From: Pyrinomonadaceae bacterium
GTDB taxonomy: Bacteria; Acidobacteriota; Blastocatellia; Pyrinomonadales; Pyrinomonadaceae
NCBI GenBank assembly: GCA_050250045.1
Contig: JBFWPK010000014.1
Location: 20,841 to 84,840, forward strand
Direction of reading: 5' to 3'
DNA length: 64,000 nucleotides
Shown here: piece by piece, positions 1 through 64,000 of the stretch
How the letters are laid out: each line of letters starts with the position of its first letter
How positions within the stretch are numbered: the first letter of the stretch is position 1
Position numbers and translations under genes: made by a program
Notes under the pieces: model-generated
The model's input: the letters and a program-made list of their open reading frames with translations, nothing else
What the model was told of the DNA's origin: nothing
Database searches by the model: none

Positions 1-172
1 GCGGTGCGGAAAAATACGCGGTTACTGTGAGCAGTTCGCTGTTCGACTGCGAGAGCAGATCTATCTCGCTCCCGAGCGAATCAAGATTGTTGAACGCGAA
101 CTCGGCAGCCTCGACATACTCCGGCGGCACGCTCACCGACACCGCAAACCATTTTTCAGGTTTTGCGTTCAT
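1..172 (-). CDS. partial CDS (first 57 codons, continues past window start); weak resemblance to the N-terminal domain of ribosomal protein L11 methyltransferase (PrmA)
   Basis: Open frame from ATG (172-170) to the window edge: MNAKPEKWFAVSVSVPPEYVEAAEFAFNNLDSLGSEIDLL... The ATG overlaps the era stop codon in an ATGA junction. Confidence 0.35.
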   Translation of the reverse strand, partial: MNAKPEKWFAVSVSVPPEYVEAAEFAFNNLDSLGSEIDLLSQSNSELLTVTAYFSAP

Positions 173-1068
173 TCGTACACGCCCATCTCGTCCAGATTGC
201 GGCCGCTGTTTCGCCAATCGGAAACTACCTTGACGAACAGGTGCAAGAACACCTTTCTGCCGACGATATTCTCGATCGCCAGTCTCGCGTTTGTTCCGAT
301 CTGCTTCAGTTTCGCTCCGCCCTTACCGATAATGATGCCCTTCTGTGTTGGCCGTTCGACGAATATCGCGCAATAGATCTCAACCGAGTTTGGATCGCTG
401 TCGTCGTATTTTTCGGTAACTACGGCGGTGACGTAGGGAATCTCTTCCCCTGTGGTTACGAGAATTTGCTCGCGCACCATCTCCGCAACCAGCGTCCGCA
501 TTGGCTGGTCGGTCAACTCGTCTTCGGAAAAGATCGGAGGGCCTTCGGGGAGATGCTTAACTATCTGTCGCAGCAGGTTATCGACCGCGTCGCCCTTCAA
601 CGCCGAAACCGGAACGATCTCGACGAACTCGTATTCCTTTGCGTAAAGATTGATGAGCGGCAGCAGAGTGGCCTTGTCTTTGATCTTGTCGATCTTGTTC
701 AAGACAAGGACGGACGGTTTTTCCGATTGCTTCACAAGGTCGAGCACGAACCGGTCGCCGTTGCCGGTCGAAACGCTCGCATCGCGCATCAGCACAACAA
801 GGTCCACCGACAAGATCGCGTCATGCACCGCAGCCATCATGCGGCGGTTCAGCAAATAGCCGGGCTTGTGAACTCCCGGCGTATCGACAAAAACGATCTG
901 CCCTTCCGGCAGAGTAACGATCCCCTGGATCTTGTGTCGCGTTGTTTGCGGCTTGTTCGAAACCGCAGCGATCTTCTCGCCGACCAGCTTATTTAAAAGT
1001 GTAGATTTACCGGCATTCGGCCGTCCGATCAGGCCGACATAGCCGCTGCGGAAATTGTCGTTTGGCAT
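169..1068 (-). CDS. era: GTPase Era
   Basis: 299 aa. G1 motif GRPNAGKST, DTPG, NKID, and a C-terminal KH domain (IIIGKGGAKLKQIG). Confidence 0.95.
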   Translation of the reverse strand: MPNDNFRSGYVGLIGRPNAGKSTLLNKLVGEKIAAVSNKPQTTRHKIQGIVTLPEGQIVFVDTPGVHKPGYLLNRRMMAAVHDAILSVDLVVLMRDASVSTGNGDRFVLDLVKQSEKPSVLVLNKIDKIKDKATLLPLINLYAKEYEFVEIVPVSALKGDAVDNLLRQIVKHLPEGPPIFSEDELTDQPMRTLVAEMVREQILVTTGEEIPYVTAVVTEKYDDSDPNSVEIYCAIFVERPTQKGIIIGKGGAKLKQIGTNARLAIENIVGRKVFLHLFVKVVSDWRNSGRNLDEMGVYE

Positions 1069-1169
1069 CGGTTAGAACTTAGCAGATTCGCCCGAGATTC
1101 TCCACAGAGGCGCACGACACACAGAGAGGAGGCAATCACCATACTCTGACTGCTTGCAGTTCAAAAACG

Positions 1170-2975
1170 CTACTGTTCTTTGACCAGCCGGGCCTTAGCC
1201 GTCCGGGCTTCGGCGTAGGCACCGCCGGCGACGGGGCCGAGCTGGATCGCTCTATCGTAGATGGAGGCAGCGTAGGCGTTCTCGTCATAGAACTCGTATA
1301 TCTTGGCCAGGGCAACAAAGGTAAGCGAGAGCAGTGCCCTGTCTGTATTCGGCCCGGCAGTTTTCAGGACATTGTCGTAGGCTTTTTTGGCCTCGATCAA
1401 CGCGGCCTTTTGTTTCGCGGGGTCGGTGATGTTCTCGGCTGATAGGCTGGCAACCCGGCCGATGCTGTAATGTATCCTCGGCTCGGTAGGGTTTTTCTGA
1501 AGCAGGTCCTTTAACTCGGAACTCGCTTGGGAGTAGTTCTTTGCCTCGATCAGCTTCTGTATCTCGACCAGCCGGTTCGTAACTGGATTTTCGACAATTA
1601 TATTGGTTGCGGCCGGATTCTTTTTTCGTTCTCCGCGAGCGGCTTCGGCGCGTTTTCGCGCTTCGGCAAATTGGCCGAGCCGATCGGTTTCCCTTGTACC
1701 GTCAAACGCGACGAGCATGTCCTTTACTGACGAAGCAATGTCGAAACCGGAGCCGCCAAAGCCCTTCAACTGTTCGGCGAAATAAAATGCAAGCAACGCG
1801 CCCTTCTCGTAATCTTCCGAGAGCCGCAGGGCCGTCTCGTCCGCCAGCGAAGCCTTGGTCCGTTCAAGCTCCTGAACGATCGCCCGCTTTTCCTGATCGG
1901 TCTTGACGGCATCGACACGTTCGCGGGCCTGGGCGGTAAGCGCGGTGACACGAGCATACTCGTCCTGTTTCGCGTCGATCGCCGCGGCCAGCGAGCGCGA
2001 GATCGTCAGGTAAACATCGGGCGAGGCGGACGGATCGGCCTTTCTTCGCTCGTCGAGCAGCGTCTTTACAAGCGGCCTGATAGTTTCGATGTCCTGGCTG
2101 TGCGAATAGATCAGCGGATCCACCACAAACTGGAGGAAACCGCGACGCACTTCGGAGGAACTCAGCTTGCGTCCCTCCAATTCAGCAGGCACGATGACGG
2201 AATACTCGTCCTTCACGTTCACGAAATTGACCGTGCCGCGCGGGGCCAGCATCTCAGGCACTATCGTGAACGACCTCTCGCGTTCGCGGATGGCGACGTT
2301 GCTTATTTTGTCTTTCTTGCTGCCGGACTTCTGGGTTTCGGTCTTAACGCGTTCAATTATCACGGTCTGCGGACGCGTGTTCAGGTATGAAAGTATCTCG
2401 CCGACCATCTCGCGGGCCGACGGCCGCAACTGGCCGTCAGCGGCCTTTTGGTACGTTTTGACATATTCGTTCAGGTTCCCGCTAAAGCTCGACCGGCGGT
2501 AAAACTCCCGCACGAGCGGAGCAAAGTCCAGCACATCCAGAAGACTCCCCGGCAGGTCGATCGTCACGACCGGATCTGCCAATTCCGGCGGCGGCGTCAA
2601 CGCGTAGGCCATCGAGATGAACGGGGCCACCAACTCGGCGTCCGTCAGCTTCGGATAACGCTTTTTGTGGGCGATGAGGAAACTCGAGATCTTTTGCCTC
2701 AGATCGGAAGGCAAGGCGGCAAGGTCGCTTTTGAGCAGATCGCGGAACTTGGAGCCCTCGGCCGACAGCGGCGTATTTATAACCGGAACGCTCTCGCCCG
2801 ACACATTGGTCGTCCGGGCAGCCTCAAGGGTCGCAAGAACGATCATCACCCGCTTGTCCGGCTCGATCCGAACGCCGTAATTGGTAAGGTCCATCCCCGA
2901 CTGCACATTCTGAGCATGAACCGGTAACGAAAGAAAACAGATGGCCGCGAAGATAAATGTCTTTAACATCAACAA
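1170..2975 (-). CDS. hypothetical secreted protein with TPR-like C-terminus
   Basis: 601 aa. N-terminal signal peptide (MLMLKTFIFAAICFLSLPVHAQ). C-terminal helical-repeat region. No family recognised. Confidence 0.6.
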   Translation of the reverse strand: MLMLKTFIFAAICFLSLPVHAQNVQSGMDLTNYGVRIEPDKRVMIVLATLEAARTTNVSGESVPVINTPLSAEGSKFRDLLKSDLAALPSDLRQKISSFLIAHKKRYPKLTDAELVAPFISMAYALTPPPELADPVVTIDLPGSLLDVLDFAPLVREFYRRSSFSGNLNEYVKTYQKAADGQLRPSAREMVGEILSYLNTRPQTVIIERVKTETQKSGSKKDKISNVAIRERERSFTIVPEMLAPRGTVNFVNVKDEYSVIVPAELEGRKLSSSEVRRGFLQFVVDPLIYSHSQDIETIRPLVKTLLDERRKADPSASPDVYLTISRSLAAAIDAKQDEYARVTALTAQARERVDAVKTDQEKRAIVQELERTKASLADETALRLSEDYEKGALLAFYFAEQLKGFGGSGFDIASSVKDMLVAFDGTRETDRLGQFAEARKRAEAARGERKKNPAATNIIVENPVTNRLVEIQKLIEAKNYSQASSELKDLLQKNPTEPRIHYSIGRVASLSAENITDPAKQKAALIEAKKAYDNVLKTAGPNTDRALLSLTFVALAKIYEFYDENAYAASIYDRAIQLGPVAGGAYAEARTAKARLVKEQ

Positions 2976-3163
2976 TTTGAGTGCGTAGATCTAAAACTCC
3001 GGCAAACGCCGCGATAGTATCAACCTAAATGATGAATTTTACCGCACCAAAGATGCTTCCACCAGAACAGAAGTGCCAAGTCCCGCGCGCCAGCCACCGC
3101 AGCCCACGGCTTTGCCAACGGGTTCAGCCAGGCCCGATAGCGAGCGTTTTTGCATCAATAGGT

Positions 3164-3685
3164 CTACGCCGCGGAACCTGTGTTCGTCCCGACCGCCGGA
3201 ACGGTGATCGTCTGCTTTGTCACATTACCGTTGTTCACCGAAGCGGTTGAACCGTATTCGTAATCCAGATCGAGCAATCCCGTCCCGCCCTGAGTTGTGC
3301 CGAGGGCGATCTGCGTCGGCTGGAGCCAGGAATTGAACGCGGTCGATTCCCAAGCCCCGTTGCCCAACTGCATCGAAGTGACCGCACCGGCGGCGTTGTA
3401 CGTGAAGTTGTTCGCGTAGGCCCAGTAGCCACTGTTTGCGTTCTTCCGGCTTTGCACCATCTCCAACGACCCATCGGCATCGAGCGTGTTCTTCACCTTC
3501 CGCCCCGACGGATACTGCTGCTCGATCAACTCCCCCGACAAATTATACGCGTAAGTCATCAAGCTGTCCGTCGCCCCGTTGCCGTAGGTTACTCCGTCGG
3601 TTGTCTGCCTGCTCGCCGTCACACGTCCTAAGATGTCGAATGAAGTGTATTCGGTTGTCGAAACGCTCGATTCCACTTTCGTCAA
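3164..3685 (-). pseudogene. vestigial RHS/YD-repeat fragment (internal piece only)
   Basis: The 173-aa frame aligns with an internal part of the large RHS protein: YAYNLSGELIEQQYPSGRKVKNTLDADG versus YKYNLSGGLIEQTYPSGRLVRNFLDSDG. It lacks the N-terminus, the core domain and a toxin tip. Confidence 0.75.
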
Positions 3686-3722
3686 CGCATCCTCATGAAC
3701 CCACTATCCCCTCTCAATTTAT

Positions 3723-4277
3723 TTAAGTTTCGTAAGCCAAATCATATTCCCGTGGAGAATTAGCAATTTGGACTAGCCGCCATCCTTCCTTTAACTTTTC
3801 TTCCGCTTTAGGACCGACATAAAAGACACCGATTCTTCTAAAGTTTTTCTTTATCTTCGAAGAAAGGGGTTTGTAAATTGCCAGGGAAGACTCAGTGTCA
3901 GAAATAGTTGAAACTCGTCCCGCGACAATTACTTTGTTTTTCTTGGTATATACTCCTTTCGGTGCGAATACTATTGTGTCGGGATTCAACTTTTGATCAA
4001 TGAGAAATACGACACCTCCCTTGCTTAGTTCAAATTCTTCTATATTTAAGGTCGAATCCTTGGGCTTGATCAGGTAGCGATGGTCAGGTCCGGCCCAATC
4101 GCCGTAATCTGTGAATCCAAGTTGAGGGATTCTGGTGAATGAGGCGTACGTTTGCGAAGTCTTGAATTCGAATCTTCCCATCACTACATACTCAATTTCA
4201 CATTCCCGTTCTACCGCGTCGAGAATCGGAAATAAATCATCTTCGATTGCAAAGAAAAGCGTTTCACTTGAACCCAT
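3723..4277 (-). CDS. hypothetical protein, candidate immunity protein for the orphan RHS toxin
   Basis: 184 aa, visibly AT-richer than its surroundings. Lies directly downstream of the orphan toxin cassette on the same strand. Confidence 0.5.
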   Translation of the reverse strand: MGSSETLFFAIEDDLFPILDAVERECEIEYVVMGRFEFKTSQTYASFTRIPQLGFTDYGDWAGPDHRYLIKPKDSTLNIEEFELSKGGVVFLIDQKLNPDTIVFAPKGVYTKKNKVIVAGRVSTISDTESSLAIYKPLSSKIKKNFRRIGVFYVGPKAEEKLKEGWRLVQIANSPREYDLAYET

Positions 4278-4445
4278 ATTTTCTATTTCCTCTTTGAAAT
4301 TAGCAATAGATGTTGTCCCGGCCCAATTTGCTTCCGAATTCGCGCGGCGTTTCGACGTTCTCGTGCCGTTGGCGTTGTGCCGTTCTTCAATGTGTCGACT
4401 GTATTTATTCGTATCGTCCCGTATTTCGGGTGAGTAGCCGTAAGG

Positions 4446-5510
4446 TCAACGTAGGAACCTCCCTTTCGGCCGCCCAGCAGCGGCTTTTAAATATTCCTCC
4501 TTATCGCGCCCTCCGCCCCTTTCGATCGTGTAGCCTTTATCAACTAAAGTGTTCGCGATCTCATCGATCTGCTTCCGCGTTGCGTCGCCACCCAGCCTTC
4601 CCGCCCGCCTCGCGATCTTGGCACCATCGAGATAGTTTCCGGCGATTGGAATTAATCCTCCAAGACCCATTAAGCCGCTTAGGTGATCGCCTCTTCCAAA
4701 ATCGATACCCGCACTTAGAAGTCCCGTCGCCTGCGAAGCGATGGGTATCTCGGTCGCTGCAACGCCGTCAAAGAAAAACTGAGTTGCATCAAGCAGTTCT
4801 TCGGCACTTGCCCCGTGCGTTAGGTCTATTATTATTGGGTCCTTGTTGGGCAGGCATTCCAGGCGGGGGGCGCATAAACTTAGCATTCCGCTTGAGCCAC
4901 CCGTTTCGGAACCTGCCGACGCAGGGGCCGCGTTGGAGGCGGCGGCTTGGGCCGCAGTTTGGCCAGCGGTGTTGCTCGTCGCGTCGGCTACGCTACGTCC
5001 TTGCGCGGTAGCTTGGTTTTGCGGTGAGCTCGGGACGACTGTGCGCCTCCCGTCCGGGTGGAAGTACAAAACGCTTCCAACGCCATATTGATTCCCGTTC
5101 GAATCGAGCCCTCCGGATCCCTCGGTTCGCCGGAGTTTCTGGCCGTCAACATTCTCCCATGTTATTCCGCCTTCATCTTTAGGACATGGTTTTCCTTCTC
5201 CTGTGAATCTTGGTTCTCCTTCGTTACTCAGGCACCAAGACAGTCCGCTCGGGTCGGTGTAATTTATTGGATTGTTTCCCGTATATGTATAGCGATTGAA
5301 AGTCTGAGGATTAGTCGCGCTCGCACTCGCGAGCAGCGGATCCACCGCCGTAAACCTTCCATGCTTATTCTGGTACATCCTCGCCTCGGCGAAGTCGAGG
5401 CCGGTCTCGTCGTCCTTTTCGTAGCCGGTGAAGCGCTTTCGCACACAGTCGGTGCCGCCGGTTCAGGGCTTTGGTGCGGTTGCCCACTCCGGCGCCGATC
5501 TCTTATGACT
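4446..5510 (-). CDS. orphan RHS C-terminal cassette (end of RHS core plus alternative toxin domain), no proper start
   Basis: Frame 4446-5444 begins inside the RHS core: RKRFTGYEKDDETGLDFAEARMYQNKHGRFTAVDPLL...NPINYTDPSGL. A unique 250-aa tail follows. Core homology continues upstream to about 5510 in another frame, so it is frameshifted. No ATG or RBS context. Confidence 0.75.
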
Positions 5511-5527
5511 GCTTTCAAAGCGCGAAA

Positions 5528-5884
5528 TCATAAAACGTGAATGCCATCCAGTTCAATTTCTAATTCGTCATTTCCATTATCGTAACACGTCATCTCGATA
5601 CTTAAGTCTGATTCACCTTCCTCTAAGGTCCACAATGGGAAATCGACACTCCACCGCGGAGGGTTTGAATCGATGACCGGAGTAATATCTACGCTTTCAG
5701 GGAACGAAGACGGAGGATTAATAAGCGTACGCCCATACTCGGAGATCGCCTCGCTGATCTGGGTTTCGGTCAACCTCTGATTTTTCGTTATCAGCGCAAT
5801 TTCAGAATATTTTTTCTCTACTAGAAGCCGAACTAATCGTTCTGCCGCCGCCATAATAATGTTGTCCATCGGATTGTTTTGCAT
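5528..5884 (-). CDS. hypothetical protein, candidate immunity protein for the main RHS toxin
   Basis: 118 aa, acidic, AT-rich. Starts 4 nt after the RHS stop codon on the same strand. Confidence 0.55.
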   Translation of the reverse strand: MQNNPMDNIIMAAAERLVRLLVEKKYSEIALITKNQRLTETQISEAISEYGRTLINPPSSFPESVDITPVIDSNPPRWSVDFPLWTLEEGESDLSIEMTCYDNGNDELEIELDGIHVL

Positions 5885-5887
5885 GTT

Positions 5888-8800
5888 TCACCTCCGATTT
5901 CCAGGTATGCGTGTAGGAGTTGTCTTATTCACTCCCAGTCCACCAAAATACGCATCGGCTTTATTGATCGCATTACGCGCCTCGGATCGGGATAATCCTG
6001 CCTTTCTCAAAGCCTTATACCCGATTCTTCTCTCTGCTCCATACGTTCCACCTCCTCTTTGTCTTTGGACCGAAGTGGCGATATTGTGTGGCGTACCTGC
6101 CAAATTCGGAGGGCCGGGTAAATGTACGCCTGGAGCCGCGTTTTTTGAATAACCCGGCAGGTTTTTAACAGCGGCATGCTGAATTGTGTGATGAGCGTCC
6201 TTAAACCCAGCATTTTTCAAAGCGCTGATGGAGTCCATCGCTTTATCTGCTTTTCGGAACCATTTGACGCCCGGTATCAGGTTGGGCAGTTCCGATAAAG
6301 CCTCTCCACCGTTGGCCTGACCGCTCGTGACAAGGATGACAACAGCCGTAGCCGCAACGTTCGCGCCCGGGACCAACTGAAGGAGGCGGGCAGCATCCTT
6401 GATGTCCTCGACCGTTTGCAGCCCTGGGGCAGCCGCCGCGGCATCGGCCAATGTGTTGGACCACAACGGACTCCCGCCCCCACAACTTTCGCACGGAAGC
6501 GGGAGTGCCCCGCGAGGAGCTATGTTCGAGCTGATCTCTGCGGCCGGTGCGGAGCTGATCGCCTCCTGCTCCGCCCGCACCTGAACGCCCTTCTCCGGTG
6601 CCAGGTCCGCGCTCCGCGATGCCGGCACCAACGGAGTGAACGACCCATTCCGGTTCAGGGTGCCGTAATCGCCAACCTGCCCGCCCACGTCCGACCAGTC
6701 CCCGCCCGAAAGCGTGACCGCCTCGCCGTCGACGTTCGCCCACTTGTCCTTCTCCGTATCAGTAGGACACGGTTTCCCCACTCCCGTAAACGTGGTAGCC
6801 CCGCTGTTGCTGCGGCACCACGAGAGCCCGCTTGGGTCTGCGTAGTTCACGGGGTCGTTTCCCGTGTAAATATACCGGTTAAAGGTCTGCGGGTTCACGG
6901 CGCTCGCACTCGCCAGCAGCGGGTCGGGCGCGGTGAATCGGCCGTGCCTGTTCTGGTACATTCGCGCCTCGGCGAAGTCGAGGCCGGTCTCGTCGTCTTT
7001 TTCGTAGCCGGTGAAGCGCTTTCTCACACGGTCGGTGCCGGCGACCGAATACTTCAGGCTCTCCGATCTTGCCCCGACACCGACGCCGATTTCTTCGCCG
7101 AACGGCATAAAGTCGCGGCGGGCGATCACCTGGCCTGAGGCGTCCGTTATCACTCTCGGGCTTCCGAGGTGATCTGTTGTCAAATAGCTTGTTTCGGCTT
7201 CCTCAGCCGGTGCAACCACCGTCGAGTACTCCGCCGCGAGTGCACCTCCGGCGTCGTAAACGAAAATGGTCGTCTCGGTCGCGGTTACCTTCTTGACCCG
7301 CGCACCGCTCCCGTCATAGGAGTACCTTCCGATCACGTTCGCATCGGGGTTCTCCGGCGGCGGCTGGACGTTGAGGTCCCTTATCTCGGTCTGCTTGTCG
7401 TCCCCGTTAAAGACGAAACTCCGGTTCTGGGCATCCAGGATCAAATTCCCGTTGAAATCATAAACGTATCCCTGCCCGGTGGTGAAGCGGTTGTTCGTCT
7501 GATCTATCGTCGGGTGCGTTAGGTTGTTAATCGGAAGCTGAGTGCTTCCGACCGTCTGCGAAAACTGCGTCCGGTTCCCGTATCGGTCATAGCCAAAGGT
7601 TTGCACCCAGTTCTGCGTCGTTCCGGTTTTTTCTACGGCTTCCGTCAGTCGGTTGATCGCGTCATACTTGAACGTCTGAACAAAACTGGTCGTCGGAATA
7701 GTCGTGGTCGTCTTCGCGATCATCCCGATGTTCTTCGCCGTATCGACGGTAACACCGTCCGCGTTCAACTCGCCGTACTCGTAATCGATCTTGAACAGGT
7801 CATTGTTCGTCTGCGAGGTTCCCAGTCCGACCTGCTTCAATTGATTAAGCTCGTCGAAAACGGCGGTTTCCCACAATCCGTTCCCCAGCTTCATCTTTCT
7901 GACAGCACCCGTCGCCGAGTAGTCGAAATCCGAAGCAAGCGGATTCATCATCCCGGTCGCGGTCTTAGTTGCCACCGCACTCAATCCGCCGTCGCTGTCC
8001 AGAAAGTTGCGGACAAGCCTCCCGCTCGGATACGTCTGCTCGATCAGCCCGCCCGAAAGATTGTACTTATAAGTGAAACCGTAAGTCTGCCCATCGGTGA
8101 TCTGCTCACTTGCCAGCAATCGTCCGTGGTTATCAAAACTCGTGAACCGGTCCTCGGAAACGGTGCTGGTGACTTTGGTCAATGCACCTCTCGAGAACGC
8201 AGGTGTCGAAGGCAGCCCTTTTCCGTCGTAGAAAAACTCGACCTGCGGCGTCCCGTCGGAGTATGTCCTTTTTACGGGACGACTCGCTTTGTCGTACAAA
8301 TTCGTGATCGTTATGTTCTTCGCGTCGGTAACACTGAGAACATTTCCGAAATCATCATACGTATAGGCGGCCGTCCACTCGTTGTTGTCGGGATTCCCCG
8401 TCGTCGCAAGGTTTGAGTTTGGCGTTTGCTCGGGCTGTCTGACTTTGATCAAGCGGCCGAGCGAATCGTACATAAAGAATCGATTCTGCCCGCCTTGAGC
8501 GATCTTCACCAACTCGCCCTTAACATTGTAACTATAGAAAGTCGGCTGAGTCGGGTTCGCAAGAGTTCCCAGGTCCTGCTCGGCCGAGCCGCCCTTAGCG
8601 GTCGCTTCGTCGACGCGCATCAAGCCATAGATTCCCGATATTGCCCGTGATTTTCTTCCCGAAGCGTCGGTCGCAACGACGTACGTCCCAATCAGGCCCG
8701 TAAGGTCGGAGATGCCGAACTGGACAGTTCCCAGGCTGATCCCAGTTTGCCCCTCAGGCGCCGGGGCGTAGGTCTCGACGACGCGACTTTGGTGGTCGTA

Positions 8801-11491
8801 TCGGAGTTTAGACCAGTAAACGGTCTCCGTCGGTTCGCCCGCCGCGTTTACCCGGTAAGGATTCGAAGTCTTCTCAACCCGGCCGAAGCTGTCATATTTT
8901 ACCTGCGACATAACGTCGCCTTGCAGGTCCTTCGTACGCGTCTTCCGGACCCGGCCGATATTGTCGTAAAACGTCGTTGTTTCCGCCCAGTTGTTTCCGT
9001 CGATCTGCTGCCGTGATTTGACCCAAGTGCTGTCGGGAGCACTCGACGTATTCGGCACGTCGTTGTAGGCAAATTCAGACACACTCCCGCCCGGTGGAGG
9101 TGTGATCTTCTTCACCCGCAAGCGAGCGTCATACTCCGTCGTCGCCGTCTGCCCATTCGCATCGGTCACGGTCAGTAAAAGCCCCGTATTGAAATCGTAA
9201 GTTCTCGAAATCTCCGAACCTTGTGTCGTGCCATAAACCCCGGTCGGGTCCGGCGCCGGTGCCTTTGTTTTGGTGGGATAGGCGTATTTATAGATCGGAT
9301 CATACTCCGTCTCGATAAACCTTGTCGCATCCCCGCTCGTGTCCCAAATCTTCCGAACGTTCCCGAAATTATCAAACATCGAATGCGATTCGATCCACGT
9401 GCCCGTCTCCTGTTTCCAAGTCCGCGTCGTCGTGACATTCCCCCGAAGATTCGAGTTCGGATTTTCCCAGTTCGTGGTCGTGTAACTATTGTCGAAATAC
9501 GCCGCCTCGTCATAGACGAACTGGCTCTTGGCGAGAACTTCTTCCAGGTCGGTCGGGTTTAGGCTGCGCGTTTCAATTGGTCTCCCCAATATACCGCGCG
9601 CCTTGTAACCTGGGTCGTACGAATAGTCAGTCTCGGAAACCGCGGCAAGATCACCGGCCGTAAACAGAGAACCGATCGATTCTACCGTCCCTGATTGGGC
9701 GGCAGACAAAGTAAGAGTTTTGTAATGGTAAGCCTTAGAGCTTTTCTTGTTAAGGTGTGAAAAATACTCGAAGTCCCCAATGCCGTTCCCGTTATACTCG
9801 ACCTCTGTGAGACTAGCCAGCGCGTTTCCACTTTCAAGAATGACAGCAACCTGCTTCGAAAGCCGCACGTCAGACGGAAGTCCAACCAACGAAACAGATG
9901 TCCATCCCTTAAGCTCACGGGCCAGCAGCGTAGAATCGTCGCTGCCGAAATAGTTCGCTTCGTATTCCCTGCCCTCTAAAACCCCAAGGGCCGTCGTGCT
10001 AAAAATACTGCTACCCGCCGAACTGCCGTAGAAATGATGTGTTTGCCGGGCCAACAGATTATTTCCGTTGTTGAGGGTTTTGATCGTTCTTGTAGAGACC
10101 GGATCTATTGAAGTTGGCGCAATGGATTTGCTAATCGTCGTTCTGATCTCATACGAACTGCCGTTTCCGCCGCTCGGGTATACTCGCTTCTCCAGAACCT
10201 GTCTCGAGATCTCCGGGTAGGCACCAAAATACCCGAATGATTGCAATACACCAGTGTCTGGGCCACCCTCCAAAGAGCCGCCCCAGTCATACTCAAACGC
10301 CGAGCCAGTTGGCGTTTCGACCCTCGCCAACTCTCCGTAACTGTTGTACTTGTAACGAAACTGCCGGTCACCCGGAAACCAAACCGAGGCAACGACCTGA
10401 GGGTTGATCGGCGCAGGATCGGGACAATTTTGAACGCCGGTAGGGCAACCCAGATCGCCGAACAGCTGAACGGAACTTTTCAATGTTTCGCCTGCGCGCA
10501 AAGCACTAGCTAGGGGCGCGTACGATATTCGAATTGCCTGGCTTTGTTGGTCGAACCCCGTATAGCGGACGCGATCATGCAGGCCGTATATGCTGTCCTG
10601 GTTGTTGTAGGAAATGTCGACGACCCGACCGTTCGAATCCGTAACCTCAATTAACTTTGAATCATAGTTTGTCCCATCATAAGTGAACGTCATCCGATTT
10701 CCGTTTCGGTCCTTCATCCAGGAAACTCTTCCAATGTCGATCCGATATTGGGTACCGTTGCTCAAATACAGATATCCCGATGTCAAAAAGTACCCACCCG
10801 AGAACTGCCCGTCAGTGACGATCTGGTCGGAATTGAACCTCACCGCCGACCCGTCGTTACTGACGAACTCGGTACCCCGCGACGATGGGTAGATCGCCGT
10901 AGGATCACCCGACTGACTGCATTGAACAGTAACCGGTAGCGAAGAGGCACCGTGAATTCGGGAAACCAGATTTATTTCCGACCCATCTGCGGTAACGAAG
11001 GAAAGTTGTGTCGTTGCATATAACGTATTCTGAGATTGAGAGGGTGGGCAAAGCGGATCATCAAAATTCCCTTCTAGGGACGAGCGCCCGATCAGTTTAC
11101 CAGGCATATAACGCAACTCCTCCGGCGACCACCATGGATCACGGCTTGCGACGTTATGATCGTTGTATATACCATGCCCGTTCTCATCGATAAATTCGTC
11201 GTGACGATGTTCAAGGATCCATTGCTGGTTTACGCTGAGTGAAATTGTGTACCCGACCTCACCTCGCCCTCCAATACCGAGCAGCGGGATTGTATAGTTC
11301 ATTCGACCGTTGTAGAGGCCGATCGAACCAAAATCGCTAGCGGCGGGGTTGCCCGACGCTGGACTTAGGGCAATTGAGGCTGGCGTCGAACGGTCCGTCA
11401 TCCGAAACTGGCTATAGCTATTTTCCCAAGCAGTCAGGAAAATGAGTGTTCCTATCAGGCTATGGCAAAGGATTTGTGTTCTGCTCAACAT
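5888..11491 (-). CDS. RHS repeat protein with signal peptide and C-terminal polymorphic toxin (AHH-like nuclease candidate)
   Basis: 1867 aa. N-terminal signal-like segment (LIGTLIFLTAWENSYSQ). Dozens of YD/RHS repeats. RHS-associated core ending in NPVNYADPSGL (codons at 6824-6838). The 315-aa tip contains KDAHHTIQ...GVHLP...PHN. Confidence 0.95.
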   Translation of the reverse strand: MLSRTQILCHSLIGTLIFLTAWENSYSQFRMTDRSTPASIALSPASGNPAASDFGSIGLYNGRMNYTIPLLGIGGRGEVGYTISLSVNQQWILEHRHDEFIDENGHGIYNDHNVASRDPWWSPEELRYMPGKLIGRSSLEGNFDDPLCPPSQSQNTLYATTQLSFVTADGSEINLVSRIHGASSLPVTVQCSQSGDPTAIYPSSRGTEFVSNDGSAVRFNSDQIVTDGQFSGGYFLTSGYLYLSNGTQYRIDIGRVSWMKDRNGNRMTFTYDGTNYDSKLIEVTDSNGRVVDISYNNQDSIYGLHDRVRYTGFDQQSQAIRISYAPLASALRAGETLKSSVQLFGDLGCPTGVQNCPDPAPINPQVVASVWFPGDRQFRYKYNSYGELARVETPTGSAFEYDWGGSLEGGPDTGVLQSFGYFGAYPEISRQVLEKRVYPSGGNGSSYEIRTTISKSIAPTSIDPVSTRTIKTLNNGNNLLARQTHHFYGSSAGSSIFSTTALGVLEGREYEANYFGSDDSTLLARELKGWTSVSLVGLPSDVRLSKQVAVILESGNALASLTEVEYNGNGIGDFEYFSHLNKKSSKAYHYKTLTLSAAQSGTVESIGSLFTAGDLAAVSETDYSYDPGYKARGILGRPIETRSLNPTDLEEVLAKSQFVYDEAAYFDNSYTTTNWENPNSNLRGNVTTTRTWKQETGTWIESHSMFDNFGNVRKIWDTSGDATRFIETEYDPIYKYAYPTKTKAPAPDPTGVYGTTQGSEISRTYDFNTGLLLTVTDANGQTATTEYDARLRVKKITPPPGGSVSEFAYNDVPNTSSAPDSTWVKSRQQIDGNNWAETTTFYDNIGRVRKTRTKDLQGDVMSQVKYDSFGRVEKTSNPYRVNAAGEPTETVYWSKLRYDHQSRVVETYAPAPEGQTGISLGTVQFGISDLTGLIGTYVVATDASGRKSRAISGIYGLMRVDEATAKGGSAEQDLGTLANPTQPTFYSYNVKGELVKIAQGGQNRFFMYDSLGRLIKVRQPEQTPNSNLATTGNPDNNEWTAAYTYDDFGNVLSVTDAKNITITNLYDKASRPVKRTYSDGTPQVEFFYDGKGLPSTPAFSRGALTKVTSTVSEDRFTSFDNHGRLLASEQITDGQTYGFTYKYNLSGGLIEQTYPSGRLVRNFLDSDGGLSAVATKTATGMMNPLASDFDYSATGAVRKMKLGNGLWETAVFDELNQLKQVGLGTSQTNNDLFKIDYEYGELNADGVTVDTAKNIGMIAKTTTTIPTTSFVQTFKYDAINRLTEAVEKTGTTQNWVQTFGYDRYGNRTQFSQTVGSTQLPINNLTHPTIDQTNNRFTTGQGYVYDFNGNLILDAQNRSFVFNGDDKQTEIRDLNVQPPPENPDANVIGRYSYDGSGARVKKVTATETTIFVYDAGGALAAEYSTVVAPAEEAETSYLTTDHLGSPRVITDASGQVIARRDFMPFGEEIGVGVGARSESLKYSVAGTDRVRKRFTGYEKDDETGLDFAEARMYQNRHGRFTAPDPLLASASAVNPQTFNRYIYTGNDPVNYADPSGLSWCRSNSGATTFTGVGKPCPTDTEKDKWANVDGEAVTLSGGDWSDVGGQVGDYGTLNRNGSFTPLVPASRSADLAPEKGVQVRAEQEAISSAPAAEISSNIAPRGALPLPCESCGGGSPLWSNTLADAAAAAPGLQTVEDIKDAARLLQLVPGANVAATAVVILVTSGQANGGEALSELPNLIPGVKWFRKADKAMDSISALKNAGFKDAHHTIQHAAVKNLPGYSKNAAPGVHLPGPPNLAGTPHNIATSVQRQRGGGTYGAERRIGYKALRKAGLSRSEARNAINKADAYFGGLGVNKTTPTRIPGNRR

Positions 11492-11569
11492 AGACTAAAC
11501 CTCACAATAGACTCGAATCTGAATAGTAGCGTTCATGTCGGATGTGGCTCCATCCGACCTTCTTGCCGA

Positions 11570-12703
11570 CTATCTCCTAAAAAACGCTGGCACCGGGATA
11601 TCTCCTGATTGGCCCCAGGTTACGGTGCGTTGGGAGTAGTTGCTGGCGGACTGGACGATGTACCAGGTGCCGGTTGAGGGGCGCCAGATGGAGTAGTCGC
11701 AGCGGGCGTCGCCGTCGTAGTCGTTGGGGACGGGGATATCGCCGGACTGGCCCCAGGAGATGGGCGTGGCCGGGTAGGTGCCGCTTATGCTTGAGCGGAT
11801 GTACCATTTGCCGTGGGCGGAGTCATAGACGGCGTGGTCGGCGCGGCCGTCGCCGTCGTAGTCGGAGCTGACGGTTGCCCACGTCGCTCCCGATGGGTTG
11901 AAGTTCGGCTGGATGGTGGCCGTAGAACCGTCGGCGCTGTGCTTTACGCGAAAGGTTCGGTCCGACGGGCGAAAGACGCCGAGGTCGGCGCGGCCGTCGC
12001 CGTCGTAATCGGCGGGGGCCGGGATGTCGCCTGCCGTGCTTTGAGAGTTATCGGTGTAGTAACCGGCGGTGCTTGCGTGGATATACCATGTGCCGTTCGT
12101 CGGCCGGAACACGGCCTCGTCGGTCTTGCCGTCGCCGTCATAGTCGGCCGCGGCCATCAGGTCGCCCGATCCGCCGAATTGGTATGTGTAGAACAGGCCC
12201 GTGCTGCTGTGGATCACGTACCAGGTAAAGTTCGACGGCCGCCAGACGGAATAATCGGTTGTGCCGTCGCCGTCGTAATCGCCGGGCACCGGAACGTCGC
12301 CGGGCTCGCCCCACGCCTGGGTTGCCCAGGACGAACCGGTCGCGGGATTGTACACGTACCAGATGCCTGACGAAGGACGCCAGATCGCAAGGTCGGCCGG
12401 CGGTGCGGCCGTCGCGTTCTTGTCTTCCACCGCCAATAGCCGCGACCCGGCGTAGACGTACTCTTTCGAAAGCTGCGGTGTGGACGAAGGCGGCGGCACC
12501 GCCATCGGGTTCCACGAACTCGGAGCGTTCTTTGCAATTTCCTGTCCAAACCAGCCGTACCGCTTCCCGCTGAACGGATCAGTTCGTGGAAACCAGCCGT
12601 TTGAGGCAAATACGCCCAGAGTGATCAATATCACAACGGCGGATGCGGCAATTCCGTAGAGAAGCCTGCGGCGGCTTTCGGGGTTAGACGGGTGCAAGGG
12701 CAT
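11570..12703 (-). CDS. FG-GAP/VCBS-repeat protein with N-terminal transmembrane anchor
   Basis: 377 aa. TM helix (LLYGIAASAVVILITLGVFA). Five or six repeats of GDxPVPxDYDGDGxxDxxVWRPSxGxWY. Confidence 0.85.
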   Translation of the reverse strand: MPLHPSNPESRRRLLYGIAASAVVILITLGVFASNGWFPRTDPFSGKRYGWFGQEIAKNAPSSWNPMAVPPPSSTPQLSKEYVYAGSRLLAVEDKNATAAPPADLAIWRPSSGIWYVYNPATGSSWATQAWGEPGDVPVPGDYDGDGTTDYSVWRPSNFTWYVIHSSTGLFYTYQFGGSGDLMAAADYDGDGKTDEAVFRPTNGTWYIHASTAGYYTDNSQSTAGDIPAPADYDGDGRADLGVFRPSDRTFRVKHSADGSTATIQPNFNPSGATWATVSSDYDGDGRADHAVYDSAHGKWYIRSSISGTYPATPISWGQSGDIPVPNDYDGDARCDYSIWRPSTGTWYIVQSASNYSQRTVTWGQSGDIPVPAFFRR

Positions 12704-12905
12704 GGGATACTCCTTAAGCTAAGTTGTTAGAACTTGTCGGGAAATTTGATGGGGCGAGAGTAGCATCGTCGGATACGTCCCGGCAAGCCCGGTATGGACA
12801 TAAGCCGGGTGGTCGGGCGATAAGACGCTCGGATCGAGGCAAATGCTGGGATCTGTTGGACCTAAGCTGGCCACTGTGCGGCGCTGCCTTGAGAAAGTAC
12901 GGCTA

Positions 12906-13136
12906 AGAGTGGTCACCTTCAGGCGCAGAGTGACGACTTTCAGGCCCAGAGTGACGACTCTCAGGCCCAGAGTGACGACTCTCAGGCTCAGAGCGACGAC
13001 TCTCAGGCTCAGAGTGACGACTCTCAGGCTCAGAGTGGTCAGTCTCACGCTCAGAGTGACAACTCTCACGCTCAGAGTGGTCAGTCTCGGGCCCAGAGTG
13101 ACGACTCTCAGGCCCAGAGTGACTGTTCTACCAGGC
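12906..13136. repeat. tandem array, 11 units of exactly 21 bp (consensus AGAGTGACGACTCTCAGGCCC)
   Basis: Counted directly. Most units contain the palindrome AGAGT-GACG-ACTCT plus a 7-bp linker. Both strands read as open heptad-repeat ORFs, which is an artefact. Confidence 0.9.
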
Positions 13137-13562
13137 GCGGGACGCATTGGCGGTGGGCCGTGTTCTGTGTCTCTGTAAAAAGTTGTTGCGCAAGACCGTC
13201 AAACTATGCGAAATTAGACATGGCTCAAGAGCGGGCCGCGGACATGTTGGATATATCCGCCTCCTGTCTGCCGGCGGGCGGCTTCAAAATTGCCGCCTGG
13301 TCGAGATTCCTTCCTTAATAACCGCGCATTTTCGGTTAGACACCGAACTCAATCTCAGATCTAACGGGCTTGATCGGCTTCAGACCCTCCGTTATCGCGC
13401 ACTGCGCTCAAACGAGGTCTGTCGATCGACCGCACTTCGAGGGCCGATTGGCGAACTGGCGTTCCGAGCTTCACAGGCTTCTGGTTCTTTGTCGCTTAAG
13501 CTTCTGTGACCGGGCACGCCTGTTCATTACAAGCTTTAAGAAAGCTAAGGAAAAGAAAACTT

Positions 13563-14270
13563 ATGCAGCCATCTAATAAATGGTTTCCTGTGCCGCTCCA
13601 AGAGCGGGCGGCGTGGTTTCAGAATTTTGCGGCGCAGTTCAATCAGATCGGGACCGGGCTTGGGTTTCTGCCGTCCGTATTGACGCAGGTGCAGAACGAC
13701 AACACGGACTTTCAGTTCTGCGCGGACCAGACGGTCGAGGTCGAGGCGTTCGCCAAGGCGTTTCGGCTGTATCGGCAGACGGTGACCGAGGGCCACGTCG
13801 GCGACCCGGCCCCGCAGTACCCGACAAATCCTTCGGCGGCGCCGCCGAGCCAGGTGCCGACCGGCATCTTTGAGCGGCTGGACGATCTCGTCAAACAGAT
13901 CCGAGTCGCCAACACGTACACGCCCGAGATCGGAGCCCTTCTCGGGATAATCCCGGCACCGCCAGGCAACCTTATCCCGCCCGACGAACTCCAGCCGACG
14001 CTCAAGGCGACGACTCTGCCGGGTTCGGTGGTGCAGGTCAAGTTTGTCCGCGGCAGCACCAACGGCGTGATGATCGAAATGAAGCTCGACAACGCGGTTT
14101 CGTGGTCGGATGCGGGCAAGTTCTACTCGTCGCCCGCCCAACTGACAGTCCCTGAAAACGCCGAGAATCTCCCGCGCTCGGTCCAACTCCGCGCCAGATA
14201 TGTCGAAGGCAACGGCCCCGTCGGCCTTTACTCCGATATAGTCGCCACGGTGACGCTCCCGCAAGCCTAG
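13563..14270 (+). CDS. hypothetical protein
   Basis: ATG at 13563 (MQPSNKWFPVPLQERAAWFQNF...) preceded by AGGAAAAGAAAA. 235 aa, no recognised family. The C-terminal half looks like a beta-sandwich. Confidence 0.6.
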   Translation: MQPSNKWFPVPLQERAAWFQNFAAQFNQIGTGLGFLPSVLTQVQNDNTDFQFCADQTVEVEAFAKAFRLYRQTVTEGHVGDPAPQYPTNPSAAPPSQVPTGIFERLDDLVKQIRVANTYTPEIGALLGIIPAPPGNLIPPDELQPTLKATTLPGSVVQVKFVRGSTNGVMIEMKLDNAVSWSDAGKFYSSPAQLTVPENAENLPRSVQLRARYVEGNGPVGLYSDIVATVTLPQA

Positions 14271-14295
14271 CTCGCCGGTTTTGCCTGAAACACTA

Positions 14296-14336
14296 AAACA
14301 GCCGCCCGGCCGTGTTGGCCTTGCGGCTGTTTTGTT
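14296..14336. terminator. bidirectional stem-loop between convergent genes
   Basis: ACAGCCGC (14298-14305) pairs with GCGGCTGT (14323-14330). A-run upstream and TTTGTT downstream. Confidence 0.5.
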
Positions 14337-14349
14337 CGCTGGGCGAAGC

Positions 14350-14697
14350 TTAGTTAAAGCTGCTGAGCGCGGTTGCCTCGTCTTCGTAAACGTCAAAGAC
14401 GGTGAGCAGCTTTGTGATGGCCAGCAGGTCCTGGATCTTTTGGGTCAGGTTGAGAAGCTTGAGCGTGCCGCCCTCTTTGTTGACGGCGGTGAAGCTCGAG
14501 ACGAGCTCGCCGATACCGCTCGAGTCGATGTAGCCGACGCCGCCGAGGTTCATAAGGATCTTGTTCTTGCCGTCGCCCAGCAGCCGGCGGATGGCGCTCC
14601 GCAGGGCCACGCTGCCTTCGCCGATCGTTACCTTGCCGTCAAGATCAAGGATCGTAACATCGCCCGCCTGGCGTTCCGAAATAGTGATATCAGCCAT
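14350..14697 (-). CDS. STAS-domain anti-sigma-factor antagonist (RsbV/SpoIIAA-like)
   Basis: [28 protein letters not shown]...[14 protein letters not shown] at 14697. The longer ORF extension runs through repeats and is rejected. Confidence 0.9.
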
Positions 14698-14764
14698 TTT
14701 TGTCTCCTGTAAGTAATTGCTTCGAATGCAGATTTTAGAACAAAGTACCGTTAAATGTCCACGT

Positions 14765-14947
14765 GTCAGTACCGTCGGCGGTAGCCGATGGTTGAAAGTG
14801 CCGCCAGTATAAGTTTGCGAATCGTCAGGGGGCGGCGTTAAACCAGCGGCTACTGCCGCCGATACTGACAAGCGTAAAACCAGCGGCTACCGCCGCCGGT
14901 ACTGACAAGCGTTAAACCAGCGGCTACCGCCGCCGGTACTGACAAGT
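14765..14947. repeat. repeat family A-prime: one inverted copy (14765-14793) plus 3 tandem 37-bp copies (14837-14873, 14874-14910, 14911-14947)
   Basis: Unit is GTTAAACCAGCGGCTACCGCCGCCGGTACTGACAAGC. The inverted copy is GTCAGTACCGTCGGCGGTAGCCGATGGTT. Related to family A through the CTACCGC core and CTGAC end. Confidence 0.85.
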
Positions 14948-15357
14948 TATTGCCTTTTGGTCATCTTTACGACCATTCCGCCGCCTGCGGCGTTGTGCCA
15001 TTCGACCTCGTCCATGAATGTTTTCATAAAGAGGATGCCGCGGCCGTTTGCTTTGAGCAGGTTTGCCGGGTCGGTCGGGTCGGGGATCTCTTCGGGATGA
15101 AAGCCAGGCCCGAAGTCGCGAACGCGGATCTCGACCCCATCCGACGAATGAAGCAAGGTTACTTCTACCTGCTTGTCGGGGTCGAACTTGTTGCCGTGCT
15201 TTACGGCGTTCGCAACCGATTCGCGGACGGCCAGATCGATCGCCGAGGCAAACTCGTCACCGAGCCCGTTGTCCTTTACAAACGACTCGGCATGCATCGC
15301 CGCCTCGTCGACCGATTCGATACGGCTCGGTAATTTCAGTTCCCGTGTTTCCGACAC
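14947..15357 (-). CDS. anti-sigma regulatory factor, serine-protein kinase (RsbW/SpoIIAB-like, HATPase_c)
   Basis: 136 aa. N-box-like ESVANAVKHGN, and DFGPGF / GRGILFM G-boxes. Confidence 0.85.
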   Translation of the reverse strand: MSETRELKLPSRIESVDEAAMHAESFVKDNGLGDEFASAIDLAVRESVANAVKHGNKFDPDKQVEVTLLHSSDGVEIRVRDFGPGFHPEEIPDPTDPANLLKANGRGILFMKTFMDEVEWHNAAGGGMVVKMTKRQ

Positions 15358-15446
15358 AATTTCGTTTTGAGTTAAGTTATAGGTTAAGTTCTATTGTGTC
15401 AAGTACATTGGAACGGGGTCGCCGTTCAGTTCGAAAGGAGCCGCAT

Positions 15447-15520
15447 GCACAAGCCCGCACGAAGTAAGGGCGATATGTCCAACGTCCTAGATATCGCCCT
15501 TACTTCGTTCGGGCTTATGC
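15447..15520. repeat. family C palindromic element (about 74 bp)
   Basis: GCACAAGCCCGCACGAAGTAAGGGCGATAT ... ATATCGCCCTTACTTCGTTCGGGCTTATGC, a near-perfect inverted repeat in the divergent intergenic region. Confidence 0.85.
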
Positions 15521-15571
15521 AAGAAGTGCCAGGTGAAAGCGCGCATTGGATCGTGAAGAGGCCCATACAAT

Positions 15572-16849
15572 ATGAAGTTACGAGGCGAAATAATTTTGCC
15601 CGGGGATAAGTCGATCTCGCATCGAGCGGCGATACTTGGGGCGTTGAGTGACGGCGATCTGGCGGTCACCAATTTTGGGTCGAGCGCCGATTGTGCCGCT
15701 ACCGTGGACGTCCTGCGCGAGCTCGGCGTCGAGATCGACCGCGACGGCGGGCGGCTTTCTATCCGCGGCGTCGGCAAAGACGGGCTGCGGCGGCCCGAGC
15801 GCGAGTTGAACTGCGAGAACAGCGGCACCACGATGCGGCTGATGGCGGGCGTGCTCGCGGGGCAGGACTTTGCGTCGGTGCTGGTCGGCGATGAGTCGCT
15901 GCAGAAGCGGCCGATGCGGCGGGTAATGGACCCGCTGATCGCGATGGGCGCGGATGTTCGCGGAACTGACGGTCACGCCCCGCTGACGGTCATCGGTCGG
16001 CGGCCGCTTCGGGCCATCGAATATGAGCCAGTCGCCGCTTCGGCCCAGTTGAAATCGTGCGTGCTGCTCGCTGGGTTGAACGCCGACGGGGAAACGTCCG
16101 TTCTCGAACGAACGCCGACCCGTGATCATACCGAGCGGATGCTGCGATGGCTCGGTGCCGATGTACGCGAAGAACCCGGAACCGAAGGCGTGCGCATCTC
16201 CGTGTCGGGTGACGCCCGGCTGCACGCCCGCGACATTCATGTGCCGTCCGATCTTTCGTCGGCCGCCTTCTTTATTGTCGCCGCGGGATTGTTGGACGGG
16301 TCGGAGATCTCCATGCCCGGCGTTGGCGTCAACGGGTCGCGGCGGGCGGTGGTCGATGTGCTTCAGCAGATCGGCGTGGACGTCCGCATCGAGAACGAGC
16401 GGAGCGTGTGCAACGAGCCTGTCGCCGATCTGACGGTCCACGGCCGCGGCGGGATCTCGTCCGCCGGCCGGAATCTCCTGAGCGGCGGCGTCATCGCAAA
16501 CCTGATCGACGAGATCCCGATCCTTGCCATCGCCGGAACGCAGATCGAAGGCGGCCTCGAGGTGAGGGATGCGGGCGAACTGCGGATCAAGGAGTCCGAC
16601 AGGATCGCCGCGGTCGTCGGCAACCTGCGGCTGATGGGCGGCGAGGCCGAGGAGTTTGAGGACGGCTTTCGGGTCGGCCGGTCGGATCTGCACGGCGCGA
16701 AGGTCGATTCGTTCGGCGATCATCGGATAGCGATGGCGTTCGCGGTCGCGGCACTTTTTGCCGAGGGCGAGACCGAGATCGCCGGTGCCGACTGCGCCGC
16801 TGTTTCGTTTCCCGCCTTCTACGAGGAACTTGAGCGGGTGAAGTGCTGA
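15572..16849 (+). CDS. aroA: 3-phosphoshikimate 1-carboxyvinyltransferase (EPSP synthase)
   Basis: 425 aa. LPGDKSISHRAAILGAL, NSGTTMRL, and DHRIAMAFAVAAL motifs. Confidence 0.95.
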   Translation: MKLRGEIILPGDKSISHRAAILGALSDGDLAVTNFGSSADCAATVDVLRELGVEIDRDGGRLSIRGVGKDGLRRPERELNCENSGTTMRLMAGVLAGQDFASVLVGDESLQKRPMRRVMDPLIAMGADVRGTDGHAPLTVIGRRPLRAIEYEPVAASAQLKSCVLLAGLNADGETSVLERTPTRDHTERMLRWLGADVREEPGTEGVRISVSGDARLHARDIHVPSDLSSAAFFIVAAGLLDGSEISMPGVGVNGSRRAVVDVLQQIGVDVRIENERSVCNEPVADLTVHGRGGISSAGRNLLSGGVIANLIDEIPILAIAGTQIEGGLEVRDAGELRIKESDRIAAVVGNLRLMGGEAEEFEDGFRVGRSDLHGAKVDSFGDHRIAMAFAVAALFAEGETEIAGADCAAVSFPAFYEELERVKC

Positions 16850-16873
16850 CCGGCTGCGATCGTGCGATGAACA

Positions 16874-17416
16874 ATGGCGAACCCGGCTAGAACGAGACAA
16901 AACTTTACCACGCGACGCATCGCCCTCACGGGCTTTATGGGCGTGGGGAAAACGAGCGTGTCTCGCCATCTTGCCCGGATGCTTGGCTGCGAGCGGCTTG
17001 ACCTTGACGCGCTGATCGAAGTGAATGAACAGCGGCGCGTGGCCGAGATAATCGACGCCGAAGGGATCGACGGGTACCGGTCGATCGAGACCGAGAACCT
17101 GAAAAAAGCTCTCGCCCGGACCGCCGCACGGATACTTTCGCTCGGCGGCGGGGCGTGGACGGTCGAGGAAAACCGGCGGCTCATCCATGAAGCCGAGGTC
17201 ATGAGCGTTTGGCTTGATGCATCGTTCAATCATTGCTGGAACAACATTCGCCTTTCCCGAAAGGAGCGTCCGCTTGCGCGGGATAAGACGGCGGCAGAAC
17301 GGCTGTTCGATGAGAGGCAGGCCATCTATTGCCTTGCCGATTGGCACTTTGTCGTCCGGCCCGACCAGACATCGTTTGACGTTGCCTCGCAGATCGCCGA
17401 AGAGGTTTTTTCCTAA
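16874..17416 (+). CDS. aroK: shikimate kinase
   Basis: 180 aa. Walker A GFMGVGKTSV. Immediately downstream of aroA. Confidence 0.9.
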   Translation: MANPARTRQNFTTRRIALTGFMGVGKTSVSRHLARMLGCERLDLDALIEVNEQRRVAEIIDAEGIDGYRSIETENLKKALARTAARILSLGGGAWTVEENRRLIHEAEVMSVWLDASFNHCWNNIRLSRKERPLARDKTAAERLFDERQAIYCLADWHFVVRPDQTSFDVASQIAEEVFS

Positions 17417-17591
17417 ATCGCGGTTCGGCGGTTGAAAAAAGCAATTCGATGAAGCAAGATTATCTATCACTTGATCGTCGGCCCTGACCGCAAGCCTAGT
17501 TCTTGCATACTGTTGCAATGGACTCGACAGGTGTTCGCGGCCGATCTCGGAGCCAGGTGACCATAGAACGAAACTCGCCACGGGAGGACAG

Positions 17592-18074
17592 ATGAAGATA
17601 AAAGCACTTACAATTTTGACGATTGCGATCGCTATCGTTGCCGCCGCATGCGGTAAGAGCGACGCGGACCTGCAAAAAGCGGTGCAGGACAAACTGACCG
17701 CAGACAAGGTGACCGGCGTGACCGTTGCCGTCAAGGACGGCGTTGCGACGCTGACCGGCGAAGTTGCGGACGTTACGGTGAGAAGCAAGGCCGAAGCTTC
17801 GGCGAAGTCGGTAGAAGGGATCAAGTCAGTCACAAACAGCCTGACGACGAAGCCGCTGCCGGTGGCAACACCCGCCGCGCCCGATCCCGCATTGACCGGC
17901 AAGATCACGGAAGATCTGAAAAAGGCCGGTTGTACCGGAGCATCAGTAGCAGTCTCGAGCGGCAAGGTGACCGTTACCGGCGAAGTGCCGGCCGCGAAGT
18001 ATGCCGAATGTGTCCAGGTGATCATGCAGTCGGGCATTACCGGCATCGACAACCAGCTTAAGAAGGGCAAATAG
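17592..18074 (+). CDS. BON-domain lipoprotein
   Basis: 160 aa. Lipobox (IVAAAC). Two BON-like repeats (VTVAVKDGVATLTGEV / VAVSSGKVTVTGEV). Confidence 0.8.
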   Translation: MKIKALTILTIAIAIVAAACGKSDADLQKAVQDKLTADKVTGVTVAVKDGVATLTGEVADVTVRSKAEASAKSVEGIKSVTNSLTTKPLPVATPAAPDPALTGKITEDLKKAGCTGASVAVSSGKVTVTGEVPAAKYAECVQVIMQSGITGIDNQLKKGK

Positions 18075-18092
18075 TCCAGGGAGGAAATAGCT

Positions 18093-18476
18093 ATGTCAGC
18101 ACAGGAAAAATATCAATCGCTCCTTGAGCTAGCGAATCAAAACGGAACGACCTACGAACTCAGCGAAGGCGATAACGGGACGCTGGTCGTGACCGGTATC
18201 GCCCCGAGCGCCGAGGCAAAGCAGCAGTTGTGGGATGAATACGAAAGGCTCGACCCCGAATTCAAGGGCGGCGACCTTATTTTGAACATCCAAACCGCCG
18301 ACTCCGCGGCCGCCGGCGGCGGAATGCATACGTATACCGTCGAATCAGGCGACAACCTGTCAAAGATCGGCAGCAAATACGGCATTCAATGGAAGGCCAT
18401 TTGGGACCATAACCGCGACATCCTGAAAGATCCGGACAAGATCTATCCAGGACAGGAACTGAAGATCCCGGTTTAG
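18093..18476 (+). CDS. LysM-domain protein
   Basis: 127 aa. C-terminal LysM: YTVESGDNLSKIGSKYGIQWKAIWDHNRDILKDPDKIYPGQELKIP. Confidence 0.85.
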   Translation: MSAQEKYQSLLELANQNGTTYELSEGDNGTLVVTGIAPSAEAKQQLWDEYERLDPEFKGGDLILNIQTADSAAAGGGMHTYTVESGDNLSKIGSKYGIQWKAIWDHNRDILKDPDKIYPGQELKIPV

Positions 18477-18500
18477 GGATATTCGCAGTTGAATCAAGGC

Positions 18501-18530
18501 AGGCTGCTCGAAAGGGCAGCCTTTTCTTGT
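18501..18530 (+). terminator. rho-independent terminator after the LysM gene
   Basis: AGGCTGC-TCGAAAGG-GCAGCCT followed by TTTCTTGTGTTT. Confidence 0.6.
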
Positions 18531-18899
18531 GTTTAGGCGTGATACGGGCATAGGCTCTTGTCCCACGTGTCCCAGAGGTGTCCCATCATGGCTTGGGACA
18601 GGCTAATTGTTGCATTCACGATCGTTGCGGCCCGAATTGGGCAGTGTCCCACGAGAATTCAAAAAAAAGCGCCACATTGTGCCACAGCTCGTCGTCTTGA
18701 CTCGTCCTGAAAAAAGTTGACACTTTTTGATGGTTCGTCCTCCTATAAGTTTACGTTTTTGGGATAATCCTGGAACTGGTTTACGATCGATGCGGACGCA
18801 CTTCAGATAGATTGTCAAAGAACACTCCGTGAAAGAGTGTATCATACATGGCACACGGAAGGCAACGAATTTGTTCGCTGGGGAATTTCAGGCTGCCTG

Positions 18900-19160
18900 C
18901 TCCAGAGGAGCAGAATGTTTATAGAAACGAACGAAGAAATAAGAACCGAGCCAGCATCAAACACGAACGGATCTACGATATGCCGCTCTCGCGGAACTTC
19001 CGCAGTTTTCGGGCCACGCTTCTATAAACATATCGCTCCGATGGAGCTCACAGCCGCACTTTCTAGAATCACGGCTCTATAAAACATATCGCTCCGATCG
19101 AGCTAACAGCGAAAACTTTGCTGTTCAGTCCGCACTTTTTGGAATCACGGCTCTGAAATA
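18900..19160. repeat. composite repeat region with GCTCC-N3-GGAGC mini-hairpins
   Basis: Module CTCCAGAGGAGCAGAATGTTTATAGAAACGAACGAAGAAATAAGAAC (also at 20270). Two units of ACGGCTCTATAAACATATCGCTCCGATGGAGCTCACAGC. Confidence 0.8.
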
Positions 19161-19289
19161 AGTTGACACTTTTAACCTTCAATGGATTGTCGGAGAACGC
19201 TGACAATGAAAGAATGTGGGATATATGACTCGACCTGCGCAACTCTTATCTTTGCCAACATCGGGGAAGTTTGGTCCCTTAGAATTGCA

Positions 19290-19631
19290 TTAGTTTTCCA
19301 GATCGTTCTTCAGCTTTGTCAGCAATTCGACGTTCGGGGACGCGTATTTATTGATCCAGCGGTCGTAAATGTCGCGGATCGGCGTGACGTCAAGGTAGTT
19401 CCACCGAAATTTTCCTTTCTTTTGCACAATGACTAGGCCCGCTTTTTCAAGGACGCCCAGGTGCTGCATCACGGTGCAGCGGTCGAGGGGCCGGAGTTTG
19501 TCGCACAATTCGCCGGTTGTCTTCGGCTCGTCTTTTAGTAGGTCAAGCATTTTGCGACGGCTTCCGTCCGCAAGCGCTTTGAAAACCTGATCATGCGAAA
19601 TTTTGCTTGACATGTTATAAAAATATAACAT
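19290..19631 (-). CDS. ArsR/SmtB-family winged-helix transcriptional regulator
   Basis: 113 aa. FKALADGSRRKMLDLLKDEPKTTGELCDKL...MQHLGVLEKAGLV. Confidence 0.85.
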   Translation of the reverse strand: MLYFYNMSSKISHDQVFKALADGSRRKMLDLLKDEPKTTGELCDKLRPLDRCTVMQHLGVLEKAGLVIVQKKGKFRWNYLDVTPIRDIYDRWINKYASPNVELLTKLKNDLEN

Positions 19632-19661
19632 ATACTCGGCGCCTGAATCAACAGAAGGAGT

Positions 19662-20159
19662 ATGGACATGGAACTAAAATTTCAAGTACAGACAAAAATT
19701 CAAAGGCCGGTGAACGAGGTTTTCGACGCGGTGTACAACCCCGGGAAACTGAGCGGATATTTCACGAACGGCGGTGCGAGCGCTCCGCTGGATGAAGGTA
19801 CAACGGTCGAGTGGGCCTTTGCCGACAATCCCGGGGACGAGAAGCTCAAGTTCCCGGTGGAAGTAAAAAAGGTCGAAACGAACAAACTGATCGAACTTGG
19901 CTGGGAAGGTGCAAAGGGGTTGAACACCCATGTCGAGATGCAGTTTGAGGCCGACGGCAACGATACTATCGTCCGCATAAGCGAAACCGGCTGGCGGGAA
20001 ACCCAGGCCGACCTGAACAGTTCGTATCTAAATTGTTTTGGATGGGGACAGATGCTTTGCTGCCTAAAGGCGTATGTCGAATACGGAATCGACTTACGAA
20101 AGGGCGCGTACGAAGGACTCTACAAGGCTTCGGAGCACCACGGCACGGCCGGGGCTTAG
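19662..20159 (+). CDS. SRPBCC-domain protein (AHSA1/START-like)
   Basis: 165 aa. Divergent from arsR, the usual ArsR-SRPBCC pairing. VFDAVYNPGKLSGYF motif region. Confidence 0.8.
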   Translation: MDMELKFQVQTKIQRPVNEVFDAVYNPGKLSGYFTNGGASAPLDEGTTVEWAFADNPGDEKLKFPVEVKKVETNKLIELGWEGAKGLNTHVEMQFEADGNDTIVRISETGWRETQADLNSSYLNCFGWGQMLCCLKAYVEYGIDLRKGAYEGLYKASEHHGTAGA

Positions 20160-20269
20160 TTTCGATTACGGACATGGGTGTTTGAAAACCCCGTCAGACA
20201 ATAGTCCTTCCCGCTATGCCTGTCGCCGCGGAGGATGTATGAAAAGTCGCGAACCGAACGACTATCGTT

Positions 20270-20712
20270 CTCCAGAGGAGCAAGATGCTTATAGAAACGA
20301 ATGAAGAAATAAGAACAGAGCCCCAGCGGGGCAACCTGTCTGTAGATACATCCGTCAATCAATGATCAAAGCTCCGAAGGAGCGGCCTGTCCGACCGTGA
20401 TTTGTGCCACATCAGGACGCTCCTACGGAGCTTGCGGGCCGATTTCGTTGCTGGTGCTACAGACAGCACGCTCCGCCGGAGCTAAATCCCCGCTCCGCTG
20501 GAGGTATATCCGCGCTCCGCCAGAGCTAATCCGGCTCTGGGGTTTAGCCTCAGCGGGGCAGCCTGTCTGTAGAGACATCCGTAATCAATGATCAAAGCTC
20601 CGAAGGAGCGGCCTGTCCGATCGTGTTTTTGTGCCAATCAGGACGCTCCTACGGAGCTTGCGGGCCGATTTCGTTGCTGGTGCTACAGACAGCACGCTCC
20701 GCCGGAGCTAAA
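20270..20712. repeat. composite repeat region: 54-bp module shared with 18900, then two 163-bp direct repeats (20324-20486, 20551-20712)
   Basis: The two 163-bp copies are about 95% identical by eye. Each carries GCTCCGAAGGAGC, GCTCCTACGGAGC and GCTCCGCCGGAGC hairpins. Confidence 0.85.
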
Positions 20713-20749
20713 GCCGCTAGAGCTTGAACTCTGAACGCCGTGTGGTACA

Positions 20750-22360
20750 TTGCTTTTAATGTCGCTTGTCACTGACTTTATCGTGATCGGGAGTGGTGTG
20801 GCGGGCTTGCGGGCGTCGATCGCTTTGGCCGAGGCGGGCGGGCGCGTGACGGTGCTGACTAAGGACAAGGCGAGCGAATCGAATACGGAGTATGCTCAGG
20901 GCGGTGTTGCGGTCGTTCTTTCGGATGACGATAACGCGGAGCTTCATGAGGAAGATACGCTGGTCGCGGGTGCGGGGCTGTGCGATCAGGAAGCGGTCGA
21001 AACACTGGTAACAGACGGCACAGAATACATCAAAGAACTCATAGATTGGGGCATTGAATTCGACCGTGAGGGCGGCAAGCTCGCGTTTACGCAGGAGGCC
21101 GCCCATTCTCGTCGGCGGATACTGCACGCACACGGCGATTCGACGGGGAAAGAGATAGTGCGGTCGCTGATAGCACGGGCGGGAAGGCAAAAGGGGATCA
21201 ATCTTTTGCCTTTTGCGAATACCGAAAGCCTGATCGTCGAGGGCGGACAATGCGTTGGGGTAAGATTTCTCGATCCGATCCTGCGGGCTCCGCGCGAGAT
21301 TCGAGCAAGAGCGGTTGTTCTCTGCACGGGCGGTGCCGGACAGCTTTATCAGCACACGACAAATCCGCCGGTAGCAACGGGCGACGGAATGGCAATGGCC
21401 TATTTTGCCGGTGCCGAGATGGCCGACATGGAGTTTGTGCAGTTTCATCCAACCGCTCTGAACATTGAGAACGCTCCGAGATTTTTATTGAGCGAGGCAA
21501 TGCGCGGCGAGGGCGGCGTTTTGCGAAATGTCGAGGGCGAGCGCTTTATGGGCCGTTATGACGAGCGGCTTGAACTGGCCCCGCGGGATATTGTTTCGCG
21601 TTCGATCGTTGCCGAAATGCGGCGGACCGGATCGCGTCACGTCTTTCTTGACATGACGGCGCTGGATGGCGAGTTTCTGCGGGAACGTTTTCCGAAGATC
21701 GACGGAACTTGCAGATTCTACGGCCTGGACATAGCGAACGACCTATTGCCGGTGTCGCCGGCCGCTCACTATTGCATGGGCGGGATCCGCACCGATCTCG
21801 ATGGCCGATCGACAGTTGCGGGATTGTATGCCGCGGGGGAAGTGAGCTGTACCGGAGTTCACGGTGCGAACCGGCTTGCCTCCAACTCTCTTTTGGAAGG
21901 CTTGGTCTTTGGGGCACGCGCGGGCAAGGCGGCGGTCGAGGATAGTCTCAGGTCCAATGTCCAACGTCCAAAGTCTCGCGACCAACGGCCGAATCCCCAC
22001 TCTCGATCAACGGAAATATCTACGGCGGTGAAAAAGCGCGTTAAGCGGGTGATGTGGGAGCGCGTCGGCATCCTGCGTGACCGGGATTCGATACAGAGAG
22101 CAATAGGCGAATTTGAACAGATCGCGTCGTCGAGCCTGGGCACGTCATCGCGGAATTTTGTCACGCTCGGGCTGCTCGTGGCCAAGGCCGCTCTGTGGCG
22201 CGAAGAATCGCGCGGAGCCCATTTTCGAACGGATTTTCCGGAATCAAAAGAAGAATGGCGGCACCACTCGGTCCAGCGCGTAGGTACCGCCGTATTCTCG
22301 GCGGAGCGAATCGACTTTTCGGCAAAGGCTACTCAGGCAGAATTTCGTCAAGGCTCGTGA
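20750..22360 (+). CDS. nadB: L-aspartate oxidase
   Basis: 536 aa. FAD motif VIGSGVAGL. Typical AQGGV, HPTAL and RGEGG motifs. Confidence 0.93.
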   Translation: MLLMSLVTDFIVIGSGVAGLRASIALAEAGGRVTVLTKDKASESNTEYAQGGVAVVLSDDDNAELHEEDTLVAGAGLCDQEAVETLVTDGTEYIKELIDWGIEFDREGGKLAFTQEAAHSRRRILHAHGDSTGKEIVRSLIARAGRQKGINLLPFANTESLIVEGGQCVGVRFLDPILRAPREIRARAVVLCTGGAGQLYQHTTNPPVATGDGMAMAYFAGAEMADMEFVQFHPTALNIENAPRFLLSEAMRGEGGVLRNVEGERFMGRYDERLELAPRDIVSRSIVAEMRRTGSRHVFLDMTALDGEFLRERFPKIDGTCRFYGLDIANDLLPVSPAAHYCMGGIRTDLDGRSTVAGLYAAGEVSCTGVHGANRLASNSLLEGLVFGARAGKAAVEDSLRSNVQRPKSRDQRPNPHSRSTEISTAVKKRVKRVMWERVGILRDRDSIQRAIGEFEQIASSSLGTSSRNFVTLGLLVAKAALWREESRGAHFRTDFPESKEEWRHHSVQRVGTAVFSAERIDFSAKATQAEFRQGS

Positions 22361-22382
22361 GGCTGTGTCAAAACTCAAGATC

Positions 22383-22577
22383 TGTCCCGTAGGGACACCC
22401 GGTAATAGCCCGGCGATTTATCGCTGGGTAAGGCGCGTTGGATTGTGAGTCCCTTGGGGACGGTTGAAGATTCCAATGTTTACGTTGTTTCAGCCATCCC
22501 ATTGGGGACTGGCGCAATCTCCGTCCGTCTTTCCCACCGATGAATCGGTGGGCTATTTTCACACGTCCCTTCGGGAC
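22383..22577. repeat. cluster of short REP-like hairpins (GTCCC-loop-GGGAC class)
   Basis: TGTCCCGTAGGGACA (22383-22397), CCCGGCGATTTATCGCTGGG (22409-22428), GTCCCTTGGGGAC (22449-22461), CCCACCGATGAATCGGTGGG (22533-22552), GTCCCTTCGGGAC (22565-22577). Confidence 0.75.
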
Positions 22578-22771
22578 TCTTTCAGTTTTGACACTGACTC
22601 TAACGGCGTGGCTAGCGAAACCAAGTCTATTCTTATCCACACACTCGCAAAGACTGACCCTCCACGCCTCTGAACGGCGTGCGTTTGCGAAACCGGTGAT
22701 TCCGGTTTGGCAAAGCGCTGTGTTAATCTTTCCGAAAAAATAGTTCGTAGATCGACAACCTAACTAAAAAT

Positions 22772-24370
22772 ATGGAACCAAGAGCAACGACGCTCAATCT
22801 AGCGTCTATCGTCTCGCACCACGCGAATCTTGCCCCGGAAAAAGAAGCGATCGTGTGGAACGACGTTCGAATGACCTACGGCCAGCTTGACGCGATGGCG
22901 AATAAGGTTGCCAACGCGCTCGTAGAACTGGGGATCAGGCACGGCGACAAGGTGGCCCTGGATTGTCCGAACCTGCCTTATTTTCCGATGGTCTATTACG
23001 GGATCATGAAGGCCGGCGCGGTCGTGGTTCCGATCTGCGTACTGTTTACGCCGCGCGAGATCGAGTATCAGCTGAGAGATTCGGACGCAAAGGCGATCTT
23101 CGCATTTCAGGGCACTCCTGAACTGCCGATCGGCCAATCGTGCAAAACGGCGTTCGATGCGGTTGATACGTGCGAACATCTTGTTGTTCTGCCGCTTGAG
23201 CTAACCGCGCCGTCGCCTTTTCCGGAGCATAAAACACTGCCGCAGATAATTGCCGCACAGCCGGACACGTTCGAGACGTATCCGACGGCCCCTGACGATA
23301 CTTGTTCGATCCTTTACACGTCGGGCACGACCGGCCAGCCAAAGGGGGCCGAATTGACCCACTTCAACATTTTCATGAACTCGGCCGCTGCGTGGGGACT
23401 GCATTTTCCGGCGGTCGATTTTACTGAGAATGTACAGCAAACATGCCTGATCACGCTGCCGCTGTTTCACACGACCGGGCAAACCGTGCAGATGAACGCG
23501 AACCTCTATGCCGGAAACCGCGTTGTGCTGATGCCGAGATTCGAGCCGGAGACAACACTGAAGACGATGGCGGCCGAAAAGGTCAATTTCTGGATAGGCG
23601 TGCCGACCATGTACTGGGCGATCTTGAAATACGTTGACGAGACGGGTTTCGACGTTTCCGAGATCGTGAAGAACCTAAAGGTGCCGACATCGGGCGGCGC
23701 ACCGATGCCCGTCGAGGTGATAAAACGTTTCGACGAGGTTTTCGGGCTTCGTATTCTGGAGGGCTATGGGTTGACTGAAACTTCGCCTATCGCTTCGTTC
23801 AATCAATTCGAACGGCCGTCAAAGCCCGGAACTGTCGGACAGCCGTTGTTCGGCGTTGAGATCAAATGCGTCGATGAAAACGACCGCGAAGTTCCGCGAG
23901 GCGAGCGAGGCGAGGTGGTCATTCGCGGCCACCTTGTGATGAAAGGCTATTACAAACGGCCCGAGGCTACGGCCGAGGCCTTTCGCAACGGCTGGTTTCA
24001 TTCGGGCGATATCGGGATAATAGATGATGAAGGATATCTCGCGATAGTGGACCGCAAGAAGGACATGATCCTTCGCGGCGGTTACAATGTTTATCCACGC
24101 GAGCTTGAGGAGATCATTATGACCCATCCGGCCGTGTCGCTTGCCGCGGTGATCGGAGTTCCTGATGAGAAAATGGGCGAAGAGGTGAAGGCGTTTCTTG
24201 TTTTGAAGGAAGGAGCGCAGCTTTCGGATGCCGATTTTATCAGCTGGTGCAAGACGCAGTTTGCGGCGAACAAATATCCGCGATATGTGGAATTTCGCGA
24301 TTCGCTGCCGATCGGGAATACGGGAAAGATATCGAAGCTTTTGCTGCGGGAAGAAGTCAGGGCGGGATGA
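22772..24370 (+). CDS. AMP-dependent acyl-CoA synthetase (long-chain fatty acid-CoA ligase family)
   Basis: 532 aa. AMP-binding motif YTSGTTGQPKGA, plus GYGLTE and GWFHSGD. Confidence 0.9.
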   Translation: MEPRATTLNLASIVSHHANLAPEKEAIVWNDVRMTYGQLDAMANKVANALVELGIRHGDKVALDCPNLPYFPMVYYGIMKAGAVVVPICVLFTPREIEYQLRDSDAKAIFAFQGTPELPIGQSCKTAFDAVDTCEHLVVLPLELTAPSPFPEHKTLPQIIAAQPDTFETYPTAPDDTCSILYTSGTTGQPKGAELTHFNIFMNSAAAWGLHFPAVDFTENVQQTCLITLPLFHTTGQTVQMNANLYAGNRVVLMPRFEPETTLKTMAAEKVNFWIGVPTMYWAILKYVDETGFDVSEIVKNLKVPTSGGAPMPVEVIKRFDEVFGLRILEGYGLTETSPIASFNQFERPSKPGTVGQPLFGVEIKCVDENDREVPRGERGEVVIRGHLVMKGYYKRPEATAEAFRNGWFHSGDIGIIDDEGYLAIVDRKKDMILRGGYNVYPRELEEIIMTHPAVSLAAVIGVPDEKMGEEVKAFLVLKEGAQLSDADFISWCKTQFAANKYPRYVEFRDSLPIGNTGKISKLLLREEVRAG

Positions 24371-24389
24371 TCGGTGCCGGCGAAAAGAG

Positions 24390-24743
24390 ATGTATCGAAG
24401 TAAATTGTTTGTCCTGCTGGTATTTGCGGGATTGGTCGTTTGGGGATGCGCGGGATCGGGAAAGAAGAAGTTTGTGATCGCGGAAAGCAAGTCTTACGAA
24501 GCATCTTTGTTTCGGCAGAACTGCGCGATCTGTCACGGGCCGGAAGCCGAGGGCCGGACGCTTGAGGACGGTAAGGAGATTCCAAATCTGCGACAGGGCC
24601 CGTTCAAGTATGGGACGGACGCTCAGATCTATCAGCATATCGCCGACGGCGGAAACGGAATGGTCCCGTTTCGCGGCCAACTGACCGAACGCGAACTGCA
24701 GATGATGGTCCAGTTTGTCCAGAGAGATCTGCGAGGGAAGTAG
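24390..24743 (+). CDS. c-type cytochrome (lipoprotein signal)
   Basis: MYRSKLFVLLVFAGLVVWGC lipobox. Haem motif CAICHG. About 117 aa. Confidence 0.8.
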   Translation: MYRSKLFVLLVFAGLVVWGCAGSGKKKFVIAESKSYEASLFRQNCAICHGPEAEGRTLEDGKEIPNLRQGPFKYGTDAQIYQHIADGGNGMVPFRGQLTERELQMMVQFVQRDLRGK

Positions 24744-24870
24744 GTCAGAACCGCGTCGAGCGGTAGCGACTGGATTCTTTCATCGCCGCTGCCACAAGAA
24801 CCCAGTCGCTATCGCTCCCGGTTCTGACAATCAAGGGAAGAACCCGGTCGCTGCAGCTTCCGGTTCTGAC
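24744..24870. repeat. three family A elements: inverted (24744-24777), direct (24798-24828), direct (24840-24870)
   Basis: GTCAGAACCGCGTCGAGCGGTAGCGACTGGATTC, then GAACCCAGTCGCTATCGCTCCCGGTTCTGAC, then GAACCCGGTCGCTGCAGCTTCCGGTTCTGAC. They fill the whole intergenic gap. Confidence 0.9.
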
Positions 24871-24876
24871 AAGATC

Positions 24877-25779
24877 ATGAAGATCCTCATCACAGGTGCG
24901 AGCGGGTTGATCGGGACGACGCTTCGGAAATCGTTTGAGGCGCAGGGCCACGATCTTCTGCTTGCGTCACGGAGCGATCCGAAGGACGCGGATCACATCA
25001 AGTGGAACTCGGACACCGGGTTTGCGGACGAGGACCTGCCGCGGCTTGAGGGGTTCGATGCGTTTATCCACCTGGCCGGCGAGAGCATCGGCGGCGGGCT
25101 CCGCTGGAGCGAGGAAAAGAAAAAGGCCATTCGCGACAGCCGAGTGTTTGGAACACGAACGATGATCGAAGCTTTCGCGCGGATCGAGAAAAAGCCGAAG
25201 GTTTTTATCTCAGGCTCGGCCATCGGCTTTTACGGAGATCGCGGTGATGACGTTGTGACCGAGGCCAGCGCGGCCGGCGACACTTTTCTTGCGGAGGTCT
25301 GCAAAGAGTGGGAAGCCGAATCTCGTCGTGCCGAAGACATGGGCATCCGCACCGTTCTTTTGCGAACGGGGATCGTCTTGTCCAAAGACGGCGGAGCGCT
25401 CGCGACAATGCTAACCCCATTCAAACTCGGCGTCGGCGGCGTCGTTGGAAGCGGGAAGCAGTGGATGAGCTGGATCGCGTTGGAAGACGTTATCGGCATA
25501 ATAAACTTCGCTCTCGAAAATGAAAGTTTGCGCGGTGCGGTGAATGTCGTCAGCCCGAGTCCCGCCACGAACGAAGAGTTCACGAAAACGCTCGGCAGCG
25601 TGCTCTATAGGCCGACAATCCTTCCGCTACCCGAATTCGCCGTCAACCTCGTCTTTGGTGAGATGGGCGATGCGTTGCTGCTCGACTCGACGCGCGTCGT
25701 ACCCAAACGACTGTTGGATGCTGGATATGGGTTCAAATTCCCGCACCTCAAGCCTGCTCTGGAAAACGCCTTGTCTTGA
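24877..25779 (+). CDS. TIGR01777-family NAD-dependent epimerase/dehydratase (YfcH-like, DUF1731 C-terminus)
   Basis: MKILITGASGLIGTTL Rossmann start at 24877. The longer ORF from 24715 only reads through repeats. Confidence 0.88.
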   Translation: MKILITGASGLIGTTLRKSFEAQGHDLLLASRSDPKDADHIKWNSDTGFADEDLPRLEGFDAFIHLAGESIGGGLRWSEEKKKAIRDSRVFGTRTMIEAFARIEKKPKVFISGSAIGFYGDRGDDVVTEASAAGDTFLAEVCKEWEAESRRAEDMGIRTVLLRTGIVLSKDGGALATMLTPFKLGVGGVVGSGKQWMSWIALEDVIGIINFALENESLRGAVNVVSPSPATNEEFTKTLGSVLYRPTILPLPEFAVNLVFGEMGDALLLDSTRVVPKRLLDAGYGFKFPHLKPALENALS

Positions 25780-25840
25780 TACAGAATAGGTAACGCCAAA
25801 TCGAAAATGGCCGAGATGATCTCGCTATTTCAGTGGATAG

Positions 25841-26674
25841 TTACAAATGGATAGTGGATAGTGTTTGAGCCAACAGAATCGGGCGGCTTGGAGCACAGTC
25901 GGACTCGAACGGGGCGATCTGGAGGTTCAGCAGGTATTCGCCGTCCGGGACTTCGTTCGGAGCGTAGATCAGTTCGGTAATTGTACTGGTCTTTCTGGTT
26001 TCCGCATTTGTTTCAAAACCCCCTTCGTCAACTTTCCAAAACAGTCGGTGATTTAGGAGCTTGCCGTCATCGAAAATGCGGTCGATCGAAGGCAGATCGG
26101 TGAGCAAATGTTTGATCCCGATCTCGACGATATAACTCATCGCGTCCATCGCAAAATATGGCGGAATATACGACTCGCCGTATTCTCTTGTCAGCTTGGA
26201 ATCGTCGTTTGGAAGCGTGCGGATGACTAAGGCCCTGTCGGTCGCGATGGACTTGTGATCGCCGCGTTCAAAGAACCCAGTCGCTACCGCTCCCGGTTCT
26301 GACAGGGCCGATTCGAGCACCTTTCGGGTTAACACGCTTTCGCCGTCGATCTTTTCTGGTGAGACCGAAACAAGCCGGGCGGGCATTAGCACATCGGGCA
26401 GACAATCGCGGACGGAAATTCGTGCGTGCGTGATGTGGCCGACGCATTCTGTGTGCGTGCCGCTGCAGTGCGGGATGAAAGCGTATTGTTCAAAATTAAC
26501 GCTGCCGCCCCGCCGAGTGTCACCGATCAGCGTTCCGGCTTCGACGGGTTTAGAGGCCGCTCGTTCGACGCCGTAAGCATTCGGCTGCGGCCCGTTGAAA
26601 CGGAGCGGGATCGAGATGTCGATAGGGTCATTCAGATCGTAACTTTTACCGTTGAATTGCAGTGAATTGTTCAT
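25841..26674 (-). CDS. cyclase-family protein, candidate kynurenine formamidase
   Basis: 277 aa. Cyclase-type metal motif region HCSGTHTECVGH. Adjacent to kmo/kynU. Contains a family A repeat in frame. Confidence 0.65.
   Translation of the reverse strand: MNNSLQFNGKSYDLNDPIDISIPLRFNGPQPNAYGVERAASKPVEAGTLIGDTRRGGSVNFEQYAFIPHCSGTHTECVGHITHARISVRDCLPDVLMPARLVSVSPEKIDGESVLTRKVLESALSEPGAVATGFFERGDHKSIATDRALVIRTLPNDDSKLTREYGESYIPPYFAMDAMSYIVEIGIKHLLTDLPSIDRIFDDGKLLNHRLFWKVDEGGFETNAETRKTSTITELIYAPNEVPDGEYLLNLQIAPFESDCAPSRPILLAQTLSTIHL
26283..26313. repeat. family A element inside the cyclase gene
   Basis: GAACCCAGTCGCTACCGCTCCCGGTTCTGAC, translated as SEPGAVATGF. Confidence 0.9.
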
Positions 26675-26755
26675 CAGGAACTTTGCGCATTAGCACCTCA
26701 TACGGACACCGGGGTTTGAGGAGACACTCAGTTTCTGTGATCCAATCTTAGACGT

Positions 26756-27088
26756 CTAAGACTTCAACATCTTCCAGATTTCGGCATCGACTTTTTCCAT
26801 ATCATCATTGGATAGCCTGCCGAGTGTTTTCAGAATTCGTTTCTTGTCAATGGAGCTCATCTGAAAGATCATAACAACGGATGTCAAATCCAAGCCGTTT
26901 TCTGCTGACGGCTCGATCTGAACAGTGAAATTGAAGCGGATCGCGTTTCGGTTTGACGTAATCGGTGCAATCATTAACATCGGTTCGCCTGCGATGTCCG
27001 TCTGAACGGCGACGGCCGGCCGGCGACCGCTTTGTTCGCGCTTGTCACTCGGCGGCAATCCAACGAGTAACACGTCGCCGCGCGCCAT
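26756..27088 (-). CDS. MazF/PemK-family type II toxin
   Basis: MARGDVLLVGLPPSDKREQSGRRPAVAVQTD...MIAPITSN. About 110 aa from the ATG at 27088. Confidence 0.8.
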   Translation of the reverse strand: MARGDVLLVGLPPSDKREQSGRRPAVAVQTDIAGEPMLMIAPITSNRNAIRFNFTVQIEPSAENGLDLTSVVMIFQMSSIDKKRILKTLGRLSNDDMEKVDAEIWKMLKS

Positions 27089-27309
27089 TAATTGTCCTCC
27101 TCCAGAGTTGCTTCGAAGCGGGTATAATCTTGTTCGCTCGCAGCTTCCCATTGGGCGAACTCAGCAAGCATATCTTCGTCCGCGTCAGTCTCTATCGTAA
27201 TGCGGACTCGTTCATGCTCTTTCAGTTCTCGCGGCACGGTGGAAAGCGGTTTGAAAATGCCGTTTTCGTAAATTGCCTCTACCGTAGTCATATTTCCAGA
27301 TTTTATCAT
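27088..27309 (-). CDS. DUF104-type antitoxin
   Basis: MTTVEAIYENGIFKPLSTVPRELKEHERVRITIE. Its stop overlaps the toxin start. The true start may be 27291. Confidence 0.65.
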   Translation of the reverse strand: MIKSGNMTTVEAIYENGIFKPLSTVPRELKEHERVRITIETDADEDMLAEFAQWEAASEQDYTRFEATLEEDN

Positions 27310-27674
27310 AGGTTTTGGTGCTCGTCGTTGGTGATGTTCGTCTGATTTGAGTCGGCTGGATGAGAAAACTCCACGATCAATTCGCTATTGACCTCAAAAA
27401 TTGTTTTTCCATTTAGCGATTCGATTCCCCAAGGCTTTTTTGTATCAACTCGCGTAGTCAGTGGATTCTGCATAGTCGGTTTATTGAGAACTTCGCAACC
27501 AAGGACTCCATCTACGGGATATTCACTATTTCGATCTAAATTTTCAATGGAAAAGATCGCATCTTTGTCACGGAAAACGTCAACAAATCCACTTGCGTCG
27601 CGGAATTCGCACTCAACAAAGCTAGGACCCGTATCGTCAATACATCTGGTTATACTTACTTTTATCCCAAACAT
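27306..27674 (-). CDS. hypothetical protein
   Basis: 122 aa. AT-richer. Overlaps the kmo stop by 13 nt. No family recognised. Confidence 0.45.
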   Translation of the reverse strand: MFGIKVSITRCIDDTGPSFVECEFRDASGFVDVFRDKDAIFSIENLDRNSEYPVDGVLGCEVLNKPTMQNPLTTRVDTKKPWGIESLNGKTIFEVNSELIVEFSHPADSNQTNITNDEHQNL

Positions 27675-29131
27675 TCGTCAATGTCCTTCAAATCTAGAAT
27701 CACTTCTTTGATATCTATTTCAGCCACGCTTTCAGTGTTCGCACAAACCTGCATTAAAAACCGATCCTGAGCGTTTCCTTTTTCTTTCGCTACAGAATAC
27801 GGCAGATCTTCGCGGAATGTGACCATCGAATATTTCGAGAAATAGTCGGGAAAGGTTTGCTCCAGTTTCGTTTCGAGTTCGCGTTTACGTTGGAAAACCG
27901 GGTCGGCGGTGGCATCTCGCATTTCGTAGAAATTTTCCTCGGCCATGTCGGCTATGGCATCCGTATTTATCTTGCGTAGTTGGCCGTACTTTTCGAACAC
28001 AAATTCCCAATCAACTATAGGCCCAGTCGCTACCGCTCCCGGTTGTGACAAGAGCGAGTCGAGCACGCGGACGTCTTCAAAGGCGCAGTTCATCCCCTGT
28101 CCGTAGAACGGAACGACGGCGTGGGCCGAATCGCCGAGGAGCAGCACCTTGCCTTCGACGTTCCACGGCCAGCATTTAACGGTGCCCAGGTTGCCGGTCG
28201 GGTTGGTGAAGAAGTCTTCGACAAGCGTCGGCATGAGCGGAACGGCGTCGGGGAATTCGCGGGTGAAGAACTCTCTCAGCGAAGACTCATCGTTAAGGTC
28301 CTCGAACGACGGCTCGAAGGCGGAAACACGAGCGGTAGTGAGTGTGTCGTCCGCGGGCGACGCAGAAGAGACACCCTCGCTACCGCTCAGGTTTCCGCCT
28401 GTGTGGGCAAGGAACAGCGTGCAGGTGAAGCTGCCGTCGAAATTCGGCAGGGCGATCATCATGAACTTGTGCCGGGGCCAGATGTGGAGGGCGTTTTTTT
28501 CGAGTTGAAATAGATCTTTGTTCGACCCCGGCAGGACGCCGGCGTTCCGGGGAGGAATGTGAAGTTCCTTGTATCCGTGTTCGAGAAAAACCTGCGACCA
28601 CTGAAATTCAGGCAGATCGCGTTCCATCGCATCGCGTACCGCCGAACCGGCGCCGTCGGTCGCGATAACAGTGTCTCCACGGATCGTTCGACCGCTTGCA
28701 AACGACACTTCGCCGCTGGCAAGGTGGAAATCGGTACAGCGTTCGTTAAAAATAAACTGAACATTCGGATATTTCTCGGCCTCATTCATCAGAGCGATAT
28801 TCAGGCCGGCACGTGAGACCGAATTTATGTATTCGCCTTTGCGGCCGCTGTAGGGGAGCAGTTTTGTTTCGCCAGTCAACGTGTGGATCATTCGCCCGTA
28901 CATCGGCACGGCCTCGGCCAGCATGTATTCATCCATCCCGACCGCGCGCAACGCCGCGATGCCGCGGTCGGACAGAGCGAGATTGATCGAACGCCCGGCA
29001 GCAATAGCTTCGGTTCGCATATCAGGCCGCGCCTCAAAGACGTTGACCGCCATGCCGCGACGAGCGAGATAGATCGCGAGCAGCGAACCTGCAAGCCCAG
29101 CACCAATGATAATCACTCTTTGCTCAGGCAT
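27662..29131 (-). CDS. kmo: kynurenine 3-monooxygenase
   Basis: 489 aa. FAD motif IIGAGLAGSLLAIYLARRG, then DGAGSAVR and LLGDSAHAVVPFYGQGMNCAFED. Carries two in-frame repeat insertions. Confidence 0.92.
   Translation of the reverse strand: MPEQRVIIIGAGLAGSLLAIYLARRGMAVNVFEARPDMRTEAIAAGRSINLALSDRGIAALRAVGMDEYMLAEAVPMYGRMIHTLTGETKLLPYSGRKGEYINSVSRAGLNIALMNEAEKYPNVQFIFNERCTDFHLASGEVSFASGRTIRGDTVIATDGAGSAVRDAMERDLPEFQWSQVFLEHGYKELHIPPRNAGVLPGSNKDLFQLEKNALHIWPRHKFMMIALPNFDGSFTCTLFLAHTGGNLSGSEGVSSASPADDTLTTARVSAFEPSFEDLNDESSLREFFTREFPDAVPLMPTLVEDFFTNPTGNLGTVKCWPWNVEGKVLLLGDSAHAVVPFYGQGMNCAFEDVRVLDSLLSQPGAVATGPIVDWEFVFEKYGQLRKINTDAIADMAEENFYEMRDATADPVFQRKRELETKLEQTFPDYFSKYSMVTFREDLPYSVAKEKGNAQDRFLMQVCANTESVAEIDIKEVILDLKDIDECLG
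28020..28049. repeat. family A element inside kmo
   Basis: GGCCCAGTCGCTACCGCTCCCGGTTGTGAC, translated as QPGAVATGPI. Confidence 0.85.
28319..28399. repeat. family B inverted doublet (81 bp) inside kmo
   Basis: GGCGGAAACACGAGCGGTAGTGAGTGTGTC - 22 nt - ACACCCTCGCTACCGCTCAGGTTTCCGCC. Encodes residues 245-271 (GGNLSGSEGVSSASPADDTLTTARVSA). Confidence 0.88.
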
Positions 29132-29140
29132 CGGTATTTA

Positions 29141-29221
29141 GGCAGAAACACGACCGGTAGGGAGTGTGTCGCTTCCTTTTTCGCCGTCACGGGCACACTC
29201 GCTACCGCTCGTGTTTCCGCC
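29141..29221. repeat. family B inverted doublet in the kynU-kmo intergenic spacer
   Basis: GGCAGAAACACGACCGGTAGGGAGTGTGTC (29141-29170) - 23 nt - CACACTCGCTACCGCTCGTGTTTCCGCC (29194-29221). Confidence 0.88.
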
Positions 29222-29226
29222 TCCCA

Positions 29227-30573
29227 TCACACGCATTCTTTAAGAATCTCTGCGAATTTATTTACATCGCCGAAAGAATTATACAGCGGCACGGGCGCGA
29301 CGCGGATAACGTCCGGTTCGCGCCAGTCGGCGAAAACGCCGCGTGCCGTTATCGCGTCGAACAGAGTTTTGTCCGCATTCTTTACGCGGATGGAAAGCTG
29401 ACAGCCGCGTGCCTTTGGGTCGGAGGGCGTGATGATCGAGATCCGTTCATTGCCTATTTCGTTGATCAGCGATTCCAGATAGCCGGTGAGCTTTTCGGAT
29501 TTTGTTCTTAGGGCCGGCATTCCGGCCTCATCGAAGATCTCCAGCGAAGCACGCAGCGCGGCGAGTTGAAAAATTGGTGGATTAGAGATCTGCCAGCCTT
29601 CCGCGCCTTCAAGCGGTTTGAATTCAGGCCCCATCAGAAAGCGCGTTTCCTTGTCGTGTCCCCACCAGCCGGCGAAACGCGGCAAATCGAACGAATGAGC
29701 ATGGCGTTCGTGTACAAAGATGCCAGCGATGCCGCCCGGACCGGCGTTTAGATATTTGTACGAGCACCACGCGGCGAAATCGACGTTCCAATCGTGCAGC
29801 TTCAGTTCGAGATTGCCTGCCGCGTGCGCACAGTCAAAGCCGACGACGCAGCCTTTGCGATGTCCCGCCTCGGTTATCGCCCGCATATCGAATGCCTGGC
29901 CGGTGTAATAATTGACGCCGCCGAGCAGGATCAAGGCGACGGCATCGCCTTCGCGGCCGATAGTTTCGAGTATGTCATCGGTCCGCAATGTCGATTCACC
30001 GTCGCGCGGTGCGAGTTCGATCAACGAGTCAGAACCGGGAACGATGGCGACTGGGTTCCCTGATGGCGTGGAATCGAAAAACCCAGTCGCTATCGCTCCC
30101 GGTCCTGACATGGGCGCCGTCTTGTAGCCGTGGAAGGCCAACTGTGACTCTACGGCGTACTGATCGGAAGGGAACGCGCCTTTTTCGATGATGATCTTGT
30201 AACGCGCGCGCGTTGGTCTATAAAACGAGATCATCAGTAGGTGCAGATTGACCGTCAGTGAATTCATCGCAACGACCTCGCCTGCTTTTGCACCTACAAG
30301 CCGCGCTAACGGTTCGGTGACGAATTCATGATAGGGAAGCCATGGATGCCTGGCATGCAAATGCCCTTCCACCGCAAGTTCTGCCCAGTCATCGAGTTCC
30401 TGTTCGATATAAACGCGTGCTGTTTTGGGCTGGAGGCCAAGGGAGTTGCCGGTTAGGTAAACAGCCTCATTGCCGTCAACTCCGCGCGGAAAGTGAAAAC
30501 GGCTGCGAAAAGGCGCAAGAAGATCGCCGGCGTCCATTTCAGCAGCGGGTTTGAGTATCTGTTCAGGCATCAC
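29227..30573 (-). CDS. kynU: kynureninase
   Basis: 448 aa. YLTGNSLGLQPK and WCSYKYLNAGPG (PLP lysine region). Carries an in-frame family A doublet. Confidence 0.93.
   Translation of the reverse strand: MMPEQILKPAAEMDAGDLLAPFRSRFHFPRGVDGNEAVYLTGNSLGLQPKTARVYIEQELDDWAELAVEGHLHARHPWLPYHEFVTEPLARLVGAKAGEVVAMNSLTVNLHLLMISFYRPTRARYKIIIEKGAFPSDQYAVESQLAFHGYKTAPMSGPGAIATGFFDSTPSGNPVAIVPGSDSLIELAPRDGESTLRTDDILETIGREGDAVALILLGGVNYYTGQAFDMRAITEAGHRKGCVVGFDCAHAAGNLELKLHDWNVDFAAWCSYKYLNAGPGGIAGIFVHERHAHSFDLPRFAGWWGHDKETRFLMGPEFKPLEGAEGWQISNPPIFQLAALRASLEIFDEAGMPALRTKSEKLTGYLESLINEIGNERISIITPSDPKARGCQLSIRVKNADKTLFDAITARGVFADWREPDVIRVAPVPLYNSFGDVNKFAEILKECV
30028..30109. repeat. family A inverted doublet (82 bp) inside kynU
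   Basis: GTCAGAACCGGGAACGATGGCGACTGGGTTC - 20 nt - AAACCCAGTCGCTATCGCTCCCGGTCCTGAC. Translated as GPGAIATGFFDSTPSGNPVAIVPGSD. Confidence 0.9.
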
Positions 30574-30578
30574 GTTAT

Positions 30579-31589
30579 TCAGACGAATTGGGACCGATCC
30601 AGATCAAGCCAGTTGAGCGCCGCTCCGTGGAGCAGCATCGCCTTTGTTTCGTCATCGTACAACATTGAGTCAATAAGCTTTCCCGGTTCGAGCTCGCCAA
30701 GCGGAAAGGGATAGTCCGTGCCGAGCATAACCTGGTCCGCCCCGGCGAGCTTAATCAAAAAATCGAGCGCGGCCGGTTCGTGTACGAGCGAATCGAAAAA
30801 CATACGGCCCAGATATTTGCTGGGCCTGTGCGGGTTGTCGACGGCGCACAGGTCGGGCCGGACGTCGAAGCCGTGATCGATGCGCCCCAGGGTTGCGGGA
30901 AACGATCCGCCGCCGTGGGCGAAGCAGATGCGAAGATTCGGACACTTCTCCAACGTGCCCGAGAATATCAATGAACAGATCGCACGCGAAGTTTCCGCCG
31001 GCATTCCGACAAGCCACGGGAGCCAGTATTTTTGCATTTCAGCCTGGCCCATCATTTCCCACGGATGGACAAAAACAGCCATGCCGAGATCTTCACAGGC
31101 TTTGAAAAATTCAAAAAACTGAGGCTCGCCAAGATTTAGTTGATTGACGTTAGTCCCGATCTGAACGCCCGCCATGCCGATCCGTTTACAGTGCTCAAGC
31201 TCCTTGATAGCGAGTTGAGTGTCCTGCAACGGGACCATTCCAAGCCCGACAAATCGCGTTGGGAATTCGCTGACAGATTCGGCGATATTCTCATTCAGAA
31301 ATCTTGCGATCGCCGCTCCGTCATCCGGTTTCGCCCAGTAGCTGAACATCACGGGCACGGTCGAAAGCACCTGCACATTTACTCCGAAGCCGTCACATTC
31401 CTCGATCCTTTTTCCGGCGCTCCAGCAGTTGTCCTCGATCTCGCGAAAAAAGTGGCCGTCGTCTTTCAGCATCCGCGCGCACCCTGGGCCGGTATGTTCA
31501 AGCTGGATAAATCCGCCGTAACCAAACTTGTCTTTCCAATTCGGAATATCTTTCGGAAGGATGTGCGTATGAACATCGATCTTTAGCAT
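30579..31589 (-). CDS. 2-amino-3-carboxymuconate-6-semialdehyde decarboxylase (amidohydrolase_2 family)
   Basis: 336 aa. MLKIDVHTHILPKDIPNWKDKFGYGGFIQLEH closely mirrors the animal/bacterial ACMSD N-terminus. Confidence 0.88.
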   Translation of the reverse strand: MLKIDVHTHILPKDIPNWKDKFGYGGFIQLEHTGPGCARMLKDDGHFFREIEDNCWSAGKRIEECDGFGVNVQVLSTVPVMFSYWAKPDDGAAIARFLNENIAESVSEFPTRFVGLGMVPLQDTQLAIKELEHCKRIGMAGVQIGTNVNQLNLGEPQFFEFFKACEDLGMAVFVHPWEMMGQAEMQKYWLPWLVGMPAETSRAICSLIFSGTLEKCPNLRICFAHGGGSFPATLGRIDHGFDVRPDLCAVDNPHRPSKYLGRMFFDSLVHEPAALDFLIKLAGADQVMLGTDYPFPLGELEPGKLIDSMLYDDETKAMLLHGAALNWLDLDRSQFV

Positions 31590-31755
31590 TTGATGTATTC
31601 TACCGAAAAAGAAGCGGAAAGAAATCTTGCCGCGAGCAAGAACGAAGTTTTCCCGGGCGATCGGCCCCTAACAATTGCCAGAGCGTTAGCAAATGCGTGC
31701 GCAAGGCGTTATCATGCATTTATCCCGCCAATCAGTATCTATTTAGGAGAGGTCA

Positions 31756-33714
31756 ATGAGAAATTCATTCCGTAAGTATCTCGCATTTGTCGCAGCGGCT
31801 TTTGTTTTAGCTTCGACTGTTTTCGCTCAACCGCCCTCGACGGGCGATGTAGAACTGAGGGCACGGCGAAACGCGATCGAGGCCGAGCTGCAATCGGTAG
31901 CTGTTGTCGAGCGCAAAGTGATGGTGACGATGCGTGACGGGAAGCGGATGCAGGCCGATATCTATCGTCCGAAAGACGAAAGCACGAAATACCCGACGAT
32001 CTTTTCGCGGACGCCGTATAACTTTAATTGGTGGGACGTGCGGCTTGGTGCTCCGCGGGATATGACGACGGTGCTTGATGCGGTGAAGCGCGGCTATGCC
32101 TACGTGATAATGAATGAGCGGGGACACTTTTTCTCCGAGGGGAATTACGACATTCTCGGGCCGCCGCTGACCGACGGCGAGGACGCGATCAGGTACATTA
32201 CGACGCAGCCGTGGTCGAACGGCAAGCTAGGCACGATCGGCTGTTCGTCCACCGCCGAGTGGCAAATGGCCGTCGCCGCTCAGGATGTGCCCGGTTATAC
32301 GGCGATGATCGCGCAAGGGTTCGGCGCTGGTGTCGGGCGCGTTGGGCCGTATTACGAGCAGGGAAATTGGTATCGCGGCGGTGCGGTGCAGATGCTTTTT
32401 ATCGCGTGGATTTACGGCCAGCAGAATCAGGTCCGCCCGATGTTCCCGGCTAACACTTCGCAGGAAGATCTGATCCGAGCGTCAAAATCTTTCGACCTTG
32501 CACAACAGCTTCCCCGCGTTGATTGGTCAAAAGCTCTGCGGCATTTGCCGGTCAAAGACATCATCAAGGCGGTTGACGGGCCGCGCGGGATCTTCGCCGA
32601 CGAGATGCCGGTCGCGACCGGCGGGGCGATGATCAAGCGCGCGCCGAACGATCCGGCGTGGTACAAAGGCGGCCTTTTTCACGACAACATGAAGATCAAC
32701 ATTCCGGGTTTTTGGTTCATGTCGTGGTACGACGTTTCGACCGGACCAAACCTCGCCTTGTATAACCATGTTCGAAAAACCGCGCGGCCAGAGATCGCAG
32801 ACCAGCAATACGCCGTCATCGCTCCGACGCTGCATTGCAGCTACACGCGGGCGACCGAGAACACGGTCGTCGGCGAGCGGAGCATGGGCGATGCCCGACT
32901 CAATTACAGCGAGCTGACCTATGGCTGGTTCGATTATTTTCTGAAGGGCCACAGCGAAGGCAACGACATTAAGGCATGGCCAAAGGTGCGTTATTTTACG
33001 ATGGGCAGCAACAAATGGCAGGCCGCCGAGCAATGGCCGCCGGCTGGAGCCGAGCCGATGACGTTCTACCTTTCAAGCGGCGGTAAGGCGAACAGCCTGA
33101 AGGGTGACGGAGCGTTGGCTGCCGCACCGCCTGCTTCGGACGCTCCTGACCGGTTTACTTACGACCCGATGGACCCTGTCCCGTCATACGGCGGAAACGT
33201 TTGCTGCACCGGCAACGCGGTCCAGGGTGGTGCGTTCGACCAGACAAAGATGGAAGAACGCAGCGACATCCTGGTTTACACGACGGACGTTTTGAAGGAA
33301 GGATTCGAACTTAGCGGCCCGATCGATGTAACGCTCTTTGTTTCATCGAGCGCGAAAGATACTGATTTCACCGTAAAGCTTATCGATGTGGACGAGAACG
33401 GCAAGGCATGGAACCTCGACGAGACCATCCAGCGTATGCGTTACCGCGACGGCTACGACAAACCGCTCGCGTGGATGGAGCCAAATAAGGTCTATAAATT
33501 CAAGTTCCAGCCGATGACCACAAGCAACTACTTCGCCGCCGGCCACCGTCTACGGATCGAAATATCATCAAGCAATTTCCCCCGCTTTGACCGCAATATG
33601 AACACCGGCGGCGACAATTACAGCGAGACAAAAGGCATCATCGCGAACAACGCGGTACATCACTCGAAGCAATATCCATCGTCGGTGACGATATCTGTTG
33701 TGAAGAAGAAATAA
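31756..33714 (+). CDS. CocE/NonD-family hydrolase (S15 X-Pro dipeptidyl-peptidase-like), secreted
   Basis: 652 aa. Signal peptide. [23 protein letters not shown] and GCSSTAEW nucleophile elbow. Confidence 0.88.
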
Positions 33715-33722
33715 AAAGATTT

Positions 33723-33796
33723 TGCAGAAGCCCGCACGAAGTAAGGGCGAAATGCGAGGTTGAACGTATCGCCCTTACTTCGTGCGGGCTTCTGCA
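33723..33796. repeat. family C palindromic element
   Basis: TGCAGAAGCCCGCACGAAGTAAGGGCGAAAT ... TATCGCCCTTACTTCGTGCGGGCTTCTGCA, 9 nt after the CocE stop. Could act as a terminator. Confidence 0.85.
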
Positions 33797-33957
33797 TCGC
33801 TGACTTTTAAATGGTCTTGCGCTCGGTTATTCGACGAGATCATTCTATTGTCGGATTCGATTTTTGCTTTCCTCAAAGCAAGACACAGATCGCGCAGGTC
33901 GCTTGAACGTCGCAATCGTCGGGTAACCGCCTCAGATGACATATCAACGTTTTTCAT
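33775..33957 (-). CDS. small hypothetical protein, possible partner of the nucleotidyltransferase
   Basis: 60 aa. Overlaps the upstream gene by 14 nt. Its 3-prime end runs into the family C element. Confidence 0.35.
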   Translation of the reverse strand: MKNVDMSSEAVTRRLRRSSDLRDLCLALRKAKIESDNRMISSNNRAQDHLKVSDAEARTK

Positions 33958-34399
33958 TTTCCAACCTGTCGATGTCTGCCAGATCCTGCGGACGCGCGGA
34001 TTGTTTTTTCATCTTTATCAACCCTTCTCGTGAAACAACATAGAGCGAAAGTCCCATAAAGTCTATATGTTCGCGAGTGCTCCACACATCTTCGACGTGG
34101 GGCGTGACGAGAAGAAGGTCAAGCGAGATCACTTCACCGCCAACTACGGCAGAAACACGGCGAATCTCGACGGTCCGCTCCTTAAATGATATATCAAGAC
34201 CACGAATGTCGTAACCCACTTCCGCAGCAGCCGCGTAAGCCTGCTCGAGAGTTTCTTCGCGGATCAGAAAGTCGATGTCTTCGGTCGCCCTAATGAGGCC
34301 ATGAGCGGAAACCGCCAGGCCTCCGCAAAGCGCGAATTCGATCTCGTTCCTGTTAAACGATTCCACGATCAGCTGAAGTTGTTCGAAAATTACGGACAT
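33944..34399 (-). CDS. nucleotidyltransferase-fold protein (TA/Abi-like)
   Basis: 151 aa. FALCGGLAVSAHGLIRATEDIDFLI (G[GS]-x-DxD NTase signature). Confidence 0.6.
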   Translation of the reverse strand: MSVIFEQLQLIVESFNRNEIEFALCGGLAVSAHGLIRATEDIDFLIREETLEQAYAAAAEVGYDIRGLDISFKERTVEIRRVSAVVGGEVISLDLLLVTPHVEDVWSTREHIDFMGLSLYVVSREGLIKMKKQSARPQDLADIDRLENEKR

Positions 34400-34496
34400 C
34401 CCTGATCAGCTTATAACCGGTGCCGGCCCCATCACTGAACCGCATCGTTTCGAGTGCGAAGATGATCGGTGCCGTAGAATTGCGCATTCAAGCGAC

Positions 34497-34823
34497 TTAG
34501 ACCCCTTTCAGACTCTGCTTCAGTCGGCGAAGGATCTTTTTGTCCTTTAGCAGTTTTTCAATAGGATCATCCATGGGCATTGGGGTATCGATCTTTTCGC
34601 GTAGCGCCTGATTGATAAGTGTTTGATATCCTACCGAACCATTCTTTGTCTGCTTTTTGAAGTGGTCAACGATGTCCGCATCCAGGTAGATGGTGATGCG
34701 GTTCTTGCTTTTCCTGACGACTTTATCTACGAAAGCCGGCCGCGTGATCCGCCTTAGGCCTCGATCAGCAGCCTCCTTTGAAGTTTCGAGATATTTGTAG
34801 TCCCTACTTTTTGTATCGCTCAT
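34497..34823 (-). CDS. BrnA-type antitoxin (CopG/RHH C-terminus)
   Basis: 108 aa. Overlaps the brnT-like gene by 20 nt. RITIYLDADIVDHFK...GYQTLINQALRE. Confidence 0.75.
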   Translation of the reverse strand: MSDTKSRDYKYLETSKEAADRGLRRITRPAFVDKVVRKSKNRITIYLDADIVDHFKKQTKNGSVGYQTLINQALREKIDTPMPMDDPIEKLLKDKKILRRLKQSLKGV

Positions 34824-35031
34824 ACTCTTTCTTCATCCAATTTTCGGCCTTCCGGGCTGTGATCAGGCGAATATCGGTGTTCTCATATATGAATGTTACA
34901 TAGACCAAGCCATACTGAGATGAAAACGCGATAAGGTCAAATCGTGTCTCCTCATCGGTCGAATGTATTACGTCCTCGAAATAAACGCCATAAGCGTCGT
35001 CAAAAGCGTCGGTCAGCAGAGCAAAATCCAC
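34804..35031 (-). CDS. BrnT-type ribonuclease toxin (DUF497)
   Basis: GVYFEDV...RFDLIAF...IRLITARKA. Homology (FVWDKAKRQRVIREHRV) continues upstream of the GVG-annotated GTG to about 35073 with no ATG. Confidence 0.7.
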   Translation of the reverse strand: MDFALLTDAFDDAYGVYFEDVIHSTDEETRFDLIAFSSQYGLVYVTFIYENTDIRLITARKAENWMKKEYERYKK

Positions 35032-35119
35032 ACGATGCTCTCTGATGACTCTTTGGCGTTTTGCCTTGTCCCATACAAACAGAGGTTATATGTATAATAT
35101 ATGTATGTCAAGATAATTA

Positions 35120-35641
35120 TTAGCTAACAACAGGTGGCGGCTCCATGACTGAGCCGCATTGTTTGCAGGTGCGAAGTTCTGGAGAGCCGTAGAATGTTTT
35201 GAAAACTCCCTGGAACTGCGTAGTGATGTCGGTTAGTTGGAAGTATTCTTCGTACAGTTTTTCATTGCAGTTCTCGCAGAACCACAAAAGGCCGTCGAGT
35301 TCGCCGGGGCGACGTTTGCGTTCGATGACGAGGCCGACGGTATTTGCTCCGCGGATCGGGTTGTGCGGGACGCGGGGCGGCAGCAGGAACATTTCGCCTT
35401 CGCGGATCGGCACTTCGACGGCTTTTCCGTTCTCTTGGATGAGAACCTTTATGTCGCCTTCGAGCTGGTAGAAAAGCTCTTCACCCTCGTCCCAGTGATA
35501 ATCTTTCCGCGAATTCGGCCCGCCTACGACCATTACGATAAAATCGTCATCATCATAAACGCACTGATTCCCAACCGGCGGTATGAGCAGGTGCCGATGC
35601 TCGTCGATCCATTGCTTGAAGTTGAAGGGACGTCGAATCAT
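35120..35641 (-). CDS. 3-hydroxyanthranilate 3,4-dioxygenase
   Basis: 173 aa cupin. DYHWDEGEELFYQLEGD and PPRVPHNP. C-terminal CxxC...CxxC rubredoxin-like site. Confidence 0.9.
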   Translation of the reverse strand: MIRRPFNFKQWIDEHRHLLIPPVGNQCVYDDDDFIVMVVGGPNSRKDYHWDEGEELFYQLEGDIKVLIQENGKAVEVPIREGEMFLLPPRVPHNPIRGANTVGLVIERKRRPGELDGLLWFCENCNEKLYEEYFQLTDITTQFQGVFKTFYGSPELRTCKQCGSVMEPPPVVS

Positions 35642-36258
35642 TTTAGACCGATTGCTGAGATAGTGCAGTTTTGTCCTTTTTCTTTGAATTCCTTGGTGAT
35701 CGAGTTAAGTAAAGTAGCTACTGCGTTACAGCCAACAGCAGTATCACTCACGCCTTCACCCTTTTCGAAGAGGGCCTTGTTCAACCATGGCGCTTCACCG
35801 ATATTCGATGCGTATCCGATGTGAATTTTCTTATCTTTCACGGAAAAGGTGAAGTACTTCAGTTCGAGAAGGTACCTATCCCAATAACCGAATGATGCCA
35901 CAAAGGTTCTTTCATATTTAGTGTTAATATCCATAACCAAAGGGTTCTTGACCAACTTCCATTGGAATTCATCGCTAGAAACACCGGAAAAGTGTTTCTC
36001 AATGGCTTTCTTAATCGGTGTATCCACGAACCCCCCTGATGGAACGGCAACGAACACGAAAAGCGGATCGTCACTCTCCTTTAGGCGAAACAACCGGATT
36101 TCCGCATCTACGTCTGGGAGCTTCACAAAGCCTTGCGGACATGAAAAAGCCGTCGTCCCAATACGGCAGGAACTGGTTTTCTGACCAAGAATGGGCAATA
36201 AAAATACCGCGATCAGCAATGCCGGACCTAAGCTACTTACGATTCTATTCGTTCTCAT
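35638..36258 (-). CDS. hypothetical secreted protein
   Basis: 206 aa. Signal peptide (LGPALLIAVFLLPILGQ). No family recognised. Confidence 0.5.
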   Translation of the reverse strand: MRTNRIVSSLGPALLIAVFLLPILGQKTSSCRIGTTAFSCPQGFVKLPDVDAEIRLFRLKESDDPLFVFVAVPSGGFVDTPIKKAIEKHFSGVSSDEFQWKLVKNPLVMDINTKYERTFVASFGYWDRYLLELKYFTFSVKDKKIHIGYASNIGEAPWLNKALFEKGEGVSDTAVGCNAVATLLNSITKEFKEKGQNCTISAIGLK

Positions 36259-36621
36259 TTAAACAAGACCAACACTGATCTTCAGTGCTATATCACACCG
36301 CTTCAGGGTAAATGCATTCACGCGTCCGAGTTTCTTCACAAGACGGCCTTTATCAATGGTTCTAATTTGGTCAAATACAACAACCGAATCCTGTTTAAGC
36401 CCGGCTTCTCCTTGTTCGATCAACACTTCAGTCGGGTATAGTTTGTCATCGAATTTCGAAGTGACGGCGGCAACGATCGTTACCGGGCTAAAACGATTCG
36501 CAGTATCATTTTGAATAATGACGGCCGGGCGCGTTTTCTTTATCTCAGATCCGACGGCCGGGTCAAACTCGACCAGATAGATCTCGCCACGCAAGACAAT
36601 TTTTACAGGTACTTTTGCCAC
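36259..36621 (-). CDS. MazF/PemK-family toxin endoribonuclease
   Basis: 120 aa. GEIYLVEFDPAVGSEIKKTRPAVIIQND...VTIVAAVTS. Confidence 0.85.
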   Translation of the reverse strand: MAKVPVKIVLRGEIYLVEFDPAVGSEIKKTRPAVIIQNDTANRFSPVTIVAAVTSKFDDKLYPTEVLIEQGEAGLKQDSVVVFDQIRTIDKGRLVKKLGRVNAFTLKRCDIALKISVGLV

Positions 36622-36857
36622 ACTTCATCCTCAAGCTGTGACCATTCACTGGCCATTTTAAGGTTTCGTTCGGCACGGGCGATGGCACCTTCCTTTAACT
36701 GCTCGTTCAAGGTCTTCTGCTTCAGATTCTTGACATAGAGTCTGACCGCGTCGTTGATCAGTCTGCTGCGACTACCCTTATCTACCACACTTTCAAGCAA
36801 GGCGACGGTTGATTCAGGCAGTGTAATGTTAATCCTTTTATGTACGGCTTTACTCAT
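36603..36857 (-). CDS. ribbon-helix-helix (CopG-like) antitoxin
   Basis: 84 aa. KRINITLPESTVALLE. Overlaps the toxin start. Confidence 0.7.
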   Translation of the reverse strand: MSKAVHKRINITLPESTVALLESVVDKGSRSRLINDAVRLYVKNLKQKTLNEQLKEGAIARAERNLKMASEWSQLEDEVWQKYL

Positions 36858-36939
36858 AGCTCAATCATACACATCAATTATACACATCGTCAATGTGCCT
36901 GGAGTTCCGACAGCTTTTCCACCGAAAGTTCATAAGTCA

Positions 36940-37278
36940 CTATACGTCGAGGAGTATTCTGAGAATGTCTTCAATATGACCCATTGTAACTGACTCAATA
37001 TACCCCAAGGGTTTTGTGAGACGCTCCTTGCTTATCGACCGCATCGCCTCGCACATTGCGTAACTTGGCAGTGTTAAACCGCCTTCTGGAGGCAATATCT
37101 CGACGTGCGAGCGAATATTCTTTTTCTTCGAGGTGATCGGAATAGCGAAGATCAGTTGCGCCGCGCTTTGATTGAATAGGTCACTCGAAACAATAAGGAT
37201 CGGCCGCGTTCCGGCTTGTTCGCGGCCAACCGTCGGACTCAAGTTGGCCAACCAAACCTCACCGCGCCTGATTTTCAT
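36940..37278 (-). CDS. MazF/PemK-family toxin endoribonuclease
   Basis: 112 aa. RGEVWLANLSPTVGREQAGTRPILIVSSD...AIPITS. Confidence 0.85.
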   Translation of the reverse strand: MKIRRGEVWLANLSPTVGREQAGTRPILIVSSDLFNQSAAQLIFAIPITSKKKNIRSHVEILPPEGGLTLPSYAMCEAMRSISKERLTKPLGYIESVTMGHIEDILRILLDV

Positions 37279-37513
37279 CGTCTAGCCCATCCGCAACAGT
37301 CGATTCCCACTCGGATCTTTCCTCTTGATAAGAATTCCATTCCTTTCTGTCTCTCTGCAAAGCCTGAAAATCCTCATTGAGACCGCGCAAAAAGGAGCTT
37401 CGACGGTACTCTTCGACGGCCCTGTCGATGATCTCCTGCATTGGCTTGCCCGCCTCACTAGCGAGCGTCCTCAGAAGTTCATGGGTGTTTGGGCTTACTC
37501 TTACTTGTGACAT
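37259..37513 (-). CDS. antitoxin partner of the second MazF
   Basis: 84 aa. Overlaps the toxin start by 20 nt. Acidic C-terminus. Confidence 0.6.
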   Translation of the reverse strand: MSQVRVSPNTHELLRTLASEAGKPMQEIIDRAVEEYRRSSFLRGLNEDFQALQRDRKEWNSYQEERSEWESTVADGLDDENQAR

Positions 37514-37561
37514 ACGTTCAGGTTACACAAATGTCAACTGTTGTGTCAACAAGGTCGTCGG

Positions 37562-38110
37562 CTATAGATCTGCAAGCTTTTCTACCGTGCGCCAGTTACG
37601 GGCGGTGATCGCGATCTTTAACTTTCTTTCGAAGATGCCGCGGCCGAGGTAGCTGTCGGCGACGCCCATCGGCAGGTGGCAATAGATCTCGCGGCCGCGG
37701 ACGGCGAACCGTTCGGGAGGCGGGACATTTTCGGCAAGAAATGCCTTGGCTTCTTCGGTCACGTTGTCATTTAGAAAAAGCACGTGCATTTCTTTGTGAC
37801 TCTCGAATTGGCCGTCAAAGGGATTGTTGAGCAGTATTCGCTTTATCTCGGCCTGTTCGCGGACCATCACACTGATCGGTTTGCCGGCGAGTTTCTCCAA
37901 GACAGGTGCGATCTTGTCGATGAATTCTTTCTCCGTAGCCGAGCCCTTACTCACGTGCGGGCTACTGACATCAAACGCCACGTTGCCGCTGTTGATATAT
38001 GTGACGACGTTCTCAAATCCGAGCGCTTCGAGCGCCGCCTTGAGTTCCGTCATCTTTATCATGTTGCTGCCGGAGACATTGATGCCTCGCGGCAGTGCCA
38101 GGTAACGCAT
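37562..38110 (-). CDS. DUF1697-domain protein
   Basis: MRYLALPRGINVSGSNMIKMTELKAALEALGFENVVTYINSGNVAF, the typical DUF1697 N-terminus. ATG at 38110. Confidence 0.8.
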   Translation of the reverse strand: MRYLALPRGINVSGSNMIKMTELKAALEALGFENVVTYINSGNVAFDVSSPHVSKGSATEKEFIDKIAPVLEKLAGKPISVMVREQAEIKRILLNNPFDGQFESHKEMHVLFLNDNVTEEAKAFLAENVPPPERFAVRGREIYCHLPMGVADSYLGRGIFERKLKIAITARNWRTVEKLADL

Positions 38111-38161
38111 AAGAAATGATTGCCCACGAAACACACGAAAAACACGAAAAGAAGAAAGGCT

Positions 38162-38538
38162 TTAAACTACGATCCTTTCATACTCGACCTTTGGATGGTG
38201 TCCAAAATTCACCAGCAAACAGAGGCGAAATTTAGTCGCGTGAAGATAGTTTAACGCCTGCTCTCGATGTTCGTCGACAAGTCTGGACAGAGCTTTTAAT
38301 TCGAGAACAATGAGCCGAAACAAACGAAATCGGGCTTGAAATACTGCTGAAGTTTCGTGCCTTTATATTCCAAATCCAAAATTGCTTGAGCAACGAATGG
38401 GATTCCTTGCCTTTGAAATTCCAGTTGGAGACATTCCTGATAAACAGGCTCAGTAAATCCGCAGCCTTTCTCCTTATAGGCGTCAAAACAGGCTCCCATT
38501 ATCTTGTACGATTCTTCCCTAAGGATGATCTCAGGCAT
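38162..38538 (-). pseudogene. GxxExxY-family (PD-(D/E)XK-like) gene with a frameshift
   Basis: N-part in one frame (..GCGFTEPVYQECL...KPDFVCFG). The canonical C-part LIVLELKALSRLVDEHREQALNYLHATKFRLCLLVNFGHHPKVEYERIVV is in another frame. The shift is near 38300. Confidence 0.7.
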
Positions 38539-38608
38539 ATCAATCGACTTTCGTGCTTTTCGCGTGTTTCGTGGGCAACCGATCTTGCCGAGCGAACTGG
38601 CCCGCCGC

Positions 38609-39667
38609 TCACGCAGCGGGTTCTGACATATCGATCACGAACCGATATCGCACATCAGACCTGATCGTCCGGTCGTAGGCTTCTTCGATGCGGCTTGGGT
38701 CAATAACTTCGACATCGGATGTGATGTTATGTTCGGCGCAGAAATCGAGCATTTCCTGGGTTTCGGGAATGCCGCCGATCAGCGAGCCCGAAAGCGTTTT
38801 ATTTCCGAATATCAGCGAAAGATTGTGGACGGCGTTTGGGCTCGGCGGCACGCCTACAACGACCATCGCGCCGTTTAGGCCGAGGAGGTTGATGTACGGA
38901 TTGACATCATGATCGGCTGAAACCGTGTCGAGGATCATATTGAAAGTTCCGGCAAGCGGCGCAAGATTGGCCGGATCGCTAGTGACGACAAAATGGTCGG
39001 CCCCAAGTGCCTTCGCGTCGGCTTCTTTTGACGGTGATGTGCTGAAGATCGTCACCTCGGCTCCCATAGCTTTTGCGATCTTTACGCCCATGTGCCCAAG
39101 GCCGCCGAGGCCGACGATGCCGACCTTCTGTCCCGGCCCGACTTTGAATCGTTTCAACGGCGAATATGTCGTAATGCCCGCACACATCAGCGGAGCAATG
39201 CCCGAAAGGTCACCTTCGGCCTTGACCTTTAGGGCATAATTCTCATCTATCACGTAATTATTCGAATACCCGCCATACGTTTTCGTCACGCGGTCCATCT
39301 CAGTGCCGTTGTAGGTATATGCGGCCTGTTTAGCGCAAAACTGTTCCTGGCCACCCTTGCAGCTCGGGCACTCGCGGCACGAATCGATAAAACATCCGAT
39401 GCCGGCAATGTCGCCAACCTCAAATTTTGTGACCTCGCTGCCAACCTGCGTGACCTTCCCGACAATTTCATGTCCCGGAACGAGCGGATAATTTGTCGGC
39501 ATCGAATCTTTCCATTCGTTTCTTGCCTGATGAATGTCGGAATGACATATCCCTGCGTACTCAATATCGATCAATATATCGTGCGGCCCGACCGCTCGGC
39601 GTTGAAAATCAAATGGCACAAAGTCACTTCCTGCTTCGTGGACCGCATAACCTTTAGTTTCTATCAT
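38609..39667 (-). CDS. zinc-dependent NAD(P) alcohol dehydrogenase (cinnamyl-ADH/YahK-like)
   Basis: 352 aa. GICHSDIH, the structural-zinc CxxCxxCxxxxxxxC block, and GLGGLGH. Confidence 0.9.
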   Translation of the reverse strand: MIETKGYAVHEAGSDFVPFDFQRRAVGPHDILIDIEYAGICHSDIHQARNEWKDSMPTNYPLVPGHEIVGKVTQVGSEVTKFEVGDIAGIGCFIDSCRECPSCKGGQEQFCAKQAAYTYNGTEMDRVTKTYGGYSNNYVIDENYALKVKAEGDLSGIAPLMCAGITTYSPLKRFKVGPGQKVGIVGLGGLGHMGVKIAKAMGAEVTIFSTSPSKEADAKALGADHFVVTSDPANLAPLAGTFNMILDTVSADHDVNPYINLLGLNGAMVVVGVPPSPNAVHNLSLIFGNKTLSGSLIGGIPETQEMLDFCAEHNITSDVEVIDPSRIEEAYDRTIRSDVRYRFVIDMSEPAA

Positions 39668-39684
39668 AGTGGTTGTTTTTTTCC

Positions 39685-40149
39685 TTAGAGTTTGAATTCC
39701 ATCAGCGGCAGCACGCGAGGTGGTCCGTCAATTTCCGATCTGCGTTCGCCAATCCGGATCGCTCCCATCGCAGCGTAAAATCCTTCGGCATTCGGATCAG
39801 ATTCTATACGCAGGGCAGACGCCTTTGCTTCTCTTGCCGCGGCGATCGCATGTTCGAAAAGGAGACGGCCGAAGCCTTGACCAATAAACGGCGGGTCGAG
39901 CCACAAATGTTCGACCCAAAGTACGCCTGCATTGCTGCGAAGCATATAAAACCCGACGATCTCGCTCCCGATTGAAAGCTTAACGACTGTTTCGTTCGCA
40001 ATGTCACTTTTACTAAGTGTAAGCTGCGGCCGCCATTTCTCAAGCCACTCAGTCGGATATCGCCAATACGCTTTGGCTGAAAAGGCTATTTTAGACAAAC
40101 GCGCCGCATCGGCCGCCTTCGCCGGGCCAAAACTCAAATTGTCGTTCAT
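39685..40149 (-). CDS. GNAT-family N-acetyltransferase
   Basis: MNDNLSF start at 40149. WLDPPFIGQGFGRLLFEHAI (acetyl-CoA motif A). Confidence 0.8.
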   Translation of the reverse strand: MNDNLSFGPAKAADAARLSKIAFSAKAYWRYPTEWLEKWRPQLTLSKSDIANETVVKLSIGSEIVGFYMLRSNAGVLWVEHLWLDPPFIGQGFGRLLFEHAIAAAREAKASALRIESDPNAEGFYAAMGAIRIGERRSEIDGPPRVLPLMEFKL

Positions 40150-40151
40150 CG

Positions 40152-40595
40152 TTAGATGGTCGCGATCACTTTTAACTCGATTGCGATCGGTGTCGGCAGA
40201 GCGCCGACCTCGACCGTCGTCCGGCATGGCCGGTTGTCGGTGAAGTACTCGGCGTAGATTTTATTGTACGCCGCAAAATCCCTCTTCATATTTGTCAAGA
40301 AAACTGTTACGTCAACGATGTTTTCCCAGGCTGAGCCTGCGTCTTCGAGAATGTATCGGACGTTCTGAAACACCGAGCGACATTGGGTCTCAATGTCGTA
40401 AGAGACAATGGCCCCGCTCGCATCCAATTCGACGCCGGGAATCGCGCCCGCGCCCCGTTTGCGGGGACCGACCCCGGACAAAAAAAGGAGGTTGCCCGCG
40501 CGCAAAGCGTGCGGATACGGCCCGACCGGTTCGGGGGCCCGGTACGAATCAAACGCGTCAGCCATCATGCGATATTTTATCGCAAGAACGGACAA
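40152..40595 (-). CDS. RidA/YjgF-family deaminase (candidate 2-aminomuconate deaminase)
   Basis: APEPVGPYPHALRAGNLLFLSG...RTTVEVGALP. The true start may be the MMADAF methionines at about 40568. Confidence 0.85.
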   Translation of the reverse strand: MSVLAIKYRMMADAFDSYRAPEPVGPYPHALRAGNLLFLSGVGPRKRGAGAIPGVELDASGAIVSYDIETQCRSVFQNVRYILEDAGSAWENIVDVTVFLTNMKRDFAAYNKIYAEYFTDNRPCRTTVEVGALPTPIAIELKVIATI

Positions 40596-40705
40596 TTCAC
40601 AGAATCAAGGGCGCGAAAAGAGGAAAGAAATCCCCGCGGATCATGTGTTCACTAGCTCCGAAGGCTTGGCGCGACGGAGCGGCCGTCGCCCCAAGCCGAC
40701 AAAGT

Positions 40706-41572
40706 TCAGACTCTTGTGCAGCACGGACTCGCTTTTATCTGAGCCACCTGCCGGTCGGTGAGAACCGGCGTGGTGGAGAAGTGAAGCACGTCGGCCATCA
40801 TCAAATTTCGGTTCGAAGCCACGTGCGTCGGGTTGAAGCTTGACGTGAGCAGAACATGGCCAACCTCGTGGGCTGTTGCCCAGCGGGTCACGTTCGCCGC
40901 TACCGTACACGCCGGCCGCCCAACCATATGACCGCCGCACCCGCCGGCATCCGAAAGTGCTCTAACGTAAAACACGCCGATATCCACCTGGGGAATGGCC
41001 GGTCCCATCTGGTGCAGCCTAGCGTATTCACCGTCAGTTATAGTCCAGGTGCATGCGTCGTCGACAACCGCAAAGTCCGCCTCTTCCTGCGCCGTAAGCA
41101 TCAAAGACATGCCGGAGGCAAATTCGATCTTGATGCCGTATTGTCCGTAGACGATCTCCGCGTCCGAAAGACCACGCTCGAAGGGGACATTGTTTTCGGC
41201 AAGGCTCCGGAAATGGAGCCGCACGCGGTGGGTATAATTTCTGCAGAGCCGGTCGAGGACCTGGATGGTAGCACGGTCGATCGCCCCGGTCGGTGGAATA
41301 CGGTTGGCATTCTGGAATGCGATCAGCTTGTCACGGGTCTCGTTACCGAAAACGCCGTCCGGGCTGTATCTGGGGTTGGTCGTTGACCGCGGCATCGGGT
41401 AACCCAGATCGATCAAGGCCATCTGGACCAGATGAACGTGACGTCCGCTAGCGCCCGCTCTTATCGTGAGCCCTGCCTCGGCCTGCACCAGCTTTCGGCT
41501 GCTCCGGAATCTCGGGGATTGTAAAGCCATTTTTTCTTCCTCCTGTGTTTTCAAGTACTTACGCAGCCGCAA
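40706..41572 (-). CDS. peptidoglycan-binding-domain protein with HExxH metalloprotease-like C-terminus
   Basis: PG_binding_1-like region (VHLVQMALIDLGY...DGVFGNETRDKLIAFQ). HEVGH motif near the C-terminus. Confidence 0.65.
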   Translation of the reverse strand: MRLRKYLKTQEEEKMALQSPRFRSSRKLVQAEAGLTIRAGASGRHVHLVQMALIDLGYPMPRSTTNPRYSPDGVFGNETRDKLIAFQNANRIPPTGAIDRATIQVLDRLCRNYTHRVRLHFRSLAENNVPFERGLSDAEIVYGQYGIKIEFASGMSLMLTAQEEADFAVVDDACTWTITDGEYARLHQMGPAIPQVDIGVFYVRALSDAGGCGGHMVGRPACTVAANVTRWATAHEVGHVLLTSSFNPTHVASNRNLMMADVLHFSTTPVLTDRQVAQIKASPCCTRV

Positions 41573-41706
41573 GGCTACGACGATCCCCTACAAGCGGAGC
41601 AGGACCATATGATTCGAACGCACATTTCGCGTCATTTTGCGTAACAAGCCCCGCGCAGAGTCCTACGCGGGGCCCGTTGATCGATAAGGTTAATTGGATT
41701 GAAGAT

Positions 41707-43023
41707 CTACCTACCCTTCTCGGCCCATATTTGCACAAGGTTCACGAGGGTTGCGGTCGATCCTTCAAGGCCTTTTCGCGAATTGAATTCGAGCTTTCCG
41801 TGAAAATTGTGGCCGCCGGTGAACAGGTTTGGCGTAGGAAGGCCGCGTGCCGTCAACCGCGAGCCGTCCGTGCCGCCGCGGATGGGCCGCAACTCGGCCT
41901 TGATGCCGGCTCGTTTCGCGGCCTCGATGGCGTAGTCGGTAAGCTGCGGATAATCTTTGAGCACCTCTTTCATATTCAGGTAGCCAAGTTCACTTTTATA
42001 TTCGGCCTTGACCTGCGGGTACTTTTTCATCGTTTCGGCCATGAGGTCCTTGACCTTTTGCTCAAGGACAGTAAAACCTTCGATATCAAAATCACGAAGC
42101 AGTATCTTTATTTCAGAAGTTTCGATATCGAGTTTTGCGGTGTATGGGTGGATATAACTCTCACGACCCGCGGTCGTTTCCGGGCGATTAGGTACCTCTG
42201 CCGGAAACCGCGCGAGAAAATCGCCCGCCGCGTACATTGAGTTGATCAATATGCCTTTTGCCGTTCCCGGATGGGTCGATAGGCCGCGGAATGTAACGGT
42301 CGCCGTGCGGGCGGAGAATGTTTCATTCGAAATATCCCCGAGATGCTCGCCGTCCACGGTATAGGCGTACTTCGCTCCCCAGCCCTTGATGTCGAAAAGG
42401 TCCATCGGCCCGCCGACCTCTTCGTCCGGCGTAAACGCGATCGCAACATTTCCATGCTTGATCGATGGGTTCTGCCTCAGAATGTCGATCATGGTCATGA
42501 TCTCCGCAAGGCCCGACTTGTCGTCCGAACCGAGTAGCGTCGTTCCGTCGGCGGTGATGATGTCGTCGCCGATCAGGTTTTTCAGATCGGGGTTCTGGGC
42601 GACCGTTATTACCTGTGTTCTATCATTCGGCAAAACAATATCGCCGCCCTGATAGTTCTTGTGAATTATCGGATTTACATTCGCACCCGAAACCGCCGGC
42701 GAGGTGTCCATGTGCGCGATAAACCCGATCGTCGGAACCTTTGAGTTGTCCGGCAAATTGCCGGGGACCATTCCGTAGACAATGCCCTCATTGCTGATGC
42801 GAACGTTCTGTACGCCGAGAGCTTTCAACTCATTCTCAAGCAGCCGGGCCAACACAAGCTGCTTCTCCGTACTCGGAAATTTCCCGGCATCCTCAGCCGA
42901 CTGCGTGTCGATCTTTACATAACGAAGAAAACGCGACATCGCCGTCTCGGATGGCGGCTTTTGCTGAGCCATGGACGTAACAACAAGAAAGAAGAGTGTA
43001 AGGAATGCGGTAAAAACTTTCAT
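41707..43023 (-). CDS. pepT: peptidase T (M20B tripeptide aminopeptidase) with signal peptide
   Basis: 438 aa. FLRYVKIDTQS, GFIAHMDT, GSDDKSG, and TPDEE motifs. Confidence 0.9.
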   Translation of the reverse strand: MKVFTAFLTLFFLVVTSMAQQKPPSETAMSRFLRYVKIDTQSAEDAGKFPSTEKQLVLARLLENELKALGVQNVRISNEGIVYGMVPGNLPDNSKVPTIGFIAHMDTSPAVSGANVNPIIHKNYQGGDIVLPNDRTQVITVAQNPDLKNLIGDDIITADGTTLLGSDDKSGLAEIMTMIDILRQNPSIKHGNVAIAFTPDEEVGGPMDLFDIKGWGAKYAYTVDGEHLGDISNETFSARTATVTFRGLSTHPGTAKGILINSMYAAGDFLARFPAEVPNRPETTAGRESYIHPYTAKLDIETSEIKILLRDFDIEGFTVLEQKVKDLMAETMKKYPQVKAEYKSELGYLNMKEVLKDYPQLTDYAIEAAKRAGIKAELRPIRGGTDGSRLTARGLPTPNLFTGGHNFHGKLEFNSRKGLEGSTATLVNLVQIWAEKGR

Positions 43024-43029
43024 ATGTTT

Positions 43030-43524
43030 CTAAGGTTCAAGCGGGAGTTCTCGATCAAGAATAATACGCAAAAATTCGTCTGGTCTGACAATCGTAAGAT
43101 GCCGCAATCGCTGTCGGAACTGCTTGCTTTCGACGTCAATTCCCGTCATTAGATCGAGCAAGTCGCGATCGGATGTGACGAGATATGCAGCTTCAATCGC
43201 AGCCGCGAGGTTCAGGTATGGTTCGTCATCCGAATCCCGCGGGAGAGTTGCAACCGATGGGACTTTCTTGACTAGCGTTGATTCGGAAATAATCTGTCTG
43301 ACAAAGTCTTTCGCATTCTCAGAAGAATAGTTCGGAAACCTCGCGAGCGTCTCTTCCCGCGTCAGAACATCGAGAAGTTCCTCGACAGTTTCCGTGCTGA
43401 CGAAATGTTCGACTAATTTGTCCTGTATCAGCCGCCGGCATTCACTTCCTAACCCGTTTCCAAAAAAGAACGCTCGCCAAAGTACGTTGCAATCATAGAC
43501 TACCCGAAATCTATGTTCCGCCAT
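43030..43524 (-). CDS. PIN-domain toxin (PIN_3/TIGR00305-like)
   Basis: 164 aa. VVYDCNVL...RDSDDEPYLNLAAAIEAAYLVTSDRDLL. Confidence 0.75.
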   Translation of the reverse strand: MAEHRFRVVYDCNVLWRAFFFGNGLGSECRRLIQDKLVEHFVSTETVEELLDVLTREETLARFPNYSSENAKDFVRQIISESTLVKKVPSVATLPRDSDDEPYLNLAAAIEAAYLVTSDRDLLDLMTGIDVESKQFRQRLRHLTIVRPDEFLRIILDRELPLEP

Positions 43525-43784
43525 TAATCTTCACGGCGAGCATCGCTACGCTCCTTACGTACCTGCCGAAGTACTCCGTTCATGAATGTATCCAACTCCT
43601 CCTCGGAAATCCCGCTCTCAGAAACGGTACGTCTCAAAGGCTCTAGCTGCTCGTCAAGCGAGCGTCGTCGAACATCGCGTTTGATCAGGGACTGAAGATA
43701 CACATCCAACTCGACACCCTCCAAAGAGGCGGCTTTTCGCAAGAGTTCTTCAGTTTGCGGGTCAAGGTCAACAGCTACAGTCAT
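43524..43784 (-). CDS. putative antitoxin of the PIN toxin
   Basis: 86 aa. Its stop overlaps the toxin start (ATGA-type junction). Confidence 0.5.
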   Translation of the reverse strand: MTVAVDLDPQTEELLRKAASLEGVELDVYLQSLIKRDVRRRSLDEQLEPLRRTVSESGISEEELDTFMNGVLRQVRKERSDARRED

Positions 43785-43804
43785 AATCGCGATTATAGCC
43801 TATA

Positions 43805-43935
43805 TTTTGGCACAAGCGTCCTTTCCTTCCATAAAATACCTCAAGTTCGCGTCCGGGGCCGTGTCCTTTATGCCTACGAAGATGGTTCGCATACACGAGG
43901 AGCCAGCAGTGTGCTCAGACGATGCCGGATTCGAA
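43805..43935 (-). pseudogene. relic of an aldehyde dehydrogenase 3-prime end
   Basis: About 80% nucleotide match to 44085-44215. Translates as AFESGIV*AHCWLL...GPGRE versus ALESGIIWINCWLL...GLGREGG in the intact gene. Confidence 0.55.
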
Positions 43936-44050
43936 AGCGCAAATGGAAACTGACAAACAGAGCAGGTTCATCAACGCTATTATTGTCTTCATATTTCACA
44001 AGTCGCCCGGTCGCATTCTTTTGGACCGGCTTTATCGGATTCAAATATCG

Positions 44051-45592
44051 TCAGATGCCTGTCAGTTTGACGCAAACGTTCTTTTCTTCCGTGAAAAATC
44101 TCAATGCCTCGAAGCCGCCTTCGCGGCCGAGGCCGCTGTCTTTCATGCCGCCGAACGGGGTTCGCAGGTCGCGGAGGAGCCAGCAGTTTATCCAGATGAT
44201 GCCGGATTCGAGTGCGGCTGATACGCGGTGTGCGCGCGAAAGGTTTTCGGTCCAAACGGTTGCCGACAGGCCGTAGCGGACGCTGTTTGCGTAGCCCAGG
44301 ACCTCGTCTTCGGTGTCGAAGGGCATTATTGTGACGACCGGGCCAAAGATCTCTTCGAGGTTTGTACGGCAATCGTGCGGAAGATCTTCTATCACGGTGG
44401 GTTGGATGAACCAGCCGGTGAGTCGTGACTGCTCATCGGGCACACTCCCTACCGGTCGTGTTTCCGCCTTTTTTTCTCTGCGTCTTTGCGACTCTGCGGG
44501 AAGATCTACCGCTTTCCCGCCGCACAATATTGTGCCGCCTTCGCTCTTTGCAAGTTCGATGCATGACGTTATCTTGTCAAAGTGCTGCTTTGAAACTATC
44601 GCACCGACATCGGTGTCGGCATCAAGAGGATCGCCGACTTTTAAGGAAGCAACGCGTTCGACAAAATCGCGTTTGAATTTTTCATATATCGGCCGCTCGA
44701 CAAATATCCGCGAACCGCAGAGACAGATCTCGCCTTGATTTGAGAACGATGAGCGGACGGTAGTCGATAGCATTTGCTCATAATCGCAGTCGGCGAAGAT
44801 AATATTCGGATTCTTGCCGCCGAGTTCGAGCGAAAGTTTCTTGAACATCGGAGCCGCCGTGCGGGCGATCTCCTCGCCGGTCTTTGTGCCGCCTGTGAAT
44901 GAGATCGCCTTGATATCCTTATGAGCAACGATCGCCGAGCCGACCTTTGGGCCCGTGCCGTGGACGATATTCAAAACGCCCTCTGGGAGACCGGCCTCGA
45001 TGCACAGCTTAGACAGCATATAAGCCGTCATCGGCGTGACCTCGCTCGGTTTGGCGACGACCGTGCATCCGGCCGCCAGAGCCGGTGCAATCTTCCACGT
45101 AAAGAGATAGAGCGGCAGATTCCACGGCGAGATGCAGCCGGCGACGCCCATTGGCTGGCGAAGTGTGTAGTTGATCGCCTTAACACCGCCGGGCAGTGAA
45201 GTATCGTGTGATTCGTTTGCCACGTGTATCGCGGCGGTTGCATAAAATCGGAAATTCGCCAGTGCACGCGGAATATCGACAGAGCGCGCCAGCGAAACCG
45301 GCTTGCCGTTATCGACACTTTCGGCCATGGCCAGATCGTCCAGATCACGCTCGATCAGCGTTACCAGTCGCATCAGCGTTTCAAATCGATGTTCAGGCGG
45401 CGTAGCGGCCCACGCCGGAAACGCGGCCCGGGCGGCATCGGCCGCGAGATTGACGTCGCGATCGTCCGAGTCAGGGATCAGTGAATAGACGCGGCCGGTG
45501 GCCGGCTCAAAATTGTCCAGATATTCCGCGGAAGCCGGCGACACGAGTTCGCCGCCAATATAATTTTCGATCGTGAGCATATTTTGAAGCAA
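44051..45592 (-). CDS. NAD-dependent aldehyde dehydrogenase (candidate 2-aminomuconate-6-semialdehyde dehydrogenase)
   Basis: 513 aa. ELGGKNP and FSNQGEICLCGSR catalytic-Cys region. Contains an in-frame family B repeat insertion. Confidence 0.88.
   Translation of the reverse strand: MLQNMLTIENYIGGELVSPASAEYLDNFEPATGRVYSLIPDSDDRDVNLAADAARAAFPAWAATPPEHRFETLMRLVTLIERDLDDLAMAESVDNGKPVSLARSVDIPRALANFRFYATAAIHVANESHDTSLPGGVKAINYTLRQPMGVAGCISPWNLPLYLFTWKIAPALAAGCTVVAKPSEVTPMTAYMLSKLCIEAGLPEGVLNIVHGTGPKVGSAIVAHKDIKAISFTGGTKTGEEIARTAAPMFKKLSLELGGKNPNIIFADCDYEQMLSTTVRSSFSNQGEICLCGSRIFVERPIYEKFKRDFVERVASLKVGDPLDADTDVGAIVSKQHFDKITSCIELAKSEGGTILCGGKAVDLPAESQRRREKKAETRPVGSVPDEQSRLTGWFIQPTVIEDLPHDCRTNLEEIFGPVVTIMPFDTEDEVLGYANSVRYGLSATVWTENLSRAHRVSAALESGIIWINCWLLRDLRTPFGGMKDSGLGREGGFEALRFFTEEKNVCVKLTGI
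44441..44468. repeat. family B element inside the aldehyde dehydrogenase gene
   Basis: CACACTCCCTACCGGTCGTGTTTCCGCC. It lies within an extra segment of about 24 aa (ESQRRREKKAETRPVGSVPDEQS) just before the conserved GWFIQPTV. Confidence 0.85.
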
Positions 45593-45827
45593 CGCCGTCC
45601 TTGTTTGTTATATCGCGGTTGTCCGCAATTCGCCTAGTTTGATCCAGTCGTCGGGTAATCCATGGTGGCCCACGCCCCGTGATGCCAAGGAGTTTGCGTC
45701 CGCAGCAAACTGAATATTCGTTCGGATTTCGTCTTTTATTCAGATACCGGCCGAGGAATCCGGATGAGCGCGTGAAAATGGTCGCGCAAAAGGCCGTTCG
45801 CGAGCGGGCCGAAGGCCCCGAATGGCG

Positions 45828-46002
45828 GATCAGTGGGTAGTGGGTCAGTTTGAAATCGAAATTGGTTCAACTGCACAAGCCCGCACGCAGTAAGGGCGAT
45901 GTCCGGAACGTTGAGTGTATCGCCCTTACTGCGTGCGGGCTTGTGCACTATCCATTCTTTCCAAAATCCGCGAATTGATTTCAAGCTGACCCACTACCGA
46001 TC
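45828..46002. mobile_element. MITE-like 175-bp long inverted repeat with a family C palindrome (45872-45947) at its centre
   Basis: The outer arm GGTAGTGGGTCAGTTTGAAATCGAAATT matches the reverse complement of the other arm, AATTGATTTCAAGCTGACCCACTACC. The inner arm is TGCACAAGCCCGCACGCAGTAAGGGCGAT. Confidence 0.7.
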
Positions 46003-46147
46003 AGCGAGATTGCTTTCAATATTCGAGGATTTGGCTTATAGTAGCAGCACTATCAAAATGCGGTTGAGCCTGGCAATTGGACGATTCACATTTCCGAACG
46101 AGACATTCACACTCGCGTTTTGACCACTTCCTTTCGCCCTTACGATT

Positions 46148-46603
46148 ATGACCAAGACTTGCCCGAATTGTCAGCAGGCCAATCCGCCCGACGCCGCATT
46201 CTGCCTAAACTGTTCGACCCCGATCGGGCCGACGGTGGGCGGGACCGGTTATCAGCAGCAGAGCCCGCCGTTTGTCGGAGGACAGGCGCCATATGTCGGC
46301 GCACCGCCGCAGCAGTATCGGTCACCGCAGGGTGGAGGCTCGGCCGGCGGCGCGAGTGGGCGAGCGATCGGGGCGGCAATTCTTGCCGGGGTGACGCTTA
46401 TTCTGTGCTGCGGCCCGTTCACTGGGATCCCGGCGGCAATTTTGGGCTGGCTGGAACTAGAGGCCATCAAGAGCGGCCAGGCTCCTGAGGCAGGGCGTAT
46501 TTGGGCCCAGATCGGATTGTGGGGCGGCATTGCGGCGACGATCATTTCGTCGATAGCTGCGCTCTTCTTCATGCTGCTAGGCATGGTCCCAGTGGGGATG
46601 TAG
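46148..46603 (+). CDS. zinc-ribbon protein with C-terminal DUF4190-like membrane domain
   Basis: CPNCQQANPPDAAFCLNC. G/Q/P-rich linker. Two TM helices. Confidence 0.75.
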   Translation: MTKTCPNCQQANPPDAAFCLNCSTPIGPTVGGTGYQQQSPPFVGGQAPYVGAPPQQYRSPQGGGSAGGASGRAIGAAILAGVTLILCCGPFTGIPAAILGWLELEAIKSGQAPEAGRIWAQIGLWGGIAATIISSIAALFFMLLGMVPVGM

Positions 46604-46614
46604 GATCGCGAATT

Positions 46615-48045
46615 ATGTCTGACCAAAGCCGGGTAAAGTGCAGCAATGGCCACGAGCAGCCGCAGGCGGGCTCAAAATTTTGTATCTACTGCGGCGTTGC
46701 GGTAGTTATTGTTGCCCCGCCTGTGCAGAACCCGTTTCATCAGCCGCATCAGGCGAGTCAAGGCCCAACGCCCCAGTACGGCAACTACCAACAGCAGCAG
46801 CCGCCTGGAAATCAGTATCAGAATTATCAGGCGAATCAGCAGCAGTACTATCAGCAGCCGCAGTATCAGCCGTTTCCGCCGCAACCGGCCGGCTGCCGAA
46901 CGTGCGGGGGCAACCCGGCTGGTTTGCCGGATAAGGTTGTGATCTGTCGTGAGTGTCGATCTCTCAAACCTCTTGTTCCGGGATACACGGTAGACAATTC
47001 GGCCTACGCCTGGGCAGCGGACGCAAAGGCAATGTCCACGCTTCGTTCGCTGACGCCTCTGAATGCTGCCGCAAAAGCAGTCTCGGAAAAGGTCGGCCGG
47101 CGCTGGATCGAAGTTACATTCAATGGGGTCAGGCTTAGTGAACGGCAAATGCCCCACGTCTACGGACAGGCGGTTCGAGCGGCGAGGATCCTCGGGATGT
47201 CGCATATGCCCGACGTTTATCTTTCGGGTGAACGCCCGTGGGATATGCTTACGTTCGGCACCGACAAAGACTCATTCATCGTCGTCGGCTCAGCTCTTGC
47301 GGGAAATTTCCAGGGTGTCGATATGTTGTTCCTGCTCGCACGCGAGATGGGCCACTGCAAGTCGGGGCATGCGCTCTGGAAAACCGTTATCCGGTTCTTT
47401 CTTGGTGAGCAGGGGCCGTCAAAGGGTTTTATGGCGGGCGGGATCTTCGCGGCCTTGAGTCCGAGCGCTCTGCTCAGCGGCGCGATCGAGATGCCGCTGC
47501 TTGGCTGGGCACGCCAAGCTGAGATCACTGCGGACAGGGCGGGCTTGTTGACGGTCGGGAACGAGGACGTCGCCCGCCGGGTTCTATTGTCGTGGTCGTT
47601 GAAATCATCGTTCATCTATAAGCAAATAAACATCGAATCCTGGCTGGAGCAGCAATCCGTTGAGGACGATTCGTACATCAAGCTTTCCGAATTGACTACG
47701 ACCTCAACTCCTTACATCGGGCCGCGGCTCAAGCTTTTGGCCGATTTTGCCCGGAGTCCGGAATTGCAAAGTTCGCTCAGGATAATCTCGGATACGATAA
47801 AGCGCGCCGCACCGCCAACTAAGCCGAAGCCCCCAGCTGACGCCGAAGTACTGCGATTTAAATGTTCGACGTGCGGGGCAGCAATAAAGATCCCGCGGCA
47901 GGCCCTGACGGGGAAAACGGTGCTTCCAGTCAAGTGTCCCAACGCAAAATGCGGCGCAATCACGCGTCTTAAGAAAAACGCAAAAGCCGGCCGTGGCAAA
48001 CCACAAAGGCCGAGTAGACAGGAGAATCTGAACTATGGCGATTGA
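46615..48045 (+). CDS. zinc-ribbon / Q-rich / M48-like domain protein with degenerate HExxH and C-terminal zinc ribbon
   Basis: ATG at 46615. CSNGH...CIYCG, then a QQ-rich linker. M48-like LFLLAREMGHCKSGH (REMGH instead of HExxH) and ARQAEITADRAG. C-terminal CSTCG...CPNAKCG. Confidence 0.7.
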   Translation: MSDQSRVKCSNGHEQPQAGSKFCIYCGVAVVIVAPPVQNPFHQPHQASQGPTPQYGNYQQQQPPGNQYQNYQANQQQYYQQPQYQPFPPQPAGCRTCGGNPAGLPDKVVICRECRSLKPLVPGYTVDNSAYAWAADAKAMSTLRSLTPLNAAAKAVSEKVGRRWIEVTFNGVRLSERQMPHVYGQAVRAARILGMSHMPDVYLSGERPWDMLTFGTDKDSFIVVGSALAGNFQGVDMLFLLAREMGHCKSGHALWKTVIRFFLGEQGPSKGFMAGGIFAALSPSALLSGAIEMPLLGWARQAEITADRAGLLTVGNEDVARRVLLSWSLKSSFIYKQINIESWLEQQSVEDDSYIKLSELTTTSTPYIGPRLKLLADFARSPELQSSLRIISDTIKRAAPPTKPKPPADAEVLRFKCSTCGAAIKIPRQALTGKTVLPVKCPNAKCGAITRLKKNAKAGRGKPQRPSRQENLNYGD

Positions 48046-49483
48046 AGACAACATGACCATTACCGAGACGGGGCCCGATGGCACGGAAACGGAATTTGAG
48101 ATCACAACCGGGACCGTCGATGAGCTGGCGGGCGAAGACCAGGGCTTTGCCGAAGAAGCCGTCGCCGCGATGTTTGACGATGCGTCGACAGATCAGGAAG
48201 CGTCATATATCGATTACGACGGTGACGGTAAATTGGATACCGCCGCCGCCGATACGGATGGAGACGGACTTGCTGATACGGCGGTTGCCGATACTGATGG
48301 TGATGGCAAGATCGACGCCATGGGACAGGACACCGATGGCGACGGGAACCTGGATGTAGCTGTCTTTGATACCGATGGCGACGGCGTGGCGGATGCATCG
48401 ATGCAGGATACTGACGGAGACGGGGAGATGGACGTTGTCGATATTGACGGTGACGGCGACGTTGATTTTACGACCGAGGCGTCTGAAGGATTGCCGACCG
48501 AAGAAGAGATCTCGACCAACTCGGTCGAATTCACGGTCGGGGACGACGGTTTCCCGATCTCTGATACCGCTGAAGCCGAAACCACCTCGGATTTCGAGGA
48601 GGCCGCATTCGAAACGCCGGTTGAATTTGGTGCCGAGCCGGTAGTCGATACGGTGGCGGACCCGACGATCGACACAGGCTATTCGAGCGAAACCGACAAC
48701 GCGACGGCGACCGCTGAGGCTGATGCTGCCGAGGCGGCGGCTGAACAGGCACACGCCGACGCTGCCGCTGAGGCACAGGCAGCGGCCGATGAGTTCGTCG
48801 CGGAGGGTGACTATGCGGCTGCGGCGGATGCCCGCGAGACTGCCGAGAACGAGGCGTATCAAGCAGGAGATTCGTCAATGCTGGGCGGTTCGGATTCCAC
48901 CGATCTCGAGGGCGCGGCGTGGAAGCAGGAGGTCGCGGAAGATTATCAGGCGCAGCAGCAGGAGCATATCGAGGAAGGCGATTACGAGGCGGCGAAGGAG
49001 GACGCGCAAAACGCGGGTTATGCGACGGGTGATGCCGATTTCCTCGCGGGTGGTGACGATCATACCGGTCAGTCGGACAACGACGTATCTAACCTCGATA
49101 ACGCGGTCTATAACGAAAAGGCTGCTGAGTCTTTTGAGAAGGATGCCGAGTGGTATGCCGAGGCGGGCAGTGAGGATGCTGCCGACGCCGCCGCCGCGAA
49201 TGCCGACGCCTACCAGGCCTCGGCCGACGAGTCCGCATCGCGGGCGGACGAGGAAAGTTACAACTACGATGACGACCCGTCTGCGGCGGTCGAGACCGGC
49301 GGGACATACGATCCCGGAACGTACGACGCGGGTACATATGATGCCGGCGGTTATGACGCAGGAGCGTATGATGCCGGCGGTTATGATGCGTCCGTGGATT
49401 CCGTAGATACAGGTATCGATACGAGCGTAGATACAAGCGTTGCGTCCACTTACGATACGACGATCGACGACGGGACCGTTTGA
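48035..49483 (+). CDS. hyper-acidic repeat protein with DTDGDG calcium-binding-type repeats
   Basis: 482 aa. About 8 DxDGDGxxD repeats. A/E/D-rich helical middle. GTYDAGxYDAG tail. Overlaps the upstream stop by 11 nt. Confidence 0.65.
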   Translation: MAIEDNMTITETGPDGTETEFEITTGTVDELAGEDQGFAEEAVAAMFDDASTDQEASYIDYDGDGKLDTAAADTDGDGLADTAVADTDGDGKIDAMGQDTDGDGNLDVAVFDTDGDGVADASMQDTDGDGEMDVVDIDGDGDVDFTTEASEGLPTEEEISTNSVEFTVGDDGFPISDTAEAETTSDFEEAAFETPVEFGAEPVVDTVADPTIDTGYSSETDNATATAEADAAEAAAEQAHADAAAEAQAAADEFVAEGDYAAAADARETAENEAYQAGDSSMLGGSDSTDLEGAAWKQEVAEDYQAQQQEHIEEGDYEAAKEDAQNAGYATGDADFLAGGDDHTGQSDNDVSNLDNAVYNEKAAESFEKDAEWYAEAGSEDAADAAAANADAYQASADESASRADEESYNYDDDPSAAVETGGTYDPGTYDAGTYDAGGYDAGAYDAGGYDASVDSVDTGIDTSVDTSVASTYDTTIDDGTV

Positions 49484-49517
49484 CGTTCCGCGGACCAGAA
49501 TGAACGGACCGTTCGGC

Positions 49518-50768
49518 CTATTTGATCTTTCCGTACTTACGCAGGACCTTCAGCGTCGGTTCGAGAGGCAGGGCTTCGACGGTCCGGTTTTCTTTGCCCG
49601 TAACGGTTCGAGCTCGGAACAACGAATTATAGATCGCCTCCTCGCTTGCTTCGATCACCGCGAGGAACAGCGGTGAGATCGCGTCGTTGGCAACAACGCT
49701 TGTGCTTCGTGTTCTCGTTCCGGCCGCGAGCGGTTTGATGCGGTTTTCGGCGGCGGTTGAAAATGCTATGGCGTAGTCTCCACTGCCGTTGGTCATTGCC
49801 GAACCGGTCCGGGCGAGGCCGGCCATTGACCGTTCGGCCAGGCGATCGAGCTGCCGATGATCCAACGGCGCGTCGGTCGCGATCACGATTATGATCGAAC
49901 CATCAGCTTTGTCAGAACCGGGAGCGATAGCGACCGGGTTCTTTTCCGGCGAAGAATTGAACCCATGCCCGCGCTCGGGTTTCTGCACCGCTTCCTTTAA
50001 GTAAAACTTACCCAATTCCTCACCGACAGGTGCTCCGTTTATCGTCAAAACACCGCCAAAATTGGACTGAACAAGTACGCCGACCGTGTAGCCTCCGAGC
50101 GATGCCGGCAACTTCCGCGACGCCGTGCCGATGCCGCCTTTCCAGCCGAATGCGACAGTGCCGGTTCCGGCCCCGACCGCACCCTCTTCGACCGGCCCGC
50201 TTTTGGCATTTTTCAGAGCCGCAAATACGTCGTCACGGGTGATGTGCCGTCCGCGGATATCATTCAAAAAGCCATCGTTCGTCTCCGCCACGACCGGATT
50301 TATCGATTGAACATTTTCATTGCCGGGCAGGGCGAGCATGTAATCGAGCAGGAAATCAGCGGTCCGTGGAACGGCCAGTGTTGATGTGAGGATGATCGGA
50401 GTTTCGATCTCGCCGAGTTCATTGACTTGCGTCGATCCGGCGAGTTTGCCGAACCCGTTTCCAACAAATACCGCTCCCGGTACCTTCTCCTGGAACAAGT
50501 TGCCGCCGTGCGGAACTATCGCGGTCACGCCGGTGCGGATGTTCTCGCCCTTTACTATTGTCGTGTGGCCGACCGCTACGCCCACAACATCGGTGATCGA
50601 ATTTAGCGGGCCGGTCGGAAGAACTCCGACGTTCAGGCCGATGTCTCGGGCTCGCGGGCGAGCTTGGGGTTCCAGCCTAAGCTGGCCAGCCGCCGGCGGA
50701 ACAAGTGCCGCAAATAGCAGGCCGACGATCAGAATGATCGCTCCGGCGACGTTCGTCATAATTCTCAT
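49518..50768 (-). CDS. P1/DmpA-family aminopeptidase (Peptidase_S58)
   Basis: 416 aa. Signal peptide. GVAVGHTT and DGSIIIVIATDAPL. Contains a family A repeat in frame. Confidence 0.85.
   Translation of the reverse strand: MRIMTNVAGAIILIVGLLFAALVPPAAGQLRLEPQARPRARDIGLNVGVLPTGPLNSITDVVGVAVGHTTIVKGENIRTGVTAIVPHGGNLFQEKVPGAVFVGNGFGKLAGSTQVNELGEIETPIILTSTLAVPRTADFLLDYMLALPGNENVQSINPVVAETNDGFLNDIRGRHITRDDVFAALKNAKSGPVEEGAVGAGTGTVAFGWKGGIGTASRKLPASLGGYTVGVLVQSNFGGVLTINGAPVGEELGKFYLKEAVQKPERGHGFNSSPEKNPVAIAPGSDKADGSIIIVIATDAPLDHRQLDRLAERSMAGLARTGSAMTNGSGDYAIAFSTAAENRIKPLAAGTRTRSTSVVANDAISPLFLAVIEASEEAIYNSLFRARTVTGKENRTVEALPLEPTLKVLRKYGKIK
49911..49941. repeat. family A element inside the DmpA-like gene
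   Basis: GTCAGAACCGGGAGCGATAGCGACCGGGTTC, translated as NPVAIAPGSD. Confidence 0.9.
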
Positions 50769-50803
50769 GCTCGTATTGGCGGCTAAACGCGAAACGGAAA
50801 TCT

Positions 50804-51397
50804 CTAGACCTTTGCAAAGGTCAGGCCCGTTTGGCCCTGATATTTACCGCCGCGGTCTTCGTAGGAAACGGCGCAATCTTCGTCGGACTCGAAGAAAAGT
50901 ATTTGCCCGATGCCTTCGTTGACATAAACGCGCAGCGGAAGATTGGCAAGATTCGCGATCTCGACTACCAGCCGTCCCGTCCACCCGGCCTCGAGCGGAG
51001 TGGTGTTCACAAGAAGCCCGGCCCGTGCGTAAGTCGATTTGCCAAGCGCGACGCCCGTCACGTTTCGCGGCATTTTGAAGGTCTCGACCGTTACGCCGAG
51101 GCCATAATGATGGCCCGGAAGTATGTAATATCGCGATCCGTCGTTGGCCGTTTGTATCTCGGGCTCGATCAGCGAGTATTGCTCGTCGAAGCGTTTTGGG
51201 TCGATCTCTTTCCCGTGGACCGAGGAAAATATGCGAAATCCGTCGTCCGCCAGCCGCATGTCGTATCCGTAACTTGATGCACCGGCGGAAATGATCCGTG
51301 TTCCGTTGGCCTCACGCACAAGCTCTGGCAGGAAAGGATCGATCATCGCGTGCTCTGACGCCATTCGGCGGAGCCATATGTCTGATTTAATGGTCAT
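50804..51397 (-). CDS. dcd: dCTP deaminase
   Basis: MTIKSDIWLRRMASEHAMIDPF...SSYGYDMRL. ATG at 51397. Confidence 0.9.
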   Translation of the reverse strand: MTIKSDIWLRRMASEHAMIDPFLPELVREANGTRIISAGASSYGYDMRLADDGFRIFSSVHGKEIDPKRFDEQYSLIEPEIQTANDGSRYYILPGHHYGLGVTVETFKMPRNVTGVALGKSTYARAGLLVNTTPLEAGWTGRLVVEIANLANLPLRVYVNEGIGQILFFESDEDCAVSYEDRGGKYQGQTGLTFAKV

Positions 51398-51459
51398 AAA
51401 AAAGGCGATAAGAAAACTTAACTTATCACCTTCAGAAATCAATTTCCAACCGGTTGCGG

Positions 51460-52311
51460 CTACTCTGGCCTTTCAACCTGATCGATCTTGAGGGCACCAT
51501 CGCCGACGGTGAATTTTAGGGAAATGCCGCCGTTGCCCGCCCGTGCGGCGATCAACTTGTCGGTAAACGCTCCTTTTCGGATCCTCGGCTGCAAATTTGG
51601 ATAGCTGTTCTCGATACTCCCTGTCCGCAACACGCTGGCGTCAACTTCGGCGTTGAGGCCCGGCGGCAGGTGGACGTTCATCGTGCCCATGGTCAGAGCA
51701 ATGTCCACGGTACGCCCGCGCCAGTTTCGGGCCGGTATGGTGACATCAACGATCCCGGTGCCGATAGTCGCCAGGATCACACCGCCGATTAGATCGAGCT
51801 TTGCGTTGGATTCGAGAAAATTGACCCGTATCACACCGTCGACACCGGAAATGCTCAGGTCGCCGTTTCCGCCGTCGATCTGGAGGTCGGAATAACGCGG
51901 AACTTTAATGACATAATCGATCCTGAAGGGAAGCCCGAGGAGTTCCTTTGGAAATTTTTTCGCGACGCGCTTCATGTAACGCTTATCGTGCGTGCCTACG
52001 CTGGTGATAGAGGTGTGGCCGATACTTTCATCGAGGACAAATCCGGTCACTTTTGCGAGCTCATCCAGCTCGAGTGAGGTCCGGCCGCTAAGCTCTATCT
52101 CGGCATCGATCTGAATACGGTTATTGTTCCAGCCTTCGACACTGATTGAACCAACCGGAGTCCCCTTAATGGAAACCGTCCCGCCAGATCCGAAGTCGAA
52201 GGAATCCGATTTGAACAAAGTGCGCTTTGCAAGCTCCTGGGCCGAGGCCGCGGGGGCGAGACAAAATGACAGCGCAAGAAACAACGCAGCGAGCAGGTGA
52301 CTTGTTCTCAT
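51460..52311 (-). CDS. DUF4097-domain (putative adhesin / LiaG-like) secreted protein
   Basis: 283 aa. Signal peptide. Repetitive beta-strand units (GDLSISGVDGVIRV...). Confidence 0.7.
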   Translation of the reverse strand: MRTSHLLAALFLALSFCLAPAASAQELAKRTLFKSDSFDFGSGGTVSIKGTPVGSISVEGWNNNRIQIDAEIELSGRTSLELDELAKVTGFVLDESIGHTSITSVGTHDKRYMKRVAKKFPKELLGLPFRIDYVIKVPRYSDLQIDGGNGDLSISGVDGVIRVNFLESNAKLDLIGGVILATIGTGIVDVTIPARNWRGRTVDIALTMGTMNVHLPPGLNAEVDASVLRTGSIENSYPNLQPRIRKGAFTDKLIAARAGNGGISLKFTVGDGALKIDQVERPE

Positions 52312-52408
52312 GACTTTTCAGGTGCGGTCGGGGAGCGAGGCCATAACTATCTTAAGGCCCGGAGAGGCGGAGGTCAACATTTTCCTGAAGGACGTGCGTC
52401 TTTTGCAC

Positions 52409-53185
52409 CTAACGCCGGATAAATGCGATGCTGCCGCGATGGTTGGTGATGGTAAGAGTCGAGGCACCTTCGCCGGCCCGCCCAGCGACGCGTTGGCCGT
52501 CGCTTACAAACCGCATATTAGCACCGCGAAACGGCCCGAGGTCGATATTTCGCGTAGACGGAGCGGTCGCTACAAGGCGGAAAGAGGATTCGAACGGGAT
52601 CCTTAAATTTATGTTGCCTCGCATGGACGTAAAGCGATACTGTCCGCCGGGACGCATCTCACCATCAAAAAAGATGTCGCCGATCCCGTTCTGTGCGTCA
52701 ACGGCACTTGCCGCGATATTCGTAAGTGTGATGTCACCCTCAGTCGTGACAACCGCCCGGACCAGTCCTCCCGAAATATTGGTAACACTCAGGTTCCCGA
52801 TGCGGGTTTCAATATCGACCACGCACGACCTGGGGACACGGATCAGAAAGTTTACATTGCCTACGTTGCGGCCCTGGTTCTCTTTTACAAGGTCCAGGAT
52901 GATGGTCCCGCTCATGCTGTGCGGCGCAAGGGTCGCGGATGGAGCTTCAAGGTACGCGGAGATACTTATTTCCTGCCGGTCCCAGCCTTGAACTTCGACA
53001 GTGCCCGAACGGTTTAGGAGCTGAAGACGGACATTCCTGGTTGCCGGATACGTGCGGGAGAAGCGCTTTTGGCCAAAGGCAAACTCCGCCCCGACGCCAA
53101 AGAAAAGAACTACGTTCATCAATATCAGAATCGTAGTTCTTCGGGCGTTGAGATTGCGCGAAAAGTTAAAACGACTATGGGCCAT
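52409..53185 (-). CDS. DUF4097-domain membrane-anchored protein
   Basis: 258 aa. N-terminal TM. Repeats GNLSVTNISGGLVRAVVTTEGDITLTNI. Confidence 0.7.
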   Translation of the reverse strand: MAHSRFNFSRNLNARRTTILILMNVVLFFGVGAEFAFGQKRFSRTYPATRNVRLQLLNRSGTVEVQGWDRQEISISAYLEAPSATLAPHSMSGTIILDLVKENQGRNVGNVNFLIRVPRSCVVDIETRIGNLSVTNISGGLVRAVVTTEGDITLTNIAASAVDAQNGIGDIFFDGEMRPGGQYRFTSMRGNINLRIPFESSFRLVATAPSTRNIDLGPFRGANMRFVSDGQRVAGRAGEGASTLTITNHRGSIAFIRR

Positions 53186-53200
53186 CAGAAAAATCAGCCA

Positions 53201-53965
53201 TTACAATTCGGAAAACGCGCGAAGAAGGTTCATTTTTTCATCCAACGCAGAATCAAGCATCTCGCTCGAAAGATCATCCTGCGGGTCCTTCTCAAGAATA
53301 ACGGTGTATTCCGTGACCGCCCTATCGATCTCGATCAGGTTGCGGTCAAACGCGTCACGCATTTTCGAGTCCCACTGAGATCGGCGCTCCTGTACACGTT
53401 TATTCCAGTATGCAATGGCAGCCCGCTGTTCCTCAAAACGCTTCAATTTCGCTTCCTGCGGCGATTCGATCAGCCCGGCCTTCGTAAGTACCTTCTCAAA
53501 GGTTGTTTGGGTCTCGGCGGACCGGCTGGTGTGATCTTCGCCCGACGGCTCGAAGTAATTCCTTACGCCGACGATGGTCAGAAGGGAACTGATCAACGCG
53601 ATGCCAACTACCGCCGACGCCATCTGCGAAAAAGTGAACCCGCGGTTGAACCAGCCCTTTCGTTTTTCCTCGACAACGGGTTCGGGCTTGCTCTCGGCTT
53701 CGATAATATTGTTGATGCGGCACCACATTGCCTGCGAATTCGGCGGAATCGGGTCGGCGGCAAGATCAGGGTCGCAGGAATCCAGGATCAACGCAAAGTC
53801 TTCGCAAACCTTCGAACAGTCGACACAGAACGACAAGTGTGTCTGGACCGCCAGGGACCTTTCGTCCTCCAGCTCATTGTCCAGAAACGGGCTAATATTC
53901 TCTTGACATTCCTCGCAGGTCATTTTCACATGCTTCGCCTTACCAAACGAAGGAAATAGCTTCAT
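53201..53965 (-). CDS. anti-sigma factor (zf-HC2) with TM segment
   Basis: CEECQENISPFLDNELEDERSLAVQTHLSFCVDC. Central TM (VVGIALISSLLTIVGV). Confidence 0.75.
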   Translation of the reverse strand: MKLFPSFGKAKHVKMTCEECQENISPFLDNELEDERSLAVQTHLSFCVDCSKVCEDFALILDSCDPDLAADPIPPNSQAMWCRINNIIEAESKPEPVVEEKRKGWFNRGFTFSQMASAVVGIALISSLLTIVGVRNYFEPSGEDHTSRSAETQTTFEKVLTKAGLIESPQEAKLKRFEEQRAAIAYWNKRVQERRSQWDSKMRDAFDRNLIEIDRAVTEYTVILEKDPQDDLSSEMLDSALDEKMNLLRAFSEL

Positions 53966-54017
53966 TTAGTATATGATCAAACTAGATAGATTAAGCGATA
54001 ACGGCGATGGTTGCCTA

Positions 54018-54692
54018 TCAAGCAGAAGATTTTTGCTCACTTTCCCTGATAAGCAAACCACGAAGCTTGAGGCGGGCCTTGTGCAGCTGCGATTTTGAAG
54101 TGCCCACCGAAATTTTCAGCATTCTGGCGACCTCTTCATGCTCGTAACCTTCAACGTCGTGAAGTACGAAGACGTTTCTGTACCCGTTCGGGAGCTCGGA
54201 AATGGCATTTTTCAACGCAATTCGGTCAACCACCTGCATTTTCCGTGGATTCGCTGAACCTGTGACCATCTGCTCAGGCAGCTCGCCGTCATCGGAAGTT
54301 TTCTCGTTCTTCACGCTGCGGCGGCGAAAGTGCATCAATACCTGATTTACCGTCAGGCGGTGGAGCCACGTCGAAAATGCCGAATCACCGCGGAAACTGC
54401 CAACTTTGCGGAACAACTGGATAAAAACTTCCTGGGTCAGATCTTCAGCCTCGGTTTGGCTGTTGGTCATGCGGAGCGTCAGGCTGTATGTGCGGCGATG
54501 ATAGCGCTGGTAAATTATCTCAAAGGCCGGTATGTTCCCGTTCGCGGCAAGCCGGCACAATTCAAGATCGGGTGTGCTCGCGTCAAACGCGGCAACCTCG
54601 GTCGTGGATGAACGCGGAACAAACGACAGTTCAACGTTGTTCTCATAACCAAAGGGAAGATCCTGCTCGACCGCCGCAGAGGTTGAATCCAT
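54018..54692 (-). CDS. ECF-type RNA polymerase sigma-70 factor
   Basis: 224 aa. Region 2 ([36 protein letters not shown]) and region 4 ([34 protein letters not shown]). Confidence 0.9.
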
Positions 54693-54998
54693 GCTAACTC
54701 CTCGAAAATTGCCGGAATTTAGGAAATCGTCGCTTGCTATGATGCGTTACCTCCAGGAACTGGTTGCTTCGGCCGGATGCGAATGTGTCCTTACATGGCG
54801 CGGTCCGATAGACTTCCGATTCTATGACGAAAGGCGGAAAAGGTAAAGCAAATTCTTGAGCCAGTTGAACTTTTGTCCAACCGGCACAATGAGAAACTTT
54901 GCTGTTATCACGTCCCGCGAACGCCGCTTTTAGCTTTTTGGGGGAATTGGGCTAAACTGCAAAAGAATTTCGGACGCCCGGATAAAACCAGAGAACCT

Positions 54999-56567
54999 AT
55001 GCTCTTCCTCACGCAGTCGGCCGCCGTCTACGGGATCGACGCCCTGATCGTCGACATCGAGGTAAACCTTCAGCCGGTAGCCGGTGAGGCTGATATTGCT
55101 CCTCCTTTTATAATTGTGGGCCTTCCCGACACGGCGATCCGCGAGTCGCGCGAGCGCATCCGGGCGGCTATCAAGAATAGCGGTTTCTTTTTCCCGTTTC
55201 ACAAGACCACGGTAAACCTGGCACCCGCGGATGTGAGGAAAGAGGGGGCGAGTTTCGACCTGCCCGTAGCCCTGGGGATATTGGGTGCCAATGGGGATTT
55301 CGGAAGTGCCGAAAACGCAGGAAATACGCTCAGCATTGGCGAGCTTTCCCTTGACGGCCGCGTAAGGCCCGTTCGCGGAGCTCTTTCGATAGCTCTGGCG
55401 GCGCGGGAGAATGGCATCCAGAATCTGCTCGTCCCCGAAGAAAACGCGACCGAGGCCGCGGTTGTCCAGGAACTGAGCGTTTATCCCGTCCGCGATCTTC
55501 GCGAAGCGGTCCAATTGGTGACAGATCTCTCGGCGGCCCAACCGACGCTGATCCCTCCATTAAAGCTCGATTTGACCGAGTTCAAATCCGCCGTCCAGAG
55601 ATATGGCGTTGATTATTCGGACGTGCGCGGTCAGCAGACAGCAAAACGCGCTCTCGAAGTGGCGAGCGCGGGCGGGCACAACATTTTATTTATCGGGCCG
55701 CCCGGTTCCGGCAAGACGATGCTTGCCAAGCGGCTTGCGACGATCCTGCCGCCGTTGGAATTTGAGGAAGCGCTGGAAATAACAAAGATCCATTCGGTTG
55801 CCGGCCTGACCGGCAGATCGGGATTGATCCGCGAGAGGCCTTTCAAATCGCCGCACCACACCGTATCTCACGCCGGGCTGATCGGCGGAGGCTCGATCCC
55901 GCGTCCGGGCGAGGTTTCGCTGGCACATTTGGGCGTTCTGTTCCTCGACGAACTCCCTGAGTTTGACCGGAGCGTGCTCGAGGTCCTGCGCCAGCCGATG
56001 GAAGACAAGCAGGTAACGATCTCAAGGGCCGCAAGCTCGCTGACCTTTCCGGCAAACTTCACTTTGGTTGCGTCGATGAATCCGTGCCCGTGCGGCTACT
56101 TTGGATCGGGCCGCGAGTGCAAATGCTCGCCTATGCAGATCCAGCGATACGTTGGAAAGATCTCGGGCCCGCTGATGGACAGGATCGACATTCACATCGA
56201 CGTTCCGGCGGTAAAGTTCAAGGAACTTCGCGGCAAGAATACGGAAACTCCCGAAACCTCGGGCGAGGTCCGAAAACGCGTGATCGCCGCGCGCGAAATG
56301 CAGATAAACCGCCTGGGACGCGACGGCGTTTATTCAAACTCGGCGATGTCGTCGAAGCAGATCAGGGAATTTTGCGTGCTCGATGCCGAGTGCGAAACGC
56401 TCCTCGAACGGGCCATGCATCGCCAGGGACTCTCAGCAAGAGCTCACGACCGGATCTTGAAAGTTTCCCGGACAATTGCCGATCTTTCCAACTCTGAAAA
56501 GATCGCCGCGGCACACATTAGCGAAGCGATAAATTACCGCTCGCTTGATAGAAATTACTGGGCGTGA
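54999..56567 (+). CDS. comM: YifB/ComM-family Mg-chelatase-like AAA+ ATPase
   Basis: ATG at 54999. Lon-like N-domain, Walker [10 protein letters not shown], and [10 protein letters not shown]. Confidence 0.92.
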
Positions 56568-56611
56568 ACCGAAACTCTCACTGTGCGGTCCGCGGACGAG
56601 TTTCCCGGTCC

Positions 56612-57397
56612 TTATTTTCGTTTCGACTTTTGTTTCAACGCCGCGCGGATAGCGGCCTCGGCCAGCGGGGCCATCACCTCGTAGCCCGCTGCGTTCGGGT
56701 GGAGCCCGTCGTACGCAAGATCGGGCTTTAGAAATCCGTCGGCGTCCACGCTCGGCGTAAAATAGTCCAGATAGACGAGATCCATTTCCTCGCAGTACTT
56801 CCGCAGCCATTCATTCAGCTCACGGATCTTCTCGGGCGGCCGCCGGACGGTTTGGACGATCTTGCCGCCATCGCGGTTCGTGTTGTAGTCGCTGACAGGG
56901 AGCACCGAGGCAAGCACGGCCCTGATCCCATTCGCGCGGGCGAGCTCGGCCATTGATTCGATGTTGTCGGCGATCGCCTGAACGCTGATCGGCCCCGTAT
57001 TGCCGGCGATATCATTTGTCCCGGCAAGAATGACGACCACCTTTGGTTTCAACGCGATCACGTCGGGCCGAAATCTGATCAACATTTGCGATGTCGTTTG
57101 CCCGCTGATCCCGCGATTGACGTAGGGTTTGCCGGGAAAATATTCGGCAAGTTTCCAACTGTCCGTGATCGAATCGCCGAGAAACACAACGCGGTCCTCG
57201 CCTTTTTTAGGCGGCGGAAGCTCGGCGTTGGCCTCGCGGTAGCGGGCATAGTTCGCGTAGTTAAAATAACGCTGCTGAAACATATCGGCACGCTTCTTTT
57301 CGGCCTCGGCATTCAGCGGCGAGGGTGACGGCGTTTGTCCGAGCAGGGTAATGCTCGACAGAAGTATGGCCAGGATCGGTATAGCGATGGTTTTCAT
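56612..57397 (-). CDS. SGNH/GDSL hydrolase, secreted
   Basis: MKTIAIPILAILLSS signal. FLGDSITD block I, GTND, and DGLHPN block V. Confidence 0.85.
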   Translation of the reverse strand: MKTIAIPILAILLSSITLLGQTPSPSPLNAEAEKKRADMFQQRYFNYANYARYREANAELPPPKKGEDRVVFLGDSITDSWKLAEYFPGKPYVNRGISGQTTSQMLIRFRPDVIALKPKVVVILAGTNDIAGNTGPISVQAIADNIESMAELARANGIRAVLASVLPVSDYNTNRDGGKIVQTVRRPPEKIRELNEWLRKYCEEMDLVYLDYFTPSVDADGFLKPDLAYDGLHPNAAGYEVMAPLAEAAIRAALKQKSKRK

Positions 57398-57594
57398 GAG
57401 CAACAGGCCTTCCTGAGAATCTGCTTTCGGCGGTTTGATTATACGCGAGACCGGCGGGAAAGAAAGCGGCGGCTCGCGACAACTTTTGCCACCCGCGGCG
57501 GCTTGCCATAGAATGGTGATGGCACTCAAAAAAATGCGGGCCGCGTTCAAACCGCGTGTGCCGGCATTGTCCGCCTGGCCGCGAGACTTCTCAA

Positions 57595-59004
57595 ATGCTT
57601 ACAAAAAACTCCTACCTCGAATATTTGCGCTGTCCGCAAGAGTTTTGGCTCAATTTTCATCACCCTGCGGAAACTGAAAAGGAACTGACGCTTGAGCAGG
57701 AAGATCGCCGCCAGGCCGGATTTGAAGTCTTGCAGCTTGCGAAAAAGATGTCGATCTTCAGCGGATCGAACGGCCTTGTCGAATTTCACCGCATCTTCGC
57801 GACCGAGCACATCAAAACCAGCACCGACATCACCGTAACCGATCGCGCGACCCGCGACCTTTCTATCTATGAGGTGAAGTCCGGTGCGAGCGTTAAGGAC
57901 GAGCACGTTGACGATGTCGCTTTCCAGAAAATGGCGGCTGAAATGCTCGGGCACACGGTCGCAAAAACTTATGTGATCACGGTGGACACCGCCTACACCA
58001 GAAACGGCGAGATCGATCCTGACAGGCTGTTAAAAATCCACGACGTCACCAGCGAGGTTGCGGCAAAGCACGACGAGACGATCAAAAACACAAAAGCGGC
58101 GATCGATCATCTAAAAACTCAGCCCGGGCCCGAGCTAAAACTCCATTGCGCGGAGAAACTCGATTGCGGATTTATCCGATATCATTTTGCCGATATTCCG
58201 GTTTATAACGTAACGCACATTGCGCGCCTAAAGCATGAAAAATGCGCCGACTTGATCGGCCGCGGCATTCTTGACATCCGCGACGTTCCCGCGGATTTTC
58301 CGCTGACCGGCAACCAGCGAAAACAGGTCGAGGCGGCACGAGCGGCCGAGCCCGCAATTGACCGCGCGGGCATCCGAAGTGAATTGGACAGCCTGACATA
58401 TCCGCTCCATTTTCTCGATTACGAAAGTTTCATGCACGCCGTGCCCAAATTCGACGGCACGCGGCCGTATCAGCAGATGGTGTTCCAATATTCGCTCCAC
58501 ACCATCGAACAGCCGGGTGCGGAGCCTGTGCACAGCTTTCACCTTTCAAGAAACGACGGCGCATTCCCGCCGCGCGAGATCGCCGAAAGCCTGCACCAAC
58601 GCCTCGCCGGCCAGCTCGGCACGGTCGTCGTCTGGAACGCATCTTTCGAAAGAAAACGGAACGAGGAAATGGCCGTAATGTTCCCCGATCTCGCCGATCT
58701 GTTCCTGGAGATGAACGACAACCTCTTCGATCTGGAAACGATCTTTTCAAAAGGCCTCTATCTCCACGCGGGTTTCCTCGGCAAGACTTCGATAAAGAAC
58801 GTCCGGCCCGTCCTCTATCCCAAAGCCTCCTACCGCGACCTCGATATTCCCGACGGCACCACCGCCGCCATCCGCTGGTACCAAATGGCCGCCAAACACG
58901 TCAACGCCCCCGAAGCCCAAAACATCTACGACGCCCTCTGCCAATACTGCCACCTCGACACACTCGCCATGGTCGAAATATTCAACGTCCTGCGAGATCT
59001 CTGA
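57595..59004 (+). CDS. DUF2779-domain protein (PD-(D/E)XK plus exonuclease-like)
   Basis: MLTKNSYLEYLRCPQEFWL N-terminus is typical of DUF2779. IYEVKSG nuclease-like motif. C-terminal YCHLDTLAMVEIF. Confidence 0.7.
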   Translation: MLTKNSYLEYLRCPQEFWLNFHHPAETEKELTLEQEDRRQAGFEVLQLAKKMSIFSGSNGLVEFHRIFATEHIKTSTDITVTDRATRDLSIYEVKSGASVKDEHVDDVAFQKMAAEMLGHTVAKTYVITVDTAYTRNGEIDPDRLLKIHDVTSEVAAKHDETIKNTKAAIDHLKTQPGPELKLHCAEKLDCGFIRYHFADIPVYNVTHIARLKHEKCADLIGRGILDIRDVPADFPLTGNQRKQVEAARAAEPAIDRAGIRSELDSLTYPLHFLDYESFMHAVPKFDGTRPYQQMVFQYSLHTIEQPGAEPVHSFHLSRNDGAFPPREIAESLHQRLAGQLGTVVVWNASFERKRNEEMAVMFPDLADLFLEMNDNLFDLETIFSKGLYLHAGFLGKTSIKNVRPVLYPKASYRDLDIPDGTTAAIRWYQMAAKHVNAPEAQNIYDALCQYCHLDTLAMVEIFNVLRDL

Positions 59005-59008
59005 CCCT

Positions 59009-59249
59009 TGCAAAAGCCCGCTTAAGGTGCAAAAGCCCGCTTAAGGTGCAAAAGCCCGCACGAAGTAAGGGCGAAACATTCAACGCCATGCAGAAGCCCG
59101 CACAAGTAAGGGCGAAACATTCAACGCCACGCAGCGGCCCCGCACGAAGTAGGGCGAAACATTCAACGCCATGCAGAAGCCGCGCACGAAGTAAGCGGCG
59201 AAATATTCAACGTTTCGATCAAGACCTTACTACGTGCGGGCCTGAGCAT
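59009..59249. repeat. tandem array of family C half-elements closed by one inverted arm
   Basis: Two truncated units and four full units of TGCA(A/G)AAGCCCGCACGAAGTAAGGGCGAAACATTCAACGCCA (about 43-bp period), then ..CCTTACTACGTGCGGGCCTGAGCA. Confidence 0.85.
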
Positions 59250-59324
59250 CCCGTCTTCACGGGCCTCCGCAAGTCCCGCGCCCGCGACTCCCGAAGCTCA
59301 AAATCCCACCCCAAGCCTTCCCAG

Positions 59325-59555
59325 AACCATTCTCAGTTAACTAAAACTCATTCCCACAATTGTGAAACTCTTCTGAGAACTCAAAAAGTCACCCTCACAA
59401 CTCCAAAACCCGCTCTCACAATTGTGAAAGCCATTCTCAGTCAACCAAAAGTCGTTCTCAGTTAACCAAAAGCCATTCTCACAATTGTCAGAATCATTTT
59501 CAGTTAACCAAGAGTCATTCCTAGAACTTCAAAAGTCCTTCTCACAGGTCAAAAC
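59325..59555. repeat. tandem array, 11 units of exactly 21 bp (AT-rich; TTCTCA core)
   Basis: Example units are GCCATTCTCAGTCAACCAAAA and CCCGCTCTCACAATTGTGAAA. Units alternate between palindromes TCACAATTGTGA and AGTTAACT. Confidence 0.88.
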
Positions 59556-59598
59556 TCGGCACTTTTGTCCAAACACCCCGCTTCTTGCCGTTCGCCAC

Positions 59599-62319
59599 CT
59601 ACTTGAATTCACGAAAGGATTCGAGAATGGCCCCGAAAGTACTTGGGTTGTGTTTTTCAAAGCCTTCTTGATCGATGTATACAAAGTCGTAACTCGTCTC
59701 CGACCGGGCCGCGTTGACATCAGAGCACCACTGCTTCAAGCGGGCCATTTTCTGGGGTAGATCGATCTCTTCGCGGCCCTTTGTCTCTACGATCACGATC
59801 AGGTCGCAGCGGACCTTTACAAGAAAATCAGGATAATAGTTCGAGATATCGCCGTCGGCCTTCACGTAATCCAGTTTGAAATTCACCGCAAAGTAGTTTT
59901 TTGCAAAAGATATTATGTCGTCGCAGCCTTCGAGAAATGTCGCGAATCCAAGCTCGAATCCTTGATCACCAATGATCCGATTAAAAACGCTTTTCTTCGG
60001 GACAAGATACGGCTGGCTTTTTGCGACGAACGGCCTTACATTCCTTAGTTTAATCGAGTCCCGTATCTCAGCCTCGCCTTTGTCTCTGACGGTAAGTTCG
60101 TTGATCCCTTTCTTGAATGCATCCAATGTCGTCTTTGTTGCGGGCATCTCCGAAAGATTGCGCAGTGTGTTCGGATGCTCCAGATCGACGGTTTTTCCGA
60201 AAAGCTGTTCTCCGACAAATGCCTTTACTTTCGGGTACAACGCGTCATATCCACTTACGAGTTTAAGATCTTTCATAACCGTATGTGCAAGGTAGCCGAT
60301 GACACTGCGATAGTCCGCGATCCCGGCTGTGTCGAGCACGACCGTGTGATTGACTTCGCCGGTTGTCATCTTTTTGAAAACGATCTCTCGCTGTTCTTCT
60401 TCTGAGAACTCGTGATATTGAACGATCTCATGGCCTAACCTTGAAACATCGAGTTCCGACAGGTTTTTGTATTCACGATAAACGCGCGGTGAGAGCACAG
60501 GAATTTCGATATCCAATTCGTCGAGGTCCTTTTTCTCGTTTTCCCGGTCAACCTCGACGACTATCGGCTTTCCGCCCTCGCCTCCTTCGCCCATCGGTTT
60601 CCGTTCAAATACAACACCCTCGGCCTGGATCGACTCAACAAAATCCATAAAGGCCTCAGTCCCGATAACGCTAACTTCTTCGTCCGTTTCGCCGGAGTAC
60701 ATTTTCCGAAGTCCGCGGCCAAGCGTTTGTTCGGGCAATATTTTGCTCGTCGCGGCGTATGGCCGAAGCCCGACGATCGTTGTTACGTTCTTAACGTCCC
60801 AGCCTTCTTTAAGCATCATCACCGAAACGATCGCCTTCGCCGGCGAATCCCAACCGTCAATGTTGTTTGCTTGTTCTCGGAGAAGTTTAAGTTCTTCGGC
60901 GCTTCTGCCGCTCGCGGATTCAGATATCTCGCCGTTGCTCTTGGTGTGAATAACGAACGTCGCGTCGCCCGCGAGTTCAGGGCACGTTCCGCGAAGATAT
61001 TCGGCAACGTCGTCGCAGTTCTTCGTATCGTCAGTCATTACGAAAAGTATCGCTTTTTTGCCGGCCTTTTCGTGCTCGTCATACGCTTTTTTCCACTCGA
61101 TGACGCCGAGATCGAGATAATCCGAATACTTCTCGGTATATTTTGCGGTCTGCTTTTCTTGCAGTTTCGCGCGACTCGCGGCGTCGGGCAGGACCGGATG
61201 TTTAACGACATTCTGCGAGATGGCCTCGACAAGAGGATAGTCTGAAATTGTCTGAACAAATATCGCGCCGTTATTGTGTTTGGGCGTCGCGGTCACATCG
61301 ATCTGCAGTGACAGCGCGTCGTCTTTTTGCAGCAGCTTGTTATGAATGTCCTGGATCGATTTGAACCACGCCATCCGCTCGTCGTGAATATGGTGCGCCT
61401 CATCGTTCAGCACCATCAATTCATCGATATCTCGGACGATCATCCCGAGATCGACCTTCGAATCCGTAGTTTTTCCCGTTGGACGAGGGCCGAGAAAATA
61501 GTCCATCGTGTTCTCGTCGTCAAACGACGGCGCCACGTCATCGCCGGAATAAACTCGATGAATGTTTGTCAAAAAAATATTCCCTGTCGGGCGAACGACC
61601 CTCACTTCATCCTGTACGTGAAGCGTAAGCTGAAAATCATCTCGCCAATTTTTGCCGTCATACCCATTGTTCGGCAGAACCGGATCGTGAAAAAAGATAT
61701 CGAGTCCCTTAAAGTCTTTGTAAATACGATCGAGAACGATGATGTTCGGGGCGATGACCAGAAAATTTCGTGACAGCCGCGAATCCGCCTCGTATGTCTT
61801 ATTAAAGAAACTCCACGCCAGAGCAAGGCTCAAAACCTTTGTCTTTCCCGCGCCCGTCGCCATCTTGACGACATAACGCTGCCACGTTTCGGGAAACATC
61901 TGCGCAGTCAGCGGCGCGCTTGGCGCCAACGCCATCAGATCGAATGCGCTTCTTGCCTTCAGAACTTCGTAAAGATAAACGATCGTCTCCAGAGATTCCC
62001 GCTGGGCAAAGTAATACTGAAACTCGAATGCTGGTGCATTTACCTTTTCGATCAGATGCGGTTCGTTGAACCACCAGTTCAATAAACTTCTGCTCGTGTC
62101 CGTCGCTCCCGTATATCCGCTATCGCGAAATTCTTTCACGCGTTTGCGCAATTCCGGAACGAGCGGCGGCATCAATTTCTCCATTGATGTATCGCGCAAG
62201 GTTTCGTCCGCCGGAAACCAGCGGATCGCGGGATCGAGTATCGCGTGCGGCGATTTTGGAAAATCAGGGTGTAATGCCATAGCTGGTATCGGTTCCGTCC
62301 CTGAAAGGGACATATTCAA
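59599..62319 (-). CDS. type III restriction enzyme Res subunit (SF2 helicase plus C-terminal PD-(D/E)XK)
   Basis: Walker A MATGAGKTKV, DEAH-type LNDEAHH, C-terminal YYPDFLV...IVETKG. The true start is possibly MALHPDF at 62280, because the first 13 codons lie in a REP hairpin. Confidence 0.88.
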   Translation of the reverse strand: MNMSLSGTEPIPAMALHPDFPKSPHAILDPAIRWFPADETLRDTSMEKLMPPLVPELRKRVKEFRDSGYTGATDTSRSLLNWWFNEPHLIEKVNAPAFEFQYYFAQRESLETIVYLYEVLKARSAFDLMALAPSAPLTAQMFPETWQRYVVKMATGAGKTKVLSLALAWSFFNKTYEADSRLSRNFLVIAPNIIVLDRIYKDFKGLDIFFHDPVLPNNGYDGKNWRDDFQLTLHVQDEVRVVRPTGNIFLTNIHRVYSGDDVAPSFDDENTMDYFLGPRPTGKTTDSKVDLGMIVRDIDELMVLNDEAHHIHDERMAWFKSIQDIHNKLLQKDDALSLQIDVTATPKHNNGAIFVQTISDYPLVEAISQNVVKHPVLPDAASRAKLQEKQTAKYTEKYSDYLDLGVIEWKKAYDEHEKAGKKAILFVMTDDTKNCDDVAEYLRGTCPELAGDATFVIHTKSNGEISESASGRSAEELKLLREQANNIDGWDSPAKAIVSVMMLKEGWDVKNVTTIVGLRPYAATSKILPEQTLGRGLRKMYSGETDEEVSVIGTEAFMDFVESIQAEGVVFERKPMGEGGEGGKPIVVEVDRENEKKDLDELDIEIPVLSPRVYREYKNLSELDVSRLGHEIVQYHEFSEEEQREIVFKKMTTGEVNHTVVLDTAGIADYRSVIGYLAHTVMKDLKLVSGYDALYPKVKAFVGEQLFGKTVDLEHPNTLRNLSEMPATKTTLDAFKKGINELTVRDKGEAEIRDSIKLRNVRPFVAKSQPYLVPKKSVFNRIIGDQGFELGFATFLEGCDDIISFAKNYFAVNFKLDYVKADGDISNYYPDFLVKVRCDLIVIVETKGREEIDLPQKMARLKQWCSDVNAARSETSYDFVYIDQEGFEKHNPSTFGAILESFREFK

Positions 62320-62378
62320 TAGCGTCGGGTATCACCCGACGAAAGATGTCAAAAAAGGGTTCCGTCCCTGAAAGGGAC
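62297..62378. repeat. REP-like hairpins downstream of the Y1 transposase gene
   Basis: GTCCCTGAAAGGGAC (62297-62311), GTCGGGTATCACCCGAC (62324-62340), GTCCCTGAAAGGGAC (62364-62378). Confidence 0.85.
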
Positions 62379-62382
62379 GAAC

Positions 62383-62835
62383 TTAATCCCAAATATATTT
62401 CTCGTCAAATTCGATCTCGTACTTCTTAAAGAAAACTCGCATTTCGTCCTCAAACAATTTTTTTCGATGGTGCTCCAATTGATCCTCGATATATCGTTCG
62501 ACGTCTCGAACTTGCGTGTGCCCAACTGTGAATGCTGCATAACCGTCCTGCCATGCAAATTTTGTCAACATTCCACCGCCAGTTTTCATCCACTTTGAAG
62601 AATCCCGCTTGATGGCACCGACCAGATCCGGGATCAGGAAATTCTTGCCGACGGAGATCAAAAGATGAATATGATTAGCCGTGCCTCCTGCTTTGAGCAA
62701 TCTGCCTCCAAAGTTGCGGACGATACCGCCGATATAGGCAAACAACTCCGCCTGTTTCTCGGTAGGGATCAGATCAACACGATTCTTCGTTGAGAACACG
62801 ATGTGAAAATACGCGTTGAATATCGTTTGGGCCAT
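62383..62835 (-). mobile_element. IS200/IS605-family Y1 (HUH) transposase, RAYT-like
   Basis: MAQTIFNAYFHIVFSTKNR. HUH motif ANHIHLL. Catalytic Tyr context VERYIEDQ. ATG at 62835. Flanked by hairpin repeats. Confidence 0.85.
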
Positions 62836-62848
62836 CGGTTTTGTGATT

Positions 62849-63151
62849 GTCCCTGAAAGGGAGTCATTCAATAGCGTCGGGTCCAACCCGACGCTAACCA
62901 ATCATAACGCCCGCACGTCCCTGAAGGGGACGAACGGAACGGCGGTGTTATTCGTCCCTTACAGGGACGCGTCTCTCTGTTCCGTCGTGTCGTCGGGATG
63001 CTCCCGACGTTTAAAGATCATAACTCCCGCACGTCCCTGAAGGGGACGAACGGAAACGCCGTGTCGTGTGTCCCTTACAGGGACGCGTCTCTCTGTTGCA
63101 TCGTGTCGTCGGGATGCTCCCGACGCTATTAACTTTGTCCCCGTTGGGGAC
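62849..63151. repeat. REP-like hairpin array upstream of the Y1 transposase gene, including two 116-bp tandem units
   Basis: GTCCCTGAAAGGGAG + GTCGGGTCCAACCCGAC repeats the left flank in direct orientation. Units at 62910-63009 and 63026-63125 each hold GTCCCTGAAGGGGAC, GTCCCTTACAGGGAC and GTCGGGATGCTCCCGAC. GTCCCCGTTGGGGAC is at 63137-63151. Confidence 0.88.
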
Positions 63152-63157
63152 GATGTC

Positions 63158-64000
63158 TCAAACACTCACCTCAACGATCGTCATCGTATCGTTGCCAAAA
63201 ATATCGACGACCTTTACGGCGATCTTCCTGCGGCCGGGTTCGCATTCATGGAACACCGATTTCAATTCGATCGAACGGTCGCGTTTTGTGCGGAATGACT
63301 GCCATTCATTCTCAAATATATAATCGCCCGTCCAGACATCTTCATATTCGACCAGTGCCTGTTGATCCGCTTCCATACCCGGCAGTTTGTCGTCGGAGAT
63401 CAAAGGCTTTCGAATCGTTTCTTTTTTGCTTTCGTAATTAAAATCCACCGACCAATAATCAACCCAATCGGTCCATTTTTCGGTCAGAACCTCGCGGGTA
63501 ACTATTCCGTCCTTGTCTTTTGAGACCTTTATTATCTTTCCGGCTTCGACGACGATCTTCGATGCTTTATTTTTCAGCGACTGCTCGGCGTTTGCGACCG
63601 AATCCTGTGAATAAAAGACCGAAAAATCCGTGAGCTCTATCGCGACGGTTCTGCCCTTTATATGCGGCCTTACTTCTATATAAGAAACGTCGTGGAAAAC
63701 GACCTGATTCTTTTCGACAGCGCGTTTGTCGAATACTTCGGCGGGAATGTATTTTAACGAAAGGTCTATGCCAAGCGCCGCAGGGTCGATAACGGTAACC
63801 TCTTCTTTTTCATCCTTGTCCGTTTTTCGTTTACGTCGAATGGACGGGACAAGGCCCATTTCGAATTCAAAGCCGAGAATATCGATGCGGGTGATATGTT
63901 TTTGGACGCACTCACCCAGCACCTCTTCGACAAAGAGCCTCGATACCGGCAAATTGACCGGGCCGATCGCGACGAGGCGGCCGGCCTTTTTTCCCTGGAA
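63158..64000 (-). CDS. C-terminal part of a DNA methyltransferase (type III Mod-like), continues past window end
   Basis: The frame is open to position 64000 (FQGKKAGRLVAIGPVNLPVS...). The C-terminal tail ...VVDIFGNDTMTIVEVSV resembles what I recall of N6/N4 methylases paired with Res helicases. Catalytic motifs are outside the window. Confidence 0.6.
   Translation of the reverse strand, partial: FQGKKAGRLVAIGPVNLPVSRLFVEEVLGECVQKHITRIDILGFEFEMGLVPSIRRKRKTDKDEKEEVTVIDPAALGIDLSLKYIPAEVFDKRAVEKNQVVFHDVSYIEVRPHIKGRTVAIELTDFSVFYSQDSVANAEQSLKNKASKIVVEAGKIIKVSKDKDGIVTREVLTEKWTDWVDYWSVDFNYESKKETIRKPLISDDKLPGMEADQQALVEYEDVWTGDYIFENEWQSFRTKRDRSIELKSVFHECEPGRRKIAVKVVDIFGNDTMTIVEVSV

Follow-up and report, generated by a model that had tools for sequence, protein, structure and literature searches.

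BIMEs of enterobacteria are clusters of different REP types which keep a fixed relative order and vary in composition between strains; they are extragenic. The class 3 TnpA-Y1 transposases are characterized by a Y----Q motif, weak atypical flanking hairpins and a 5' CnGA foot. They have been reported in Acidobacteria, where Solibacter has about 600 copies, and REPs within genes are mentioned as well (Quentin et al., 2018, PMC6006769). Di Nocera et al. (2013, PMC3733652) describe in-frame REPs in genes of known proteins, among which are excinuclease, UvrD and tRNA synthetases; the species concerned are Opitutus terrae, Rickettsia conorii (Rickettsia palindromic elements, RPEs), Thauera and others. 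Thus, intragenic REPs are already published. A full-text literature search for a link between Pyrinomonadaceae or Blastocatellia and REP, RAYT or REPIN retrieved no paper. The locus presented here adds what is probably selfish DNA of the REP type inside essential and metabolic genes of a phylum for which no such description was found in the papers searched, and it connects family B with a little-studied group, the class 3 Y1 transposases, as its most likely mobilizers. Its most interesting aspect is that the same loop of one enzyme holds many different repeats across a bacterial family.

The window is a stretch of 64,000 nucleotides from a Pyrinomonadaceae bacterium, an acidobacterium from soil. 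Its source genome, termed G000, comprises 4.32 Mb in a draft of 45 contigs. The pertinent features are listed in Table 1.

Table 1. Coordinates of the aldehyde dehydrogenase (ALDH) gene, its insert and related repeats in the window.
Feature	Position	Strand	Basis
ALDH gene (2-aminomuconate / 2-hydroxymuconate semialdehyde dehydrogenase type)	44051-45592	-	ORF, PDB, NCBIfam and AF2 matches
In-frame insert, 69 nt = 23 codons, DLPAESQRRREKKAETRPVGSVP	44438-44506	-	empty-site orthologues L008 and L012, PDB chains
Family-B REP-like unit, encodes AETRPVGSVP	44437-44469	-	matches the most frequent 28-mer among the 95 copies without mismatch
A-run spacer, AAAAAA on the coding strand, separates B and C units	44470-44475	-	sequence
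Family-C unit GATC-TTCCCGCAGAGTCGCAAAGACGCAGAG, corresponds to a single arm of a palindromic repeat, encodes DLPAESQRRRE	44476-44506	-	genome copies
Family-B inverted doublet inside the kynurenine 3-monooxygenase (KMO) gene	28319-28399 (arms 28319-28346, 28372-28399)		gene identified by eye
Family-B inverted doublet, intergenic spacer adjoining the KMO doublet region	29141-29221 (arms 29141-29168, 29194-29221)		repeat search

The original prediction placed a repeat of family B in frame within an intact ALDH gene. This holds. The reading frame is open over 513 aa from a TTG codon, and its translation includes ...GGKAVDLPAESQRRREKKAETRPVGSVPDEQSRLTGWFIQPTV... The true start is likely the ATG at 45580, four codons 3' of the TTG, which would give a protein of about 509 aa; it is preferred because it fits the orthologue consensus MxxIENYIGG more closely. 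The PDB matches are 2-aminomuconate-6-semialdehyde dehydrogenases (AMSDH; 7bzv, 4u3w and 4i1w) with E values from 1e-125 to 1e-140, and the top PDB and fold matches share 41-45% identity at a TM score of 0.96. NCBIfam TIGR03216 scores 557 bits, which is under the equivalog cut-off of 693. The NCBIfam equivalogs for 2-hydroxymuconic and 5-carboxymethyl-2-hydroxymuconate semialdehyde dehydrogenase score high and remain under their cut-offs. Consequently, the substrate assignment stays at the level of the type and is a candidate only. The catalytic residues N158, E256 and C290 are present in invariant alignment columns. The enzyme that carries the insert is conserved and apparently functional.

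Comparison with solved structures localizes the extra segment. Residues 361-389 of the ALDH, 29 in number, face 7 residues in 7bzv, and the HMMER alignment splits or gaps precisely there. An AF2 model was generated from an alignment of 72 rows, a more diverse set; a model based on 47 close orthologues had a pLDDT of 54 with an unusable C-terminal half and was set aside. The model has a mean pLDDT of 89.9. In blocks of ten residues the values for residues 361-390 are 68, 54 and 55, those of the adjoining blocks 96 and 91. Superposed on the AMSDH crystal structures the model attains a TM score of 0.96 (normalized by target) with an rmsd of 1.8 Å and about 23 extra alignment columns. Because the pLDDT is low across the insert and the superposition is intact, the insert is read as an unstructured excursion, modeled with low confidence, from an otherwise intact ALDH fold. 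In the model it is bordered by two strands, one with GG at its end, the other GWFIQPTV.

A segment of about 24 aa ahead of GWFIQPTV had been noticed, and only its family B part had been recognized. The in-frame segment is indeed there; it has 23 aa, residues 365-387, and is a composite of a B unit and a unit of a further family, C. Two orthologues from the same genus carry empty sites, reading GGKQVDLDGRCADGYF (L008) and GGKQVNPDGRCTNGWF (L012), and the query, in which the stretch spanning the insert reads ...REKKAETRPVGSVPDEQ..., is 69 nt longer. Like the published intragenic REPs and RPEs, the insert interrupts an otherwise conserved ORF without disturbing its frame, and orthologues lack it. 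Read along the coding strand, the B unit is AGGCGGAAACACGACCGGTAGGGAGTGTGCCCG, i.e., a CGGA foot (CnGA) followed by the hairpin ACAC-GA-CC-GGTA-GG-GA-GTGT. Its codons GCG GAA ACA CGA CCG GTA GGG AGT GTG CCC yield AETRPVGSVP. As RNA the unit folds with -13.3 kcal/mol, z -2.6 against shuffles. A single base separates the C unit from either arm of the inverted doublet at G000:C11:85111-85170. Family C is low-copy with about 16 copies in G000 (up to 5 mismatches). In orthologues it appears as a module TAETQRRGE, and as TAETQRH...QRLSVSAV when both arms are present. A search around 44380-44530 detected neither a second B arm nor a target-site duplication; a GAT triplet at both junctions is uninformative.

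The B arm, CACACTCCCTACCGGTCGTGTTTCCGCC, is located at 44441-44468 on the plus strand. With up to 3 mismatches four copies occur in the window, the others being 28319-28346 (-), 29141-29168 (-) and 29194-29221 (+). The near identity to the reverse complement of 29141-29168, which had been noticed at the outset, amounts to one mismatch in 28; the two remaining copies differ from the ALDH arm at 2 positions each. None of 100 dinucleotide-preserving shuffles of the window contained a match, and 0 were expected. The ALDH repeat thus belongs with the doublets at 28.3-29.2 kb in one family, as had been proposed. The KMO doublet corresponds to G000:C14:49159 and 49212 and is in frame within an ORF of 491 aa.

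In the entire genome family B has 95 copies (up to 5 mismatches) on 25 contigs. Fifteen are identical to the ALDH copy and 39 are one base off. Conservation ends sharply beyond about 31-33 nt. The copies are arranged as singles, as convergent doublets with spacers of 20-120 nt and as tandem arrays with a period of 40 nt, and they are more often intergenic than within genes. The hairpin is composed of a foot C[A/G]GA, a stem ACAC/GTGT, a tandem G·A/A·G, CC/GG and a loop GGTA, with DNA and RNA parameters in agreement. Sister families, family A included, have the loop and the GA/GA motif in common and differ in stems which compensate. Across 24 unit types, collected via the loop motif SCGGTAGS, 97.2% of the cells are paired, while shuffles reach 73.2% and slid controls 25-49%, and four of the six stem pairs in this set are altered on both sides between sub-families. 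The short hairpin unit, the high copy number, the inverted doublets and the clusters resemble REP/REPIN-RAYT systems. Unlike in canonical class 2 REPs, GT[AG]G is absent from the foot of the B hairpin; the foot is C[A/G]GA, and GGTAG occurs only in the loop. Therefore, B fits the description of the atypical class 3 elements instead of class 2 REPs. Within the genus, B was present in 23 of 24 genomes with 1-79 copies (up to 2 mismatches); in 16 genomes from other genera of the class no copy was found. Family B behaves as a hairpin repeat of the REP type that belongs to this genus. In one congeneric genome (G001) the main B variant, present on many contigs, has CTAACGG in place of CTACCGG and the loop is GTTA vs GGTA, i.e., the supposedly conserved B loop varies between genomes.

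A candidate for the mobilizing enzyme is encoded in G000. A Y1 gene of 172 aa at G000:C4:138680-139195 possesses the HuH motif NHAHIV and the Y----Q motif YTVNGQ. Its PF01797 score of 24 bits is just above the cut-off of 23. B units flank this gene on both sides, at 138503 and 138622 and at 139212 and 139260. Two Y1 paralogues in G000 are flanked by units of family A and by E-like units, respectively. A Y1 HuH gene surrounded by its own type of repeat, with one paralogue per repeat family, is reminiscent of REPtrons. JGI lists homologues of the gene as 'REP element-mobilizing transposase RayT'. The genome with its closest orthologue (G017, 84% identity) also has the highest B copy number, 79. 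The likeness to class 3 TnpA-Y1, judged against the published description (PMC6006769), consists of the HuH and Y----Q motifs, the weak hairpin, the CAGA/CGGA foot and the phylum. As judged from the gene arrangement alone, B is most likely mobilized by this divergent class-3-type Y1 HuH (RayT-like) transposase. Overall, G000 has 19 PF01797 matches, about 10 of them strong and IS200/RAYT-like, several forms of 200 aa and five class-3-type paralogues. In two other genomes of the genus a class-3-type Y1 paralogue is positioned directly downstream of the ALDH orthologue (G002:C207:2427-2927 next to L005; G013:C3:243950-244447 next to L008); one of these two ALDH genes has an empty site.

The ALDH had been viewed as a further conserved enzyme with a B insert, and it is in fact one of many. 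For each of the 95 copies the longest stop-free frame across the repeat was determined, with at least 90 codons required from both ORF ends. By this measure 27 of the 95 copies, about 28%, reside in frame inside 21 conserved genes, another difference from the known REP/REPIN-RAYT systems. In 18 of the 21 host ORFs Pfam domains are present on both sides of the insert. These are DNA repair proteins and helicases (UvrD, UvrA, Mfd), tRNA synthetases (ValRS, CysRS, MetRS), peptidases (M1 aminopeptidase, S9 peptidase, M28 peptidase, isoaspartyl peptidase) and, further, phosphoglucomutase, the FAD subunit of xanthine dehydrogenase, an E2 acyltransferase, CopA, GcvP subunit 2, an FGGY kinase, CarA and a DUF255 protein. 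The remaining three hosts were outside the Pfam scans: KMO and a MutS2-like protein, both identified by eye only, and the ALDH, identified via PDB and NCBIfam. Two further long ORFs spanning B, at G000:C6:178679-181075 and C22:20493-21560, gave no Pfam match and were discarded as spurious. The palindromic in-frame repeats of about 10-30 residues, as singles or dimers, and the DNA repair and tRNA synthetase hosts (here UvrA, UvrD, Mfd, ValRS, CysRS and MetRS) correspond to the intragenic REPs and RPEs of Di Nocera et al. (PMC3733652); unlike those, B belongs to another repeat superfamily and another phylum.

The in-frame copies do not use the reading frames equally. AETRPVGSV is read in 13 copies, GGNTTGRECA in 7, GTLPTGRVSA in 6, AHSLPVVF in 1 and HTPYRSCF in none; the TAG-containing frame could not be scored since detection demanded an open spanning frame. 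Counting single in-frame units, 9 of 13 are in the AETRPVGSV frame (p = 1.7e-4 vs equal use of the five open frames). Either tolerance of the peptide or a bias in insertion orientation could filter the copies in this manner.

A different dimension opens when the ALDH is aligned with its orthologues. The set comprises 121 sequences, 75-100% identical to the query and, by source names, from Pyrinomonadaceae and unclassified Acidobacteriota. The loop is the sole internal region of variable length, with 27-94 residues in the segment examined, and it is expanded in 106 of the 121 (88%). By contrast, no insert was found in the orthologues from Bacteroidota, Ignavibacteria, KSB1 and Isosphaeraceae (60-76% identity), which have a short segment of 25 residues; an extra segment shared with ALDHs of unrelated taxa is thus not what is observed. 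The loops contain at least seven repeat modules, recognizable as translated repeat units: ETRPVGSV is B and DTLPDGRVSA is B in opposite orientation (in P0011, P0054 and L042), SEPGAIATGF is A, TAETQRRGE is C with QRLSVSAV as its reverse-complement reading, and further modules are SEPPASAGG and PPADAGGSD, NPQSAIRNPQL, and SVSSV and TTENTD. Multi-unit loops begin with C, continue with B, A or E and end with the NPQS type. The inserts of the A unit and of C plus B differ in position relative to the VD(L) residues. Nine genomes of the same genus comprise the two empty sites and seven different fillings. Throughout the family, the ALDH loop is thus a hot spot where many types of repeat are found. 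As in BIMEs, different REP types are clustered in fixed order with variable composition; the proposed difference is that the cluster in the ALDH is translated. In comparison with the intragenic REPs in the accessible sections of Di Nocera et al. (PMC3733652), the ALDH loop differs by its arrays of up to three or more repeat families and their rapid turnover across a bacterial family.

The age of the insert can be approached by way of its relatives. The C plus B composite is common to a subset of Pyrinomonadaceae orthologues, at the same place and in independent assemblies of other samples. P0002, the nearest orthologue examined (about 80% DNA identity), has no C unit in its loop and carries B at the same 3' junction with five changes in the 5' half. 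Since this junction is common to both, the B insertion is old; it predates the split from the P0002 lineage and is not private to G000. That an old B unit matches the consensus perfectly is mildly unexpected; it hints at gene conversion or constraint vs plain neutral decay.

Turnover at the loop involves recombination. P0033 (C plus B; L119) and P0090 (E doublet; L120) agree at about 99.5% of the first 900 nt, with 8 differences. Beyond, the loop included, identity is 65-90%, which places a breakpoint near nt 900 and demonstrates that one allele is a recombinant. A count of states on an orthologue tree (22 changes for B over 32 tips) was rejected as a measure of turnover because it was inflated, as the recombinant allele pair revealed. 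It gave way to a measure of local identity, confined to 70 residues to either side of the loop. On this scale the same modules are shared by 12 of 13 pairs at 95% or more, by 42% at 93-95% and by about 8%, the background, below. Deletion scars are visible as well: NAVTAET|LAG vs NAVTAETQRHR...PTLTG, and HQVDLTAE|KSAIRNPQL beside full forms.

We propose, with a probability of about 0.8, that selfish REP-type DNA has settled in a permissive loop of the ALDH and that the composite of 69 nt is translated as a flexible excursion. Family B would be copied via single-stranded DNA by its dedicated class-3-type Y1 HuH (RayT-like) transposase. One B unit and one C arm are neighbors in this loop, which connects the GG turn to the GWFIxPTV strand in the catalytic domain. 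With 69 nt, a stop-free frame and a loop tolerant of length and probably surface-exposed the gene would stay open, the repeats would be translated as a flexible excursion of 23 residues, and the insert would be dispensable for catalysis. Across the Pyrinomonadaceae the loop would represent an intragenic REP cluster in which several families have been gained, partly deleted and swapped by homologous recombination. A bolder version, which we consider doubtful, regards the loop as an actively targeted landing pad. Hairpin repeats of class 3 Y1 enzymes would then prefer sites beside existing hairpins in single-stranded coding DNA and generate translated 'intragenic BIMEs'; the repeats themselves would be shaped, by open frames and the hydrophilic AETRPVGSV, to survive in genes, and REPs would be a regular source of loop variation in Pyrinomonadaceae.

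Could the insert serve the cell? An extra loop, or a hairpin in mRNA or DNA, might have been co-opted for oligomer contacts, regulation, translational pausing or mRNA stability. The retention of an expanded loop in 88% of the orthologues, a perfect consensus in an old B unit, an RNA hairpin more stable than its shuffles and the preference for the hydrophilic peptide frame would all be compatible with this. Nevertheless, we consider it improbable, for the content of the loop lacks conservation. Seven or more unrelated modules occur, in both orientations and over 27-94 residues, and empty sites exist within the genus. Copies of B also occupy 20 further genes that are unrelated, and intergenic DNA has them more often still; finally, the model assigns low confidence to the insert. 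Just as little probability is attached to a history in which a few ancient inserts were passed on by vertical descent and reshuffled between alleles, with no ongoing insertion at the loop. The mosaic of P0033 and P0090, the agreement of modules in 12 of the 13 pairs with closely similar flanks and the B junction shared by the query and P0002 speak for such a history. Against it, B is present in both orientations, AETRPVGSV vs DTLPDGRVSA, at least seven module families are found, A and C plus B occupy different positions, and the C unit of the ALDH is 1 nt off other copies in G000; taken together, this requires several independent insertions.

Other explanations would have the segment absent from the protein, or from the gene. 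Mobile bypass elements, which form hairpins and reside inside coding regions, are known in yeast mitochondria, and family B is likewise a hairpin-forming mobile element within a coding region. Removal from the RNA or skipping by the ribosome (an intervening sequence or programmed bypassing) is very improbable, however. All 27 in-frame copies leave long ORFs open, and most of the hosts display Pfam domains on both sides; no split gene was identified in a plain listing of the copies between ORFs of the same strand. The insert is an exact multiple of three. The census of in-frame copies, which demanded an open spanning frame, says nothing on the TAG-containing frame. That the repeat was wrongly joined into the ALDH gene during assembly or binning has a practically negligible probability: the genome is a draft of 45 contigs and repeats often break or mis-join assemblies, but the frame is intact and the same C plus B composite occupies the same place in independent assemblies from other samples.

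For annotators and users of structure prediction, the proposed settlement of selfish REP-type DNA in permissive loops means that junk loops of 10-60 residues (AETRPVGSV, SEPGAIATG, TAETQRRGE, SEPPASAGG and similar) are to be expected in proteins from Pyrinomonadaceae. Such repeat-derived loops flag permissive insertion sites, which are useful for protein engineering, and the hot-spot loop is a natural system to measure rates of REP gain, loss and recombination.

Two other proteins of G000, a CopA-type ATPase (G000:C11:50653-53283, L026) and an M1 aminopeptidase (G000:C6:183197-186439, L022), contain many repeat-derived segments from multiple families, and their ORFs are open. These segments include four tandem RTESGSDRLP, SEPGAIATG twice, NPVAIAPGSD, and GTRTLLSATPAGAGDV twice.

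In the neighborhood of the ALDH gene another palindromic repeat family (TGCACAAGCCCGCACGCAGTAAGGGCGAT...) is located in the spacer just upstream, at 45872-45947. Its arms of 29 nt are 100% complementary and 18 nt apart, and the window has three further loci, 15446-15521, 33723-33796 and 59047-59084. Directly downstream, at 43030-43784, there are two ORFs whose stop and start overlap; by eye only, the one of 164 aa resembles a PIN-domain toxin and the small one of 86 aa an antitoxin.

Follow-up and report, generated by a model that had tools for sequence, protein, structure and literature searches.

A conserved bacterial gene pair encoding a zinc-ribbon M48-like protein, most likely a pseudo-protease, and a hyperacidic helical partner

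Introduction

Pseudo-enzymes that derive from bacterial metallopeptidases are few and informative. Examples are the degenerate LytM (M23) factors that control cell-wall amidases, such as EnvC and NlpD: their metal ligands are missing, and they act by binding partner proteins (the amidases).

In the M48 family, BepA from E. coli (PDB 6AIT and 6SAR) combines an M48 domain with a tetratricopeptide repeat (TPR) domain and acts both as a protease and in a chaperone-like manner (PMC7950410). Its zinc ligands are H136, H140, E201, and H246; the fourth of these is the histidine of the active-site plug, HPx4R (PMC7950410).

Here, we describe a locus from a Pyrinomonadaceae bacterium, an acidobacterium from soil, in which an M48-like protein has arginine at the position of the first zinc ligand and is encoded next to a very acidic protein. 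We refer to the whole 64,000-nucleotide stretch of DNA that was analyzed as the window. All three genes of the locus, and all of their features given below, are on its plus strand.

Results

The three genes are g1 (46148-46603, 151 amino acids), g2 (46615-48045, 476 amino acids), and g3 (48035-49483, 482 amino acids). They are packed as tightly as originally predicted, with a gap of 11 nt between g1 and g2 and an 11-nt overlap between the stop of g2 and the start of g3 (ATGGCGATTGA, 48035-48045). The same 11-nt overlap is found in 65 of 72 related loci, and an overlapping stop and start suggests that the translation of g2 and g3 may be coupled. The 5' neighbor (an aldehyde dehydrogenase on the minus strand, ending at 45592) is divergent and the 3' neighbor (an S58/DmpA peptidase on the minus strand, from 49518) is convergent, so g1-g2-g3 may be a transcription unit of their own.

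The g2 protein is basic (pI 9.5) and looks soluble. It begins with a zinc ribbon (46639-46692) whose four residues (C9, H13 ... C23, C26) are invariant in an alignment of 20 sequences. This is followed by a low-complexity linker rich in Q, P, Y, and N (46714-46890), which varies in length and sequence among homologues, and by a second, invariant zinc ribbon (CRTC ... CREC; C94/C97/C111/C114; 46894-46956). Directly after the second ribbon comes a degenerate M48-like domain (residues about 125-400; 46987-47814), and another zinc ribbon lies at the C terminus (CSTC ... CPNAKC; 47863-47952). The original prediction had the same layout except that it overlooked the ribbon at C94/C97/C111/C114. In g2 relatives from Gemmatimonadota and Gammaproteobacteria, the C-terminal ribbon is present as two tandem copies; Zn_ribbon_4 (PF13717) has only a faint precomputed match, in relatives. 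The M48 fold of g2 is predicted from sequence profiles: Peptidase_M48 (PF01435) matches residues 189-328 of g2 with 31.1 bits, above the gathering score of 20.3. About 970 homologues of g2 have a precomputed match to PF01435. A search of PDB sequences with g2 itself gave no match, and AlphaFold2 gave a poor model of full-length g2 (pLDDT 46.6).

In place of HExxH, g2 has REMGH (47341-47355, within the motif LAREMGHCKSGH). The residue at the first-ligand position is R243, encoded by CGC (47341-47343). The catalytic-base position (Glu244, shared by 90% or more of the sequences) and the second ligand (His247) are retained, as is the third ligand, E303, within RQAEITADRA (47512-47541). The arginine, its CGC codon, and the retained RQAEITADRA motif agree with what had been read from the window before. 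In addition, comparison with HPx4R shows that the active-site plug is degenerate: it reads STPYIGPR (47704-47727), with Thr365 instead of the histidine and with the proline and R371 kept.

We considered whether REMGH could be a sequencing error or a strain-specific mutation, in which case relatives might all have an intact HExxH. R243 is invariant in the alignment of 20 sequences (64-80% identity), and all 93 Arg-type genes that were read from loci encode arginine at this position, using the codons CGC, CGT, CGG, CGA, AGG, and AGA. (About 100 genes were examined in all, and the arginine is invariant.) The Arg-type sequences group as one monophyletic clade (SH-like support 0.998), which is nested among HExxH sequences. 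Because the arginine is invariant, is encoded by all six of its codons, and marks a monophyletic clade, REMGH is not a sequencing error. These sequences show that the change from histidine to arginine is old, fixed, and under selection.

Other parts of the zinc site vary within the Arg clade. The plug histidine is retained in 0 of 35 Arg-type sequences versus 50 of 62 His-type sequences, and within the Arg clade the residue there is hypervariable, with T, N, A, V, S, Q, I, E, M, or L. The third ligand is D, A, T, N, Q, or H in some Arg-type relatives (for example, it is alanine in the Terricaulis copy of g2), and a residue other than E or D takes this place in 8 of 34 Arg-type versus 1 of 66 His-type sequences. 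Since the first histidine of HExxH is replaced by arginine and the plug histidine is lost, g2 is most likely a pseudo-protease, without a catalytic zinc site. Genes of the g2 type are currently annotated as "M48 family metallopeptidase/metalloprotease," and this name probably overstates the activity of those with arginine.

The g3 protein is hyperacidic: 28% of its residues are D or E and 1.7% are K or R, for a computed pI of about 4.05. It has no signal peptide or transmembrane segment (the highest 19-residue Kyte-Doolittle window is 0.56). Near its N terminus is the motif TITETxPDGTETxFEITT (48056-48112), which is conserved in Pyrinomonadaceae in one to three copies and was not seen in other phyla. 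Next is a variable insert made of seven D-x-DGDG-xx-D repeats, each about 13 residues long (residues 60-144; 48212-48466). These repeats are lacking in many g3 homologues from Pyrinomonadaceae and in all of the partners that we read from other phyla. EF-hand_5 matches g3 at 12.5 bits (E = 0.1; gathering score 25.9), and no Pfam model for a curated family of Ca2+-binding repeats is above threshold. Towards the C terminus is a tail of G-x-YDAG repeats (GTYDAG or GGYDAG; 49292-49375), whose copy number varies.

Between the repeats and the tail lies a conserved acidic domain of ~170 amino acids (48731-49249), which AlphaFold2 models as three helical hairpins. Each hairpin has an (A/E)xGDYxxA turn, and conserved loops (AGDSSMLGGSD; GGDDHTGQ at 49049-49072) connect the hairpins. 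It is this domain that g3 has in common with the partners from other phyla. The AlphaFold2 model of 48731-49330 (pLDDT 95.0, pTM 0.87) has helices at residues 2-25, 28-45, 56-81, 85-106, 113-144, and 148-170 of the modeled piece, and we are confident in the prediction that the domain is folded and helical. It has no Pfam match, and a Foldseek search with the model found no structural match. A confident model without a structural relative may define a new domain family. The length of g3, its lack of a signal peptide, and its YDAG tail had been described correctly, but there are seven repeats rather than about eight, and what is conserved in g3 is this domain and not the variable "calcium repeats."

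In the small membrane protein g1, the N-terminal zinc ribbon (46160-46222) matches Zn_Ribbon_1 at 25.2 bits (gathering score 25) and is followed by a linker rich in G, Q, P, and Y (46223-46357) and a hydrophobic hairpin of two helices (46358-46600; hydrophobic segments at residues 68-102 and 122-151). The ribbon, the linker, and the two segments are as predicted, but the assignment of the hairpin to DUF4190 (PF13828) is below threshold in this copy (24.3 bits; gathering score 35). Homologues of g1 at two related loci (L005 and L006) do have a precomputed match to DUF4190.

Within Pyrinomonadaceae, g1 lies before g2 in 69 of 74 loci and g3 after g2 in all 72 loci with enough flanking sequence, so the three families do co-occur and make up a conserved unit. 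Beyond this family, g1 drops out: in Pseudomonadota and Gemmatimonadota, unrelated membrane proteins with a zinc ribbon or SHOCT domain take its position, and it is missing from the Terriglobia loci. g1 is an accessory and lineage-specific member of the cassette, outside of its universal core.

An acidic protein is encoded directly 3' of g2 in 7 of 7 loci from Terriglobia, Gemmatimonadota, Alphaproteobacteria, Gammaproteobacteria, and a JGI metagenome contig. Their homology to g3 is shown by profile comparisons for three of them and by motifs in common for the rest. When the g3 alignment was compared to the three partners with hhalign, the probabilities were 98% (E = 9e-14), 95% (E = 5e-8), and 88% (E = 3e-6), but these scores may be inflated because the sequences are strongly biased in composition. 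In a sample of 301 genomes of Acidobacteriota, 11 have an Arg-type g2; the g3 domain was found in nine genomes, all among those 11, and the remaining 290 gave no match. At one Arg-type locus (G035), the only adjoining acidic gene is convergent and has DxDGDG motifs without the helical domain. The conserved core is the pair of g2 and g3, which are co-inherited across three or more bacterial phyla.

The cassette stays together while its flanking genes vary between lineages; within the genus, the flanks are syntenic housekeeping genes. Among eight sampled genomes of the genus (including this one), Arg-type g2 is intact in four, deleted or fused in one, and absent from three. Because its distribution within one genus is patchy and a deletion has broken it in one congener, the cassette is dispensable. 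One sampled genome has two copies.

The original prediction could not assign the locus to any described system, and our searches of the literature, PADLOC-DB, and PHROGs did not find one that fits. We found no study of g2 or g3 in the searchable literature. Against PADLOC-DB, the only match for the three proteins was between the C-terminal zinc ribbon and PDC-M14A (15 bits, E = 0.006), and PHROGs gave nothing.

Another clade of zinc-ribbon M48 proteins, of the HEFGH type (P0165-P0175 and metagenome loci L121-L169), is placed as the sister of the Arg clade with weak support (0.686). Like g2, these proteins have N-terminal ribbons, an M48 domain, and C-terminal ribbons, and their plug histidine is already Thr or Ser; unlike g2, they keep both histidines of HExxH. 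The gene immediately 3' encodes an acidic protein (D+E 23-29%) that has DxDGDG motifs and ends in a YD(A/S)G tail, and hmmsearch found no match to the GDY helical domain in this partner. Separate double-zinc-ribbon proteins are also encoded near these loci.

Discussion

The explanation that we favor, and that we rate at slightly better than an even chance, is that the conserved cassette encodes a non-catalytic complex of a cytoplasmic zinc-ribbon M48 pseudo-protease (g2) and a folded hyperacidic partner (g3). g2 would no longer cut peptides and would act as a binding or scaffold protein. R243 may fill the former metal site, where it could be held by the conserved Glu244, His247, and Glu303. 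We infer a roughly 1:1 complex of g2 and g3 from the linkage of the genes, the overlap of stop and start, and the opposite charge of the two proteins in Acidobacteriota (pI of about 9.5 versus about 4). In Pyrinomonadaceae, g1 would recruit the complex to the cytoplasmic side of the membrane; in other phyla, zinc-ribbon or SHOCT membrane proteins, unrelated to it, sit at the same position. We are more tentative about a broader claim, to which we give roughly one chance in three: that this is a new, phylum-spanning system of a pseudo-protease plus its dedicated partner, in which arginine would permanently replace the catalytic zinc and the old substrate cleft would be re-used to hold g3, whose conserved domain would be a fold family that has no solved relative.

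One alternative, which builds on the original prediction, is a membrane-associated module for sensing or buffering cations (Ca2+), with g3 binding calcium and g2 as a pseudo-protease transducer. The seven DxDGDGxxD units of g3 (loops of the DxDxDG type) and its very high negative charge are in keeping with this idea, and the DxDGDG theme recurs around this M48 subgroup: the motifs are present in the acidic partners of the HExxH sister clade, and BLASTP between the repeat regions gives E = 1e-6 (in a tiny database). But many g3 proteins of Pyrinomonadaceae, and all of the partners read from other phyla, do without the repeats, which therefore cannot provide the core function. Also, none of the Pfam models for EF-hands or related repeats scores above threshold, the proteins appear to be in the cytoplasm, a compartment with little free Ca2+, and nothing in the cassette resembles a signaling output domain. 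We consider a calcium module to be unlikely. A similarly doubtful idea is that g2 remains active as a hydrolase with an unusual center, in which His247 and Glu303 bind a metal together with a further residue or the arginine assists catalysis, and that g3 is its dedicated substrate, pro-peptide-like inhibitor, or activator in trans. Within the Arg clade, Glu244, His247, His252, and the TADR motif show little or no variation, and the conservation of the first three would also fit a site that still does chemistry. The conserved loop GGxDHTGQ of g3 contains a histidine that could, in principle, reach the site. Furthermore, since the sister clade with intact HExxH also has an acidic gene 3', the pairing predates the loss of the histidine and may be that of an enzyme with its substrate or regulator. 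Against this, the Arg clade has lost two of the family's four zinc ligands, its plug position is hypervariable, and several Arg-type lineages have lost the third ligand as well. Our literature searches gave no active M48 enzyme with RExxH, and to our knowledge, none has been described.

The patchy distribution of the cassette (an Arg-type g2 in 11 of 301 Acidobacteriota genomes, and intact in four of eight genomes of the genus), its presence in several phyla, and its two copies in one genome might instead indicate a mobile conflict or defense cassette, or a toxin-antitoxin-like pair, in which g3 mimics nucleic acid or neutralizes a basic g2. The pairing of a basic with a very acidic protein holds in Acidobacteriota but not beyond them, as the pI of g2 is 6.2-8.7 in Proteobacteria and Gemmatimonadota. 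Moreover, the matches in PADLOC and PHROGs are not above noise, the flanking genes (syntenic housekeeping genes within the genus) do not include mobile-element genes, and the acidic partner is a large protein with a folded domain, unlike a short, labile antitoxin. This makes a conflict cassette quite improbable.

If g2 is a pseudo-protease, it would be a clean natural case, with one change from histidine to arginine that has long been fixed, a second ligand that was lost, and a constant tie to one partner protein. The pair of g2 and g3 would be tractable for asking how the cleft of a protease becomes re-used for binding, and g2 for asking whether arginine can structurally stand in for a metal ion. 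The same change recurs independently in related M48 lineages, and such repeated changes elsewhere in the M48 subgroup suggest a favored route from protease to binder.

The same genome also encodes a canonical, soluble M48 paralogue, P0277 (327 amino acids, contig C3 of G000), with a COG0501-type annotation, "Zn-dependent protease with chaperone function." P0277 aligns to HtpX (3CQB) and BepA (6AIT) across HExxH and ExxADR. As in g2, a zinc ribbon (CRYC ... CGKC) lies directly before the M48 domain, and the domain order is the same; the two proteins are 29% identical over residues 93-347 of g2 and share the third-ligand motif W-x-R-x-x-E-x-x-x-DR. Unlike g2, with its REMGH and TPYIGPR, P0277 has AHEVGH and the plug HPFPVWR. 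It lacks the N-terminal ribbon of g2, the Q/P-rich linker, and the ribbon-bearing extension at the C terminus, and it has no adjacent acidic partner (judged from the open reading frames alone, its neighbors are rRNA methyltransferase-like and CutA-like). Most relatives have P0277, in contrast to the patchy distribution of g2.

BepA and g2 are both M48 proteins, and their HExxHxxxxH and ExxADR helices can be aligned through P0277. BepA is periplasmic and catalytically active, with four zinc ligands, whereas g2 looks cytoplasmic, has three zinc ribbons, and has lost two ligands. The helical-hairpin repeats (TPR) of BepA are in the same protein as its M48 domain; here, the protein with hairpin repeats, g3, is encoded by a separate, coupled gene, and its domain is not a detectable TPR by Pfam or Foldseek. 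The analogy to BepA is therefore speculation about function and not a claim that the partners are homologous. EnvC and NlpD belong to a different family, with a different fold and compartment, and their partners are known; what they may have in common with g2, as we propose it, is a zinc peptidase fold that is deficient in ligands, is under selection, and has a dedicated partner.

The gene unit and its surroundings

Three genes lie together on the plus strand of the window: g1 (46148–46603), a 151-aa ORF that encodes a zinc-ribbon membrane protein; g2 (46615–48045), which encodes an M48-like protein of 476 aa if translation is taken to begin at the ATG separated from g1 by 11 nt; and g3 (48035–49483), a 482-aa ORF for a hyperacidic protein, whose start overlaps the stop of g2 by 11 nt. 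The tight same-strand packing that had been claimed, with an 11-nt gap and then an 11-nt overlap, was found as described. Because the upstream neighbor, an aldehyde dehydrogenase gene (minus strand, ending at 45592), is divergent and the downstream neighbor, which encodes an S58/DmpA-type peptidase (minus strand, from 49518), is convergent, g1–g3 are set apart as one possible transcription unit. A scan for promoters and terminators gave counts not above those of shuffled sequence, and none was convincing.

The leader of g1 is 555 nt long and contains a palindromic MITE-like repeat (45828–46002) with a hairpin-type Rfam signature, which probably explains the long intergenic region. A scan of the operon and its leader against Rfam returned only sub-threshold “miRNA” matches (mir-5881, at 45869–45950), and these are on both strands, which reflects the palindromic element. 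We rejected a riboswitch in the leader, as the matches are sub-threshold and are attributed to the repeat. Further upstream (43030–43784, minus strand), between an M20 peptidase and the aldehyde dehydrogenase, is a gene for a 164-aa PIN-domain protein, the start of which is overlapped by the stop of an upstream partner gene (86 aa). This looks like a VapBC-type toxin-antitoxin pair and is kept in the syntenic locus L005.

Arginine at the first zinc-ligand position of g2

With a pI of 9.5, the g2 protein is basic, and it shows no convincing transmembrane segment. Its membership in M48 holds up in a profile search (31.1 bits against Pfam Peptidase_M48, with a threshold of 20.3), and M48-type genes of this group are named “M48 family metallopeptidase” in the databases. 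Profile and single-sequence searches against PDB sequences gave no match, and a full-length AlphaFold model from a 20-sequence alignment was too poor to inspect (pLDDT 46.6). The predicted N- and C-terminal zinc ribbons are at C9/H13/C23/C26 and C417/C420/C441/C446, and the predicted Q/P/Y-rich linker is there as well, but another ribbon, C94/C97/C111/C114, had been overlooked.

To assign the metal-site residues, we relied on P0277, a canonical zinc-ribbon M48 paralog of 327 aa in the same genome (AHEVGH ... RRAELSCDR ... HPFPVWR), which aligns with HtpX (3CQB) and BepA (6AIT) over the metal-binding motifs. This alignment places R243 of g2 at the first zinc histidine and identifies E244 as the catalytic base, H247 as the second histidine, and E303 as the third ligand. 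Across the M48 family, the fourth zinc ligand is the histidine of the HPx4R “plug” (PMC7950410); in g2, this position reads S-T365-P-Y-I-G-P-R371.

We found about 970 homologs of g2, mainly in Pyrinomonadaceae and other metagenome-assembled genomes (MAGs) of Acidobacteriota. Among 20 g2 sequences with 64–80% identity, R243, G246, H247, H252, E303, and D307 are invariant, and E244 is kept in at least 90%. When 1.84 billion representatives were searched exhaustively, roughly 1,500 homologs emerged; all close relatives down to about 40% identity have RE(M/I/L)GH, and the more distant ones, at about 30%, carry HExxH. At the position of R243, 93 Arg-type genes (those with arginine rather than histidine at the first position of HExxH) in the fetched loci use CGC (60), CGT (10), CGG (10), CGA (6), AGG (4), or AGA (3). 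This synonymous turnover, which includes switches from CGN to AGR while the residue stays constant, argues for long purifying selection for arginine. The original prediction had noted REMGH in g2 and had raised a sequencing error or a strain-specific mutation, which would leave HExxH intact in all relatives; given arginine across the homologs and its varied codons, we reject this explanation.

In a quick FastTree phylogeny of the domain from representatives, 24 Arg-type proteins form one clade (SH-like support 0.998) that is nested among HExxH proteins. Another 10 Arg-type sequences are scattered at several other positions, which implies that the change from histidine to arginine arose independently several times.

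These independent changes are in the branches of P0254, P0260, P0235, P0268, P0270, P0216, P0211, P0198, P0162, and P0161, and the plug histidine is also gone in each. Lysine (one case) and tyrosine (two cases) likewise occur at the first-histidine position in this M48 subgroup.

Further losses at the zinc site

The plug histidine is retained in 50 of 62 His-type proteins versus 0 of 35 Arg-type proteins, and a residue other than E or D stands at the third ligand in 8 of 34 Arg-type versus 1 of 66 His-type proteins; these counts were taken over related sequences, which are not independent samples. Arg-type proteins instead have T, N, A, V, S, Q, I, E, M, or L at the plug, with the adjoining Pro, Tyr, and Arg kept. 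At the third ligand, the Terricaulis copy of g2 has alanine. The direction of both losses fits a site that has ceased to bind zinc. As judged from the alignments, conservation of E244, H247, and E303 along with R243 would be expected if the guanidinium group sits where the metal used to be, with the former ligands holding it.

A predicted helical domain in g3

As claimed, g3 is hyperacidic (28% D+E and 1.7% K+R), and it lacks a hydrophobic stretch. It has seven D-x-DGDG units (residues 60–144) and a G-x-YDAG tail; both features had been predicted, with about eight repeats instead of seven. However, the DTDGDG repeats, for which g3 had been described as a calcium-repeat protein, are a variable block: in alignments of 36 and later 80 partners, they are present in some Pyrinomonadaceae and missing from others and from every other phylum. 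The motif TITETxPDGTETxxEITT is family-specific and is present in one to three copies. What is conserved across all partners, in both alignments, is the region of residues ~233–405.

AlphaFold2 models this conserved piece with high confidence (pLDDT 95.0, pTM 0.87) as six long helices that form three hairpins, with a GDY motif at each turn. The “disordered hyperacidic” appearance of g3 is misleading because its core models as a folded helical domain. Foldseek found nothing significant for the model in PDB or BFVD (best E = 0.73, TM at most 0.30). We do not view the faint similarities (E above 0.7), mostly to designed helical repeats but also to four-helix bundles, as relationships. The core of g3 is predicted to be a folded domain of an undescribed family.

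Linkage of g2 and g3

From a single scan of species-representative genomes we obtained 80 loci, every one of them in Pyrinomonadaceae or Blastocatellia. In every locus with enough downstream sequence (72 of 72), g3 directly follows g2, and the 11-nt overlap is conserved in 65 of these. The flanking genes are syntenic with the window in L005 and wholly different in L003. In the same scan, g1 is upstream of g2 in 69 of 74 loci; two of the five loci without it have a different small ORF upstream.

At its N terminus, the g1 protein has a zinc ribbon (25.2 bits against a gathering score of 25), followed by a G/Q/P/Y-rich linker and then two hydrophobic helices; the DUF4190 profile reaches 24.3 bits in g1, short of its gathering score of 35, but is matched in g1 homologs. 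In the Pyrinomonadaceae loci L039 (4415–4792) and L048 (4393–4695), the g1 position is taken by another small ORF, which is conserved (MTAHILCTQAWLLVGITRNVPGILELNNGRL...).

In a sample of 301 genomes from the phylum, Arg-type g2 (called at E below 1e-60) is present in 11, which are spread over five families. The g3 helical domain was found in nine genomes, all of them among these 11, and in 0 of the 290 others. As for the other two genomes with Arg-type g2, one has a diverged partner and the other nothing but a DxDGDG acidic gene in convergent orientation. The latter case is L111 (G035:C17, 7235–7822, minus strand), an exception to the usual arrangement, in which a 195-aa acidic gene with ADGTV/DTDGDG repeats and without the helical domain is convergent to g2. 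G050, a Blastocatellia-class genome from another family, has two full cassettes of Arg-type M48 and acidic partner, on contigs C10 and C3 (L106 and L107).

Within the source genus, Arg-type g2 is intact in four of eight sampled genomes (including the source) and broken in a fifth. In this congener (L113, G077:C3, 5109–6839, minus strand), a deletion of ~1.1 kb joins the front of g2 to the rear of g3 in one 576-aa ORF: the first ~185 residues of g2, which end before the REMGH helix, are followed by a short out-of-frame stretch and then by the rear of g3. Either the cassette is decaying in this genome or the MAG assembly has collapsed here. The patchy distribution and this deletion indicate that the cassette is dispensable.

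Outside the home lineage, a profile built from the most divergent Arg-type proteins matched sequences that their sources assign to Pseudomonadota, Pseudomonadales, Terricaulis, Gemmatimonadaceae, Terracidiphilus, and Acidobacteriaceae. One Arg-type protein (P0509) is in an NCBI/UniRef record of Terricaulis that is not a MAG; the Terricaulis context that we read is from the GenBank assembly GCA_044224985.1. In all seven contexts that we read (L114–L120), the g2 homolog has REMGH and is immediately followed by at least one acidic protein (17–32% D+E) with (A/E)xGDYxxA helical motifs. When partners were compared as profiles with the g3 alignment, that of Terricaulis scored a probability of 98% (E = 9e-14), that of Gemmatimonadaceae 95% (E = 5e-8), and that of a gammaproteobacterium 88% (E = 3e-6); biased composition has perhaps inflated these scores, but the motif register nevertheless agrees. 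Upstream of g2, Pseudomonadota and Gemmatimonadota have a zinc-ribbon and/or transmembrane protein with a terminal SHOCT domain, and the Terriglobia contexts have no such gene. Of the three families that had been proposed to travel together, the g2–g3 pair is conserved across phyla but g1 is lineage-limited. Since the upstream gene is not conserved between phyla, the universal core is g2 plus g3.

A related clade with intact HExxH

The nearest clade with an intact motif (HEFGH) has the same ribbon/M48/ribbon architecture as g2, and its plug position is already Thr or Ser. On metagenome contigs (L121–L169), HEFGH-type genes are followed by an acidic protein (23–29% D+E) with DxDGDG/DxDxDG motifs and a YD(A/S)G tail, which constitutes a second uncharacterized protease-plus-acidic-partner module. 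These partners begin MQLPGDMNVQGLA..., and double-zinc-ribbon (DZR) proteins of 210–270 aa are encoded beside the HEFGH-type genes. A search of the partners for the GDY helical domain of g3 did not find it. The likeness to g3 is only in the DxDGDG repeat regions and could be convergence.

Because the HEFGH clade also adjoins an acidic gene, the association between this M48 subgroup and an acidic protein seems to be older than the change from histidine to arginine. The helical domain of g3 is specific to the Arg clade. This order of events is tentative because support for the sister relationship of the two clades is just 0.686.

Interpretation

Our analysis is computational. It leads us to class the g2 family, on sequence grounds, as a putative branch of M48 pseudo-enzymes whose dedicated partner comes from a new domain family. 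The best-supported reading, which we favor at somewhat better than even, is that a non-catalytic g2 would hold g3 in a stoichiometric complex. We propose this complex because of translational coupling, strict co-inheritance, and opposite charge (the last in Acidobacteriota only). The membrane anchor of the complex would be a small, lineage-specific membrane protein.

Other readings are less probable. A Ca2+-linked module is unlikely; the calcium-type repeats that would suggest one are absent from many partners. It is also improbable that g2 is a still-active enzyme that acts on g3: although the catalytic base is largely kept, the plug histidine is in none of the Arg-type proteins. A conflict or toxin-antitoxin-like unit would fit the patchy distribution, but PADLOC and PHROGs gave no match, and we consider this very unlikely.

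The three-gene unit could not originally be assigned to any described system, and the database searches likewise gave none. Our literature search found no relevant paper on pseudo- or inactive M48, Arg-type M48, zinc-ribbon M48, DUF4190 with a zinc ribbon, or a hyperacidic partner. A loose functional analogy is to BepA, which has chaperone-like as well as proteolytic roles (PMC7950410). BepA combines an M48 domain and a helical-hairpin TPR domain in one protein, whereas here the hairpin-repeat protein is encoded by a separate gene.

Follow-up and report, generated by a model that had tools for sequence, protein, structure and literature searches.

What does an array of eleven 21-bp units do between the 3' ends of two converging genes? 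The question is raised by a locus near the end of the 64,000-nucleotide stretch of Pyrinomonadaceae DNA analysed here (the window), where a DUF2779 gene and the type III restriction gene res point towards each other across the repeats, a convergent setting that the original prediction had described correctly. The immediate neighbourhood comprises ComM-like, GDSL, DUF2779, res, RAYT and mod genes, and the local order runs from DUF2779 through a REP block, the array, res, RAYT and mod to a promoter and an orphan gene just outside the window (Table 1). The array is apparently stranded between convergent 3' ends because the restriction-modification (R-M) cassette separates it from that promoter. 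The sections of the argument that follow concern the repeats themselves, their relatives in the genus, the gene that recurs beside them, and the cassettes that come to lie in between.

Table 1 Features of the array locus and of the first 21-bp array, in window coordinates
Feature	Coordinates	Strand	Remarks
First 21-bp array of the window, unit TCAGGCTCAGAGTGACGACTC	12906..13136		About 400 bp upstream of an orphan-gene paralogue
Paralogue of the orphan 229-aa family	13548..14234	+	hhalign probability 98.8%, E 1.3e-16, 30% identity
DUF2779 protein, Cas4-like N-terminal nuclease region	57556..59004	+	With the REP block and the array, the only ~2 kb shared with G093
REP-like hairpin repeat, tandem and inverted copies	59009..59250		77 matches genome-wide; family distinct from the array
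Eleven-unit non-coding array, period ~21 bp	59325..59555	+	Family core AAAnTCATTCY on the + strand; variable half alternates CAGTTAAC / CACAATTGTG / GAGAAC
Array trailer AAACTCGGCACTTTTGTCCAAAC	59556..59580	+	Common to the G093 and G017 arrays; G093 homology stops here
Type III restriction subunit res (ResIII/REase_III)	59599..62319	-	First gene of the low-GC cassette
IS200/RAYT-type Y1 transposase	62383..62901	-	Between res and mod; 116-bp repeats at 62901-63125
Type III mod, 3' part	63158..64000	-	Continues past the window to window coordinate 65569; IDPPF methyltransferase motif
Orphan-gene promoter (~65663) and gene (65833-66519)	beyond window	+	Gene = C14:86673-87359

Direct reading of the sequence resolves the array into eleven rows of 21 bp, and the predicted periodicity is real. 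The array matches itself at 0.51 at a lag of 21, 0.49 at a lag of 42 and 0.51 at a lag of 63, whereas in shuffled controls (n = 2000) the best self-match over all lags averaged 0.35 and reached at most 0.42. Formal repeat detection with TRF supports the same conclusion for the better-kept part only, with a period of 21 at 59427-59520 and a period of 63 at 59399-59546. The phase had been described as strictly 21 bp, and nearly all of the ten core-to-core steps are indeed of that length; the exception, a slip of 1 bp, falls between the second and third units, the steps reading 21, 20 and then eight times 21. The embedded palindromes are also present, the perfect TCACAATTGTGA at 59416-59427 rather than at 59414-59425 where it had been placed, and the GTTAAC/AGTTAACT sites (59335, 59460 and 59503) and the degenerate CAATTG palindromes (~59355 and ~59479) at the positions predicted. 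The + strand is strongly G-poor, with a GC skew of -0.45. Within its own genome the array is single-copy, and among its relatives it is the most heterogeneous in-register member, with a mean pairwise unit identity of 0.48 compared with 0.67 in genome G093.

Two physical or regulatory readings of the array were tried and set aside. Intrinsic curvature fails as a general property of such arrays: in a wedge model that uses the parameters of Bolshoy et al. 1991 and is to be read as qualitative only, the window copy lies at background (end-to-end/contour ratio 0.93 for the array and 0.93 for background), and the family is mixed, some members being strongly curved and others not. A sigma-54 promoter within the trailer, GGCACTTTTG, was rejected by eye, its spacing misfitting the -24/-12 consensus.

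Relatives of the array were sought by blastn with a 291-bp query, a search that short arrays would escape; of the 191 genomes in the genus, 16 contain such arrays, with between one and three loci apiece. All keep the 21-bp period; most comprise 10-12 units, several 13-18 and one about 25, and the clustering near 10-12 is in part an artefact because the query misses short arrays. Across 15 independent arrays the unit consensus reads AAAnTCATTCT-n-AGA, with the remainder of the unit free. Conservation is seen at positions 2-4 and 6-12, where 12-15 of the 15 arrays agree and positions 4, 9 and 10 are invariant, and positions 17-21 are variable, with agreement in 7-10 arrays. The family core, AAAnTCATTCY, is weaker in the eroded window copy.

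Orthologous arrays could be compared in two cases, and in both the array has held its position in the genome as well as its number of units. Those of G187 and G094 are 78% identical with zero gain or loss of units, in surroundings that match at 82-84% in the non-coding DNA next to the array and at 81-94% in the outer flanks. The window array and that of G093, with 11 and 12 units, respectively, are 72% identical, beside neighbouring coding DNA that is similar at 74%. Other family members occupy unrelated places. Three arrays of G193 have only a 60-90-bp leader and the array in common, and the same 28-bp trailer accompanies an array of G017 that sits elsewhere, flanked by genes for an ABC transporter and a kinase-like protein which in the window genome enclose two other genes instead. 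The shared leaders and the shared trailer imply that arrays have been copied between sites. Roughly half of the family arrays lie at loci that lack the orphan gene described below, among them wzx/capD polysaccharide, MacB/ABC, UvrC and ScpA loci. In the window genome as a whole, 21 bp is the commonest period found by TRF among arrays with at least 5 copies and a period of at least 10 bp; five further arrays of this period, with 5-11 units, lie at C2:73757, C4:118693, C6:130727, C10:136664 and C14:33759, all with different unit sequences and with their coding status judged from stop-to-stop frames only.

When the genes flanking family arrays were compared all against all, one recurrent product stood out, an orphan protein of about 229 aa. 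Its gene is present in 47 of the 191 genomes. In three genomes (G165, G101 and G193) it follows a family array at a distance of 300-950 bp with nothing between. Of 30 orphan loci that were fetched, 12 are preceded at 300-1300 bp by a 21-bp array with 6-11 units, and a thirteenth has an array of 19-22 bp. The unit sequences of these upstream arrays differ, although most contain (G/A)AATGA. A strong promoter (TTGAyw-N18-TATAAT) is conserved 107-156 bp ahead of the start codon at about 14 orphan loci, and in intact modules 290-770 bp separate the end of the array from the -35 hexamer. The gene occurs in 11 of 17 array-bearing genomes compared with 36 of 174 others, a comparison that ignores phylogeny, and the remaining 6 of the 17 are without a homologue at E 1e-30. 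As an independent test, the 20 kb upstream of 7 further orphan loci without a nearby array were searched; arrays were found in two (at 5.9 kb and 17 kb) and none in the other five, the chance expectation for 20 kb being roughly 3%, as calculated from about six such arrays in 4.3 Mb.

The window genome carries two close copies of the orphan gene, at C2:166622-167308 and C14:86673-87359. The C14 copy starts 6.3 kb downstream of the array and 260 bp past the start of mod, on the strand that matches the orientation of the array core, and only res, RAYT and mod intervene. Ahead of both copies stands a strong promoter in which TTGATT and TATAAT are 18 bp apart, with TGCT at the end of the spacer, and a leader of about 140 nt follows. 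They form an 871-bp duplication that is 95% identical and covers exactly promoter, leader and gene. Given this recent duplication, the C14 copy is possibly a late arrival and not necessarily the original partner of the array. It is called from Met-11 (219 aa); a longer version of the frame meets TAG at codon 6, which therefore need not be a defect. The other 21-bp array of the window has the same company, both arrays being associated with genes of this one orphan protein family (Table 1). A link between the two arrays had been proposed on the basis of period, unit count and a shared TCTCAG core. The link holds, but it runs through the orphan-family genes rather than through those shared letters, and a tie to one gene family explains the common period and unit number better than TCTCAG does.

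The orphan family has more than 200 homologues, mostly of 219-230 aa; every named one is annotated as hypothetical, and the named source organisms are Pyrinomonadaceae. An AlphaFold model (pLDDT 86) pairs a helical hairpin at the N-terminus with an FN3-like sandwich at the C-terminus. Searches returned generic FN3 matches only, with no PADLOC, PHROGs or Pfam match, and neither the structure model nor the database searches gave any mark of a DNA-binding protein.

The DNA that separates the array from the orphan gene has the marks of an insertion. The segment at 59.2-65.6 kb behaves like an inserted cassette: GC is 0.47-0.51 in the res-RAYT-mod segment compared with 0.55-0.59 in the flanks on either side, and synteny is lost, that with G196 running through ComM and GDSL and ending at DUF2779. 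An empty site was sought in the nearest relatives, which are too diverged for the comparison, the synteny with G196 extending only to the GDSL gene. G093 shares just DUF2779, the REP block and the array (about 2 kb at 74% identity), and both outer flanks differ. The homology with G093 stops about 20 bp short of the res stop codon, which makes the array trailer the left junction of the R-M cassette. In G093 the orthologous array is followed by a type I hsdM gene; as the array is thus conserved beside a different R-M system, it belongs to the resident side of the junction. The shared DUF2779 gene was itself considered as a partner nuclease of the array and rejected. It is present in 85 of the 191 genomes and in 13 of 17 array genomes, adjoins an array only in the window genome (G000) and G093, and has no array beside it at 15 other DUF2779 loci.

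Other genomes have different genes in the same interval. G183 shows the same split layout, with the array followed by GmrSD, an MmeI-like fragment, an Eco57I-type methylase and a T5orf172 protein, and the orphan gene 7 kb on. The layout recurs in G065, where an HTH protein and an N6 methylase occupy the interval between array and orphan gene. Where an orphan locus has no nearby array, the promoter is immediately preceded by defence-type genes (DUF3800, AAA_21/AAA_15, NOV_C, a reverse transcriptase and an SRA domain), and the C2 orphan copy of the window genome has a C-terminal remnant of hsdR in that position.

What is observed, then, is a 21-bp array upstream of an orphan gene with a strong promoter. 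We favour, tentatively and with a probability of roughly 0.45, the explanation that the array is the distal upstream element of this orphan-gene module and likely serves as a phased platform for protein docking. The recurrent module opens with a 21-bp array, which a spacer of a few hundred bp separates from a strong promoter of the sigma-70 type (TTGAyw-N18-TATAAT); a leader of about 130 nt then precedes the orphan 229-aa gene. In the window genome a 6-kb type III R-M cassette (res, RAYT, mod) lies between array and promoter. Each core of about 11 bp may be docked by one copy of a sequence-specific DNA-binding protein. Lying two helical turns apart, the core sites would all be presented on the same face of the helix, and about eleven of them could build a higher-order nucleoprotein platform. 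Such a platform might modulate or insulate the neighbouring promoter and mark one border of a site at which defence cassettes accumulate. That the window copy is the most eroded of the family is expected if the insertion relaxed constraint on the array. The docking idea has been put forward for a whole class of repeats by Subirana and Messeguer (PMC8161180), and we count this proposal in its favour. The protein-binding or nucleoid-structuring array of the original prediction thereby stays the leading reading, with the units as candidate docking sites only.

Several observations count against the docking explanation. The 290-770 bp between array and -35 hexamer is far for a classical activator site. 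The orientation of the arrays is unfixed, about half of the family arrays and 6 of the 17 array-bearing genomes are without the orphan gene, the C14 gene is a recent duplicate, five of the seven test loci have no array within 20 kb and no curvature is predicted for the window copy.

The arrays might instead have no cellular role. They could be a minisatellite, neutral or selfish, whose 21-bp unit spreads from one intergenic site to another by copying and stays recognisable through concerted evolution, and their proximity to variable cassettes would merely show where insertions are tolerated. Much of the fine structure suits this: higher-order sub-repeats of 42 and 63 bp, typical of satellite growth, occur within the arrays, array edges grade into degenerate units, the window copy is eroded, the genomic contexts are diverse, and the leaders shared in G193 and the trailer shared with G017 point to copy-and-paste. 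The metagenomes point the same way. A scan for three exact cores at 21-bp spacing returned 25 contigs with a GC of 0.21-0.66, four of the arrays lying inside long ORFs, and in arrays with the same 10-mer the core was conserved at 0.84 compared with 0.85 for the rest of the unit. A cross-phylum meaning of the AAAGTCATTC core is not supported, as the core of the metagenome arrays outside long ORFs is no better conserved than the rest; viral-contig controls, at 1 against 0 and 0, were uninformative, and two exact cores at 21-bp spacing were found in none of 401 Acidobacteriota genomes. Within the genus, however, it is specifically the core positions that are conserved from array to array, the number of units clusters around 10-12 and stays stable from one orthologue to the next, and arrays recur upstream of one gene family even where their units are unrelated. 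We regard an idle minisatellite as unlikely, though well short of far-fetched.

A more specific proposal is that defence cassettes have a dedicated exchange site here, bounded on one side by the array and on the other by the promoter of the orphan gene, with both borders fixed. Incoming R-M and other defence genes would be recruited, captured, retained or silenced by the array or by a protein polymerising along it. Consistent with this, three genomes (G000, G183 and G065) hold different defence cassettes between array and orphan gene, G093 has its type I system after the orthologous array, most array-less loci have defence genes directly upstream of the orphan promoter, and the cassette junction falls within about 20 bp of the array trailer. 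On the other hand, no recombinase or integrase is linked to the site, the cassettes are found in both orientations, five of the seven test loci have no array within 20 kb and many arrays are not near defence genes. Both the two-border site and the handling of incoming genes by the array or its protein seem to us quite improbable as the function of the locus.

Could the array act as RNA, as a repeat-rich small RNA, a sponge RNA or part of a leader transcript? Both of its strands fold better than shuffled sequences (z = -4.8 for the + strand and -8.2 for the - strand), and over the family promoter-like sites lie more often just downstream of arrays (7 of 21) than upstream (2 of 21). Subirana and Messeguer, who raise the RNA idea, report that the 52-nt repeat class is transcribed in Bacillus coagulans. 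The fold scores, however, arise because palindromic units pair with one another, and the mirror order of units in the window array is not preserved in the G093 orthologue. A scan of the window array and its immediate flanks found no promoter-like or terminator-like site, and Rfam had no match across 57-64 kb of the window. Orientation relative to the neighbouring genes also varies: roughly 11 arrays are co-oriented and 6 convergent, which is not significant, and the array at the wzx locus is inverted in G193 relative to G187 and G094. An orientation that is unfixed is a mild argument for a role at the level of DNA over one at the level of RNA, and we consider an RNA function very unlikely.

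The original prediction had also offered a remnant iteron or centromere region, left by an integrated element that carried the type III R-M system; a plasmid as the carrier falls under the same reading. The array does resemble iterons and sopC-type centromeres in being made of helically phased direct repeats within the 17-22 bp range, some of which contain palindromes, and the R-M segment is low in GC. The remainder of the evidence is contrary to this idea. Blastn found no homologous array in 72,556 plasmid or 50,697 phage records, neither rep nor par genes lie near the array, and no Rep/Par neighbours were found at the loci of other family arrays that were examined. Family members sit in chromosomal housekeeping contexts, and the array does not travel with the R-M genes, being conserved in G093 beside a different system. 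The idea has to be given up as extremely unlikely. A heptad-repeat protein encoded by the array can be dismissed as scarcely credible, for although 13 of 21 family arrays leave frame +0 (K-S-H-S-x-x-x) open and a 132-codon frame spans that of G093, the window array has stops in all six frames (2-13 each) and is not a translated repeat protein, the 1-bp slip breaks the frame, no start signal was found and ORFs overlapping the array have no Pfam family match.

The distal-element reading can be set beside known systems. In type III toxin-antitoxin repeat RNAs (ToxI-like), tandem repeats stand right before one conserved toxin gene and share its orientation. Here the genes downstream of the arrays vary by locus, and the next gene after the window array is convergent, not co-oriented. 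REP/BIME elements with their RAYT transposases are likewise short, intergenic, lineage-restricted repeats with palindromic parts, and a true REP-like family and a RAYT gene are present within 4 kb of the array. The array nevertheless consists of head-to-tail direct repeats at one to three loci per genome, whereas REP elements are hairpins in tens to hundreds of dispersed copies, and both the neighbouring REP family and the 116-bp repeats flanking RAYT have other sequences than the array.

Protein-binding repeats offer further parallels. LytTR-type operators (those of AgrA, ComE and AlgR) are direct repeats of about 9-10 bp separated by 12 bp, so that the sites recur every 21 bp on the same helical face; they comprise two or three repeats and lie directly upstream of the -35 hexamer. 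The 21-bp geometry of the array fits this arrangement. The array differs in having about eleven units, in its distance from the promoter in intact modules, and in that no promoter-like site lies beside the window copy. Plasmid iterons (R6K, pPS10, RK2, P1) and repeat centromeres (sopC of F, parC of R1) are built from helically phased direct repeats, about 17-22 bp long (43 bp in sopC), each of which binds one protein, and together they form a higher-order complex. The window array falls into the same size range and the same helical phase, a likeness of layout. It differs from them in the missing Rep/Par gene and plasmid match, in belonging to a chromosomal family with several loci per genome in unrelated contexts, and in its roughly eleven units, which exceed most iteron sets.

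The nearest counterpart is the class of repeats described by Subirana and Messeguer (PMC8161180), which are non-coding tandem repeats with a constant length of 20-21 nt or 52 nt, a variable sequence and a short conserved motif. These authors assign no function and suggest either that a protein polymerises along the DNA or that small RNAs are involved; the paper also cites their report on constant-length repeats in J Bacteriol 2020 (doi 10.1128/JB.00229-20). The organisms covered are Bacillus, Paenibacillus and other groups, and the word 'Acidobacteria' is absent from the text of PMC8161180. On sequence features, the window array fits the 20-21-nt class. It has at least 4 tandem units (eleven, spaced by 21 bp nine times and by 20 bp once), it is non-coding and intergenic between DUF2779 and res, its unit length is about two helical turns, several arrays of the same length and different sequence occur in one genome, and a short sequence, AAAnTCATTCY, is conserved across 15 independent arrays. 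There are also differences. PMC8161180 reports no link to a particular gene, whereas the arrays here are few per genome, recur upstream of one orphan family and adjoin defence cassettes, and we found no description in print of such a gene-module and defence-cassette context for 21-bp arrays.

By these features the array is a new member of a published and unexplained repeat class. Constant-length bacterial repeats of 20-21 nt have been catalogued with no known function, partner or genetic context, and the present locus makes the question testable. It ties one constant-length repeat family to an orphan gene module, to a conserved core that could be used as bait and to a variable site for defence cassettes. 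The module may also flag a defence-island hot spot in a poorly studied soil phylum, and the exchange-site explanation, if true, would provide a physiological role and a genetic handle for the 21-nt repeat class.

Members of the 21-bp repeat family appear to be copied from site to site together with a short flank in one related genome of the genus (G193), where three arrays on different contigs (L041, L056 and L057; contigs C12, C13 and C5) have a common upstream leader of 60-90 bp and no flank in common beyond leader and array. Three species (L038 in G187, L039 in G094 and L041 in G193) have a family array upstream of wzx, the flippase gene of a polysaccharide locus; in one of them the array is inverted. 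The window genome may itself carry a second, diverged member on contig C4, as judged from the similarity of its unit, CTCTTGGGAATTGCCGCAAAA, to the unit GAGAATTGCCGAAATGATTCT of a family array in the related genome G107. In G093, another relative, one frame is open throughout the array orthologous to that of the window, and its predicted product is a heptad peptide rich in His, Ser and Cys (…SHSHNCESHSHNFK…); this open frame is not preserved in the window array.

The 10-mer AAAGTCATTC was also found in about 19 seemingly non-coding 21-bp arrays of 4-24 units on metagenome contigs (L072-L095) with GC contents of 0.28-0.66. Four further metagenome 21-bp arrays lie within long ORFs, on contigs with a GC content of 0.21-0.31, one of which also occurs as a giant-virus contig. 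Because the 10-mer is no better conserved in the metagenome arrays than the rest of the unit, its occurrence there may be due to chance.

The orphan gene, which encodes a 229-aa protein, is present twice in the window genome, and the duplication comprises exactly its promoter, leader and coding sequence and nothing more. The copy on contig C2 directly follows the remaining C-terminal part of a type I hsdR gene. The unit of promoter and gene may itself be mobile. Within the type III cassette, an IS200/RAYT-type transposase gene is adjoined by two hairpin-rich repeats. To the left of the window array lies a block of REP-like hairpins, a family with 77 matches genome-wide, often paired in inverted orientation; a tandem block of the same kind occupies the same place in G093.

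Repeats, mobile-type genes and duplicated units in the window genome
Feature	Location	Details
Array, period about 20-21 bp	C4:118693-118851	unit CTCTTGGGAATTGCCGCAAAA
Duplicated orphan unit, 871 bp	C2:166441-167311 and C14:86493-87362 (window 65653-66522, outside the window)	95% identity
REP-like hairpin copies	window 59009-59250	hairpin GCCCGCACGAAGTAAGGGC; tandem copies with periods of 19 bp and 42 bp, plus inverted copies
IS200/RAYT-type Y1 transposase gene with adjoining repeats	window 62383-63125	between type III res and mod
Two 116-bp repeats	window 62901-63125	
Example heptanucleotide arrays	C7:34346-34501; C11:99785-99967; C29:30386-30539	
For comparison, open array frame in G093	L044:1414-1812	

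Heptanucleotide tandem repeats are abundant across the whole window genome (C1-C35): 38 arrays have at least four copies, compared with 12 arrays of period 6 and 2 of period 8. In several relatives (L113, L118 and L125), the interval that separates the 21-bp array from the orphan promoter contains comparable 7- and 14-bp arrays. The units in the window genome include AAGTCCC, GAATAGC, ATTTGCG and AAATCCA, inverted pairs close together are common, and these arrays resemble the STRR repeats of cyanobacteria.

Follow-up and report, generated by a model that had tools for sequence, protein, structure and literature searches.

Insertion sequences of the IS200/IS605 group (IS608, ISDra2; PDB 2VIC, 2XM3) encode TnpA proteins whose recognition elements are hairpins, and their two ends lie on the same strand. 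The REPtron, or RAYT-REPIN system, described for E. coli TnpAREP (PDB 4ER8, PMC3479197) and for the Pseudomonas RAYTs (PMC3116915, PMC5581495), comprises a single-copy Y1 gene with inverted palindromic flanks and inverted doublets (REPINs) located elsewhere. Several such enzyme-repeat pairs occur per genome, and the locus is stable within a lineage. The motifs of IS200 are W[TS] and Y[IV]ENQ, while the RAYT (class 2) motif is Y-x3-NP (PMC6006769). TnpAY1 subclass 1.2 has a signature of ~148 aa, DH[IV]H, WQ, Y-x3-Q-x2-HH, and a conserved tail of ~30 aa. Its copies are low in number and share ~36% identity within one genome. It was described from Cyanobacteria and Bacteroidetes and was recorded as "REP: no", with no IS200-type end structures (Quentin et al., 2018, BMC Genomics 19:475; PMC6006769). 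Restriction-modification (R-M) operons are known to carry accessory genes such as PrrC, RhuM, Fic/DOC, and HEPN, small genes between the subunit genes of an intact operon for which an added layer of defence has been proposed (Anantharaman et al., 2013; PMC3710099).

The locus described here lies in a 64-kb window, the whole stretch of 64,000 nucleotides that was analyzed, from a member of the Pyrinomonadaceae (Acidobacteriota). A type III mod gene, a Y1 gene, and a type III res gene follow one another in that order on the minus strand. We propose that the mod-res spacer houses a REPtron-like passenger, a single-copy subclass-1.2 Y1 nuclease-ligase with its cognate repeats, which sits in a cargo-tolerant junction and affects the R-M system only incidentally; we assign this reading a probability of roughly 0.7.

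The 3' part of mod (63158..64000, minus strand) encodes a type III N6/N4 methyltransferase. The gene continues past the window and, when read on into the contig, encodes 780 aa (Pfam N6_N4_Mtase, 2.4e-43). Its stop lies at 63158 and its C-terminus reads ...IVEVSV-TGA, without the GGKK tail found in uninterrupted relatives. The type III res gene (59599..62280, minus strand) is intact, starts with the ATG at 62280 (MALHPDFPKSP...), and encodes 893 aa (Pfam ResIII, 7.8e-15). Alignment over the full length covers 80 homologues with 70-85% identity. Judged by sequence, mod and res are an intact type III R-M pair, Mod then Res on one strand. A preliminary description of this DNA placed a 150-aa Y1 gene, oriented like mod and res, in a spacer of 840 bp. 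The gene and its orientation stand, but the length does not; the spacer measures 877 bp if it is taken to end at the true res ATG, and ~840 bp is obtained only with the longest res ORF (59599-62319) in place of the homologue-supported gene (59599-62280).

The Y1/HUH gene (62383..62835, minus strand) encodes a protein of 150 aa (Pfam Y1_Tnp, 3.6e-24). Its key residues are H55-I-H57, W95-Q96, and Y115-IED-Q119-LE-H122-H123; the ~30 aa after them form a helical C-terminal tail. Among 42 homologues, H57, W95-Q96, Y115, Q119, and H123 are invariant, H55 and H122 are nearly so, and the tail is conserved as well (F128, E131, and others). In the AF2 model (pLDDT 89.9), helices 128-138 and 145-149 extend beyond the Tyr helix. 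The HUH and Tyr residues align with those of ISDra2 TnpA, and in a ranking of PDB folds the best 29 matches are IS200/IS605 TnpA proteins (E ~2e-9), which also lead the matches by sequence. E. coli TnpAREP (4er8) ranks just 30th (1.7e-5), and the RAYT motif Y-x3-NP is absent, its place being taken by YIEDQ. On the basis of published signatures and of PDB sequence and fold ranks, the protein fits TnpAY1 subclass 1.2 and is nearer to IS200/IS605 TnpA than to the E. coli RAYT. It shares with subclass 1.2 its length, the HuH, WQ, and Y-x3-Q-x2-HH motifs, the tail, and the presence of few diverged copies. It departs from the subclass in its acidobacterial host and in an HuH motif that reads N54-H55-I56-H57, with N replacing the D of DH[IV]H; the paralogues carry D, N, Q, or T at this position. 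The label "IS200/RAYT-type" given to the enzyme earlier suits its RAYT-like behavior (single copy, stable locus, inverted flanking repeats); its sequence, with Y-x3-Q-x2-HH, and its fold, nearest to IS200/IS605 TnpA, do not bear out the RAYT half of the name.

The repeat unit of the spacer is ~85 nt long. At its center is the hairpin hpB (CGTCGGG-N5-CCCGACG), whose 5' foot is ATAG rather than the RAYT-type GT[AG]G, flanked on both sides by an auxiliary hairpin, hpA (GTCCCTGAAAGGGAC). A REPIN consists of two such units in inverted orientation, with six hairpins over ~190 bp. The outer half of the spacer REPIN is a three-hairpin module in F form (63070..63151, minus strand) composed of hpA1 GTCCCCAACGGGGAC, AAAGTTAATAGC, hpB GTCGGGAGCATCCCGAC, N23, and hpA2 GTCCCTGTAAGGGAC. 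The inner half, also an F-form three-hairpin module (62849..62931, plus strand), lies directly upstream of the Y1 ATG and is one of two direct copies. The second direct copy, again three hairpins in F form (62297..62378, plus strand), lies between the Y1 stop and the res ATG. Both repeat structures reported in the preliminary description are real. The directly repeated module that brackets the Y1 gene (62297-62341 and 62849-62893) is 87% identical over 45 nt, and the two 116-bp tandem units upstream of the gene (62875..63106) form an internal duplication of the REPIN center with palindromic hpB stems as borders. Each tandem unit runs hpB, N23, hpA2, N22, hpA2', N24; the copies (62875-62990 and 62991-63106) are 83% identical, and TRF reports a period of 116, 1.9 copies, and 90% matches. 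The CGTCGGG-N5-CCCGACG hairpin occurs four times in the window, always at the spacer, and never in 100 shuffles. A second hairpin, GTCCC-N5-GGGAC, has 7-8 occurrences at the spacer. Pieces of the spacer fold as ssDNA far better than shuffled sequence (z -4.6 to -5.9).

Two same-strand modules around a Y1 gene are also what the ends of an IS200 look like, and the operon could have received, by a recent hop, an autonomous insertion sequence of the ordinary IS200 type, whose left and right ends would be the two direct modules. The nearest folds, those of IS608 and ISDra2 TnpA with their equivalent HUH/Tyr positions, favor this, as does the score of 62.4 bits (cut-off 55) with the NCBIfam model NF033573 (transpos_IS200), a model that does not tell subclass 1.1 from 1.2. 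However, tblastn and Pfam searches over the whole 4.3-Mb assembly (45 contigs, 96.6% complete) found no second copy above 44% identity. The genome has ten subclass-1.2 paralogues at 28-44% identity, none of them identical. The bracketing module copies are merely 87% alike, the protein has WQ and Y-x3-Q-x2-HH where IS200 has W[TS] and Y[IV]ENQ, and, unlike in IS200/IS605, there is no tnpB and the enzyme has an extra HH motif and a tail. Across the genus, 20 orthologous loci consist of module, gene, and inverted module, and at 16 of these only inverted modules lie beside the gene, in contrast to the same-strand ends of IS200/IS605. The arrangement of REPIN, gene, and same-strand module seen here recurs at four orthologous loci and at L035, a mod-res junction with another Y1 gene. 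One orthologue (P0072) keeps a single gene context on each of the 23 contigs, drawn from many samples, that carry it, and the items that are dispersed are doublets without a gene. A recent IS200 hop is, on these grounds, quite unlikely. The preliminary description had also raised the case of a multi-copy bona fide IS200 with no linked REP dispersal; the genome under study has a single copy, and gene-less doublets are dispersed in congeners.

The REPtron-like reading draws on this dispersal. The ATAGC+hpB motif is present in 51 of 121 congeners with up to 24 copies per genome, while a control pattern gave 0 matches. Many of the copies form pairs that converge at a spacing of 117-125 bp, and 20 convergent doublets from congeners align as six-hairpin REPINs. 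Over 64 units, 98.7% of cells pair, nine pairs show compensatory changes, and none of 500 shuffles equals this, in a set that is partly pre-selected (the search pattern fixes the hpB stem, and hpA2 was taken by best pairing) so that only hpA1 is unbiased. In the genome under study the spacer repeat occurs outside the locus as one degenerate solo unit only (C1:282563-282650), and current mobilization in this genome is therefore unsupported. Some congeners (e.g., G082 and G010) have REPINs without a close Y1 orthologue, which makes the link between enzyme and repeat correlative. The likeness to the REPtron extends to the single-copy gene with inverted flanks, the inverted doublets elsewhere, the several enzyme-repeat pairs per genome, and the stable locus. 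The differences, beside the missing class 2 motif, are a three-hairpin composite with an [A/T/G][T/A]AG foot at its central hairpin instead of a single hairpin whose foot is GT[AG]G, and 0-24 motif copies per genome instead of tens to hundreds. Subclass 1.2 was described without REPs, whereas here all copies are flanked by inverted three-hairpin modules.

The same hairpins might act as RNA, as terminators or mRNA stabilizers, or as protein-binding sites unrelated to the Y1 protein, with the gene merely lying among them. Classical REPs have host roles such as these, the hairpins of the spacer also fold well as RNA, and one of them resembles an intrinsic terminator. Yet each of the ten diverged paralogues has its own flanking hairpin set, different in sequence but with three hairpins arranged alike on either side of the gene. 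An [A/T/G][T/A]AG lies at or near the hairpin foot in 7 of the 10 paralogue modules, and GTAG in just one (C6:36700). Since the modules on the two sides of a gene are inverted, one of them would be transcribed as the complement, and G-T wobbles (12 units, pair 60-64) stay on the module's own strand regardless of the direction of the local gene. An RNA-level or unrelated protein-binding role is, in our view, very improbable.

The position of the element is best accounted for by the junction itself. Mod lies upstream of res at 68 homologous loci; the junction is tight at 20 of them, and the other 48 (~70%) have an insert in exactly this place. In relatives the inserts include KilA-N, Bro-N, MNT-HEPN, YhcG, 23S_rRNA_IVP, DUF559, GIY-YIG, and RhuM, and two further loci (L035 and L075) have unrelated subclass-1.2 Y1 genes with different hairpins. 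Comparison of these operons indicates that the mod-res junction serves generally as a slot for cargo, occupied by a small gene in most of them, and that the element is located there because the junction tolerates cargo. Of the options offered by the preliminary description, a tolerant site fits best. The uninterrupted junction that it suggested looking for in relatives is present at the 20 tight loci; no R-M relative above 85% identity was found, hence no true pre-insertion allele. Within the genus no empty site was found. Besides a 63% res homologue without mod upstream (G033), res homologues are present only in G008, where the contig ends inside res, and in G017, where the junction holds RhuM. 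The arrangement is that of accessory R-M cargo (PMC3710099), a small gene between the subunit genes of an intact operon, in a slot that in relatives holds some of the same families. Whereas such cargo has been proposed as an extra layer of defence, a Y1 nuclease that comes with repeats of its own is more simply read as a passenger, selfish or domesticated.

The insert could nevertheless be integrated in R-M function, either as a regulatory spacer, which would uncouple res from mod or attenuate it in comparison with mod, or as a nuclease that aids defence. In the 20 tight relatives the mod stop overlaps the res ATG and a GGAGG lies within mod; both features are lost here, and with them the translational coupling of res to mod, as far as the start and stop sites predict. 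A terminator-like site (62351..62381, minus strand), a 9-pair stem (TTCGTCCC/GGGACGGA) followed by ACCCTTTTTT (T6), begins 2 nt past the Y1 stop and ~70 nt ahead of the res ATG. No sigma-70-like promoter was found in a scan of the spacer, for which the sigma-70 consensus is uninformative in this phylum. The lost coupling and the added hairpin may lower res expression, and Y1 genes recur in the mod-res junction. Set against this, at least ten unrelated gene types use the junction, so no Y1-specific function is needed; most orthologues of the spacer Y1 lie in unrelated contexts, and orthologous modules do not conserve the T-run. Integration in R-M function is unlikely, and the effect of the element on the R-M system is probably incidental or neutral. 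The earlier claim that repeat sequence had remodeled the res start is withdrawn. All res homologues (63-85% identity) begin at the residue encoded at 62280, the coding start is unchanged, and the 13 "repeat codons" are an artefact of ORF extension, as they belong to an upstream TTG extension that the homologues do not use.

The genome has two further repeat families, A and B, with a GGTAG core, and the enzyme that mobilizes them had been an open question. The spacer Y1 was considered and rejected for this role. No core lies within 1.2 kb of it, and the cores cluster at two other, class-3-like Y1 genes (contigs C35 and C4).

If it works like IS608/ISDra2 TnpA and E. coli TnpAREP, the Y1 enzyme of the REPtron-like passenger would bind folded hairpins on one DNA strand and would nick and rejoin DNA beside them. 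Gene-less REPINs would thereby spread at low frequency, and rare relocation of the enzyme's own gene may also occur. A broader reading, which we consider doubtful, joins these observations: subclass-1.2 Y1 proteins would be REP-guided ssDNA nuclease-ligases with a three-hairpin NTAG unit, and REPINs would serve as landing pads for their genes, with mod-res junctions favored. If this were true, the bracket of REPIN, gene, and same-strand module would be the footprint of an enzyme gene re-inserting beside a pre-existing REP, and a "domesticated" gene would still be mobile via REPIN pads. At the mod-res junctions, the favored pads, the module with the terminator would in addition adjust the ratio of res to mod, and the ten enzyme-hairpin pairs that share one genome would amount to a natural specificity matrix.

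The mod-res junction of this widely transferred type III R-M family is a high-turnover cargo slot. Annotation should therefore allow for genes at this place and avoid extending res ORFs into repeats. With ten enzyme-hairpin pairs in one genome and hundreds over the genus, these loci may serve as a source for a protein-hairpin recognition code. The REPtron-like reading would extend REP/REPIN-type biology to a Y1 subclass reported as REP-less, and to the Acidobacteriota.

The feature in the mod-res spacer is real and well described. It is best read, with a probability of about 0.7, as a REPtron-like passenger of TnpAY1 subclass 1.2 lodged in a permissive junction of a type III restriction-modification (R-M) system. 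Every gene at the right end of the window (C14:20841-84840 in the source genome) lies on the minus strand. The mod gene has its TGA stop at 63158 and extends past the window (780 aa in full, Pfam N6_N4_Mtase 2.4e-43), the Y1 ORF occupies 62383-62835 (150 aa, Pfam Y1_Tnp 3.6e-24), and res runs from its ATG at 62280 to 59599 (Pfam ResIII 7.8e-15). Taken as its longest ORF, res would begin with a TTG at 62319, within the last hairpin; the preliminary description found the first 13 codons of that ORF to be repeat-derived and took the res translation start or promoter to be remodelled. The homologues contradict a changed translation start. The res homologue of congener G033 (63% identity) begins MSLHPDFP..., matching MALHPDFP... 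encoded from ATG 62280, and the ATG-62280 protein is matched from its first residue by every one of the 80 homologues at 70-85% identity. The 13 codons are therefore an artefact of ORF extension; the spacer does hold a 150-aa Y1 gene, and its length is 877 bp, not 840 bp. Two tandem arrays (59009-59555) occupy the gap between the res stop and a convergent DUF2779 gene (57556-59004, Pfam 5.9e-35).

In plus-strand order, res is followed by module M1 (62297-62378), the antisense Y1 gene, module M2 (62849-62931), a duplicated REPIN centre, an inverted module (63070-63151) and mod. M2 pairs with the inverted module as a REPIN whose centre, from one central hairpin (hpB) to the next, is duplicated once (116 bp). 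Both repeats reported earlier are present: the direct pair 62297-62341 and 62849-62893 (87% over 45 nt), which corresponds to M1 and M2, and the 116-bp tandem (period 116, 1.9 copies, 90% matches). The hairpins are not due to chance, since all four CGTCGGG-N5-CCCGACG matches in the window lie at the spacer, 100 shuffles gave none, and spacer segments folded as single strands have z-scores of -4.6 to -5.9. The same arrangement of REPIN, gene and same-strand module is found in the orthologous loci L020, L021 and L023, mirrored in L024, and also in L035.

In the orthologues, read in gene orientation, the module lies immediately 5' of the ATG and its reverse complement immediately 3' of the stop. 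It consists of hpA1 (GTCCCYGAAGGGGAC), AATNNAATAGC, hpB (GTCGGG-N5-CCCGAC), about 22 nt and hpA2 (GTCCCTGAAAGGGAC). All ten paralogues in the source genome share this three-hairpin layout with different stems, and in seven of them [A/T/G][T/A]AG stands directly at, or close to, the base of the central hairpin on its 5' side. Of 121 congeners, 51 contain the core ATAGC+hpB; the highest copy number is 24 (G069, then G021 with 19 and G063 with 17), and a reversed control pattern gave no matches in the congener search. Many matches are convergent pairs spaced 117-125 bp apart, and in alignment 20 of these form doublets with six hairpins over about 190 bp, the structure of a REPIN. Across 64 units, in which the search itself set the hpB stem, hpA2 was chosen by pairing and hpA1 is unbiased, 98.7% of cells pair and nine pairs show compensatory changes (84 cells); none of 500 shuffles matched these values, and shifted partners gave 40-57% pairing. 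The unbiased helix has double changes in four of its six pairs. The strand that carries the G-T wobbles is the module's own, a hint that recognition is strand-specific. Mean motif copies are 6.4 in the 20 genomes with a 59-69% identical orthologue vs 0.9 in the other 100, relatives not being independent. Outside the locus, dispersal in the source genome amounts to one degenerate solo unit (C1:282563-282650).

The Y1 protein can be aligned to ISDra2 and IS608 TnpA, with the HUH motif (H55-I-H57) and catalytic tyrosine (Y115) in place; H57, W95, Q96, Y115, Q119 and H123 are invariant across 42 homologues. Its AlphaFold model is confident (pLDDT 89.9). IS200/IS605 transposases fill the first 29 places among its PDB matches (E about 2e-9), and Escherichia coli TnpAREP (4er8) comes 30th (E 1.7e-5). 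As set out by Quentin et al. (2018, PMC6006769), TnpAY1 subclass 1.2 is recognised by the motifs DH[IV]H, WQ and YIKNQKEHH, a length of about 148 aa, a 30-aa tail and 1.7 copies per genome, which share 36% identity. The spacer protein, with NHIH, WQ, YIEDQLEHH and 150 aa, fits this subclass and not the class 2 RAYTs, which have Y-x3-NP where it has YIEDQLEHH. Of the earlier label "IS200/RAYT-type Y1", the Y1 part holds, and the RAYT part holds for the behaviour of the gene but not for its sequence. The NCBIfam IS200 model, which is blind to subclass, is passed (62.4 vs a cut-off of 55), and close relatives are publicly named either "IS200/IS605 family transposase [Pyrinomonadaceae]" or "RayT".

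A multi-copy bona fide IS200, named in the preliminary description as a case that would refute its reading, finds no support in the copy numbers. The source genome carries ten subclass-1.2-type Y1 genes at 28-44% identity, no two identical, and one or more such genes are present in 113 of 120 congeners, the closest orthologues being 59-69% identical. The orthologue P0072 recurs on 23 contigs, drawn from many samples, and has the same neighbours on each; five orthologues share one upstream gene. A resident single-copy gene behaves in this way, an active IS does not. A paralogue (C26:60147-60578) and the orthologues at L021 and L023 each have a gene of the same type (MKI.LKEITVRELADGY…) directly downstream, and Y1 elements may often adjoin putative defence-type genes. 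Another subclass-1.2 paralogue (C20:39.9-40.9 kb) is bordered by its hairpins and, on both sides, by a tandemly arrayed 17-19-nt unit (…GAATTGCCACTAGCTTC…).

Genes embedded in R-M operons are familiar from earlier work (PMC3710099). Among 185,579 species genomes searched, 80 res homologues at 70-85% identity turned up in many phyla, so this type III R-M family has been transferred widely; the closest (85%) is in a Pyrinomonadaceae MAG (L034). Of 68 loci with mod upstream of res, 20 are tight, and in the other 48 the spacer measures 221-3897 bp. Inserts include KilA-N (15 and one remnant), Bro-N/DinD-like genes (about 14, decayed pieces included), MNT-HEPN pairs (six), RhuM (congener G017), single or rare YhcG, DUF559, GIY-YIG, Fic-motif protein and ATPase-containing pairs, and a four-helix-bundle 23S_rRNA_IVP gene (L034:3786-5001) with long GAGATTT/GGGATTT heptamer arrays on both sides. 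Decayed Bro-N/DinD-like fragments persist in L106, L058, L078, L089 and L094; the one in L106 has a newer GIY-YIG gene beside it, showing that cargo in the slot turns over. Other subclass-1.2 Y1 genes, 38-40% identical to the spacer Y1 and each with its own hairpins, are present in L035 (Pyrinomonadaceae, res 75%) and L075 (Nitrospira). Three res homologues at 63-72% (L011 on G033:C97, L057 and L074) have no recognisable mod in the 5 kb upstream and may be orphans or may work with another kind of partner. The upstream stretch in G033 contains a histidine kinase gene.

The insertion may have altered res expression. Here mod stops straight after …IVEVSV; the 20 uninterrupted relatives have 4-10 extra codons (…GGKK) that include GGAGG, and their mod stop and res ATG overlap (…ATAATG). 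Upstream of the res ATG in the source genome is hairpin DNA without a well-placed SD, and a 9-pair hairpin followed by ACCCTTTTTT begins 2 nt past the Y1 stop. Together these features suggest that translational coupling of res to mod has been lost and that transcription could possibly terminate before res.

The source genome further contains class-2-like Y1 genes (Y-x3-NP) as well as four that are class-3-like (NH[VA]H … NYVxNxQGD). Repeat cores lying no more than 1.2 kb from a Y1 gene were counted for repeat families A-D, of which A and B share the conserved core GGTAG; none lies near the spacer Y1. Family A (108 genome cores) is concentrated near class-3-like C35:19062 (10 observed, 0.07 expected), B (54) near class-3-like C4:138773 (4, 0.03), C (47) near class-3-like C1:265355 (6, 0.03) and D (83) near class-2-like C22:19010 (4, 0.05). 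These Y1 genes, at loci other than the spacer, are candidate mobilisers of the GGTAG families. The class-3-like genes at C35 (~19.0 kb), C4 (~138.8 kb), C1 (~265.4 kb) and C10 (~116.0 kb), all outside the window, each lie inside high-copy repeat arrays, that at C10 being of a fourth GGTAG-bearing family, and the class-3-like loci are likely the REPtrons of the window's families A-C. At C22:16754-19990, likewise outside the window, a class-2-like Y1 domain (…YIHKNPVKAGL…) is in frame within a 1079-codon open frame, both ends of which resemble acyl-CoA synthetase; repeat-encoded peptides (RNADTLVRNEGR…, ADKSVRVP; family D) flank the Y1 part and recur once further on.

What is new for TnpAY1 subclass 1.2, published as "REP: no" (Quentin et al., 2018, PMC6006769), is its association here with REPs and REPINs, together with the three-hairpin unit.
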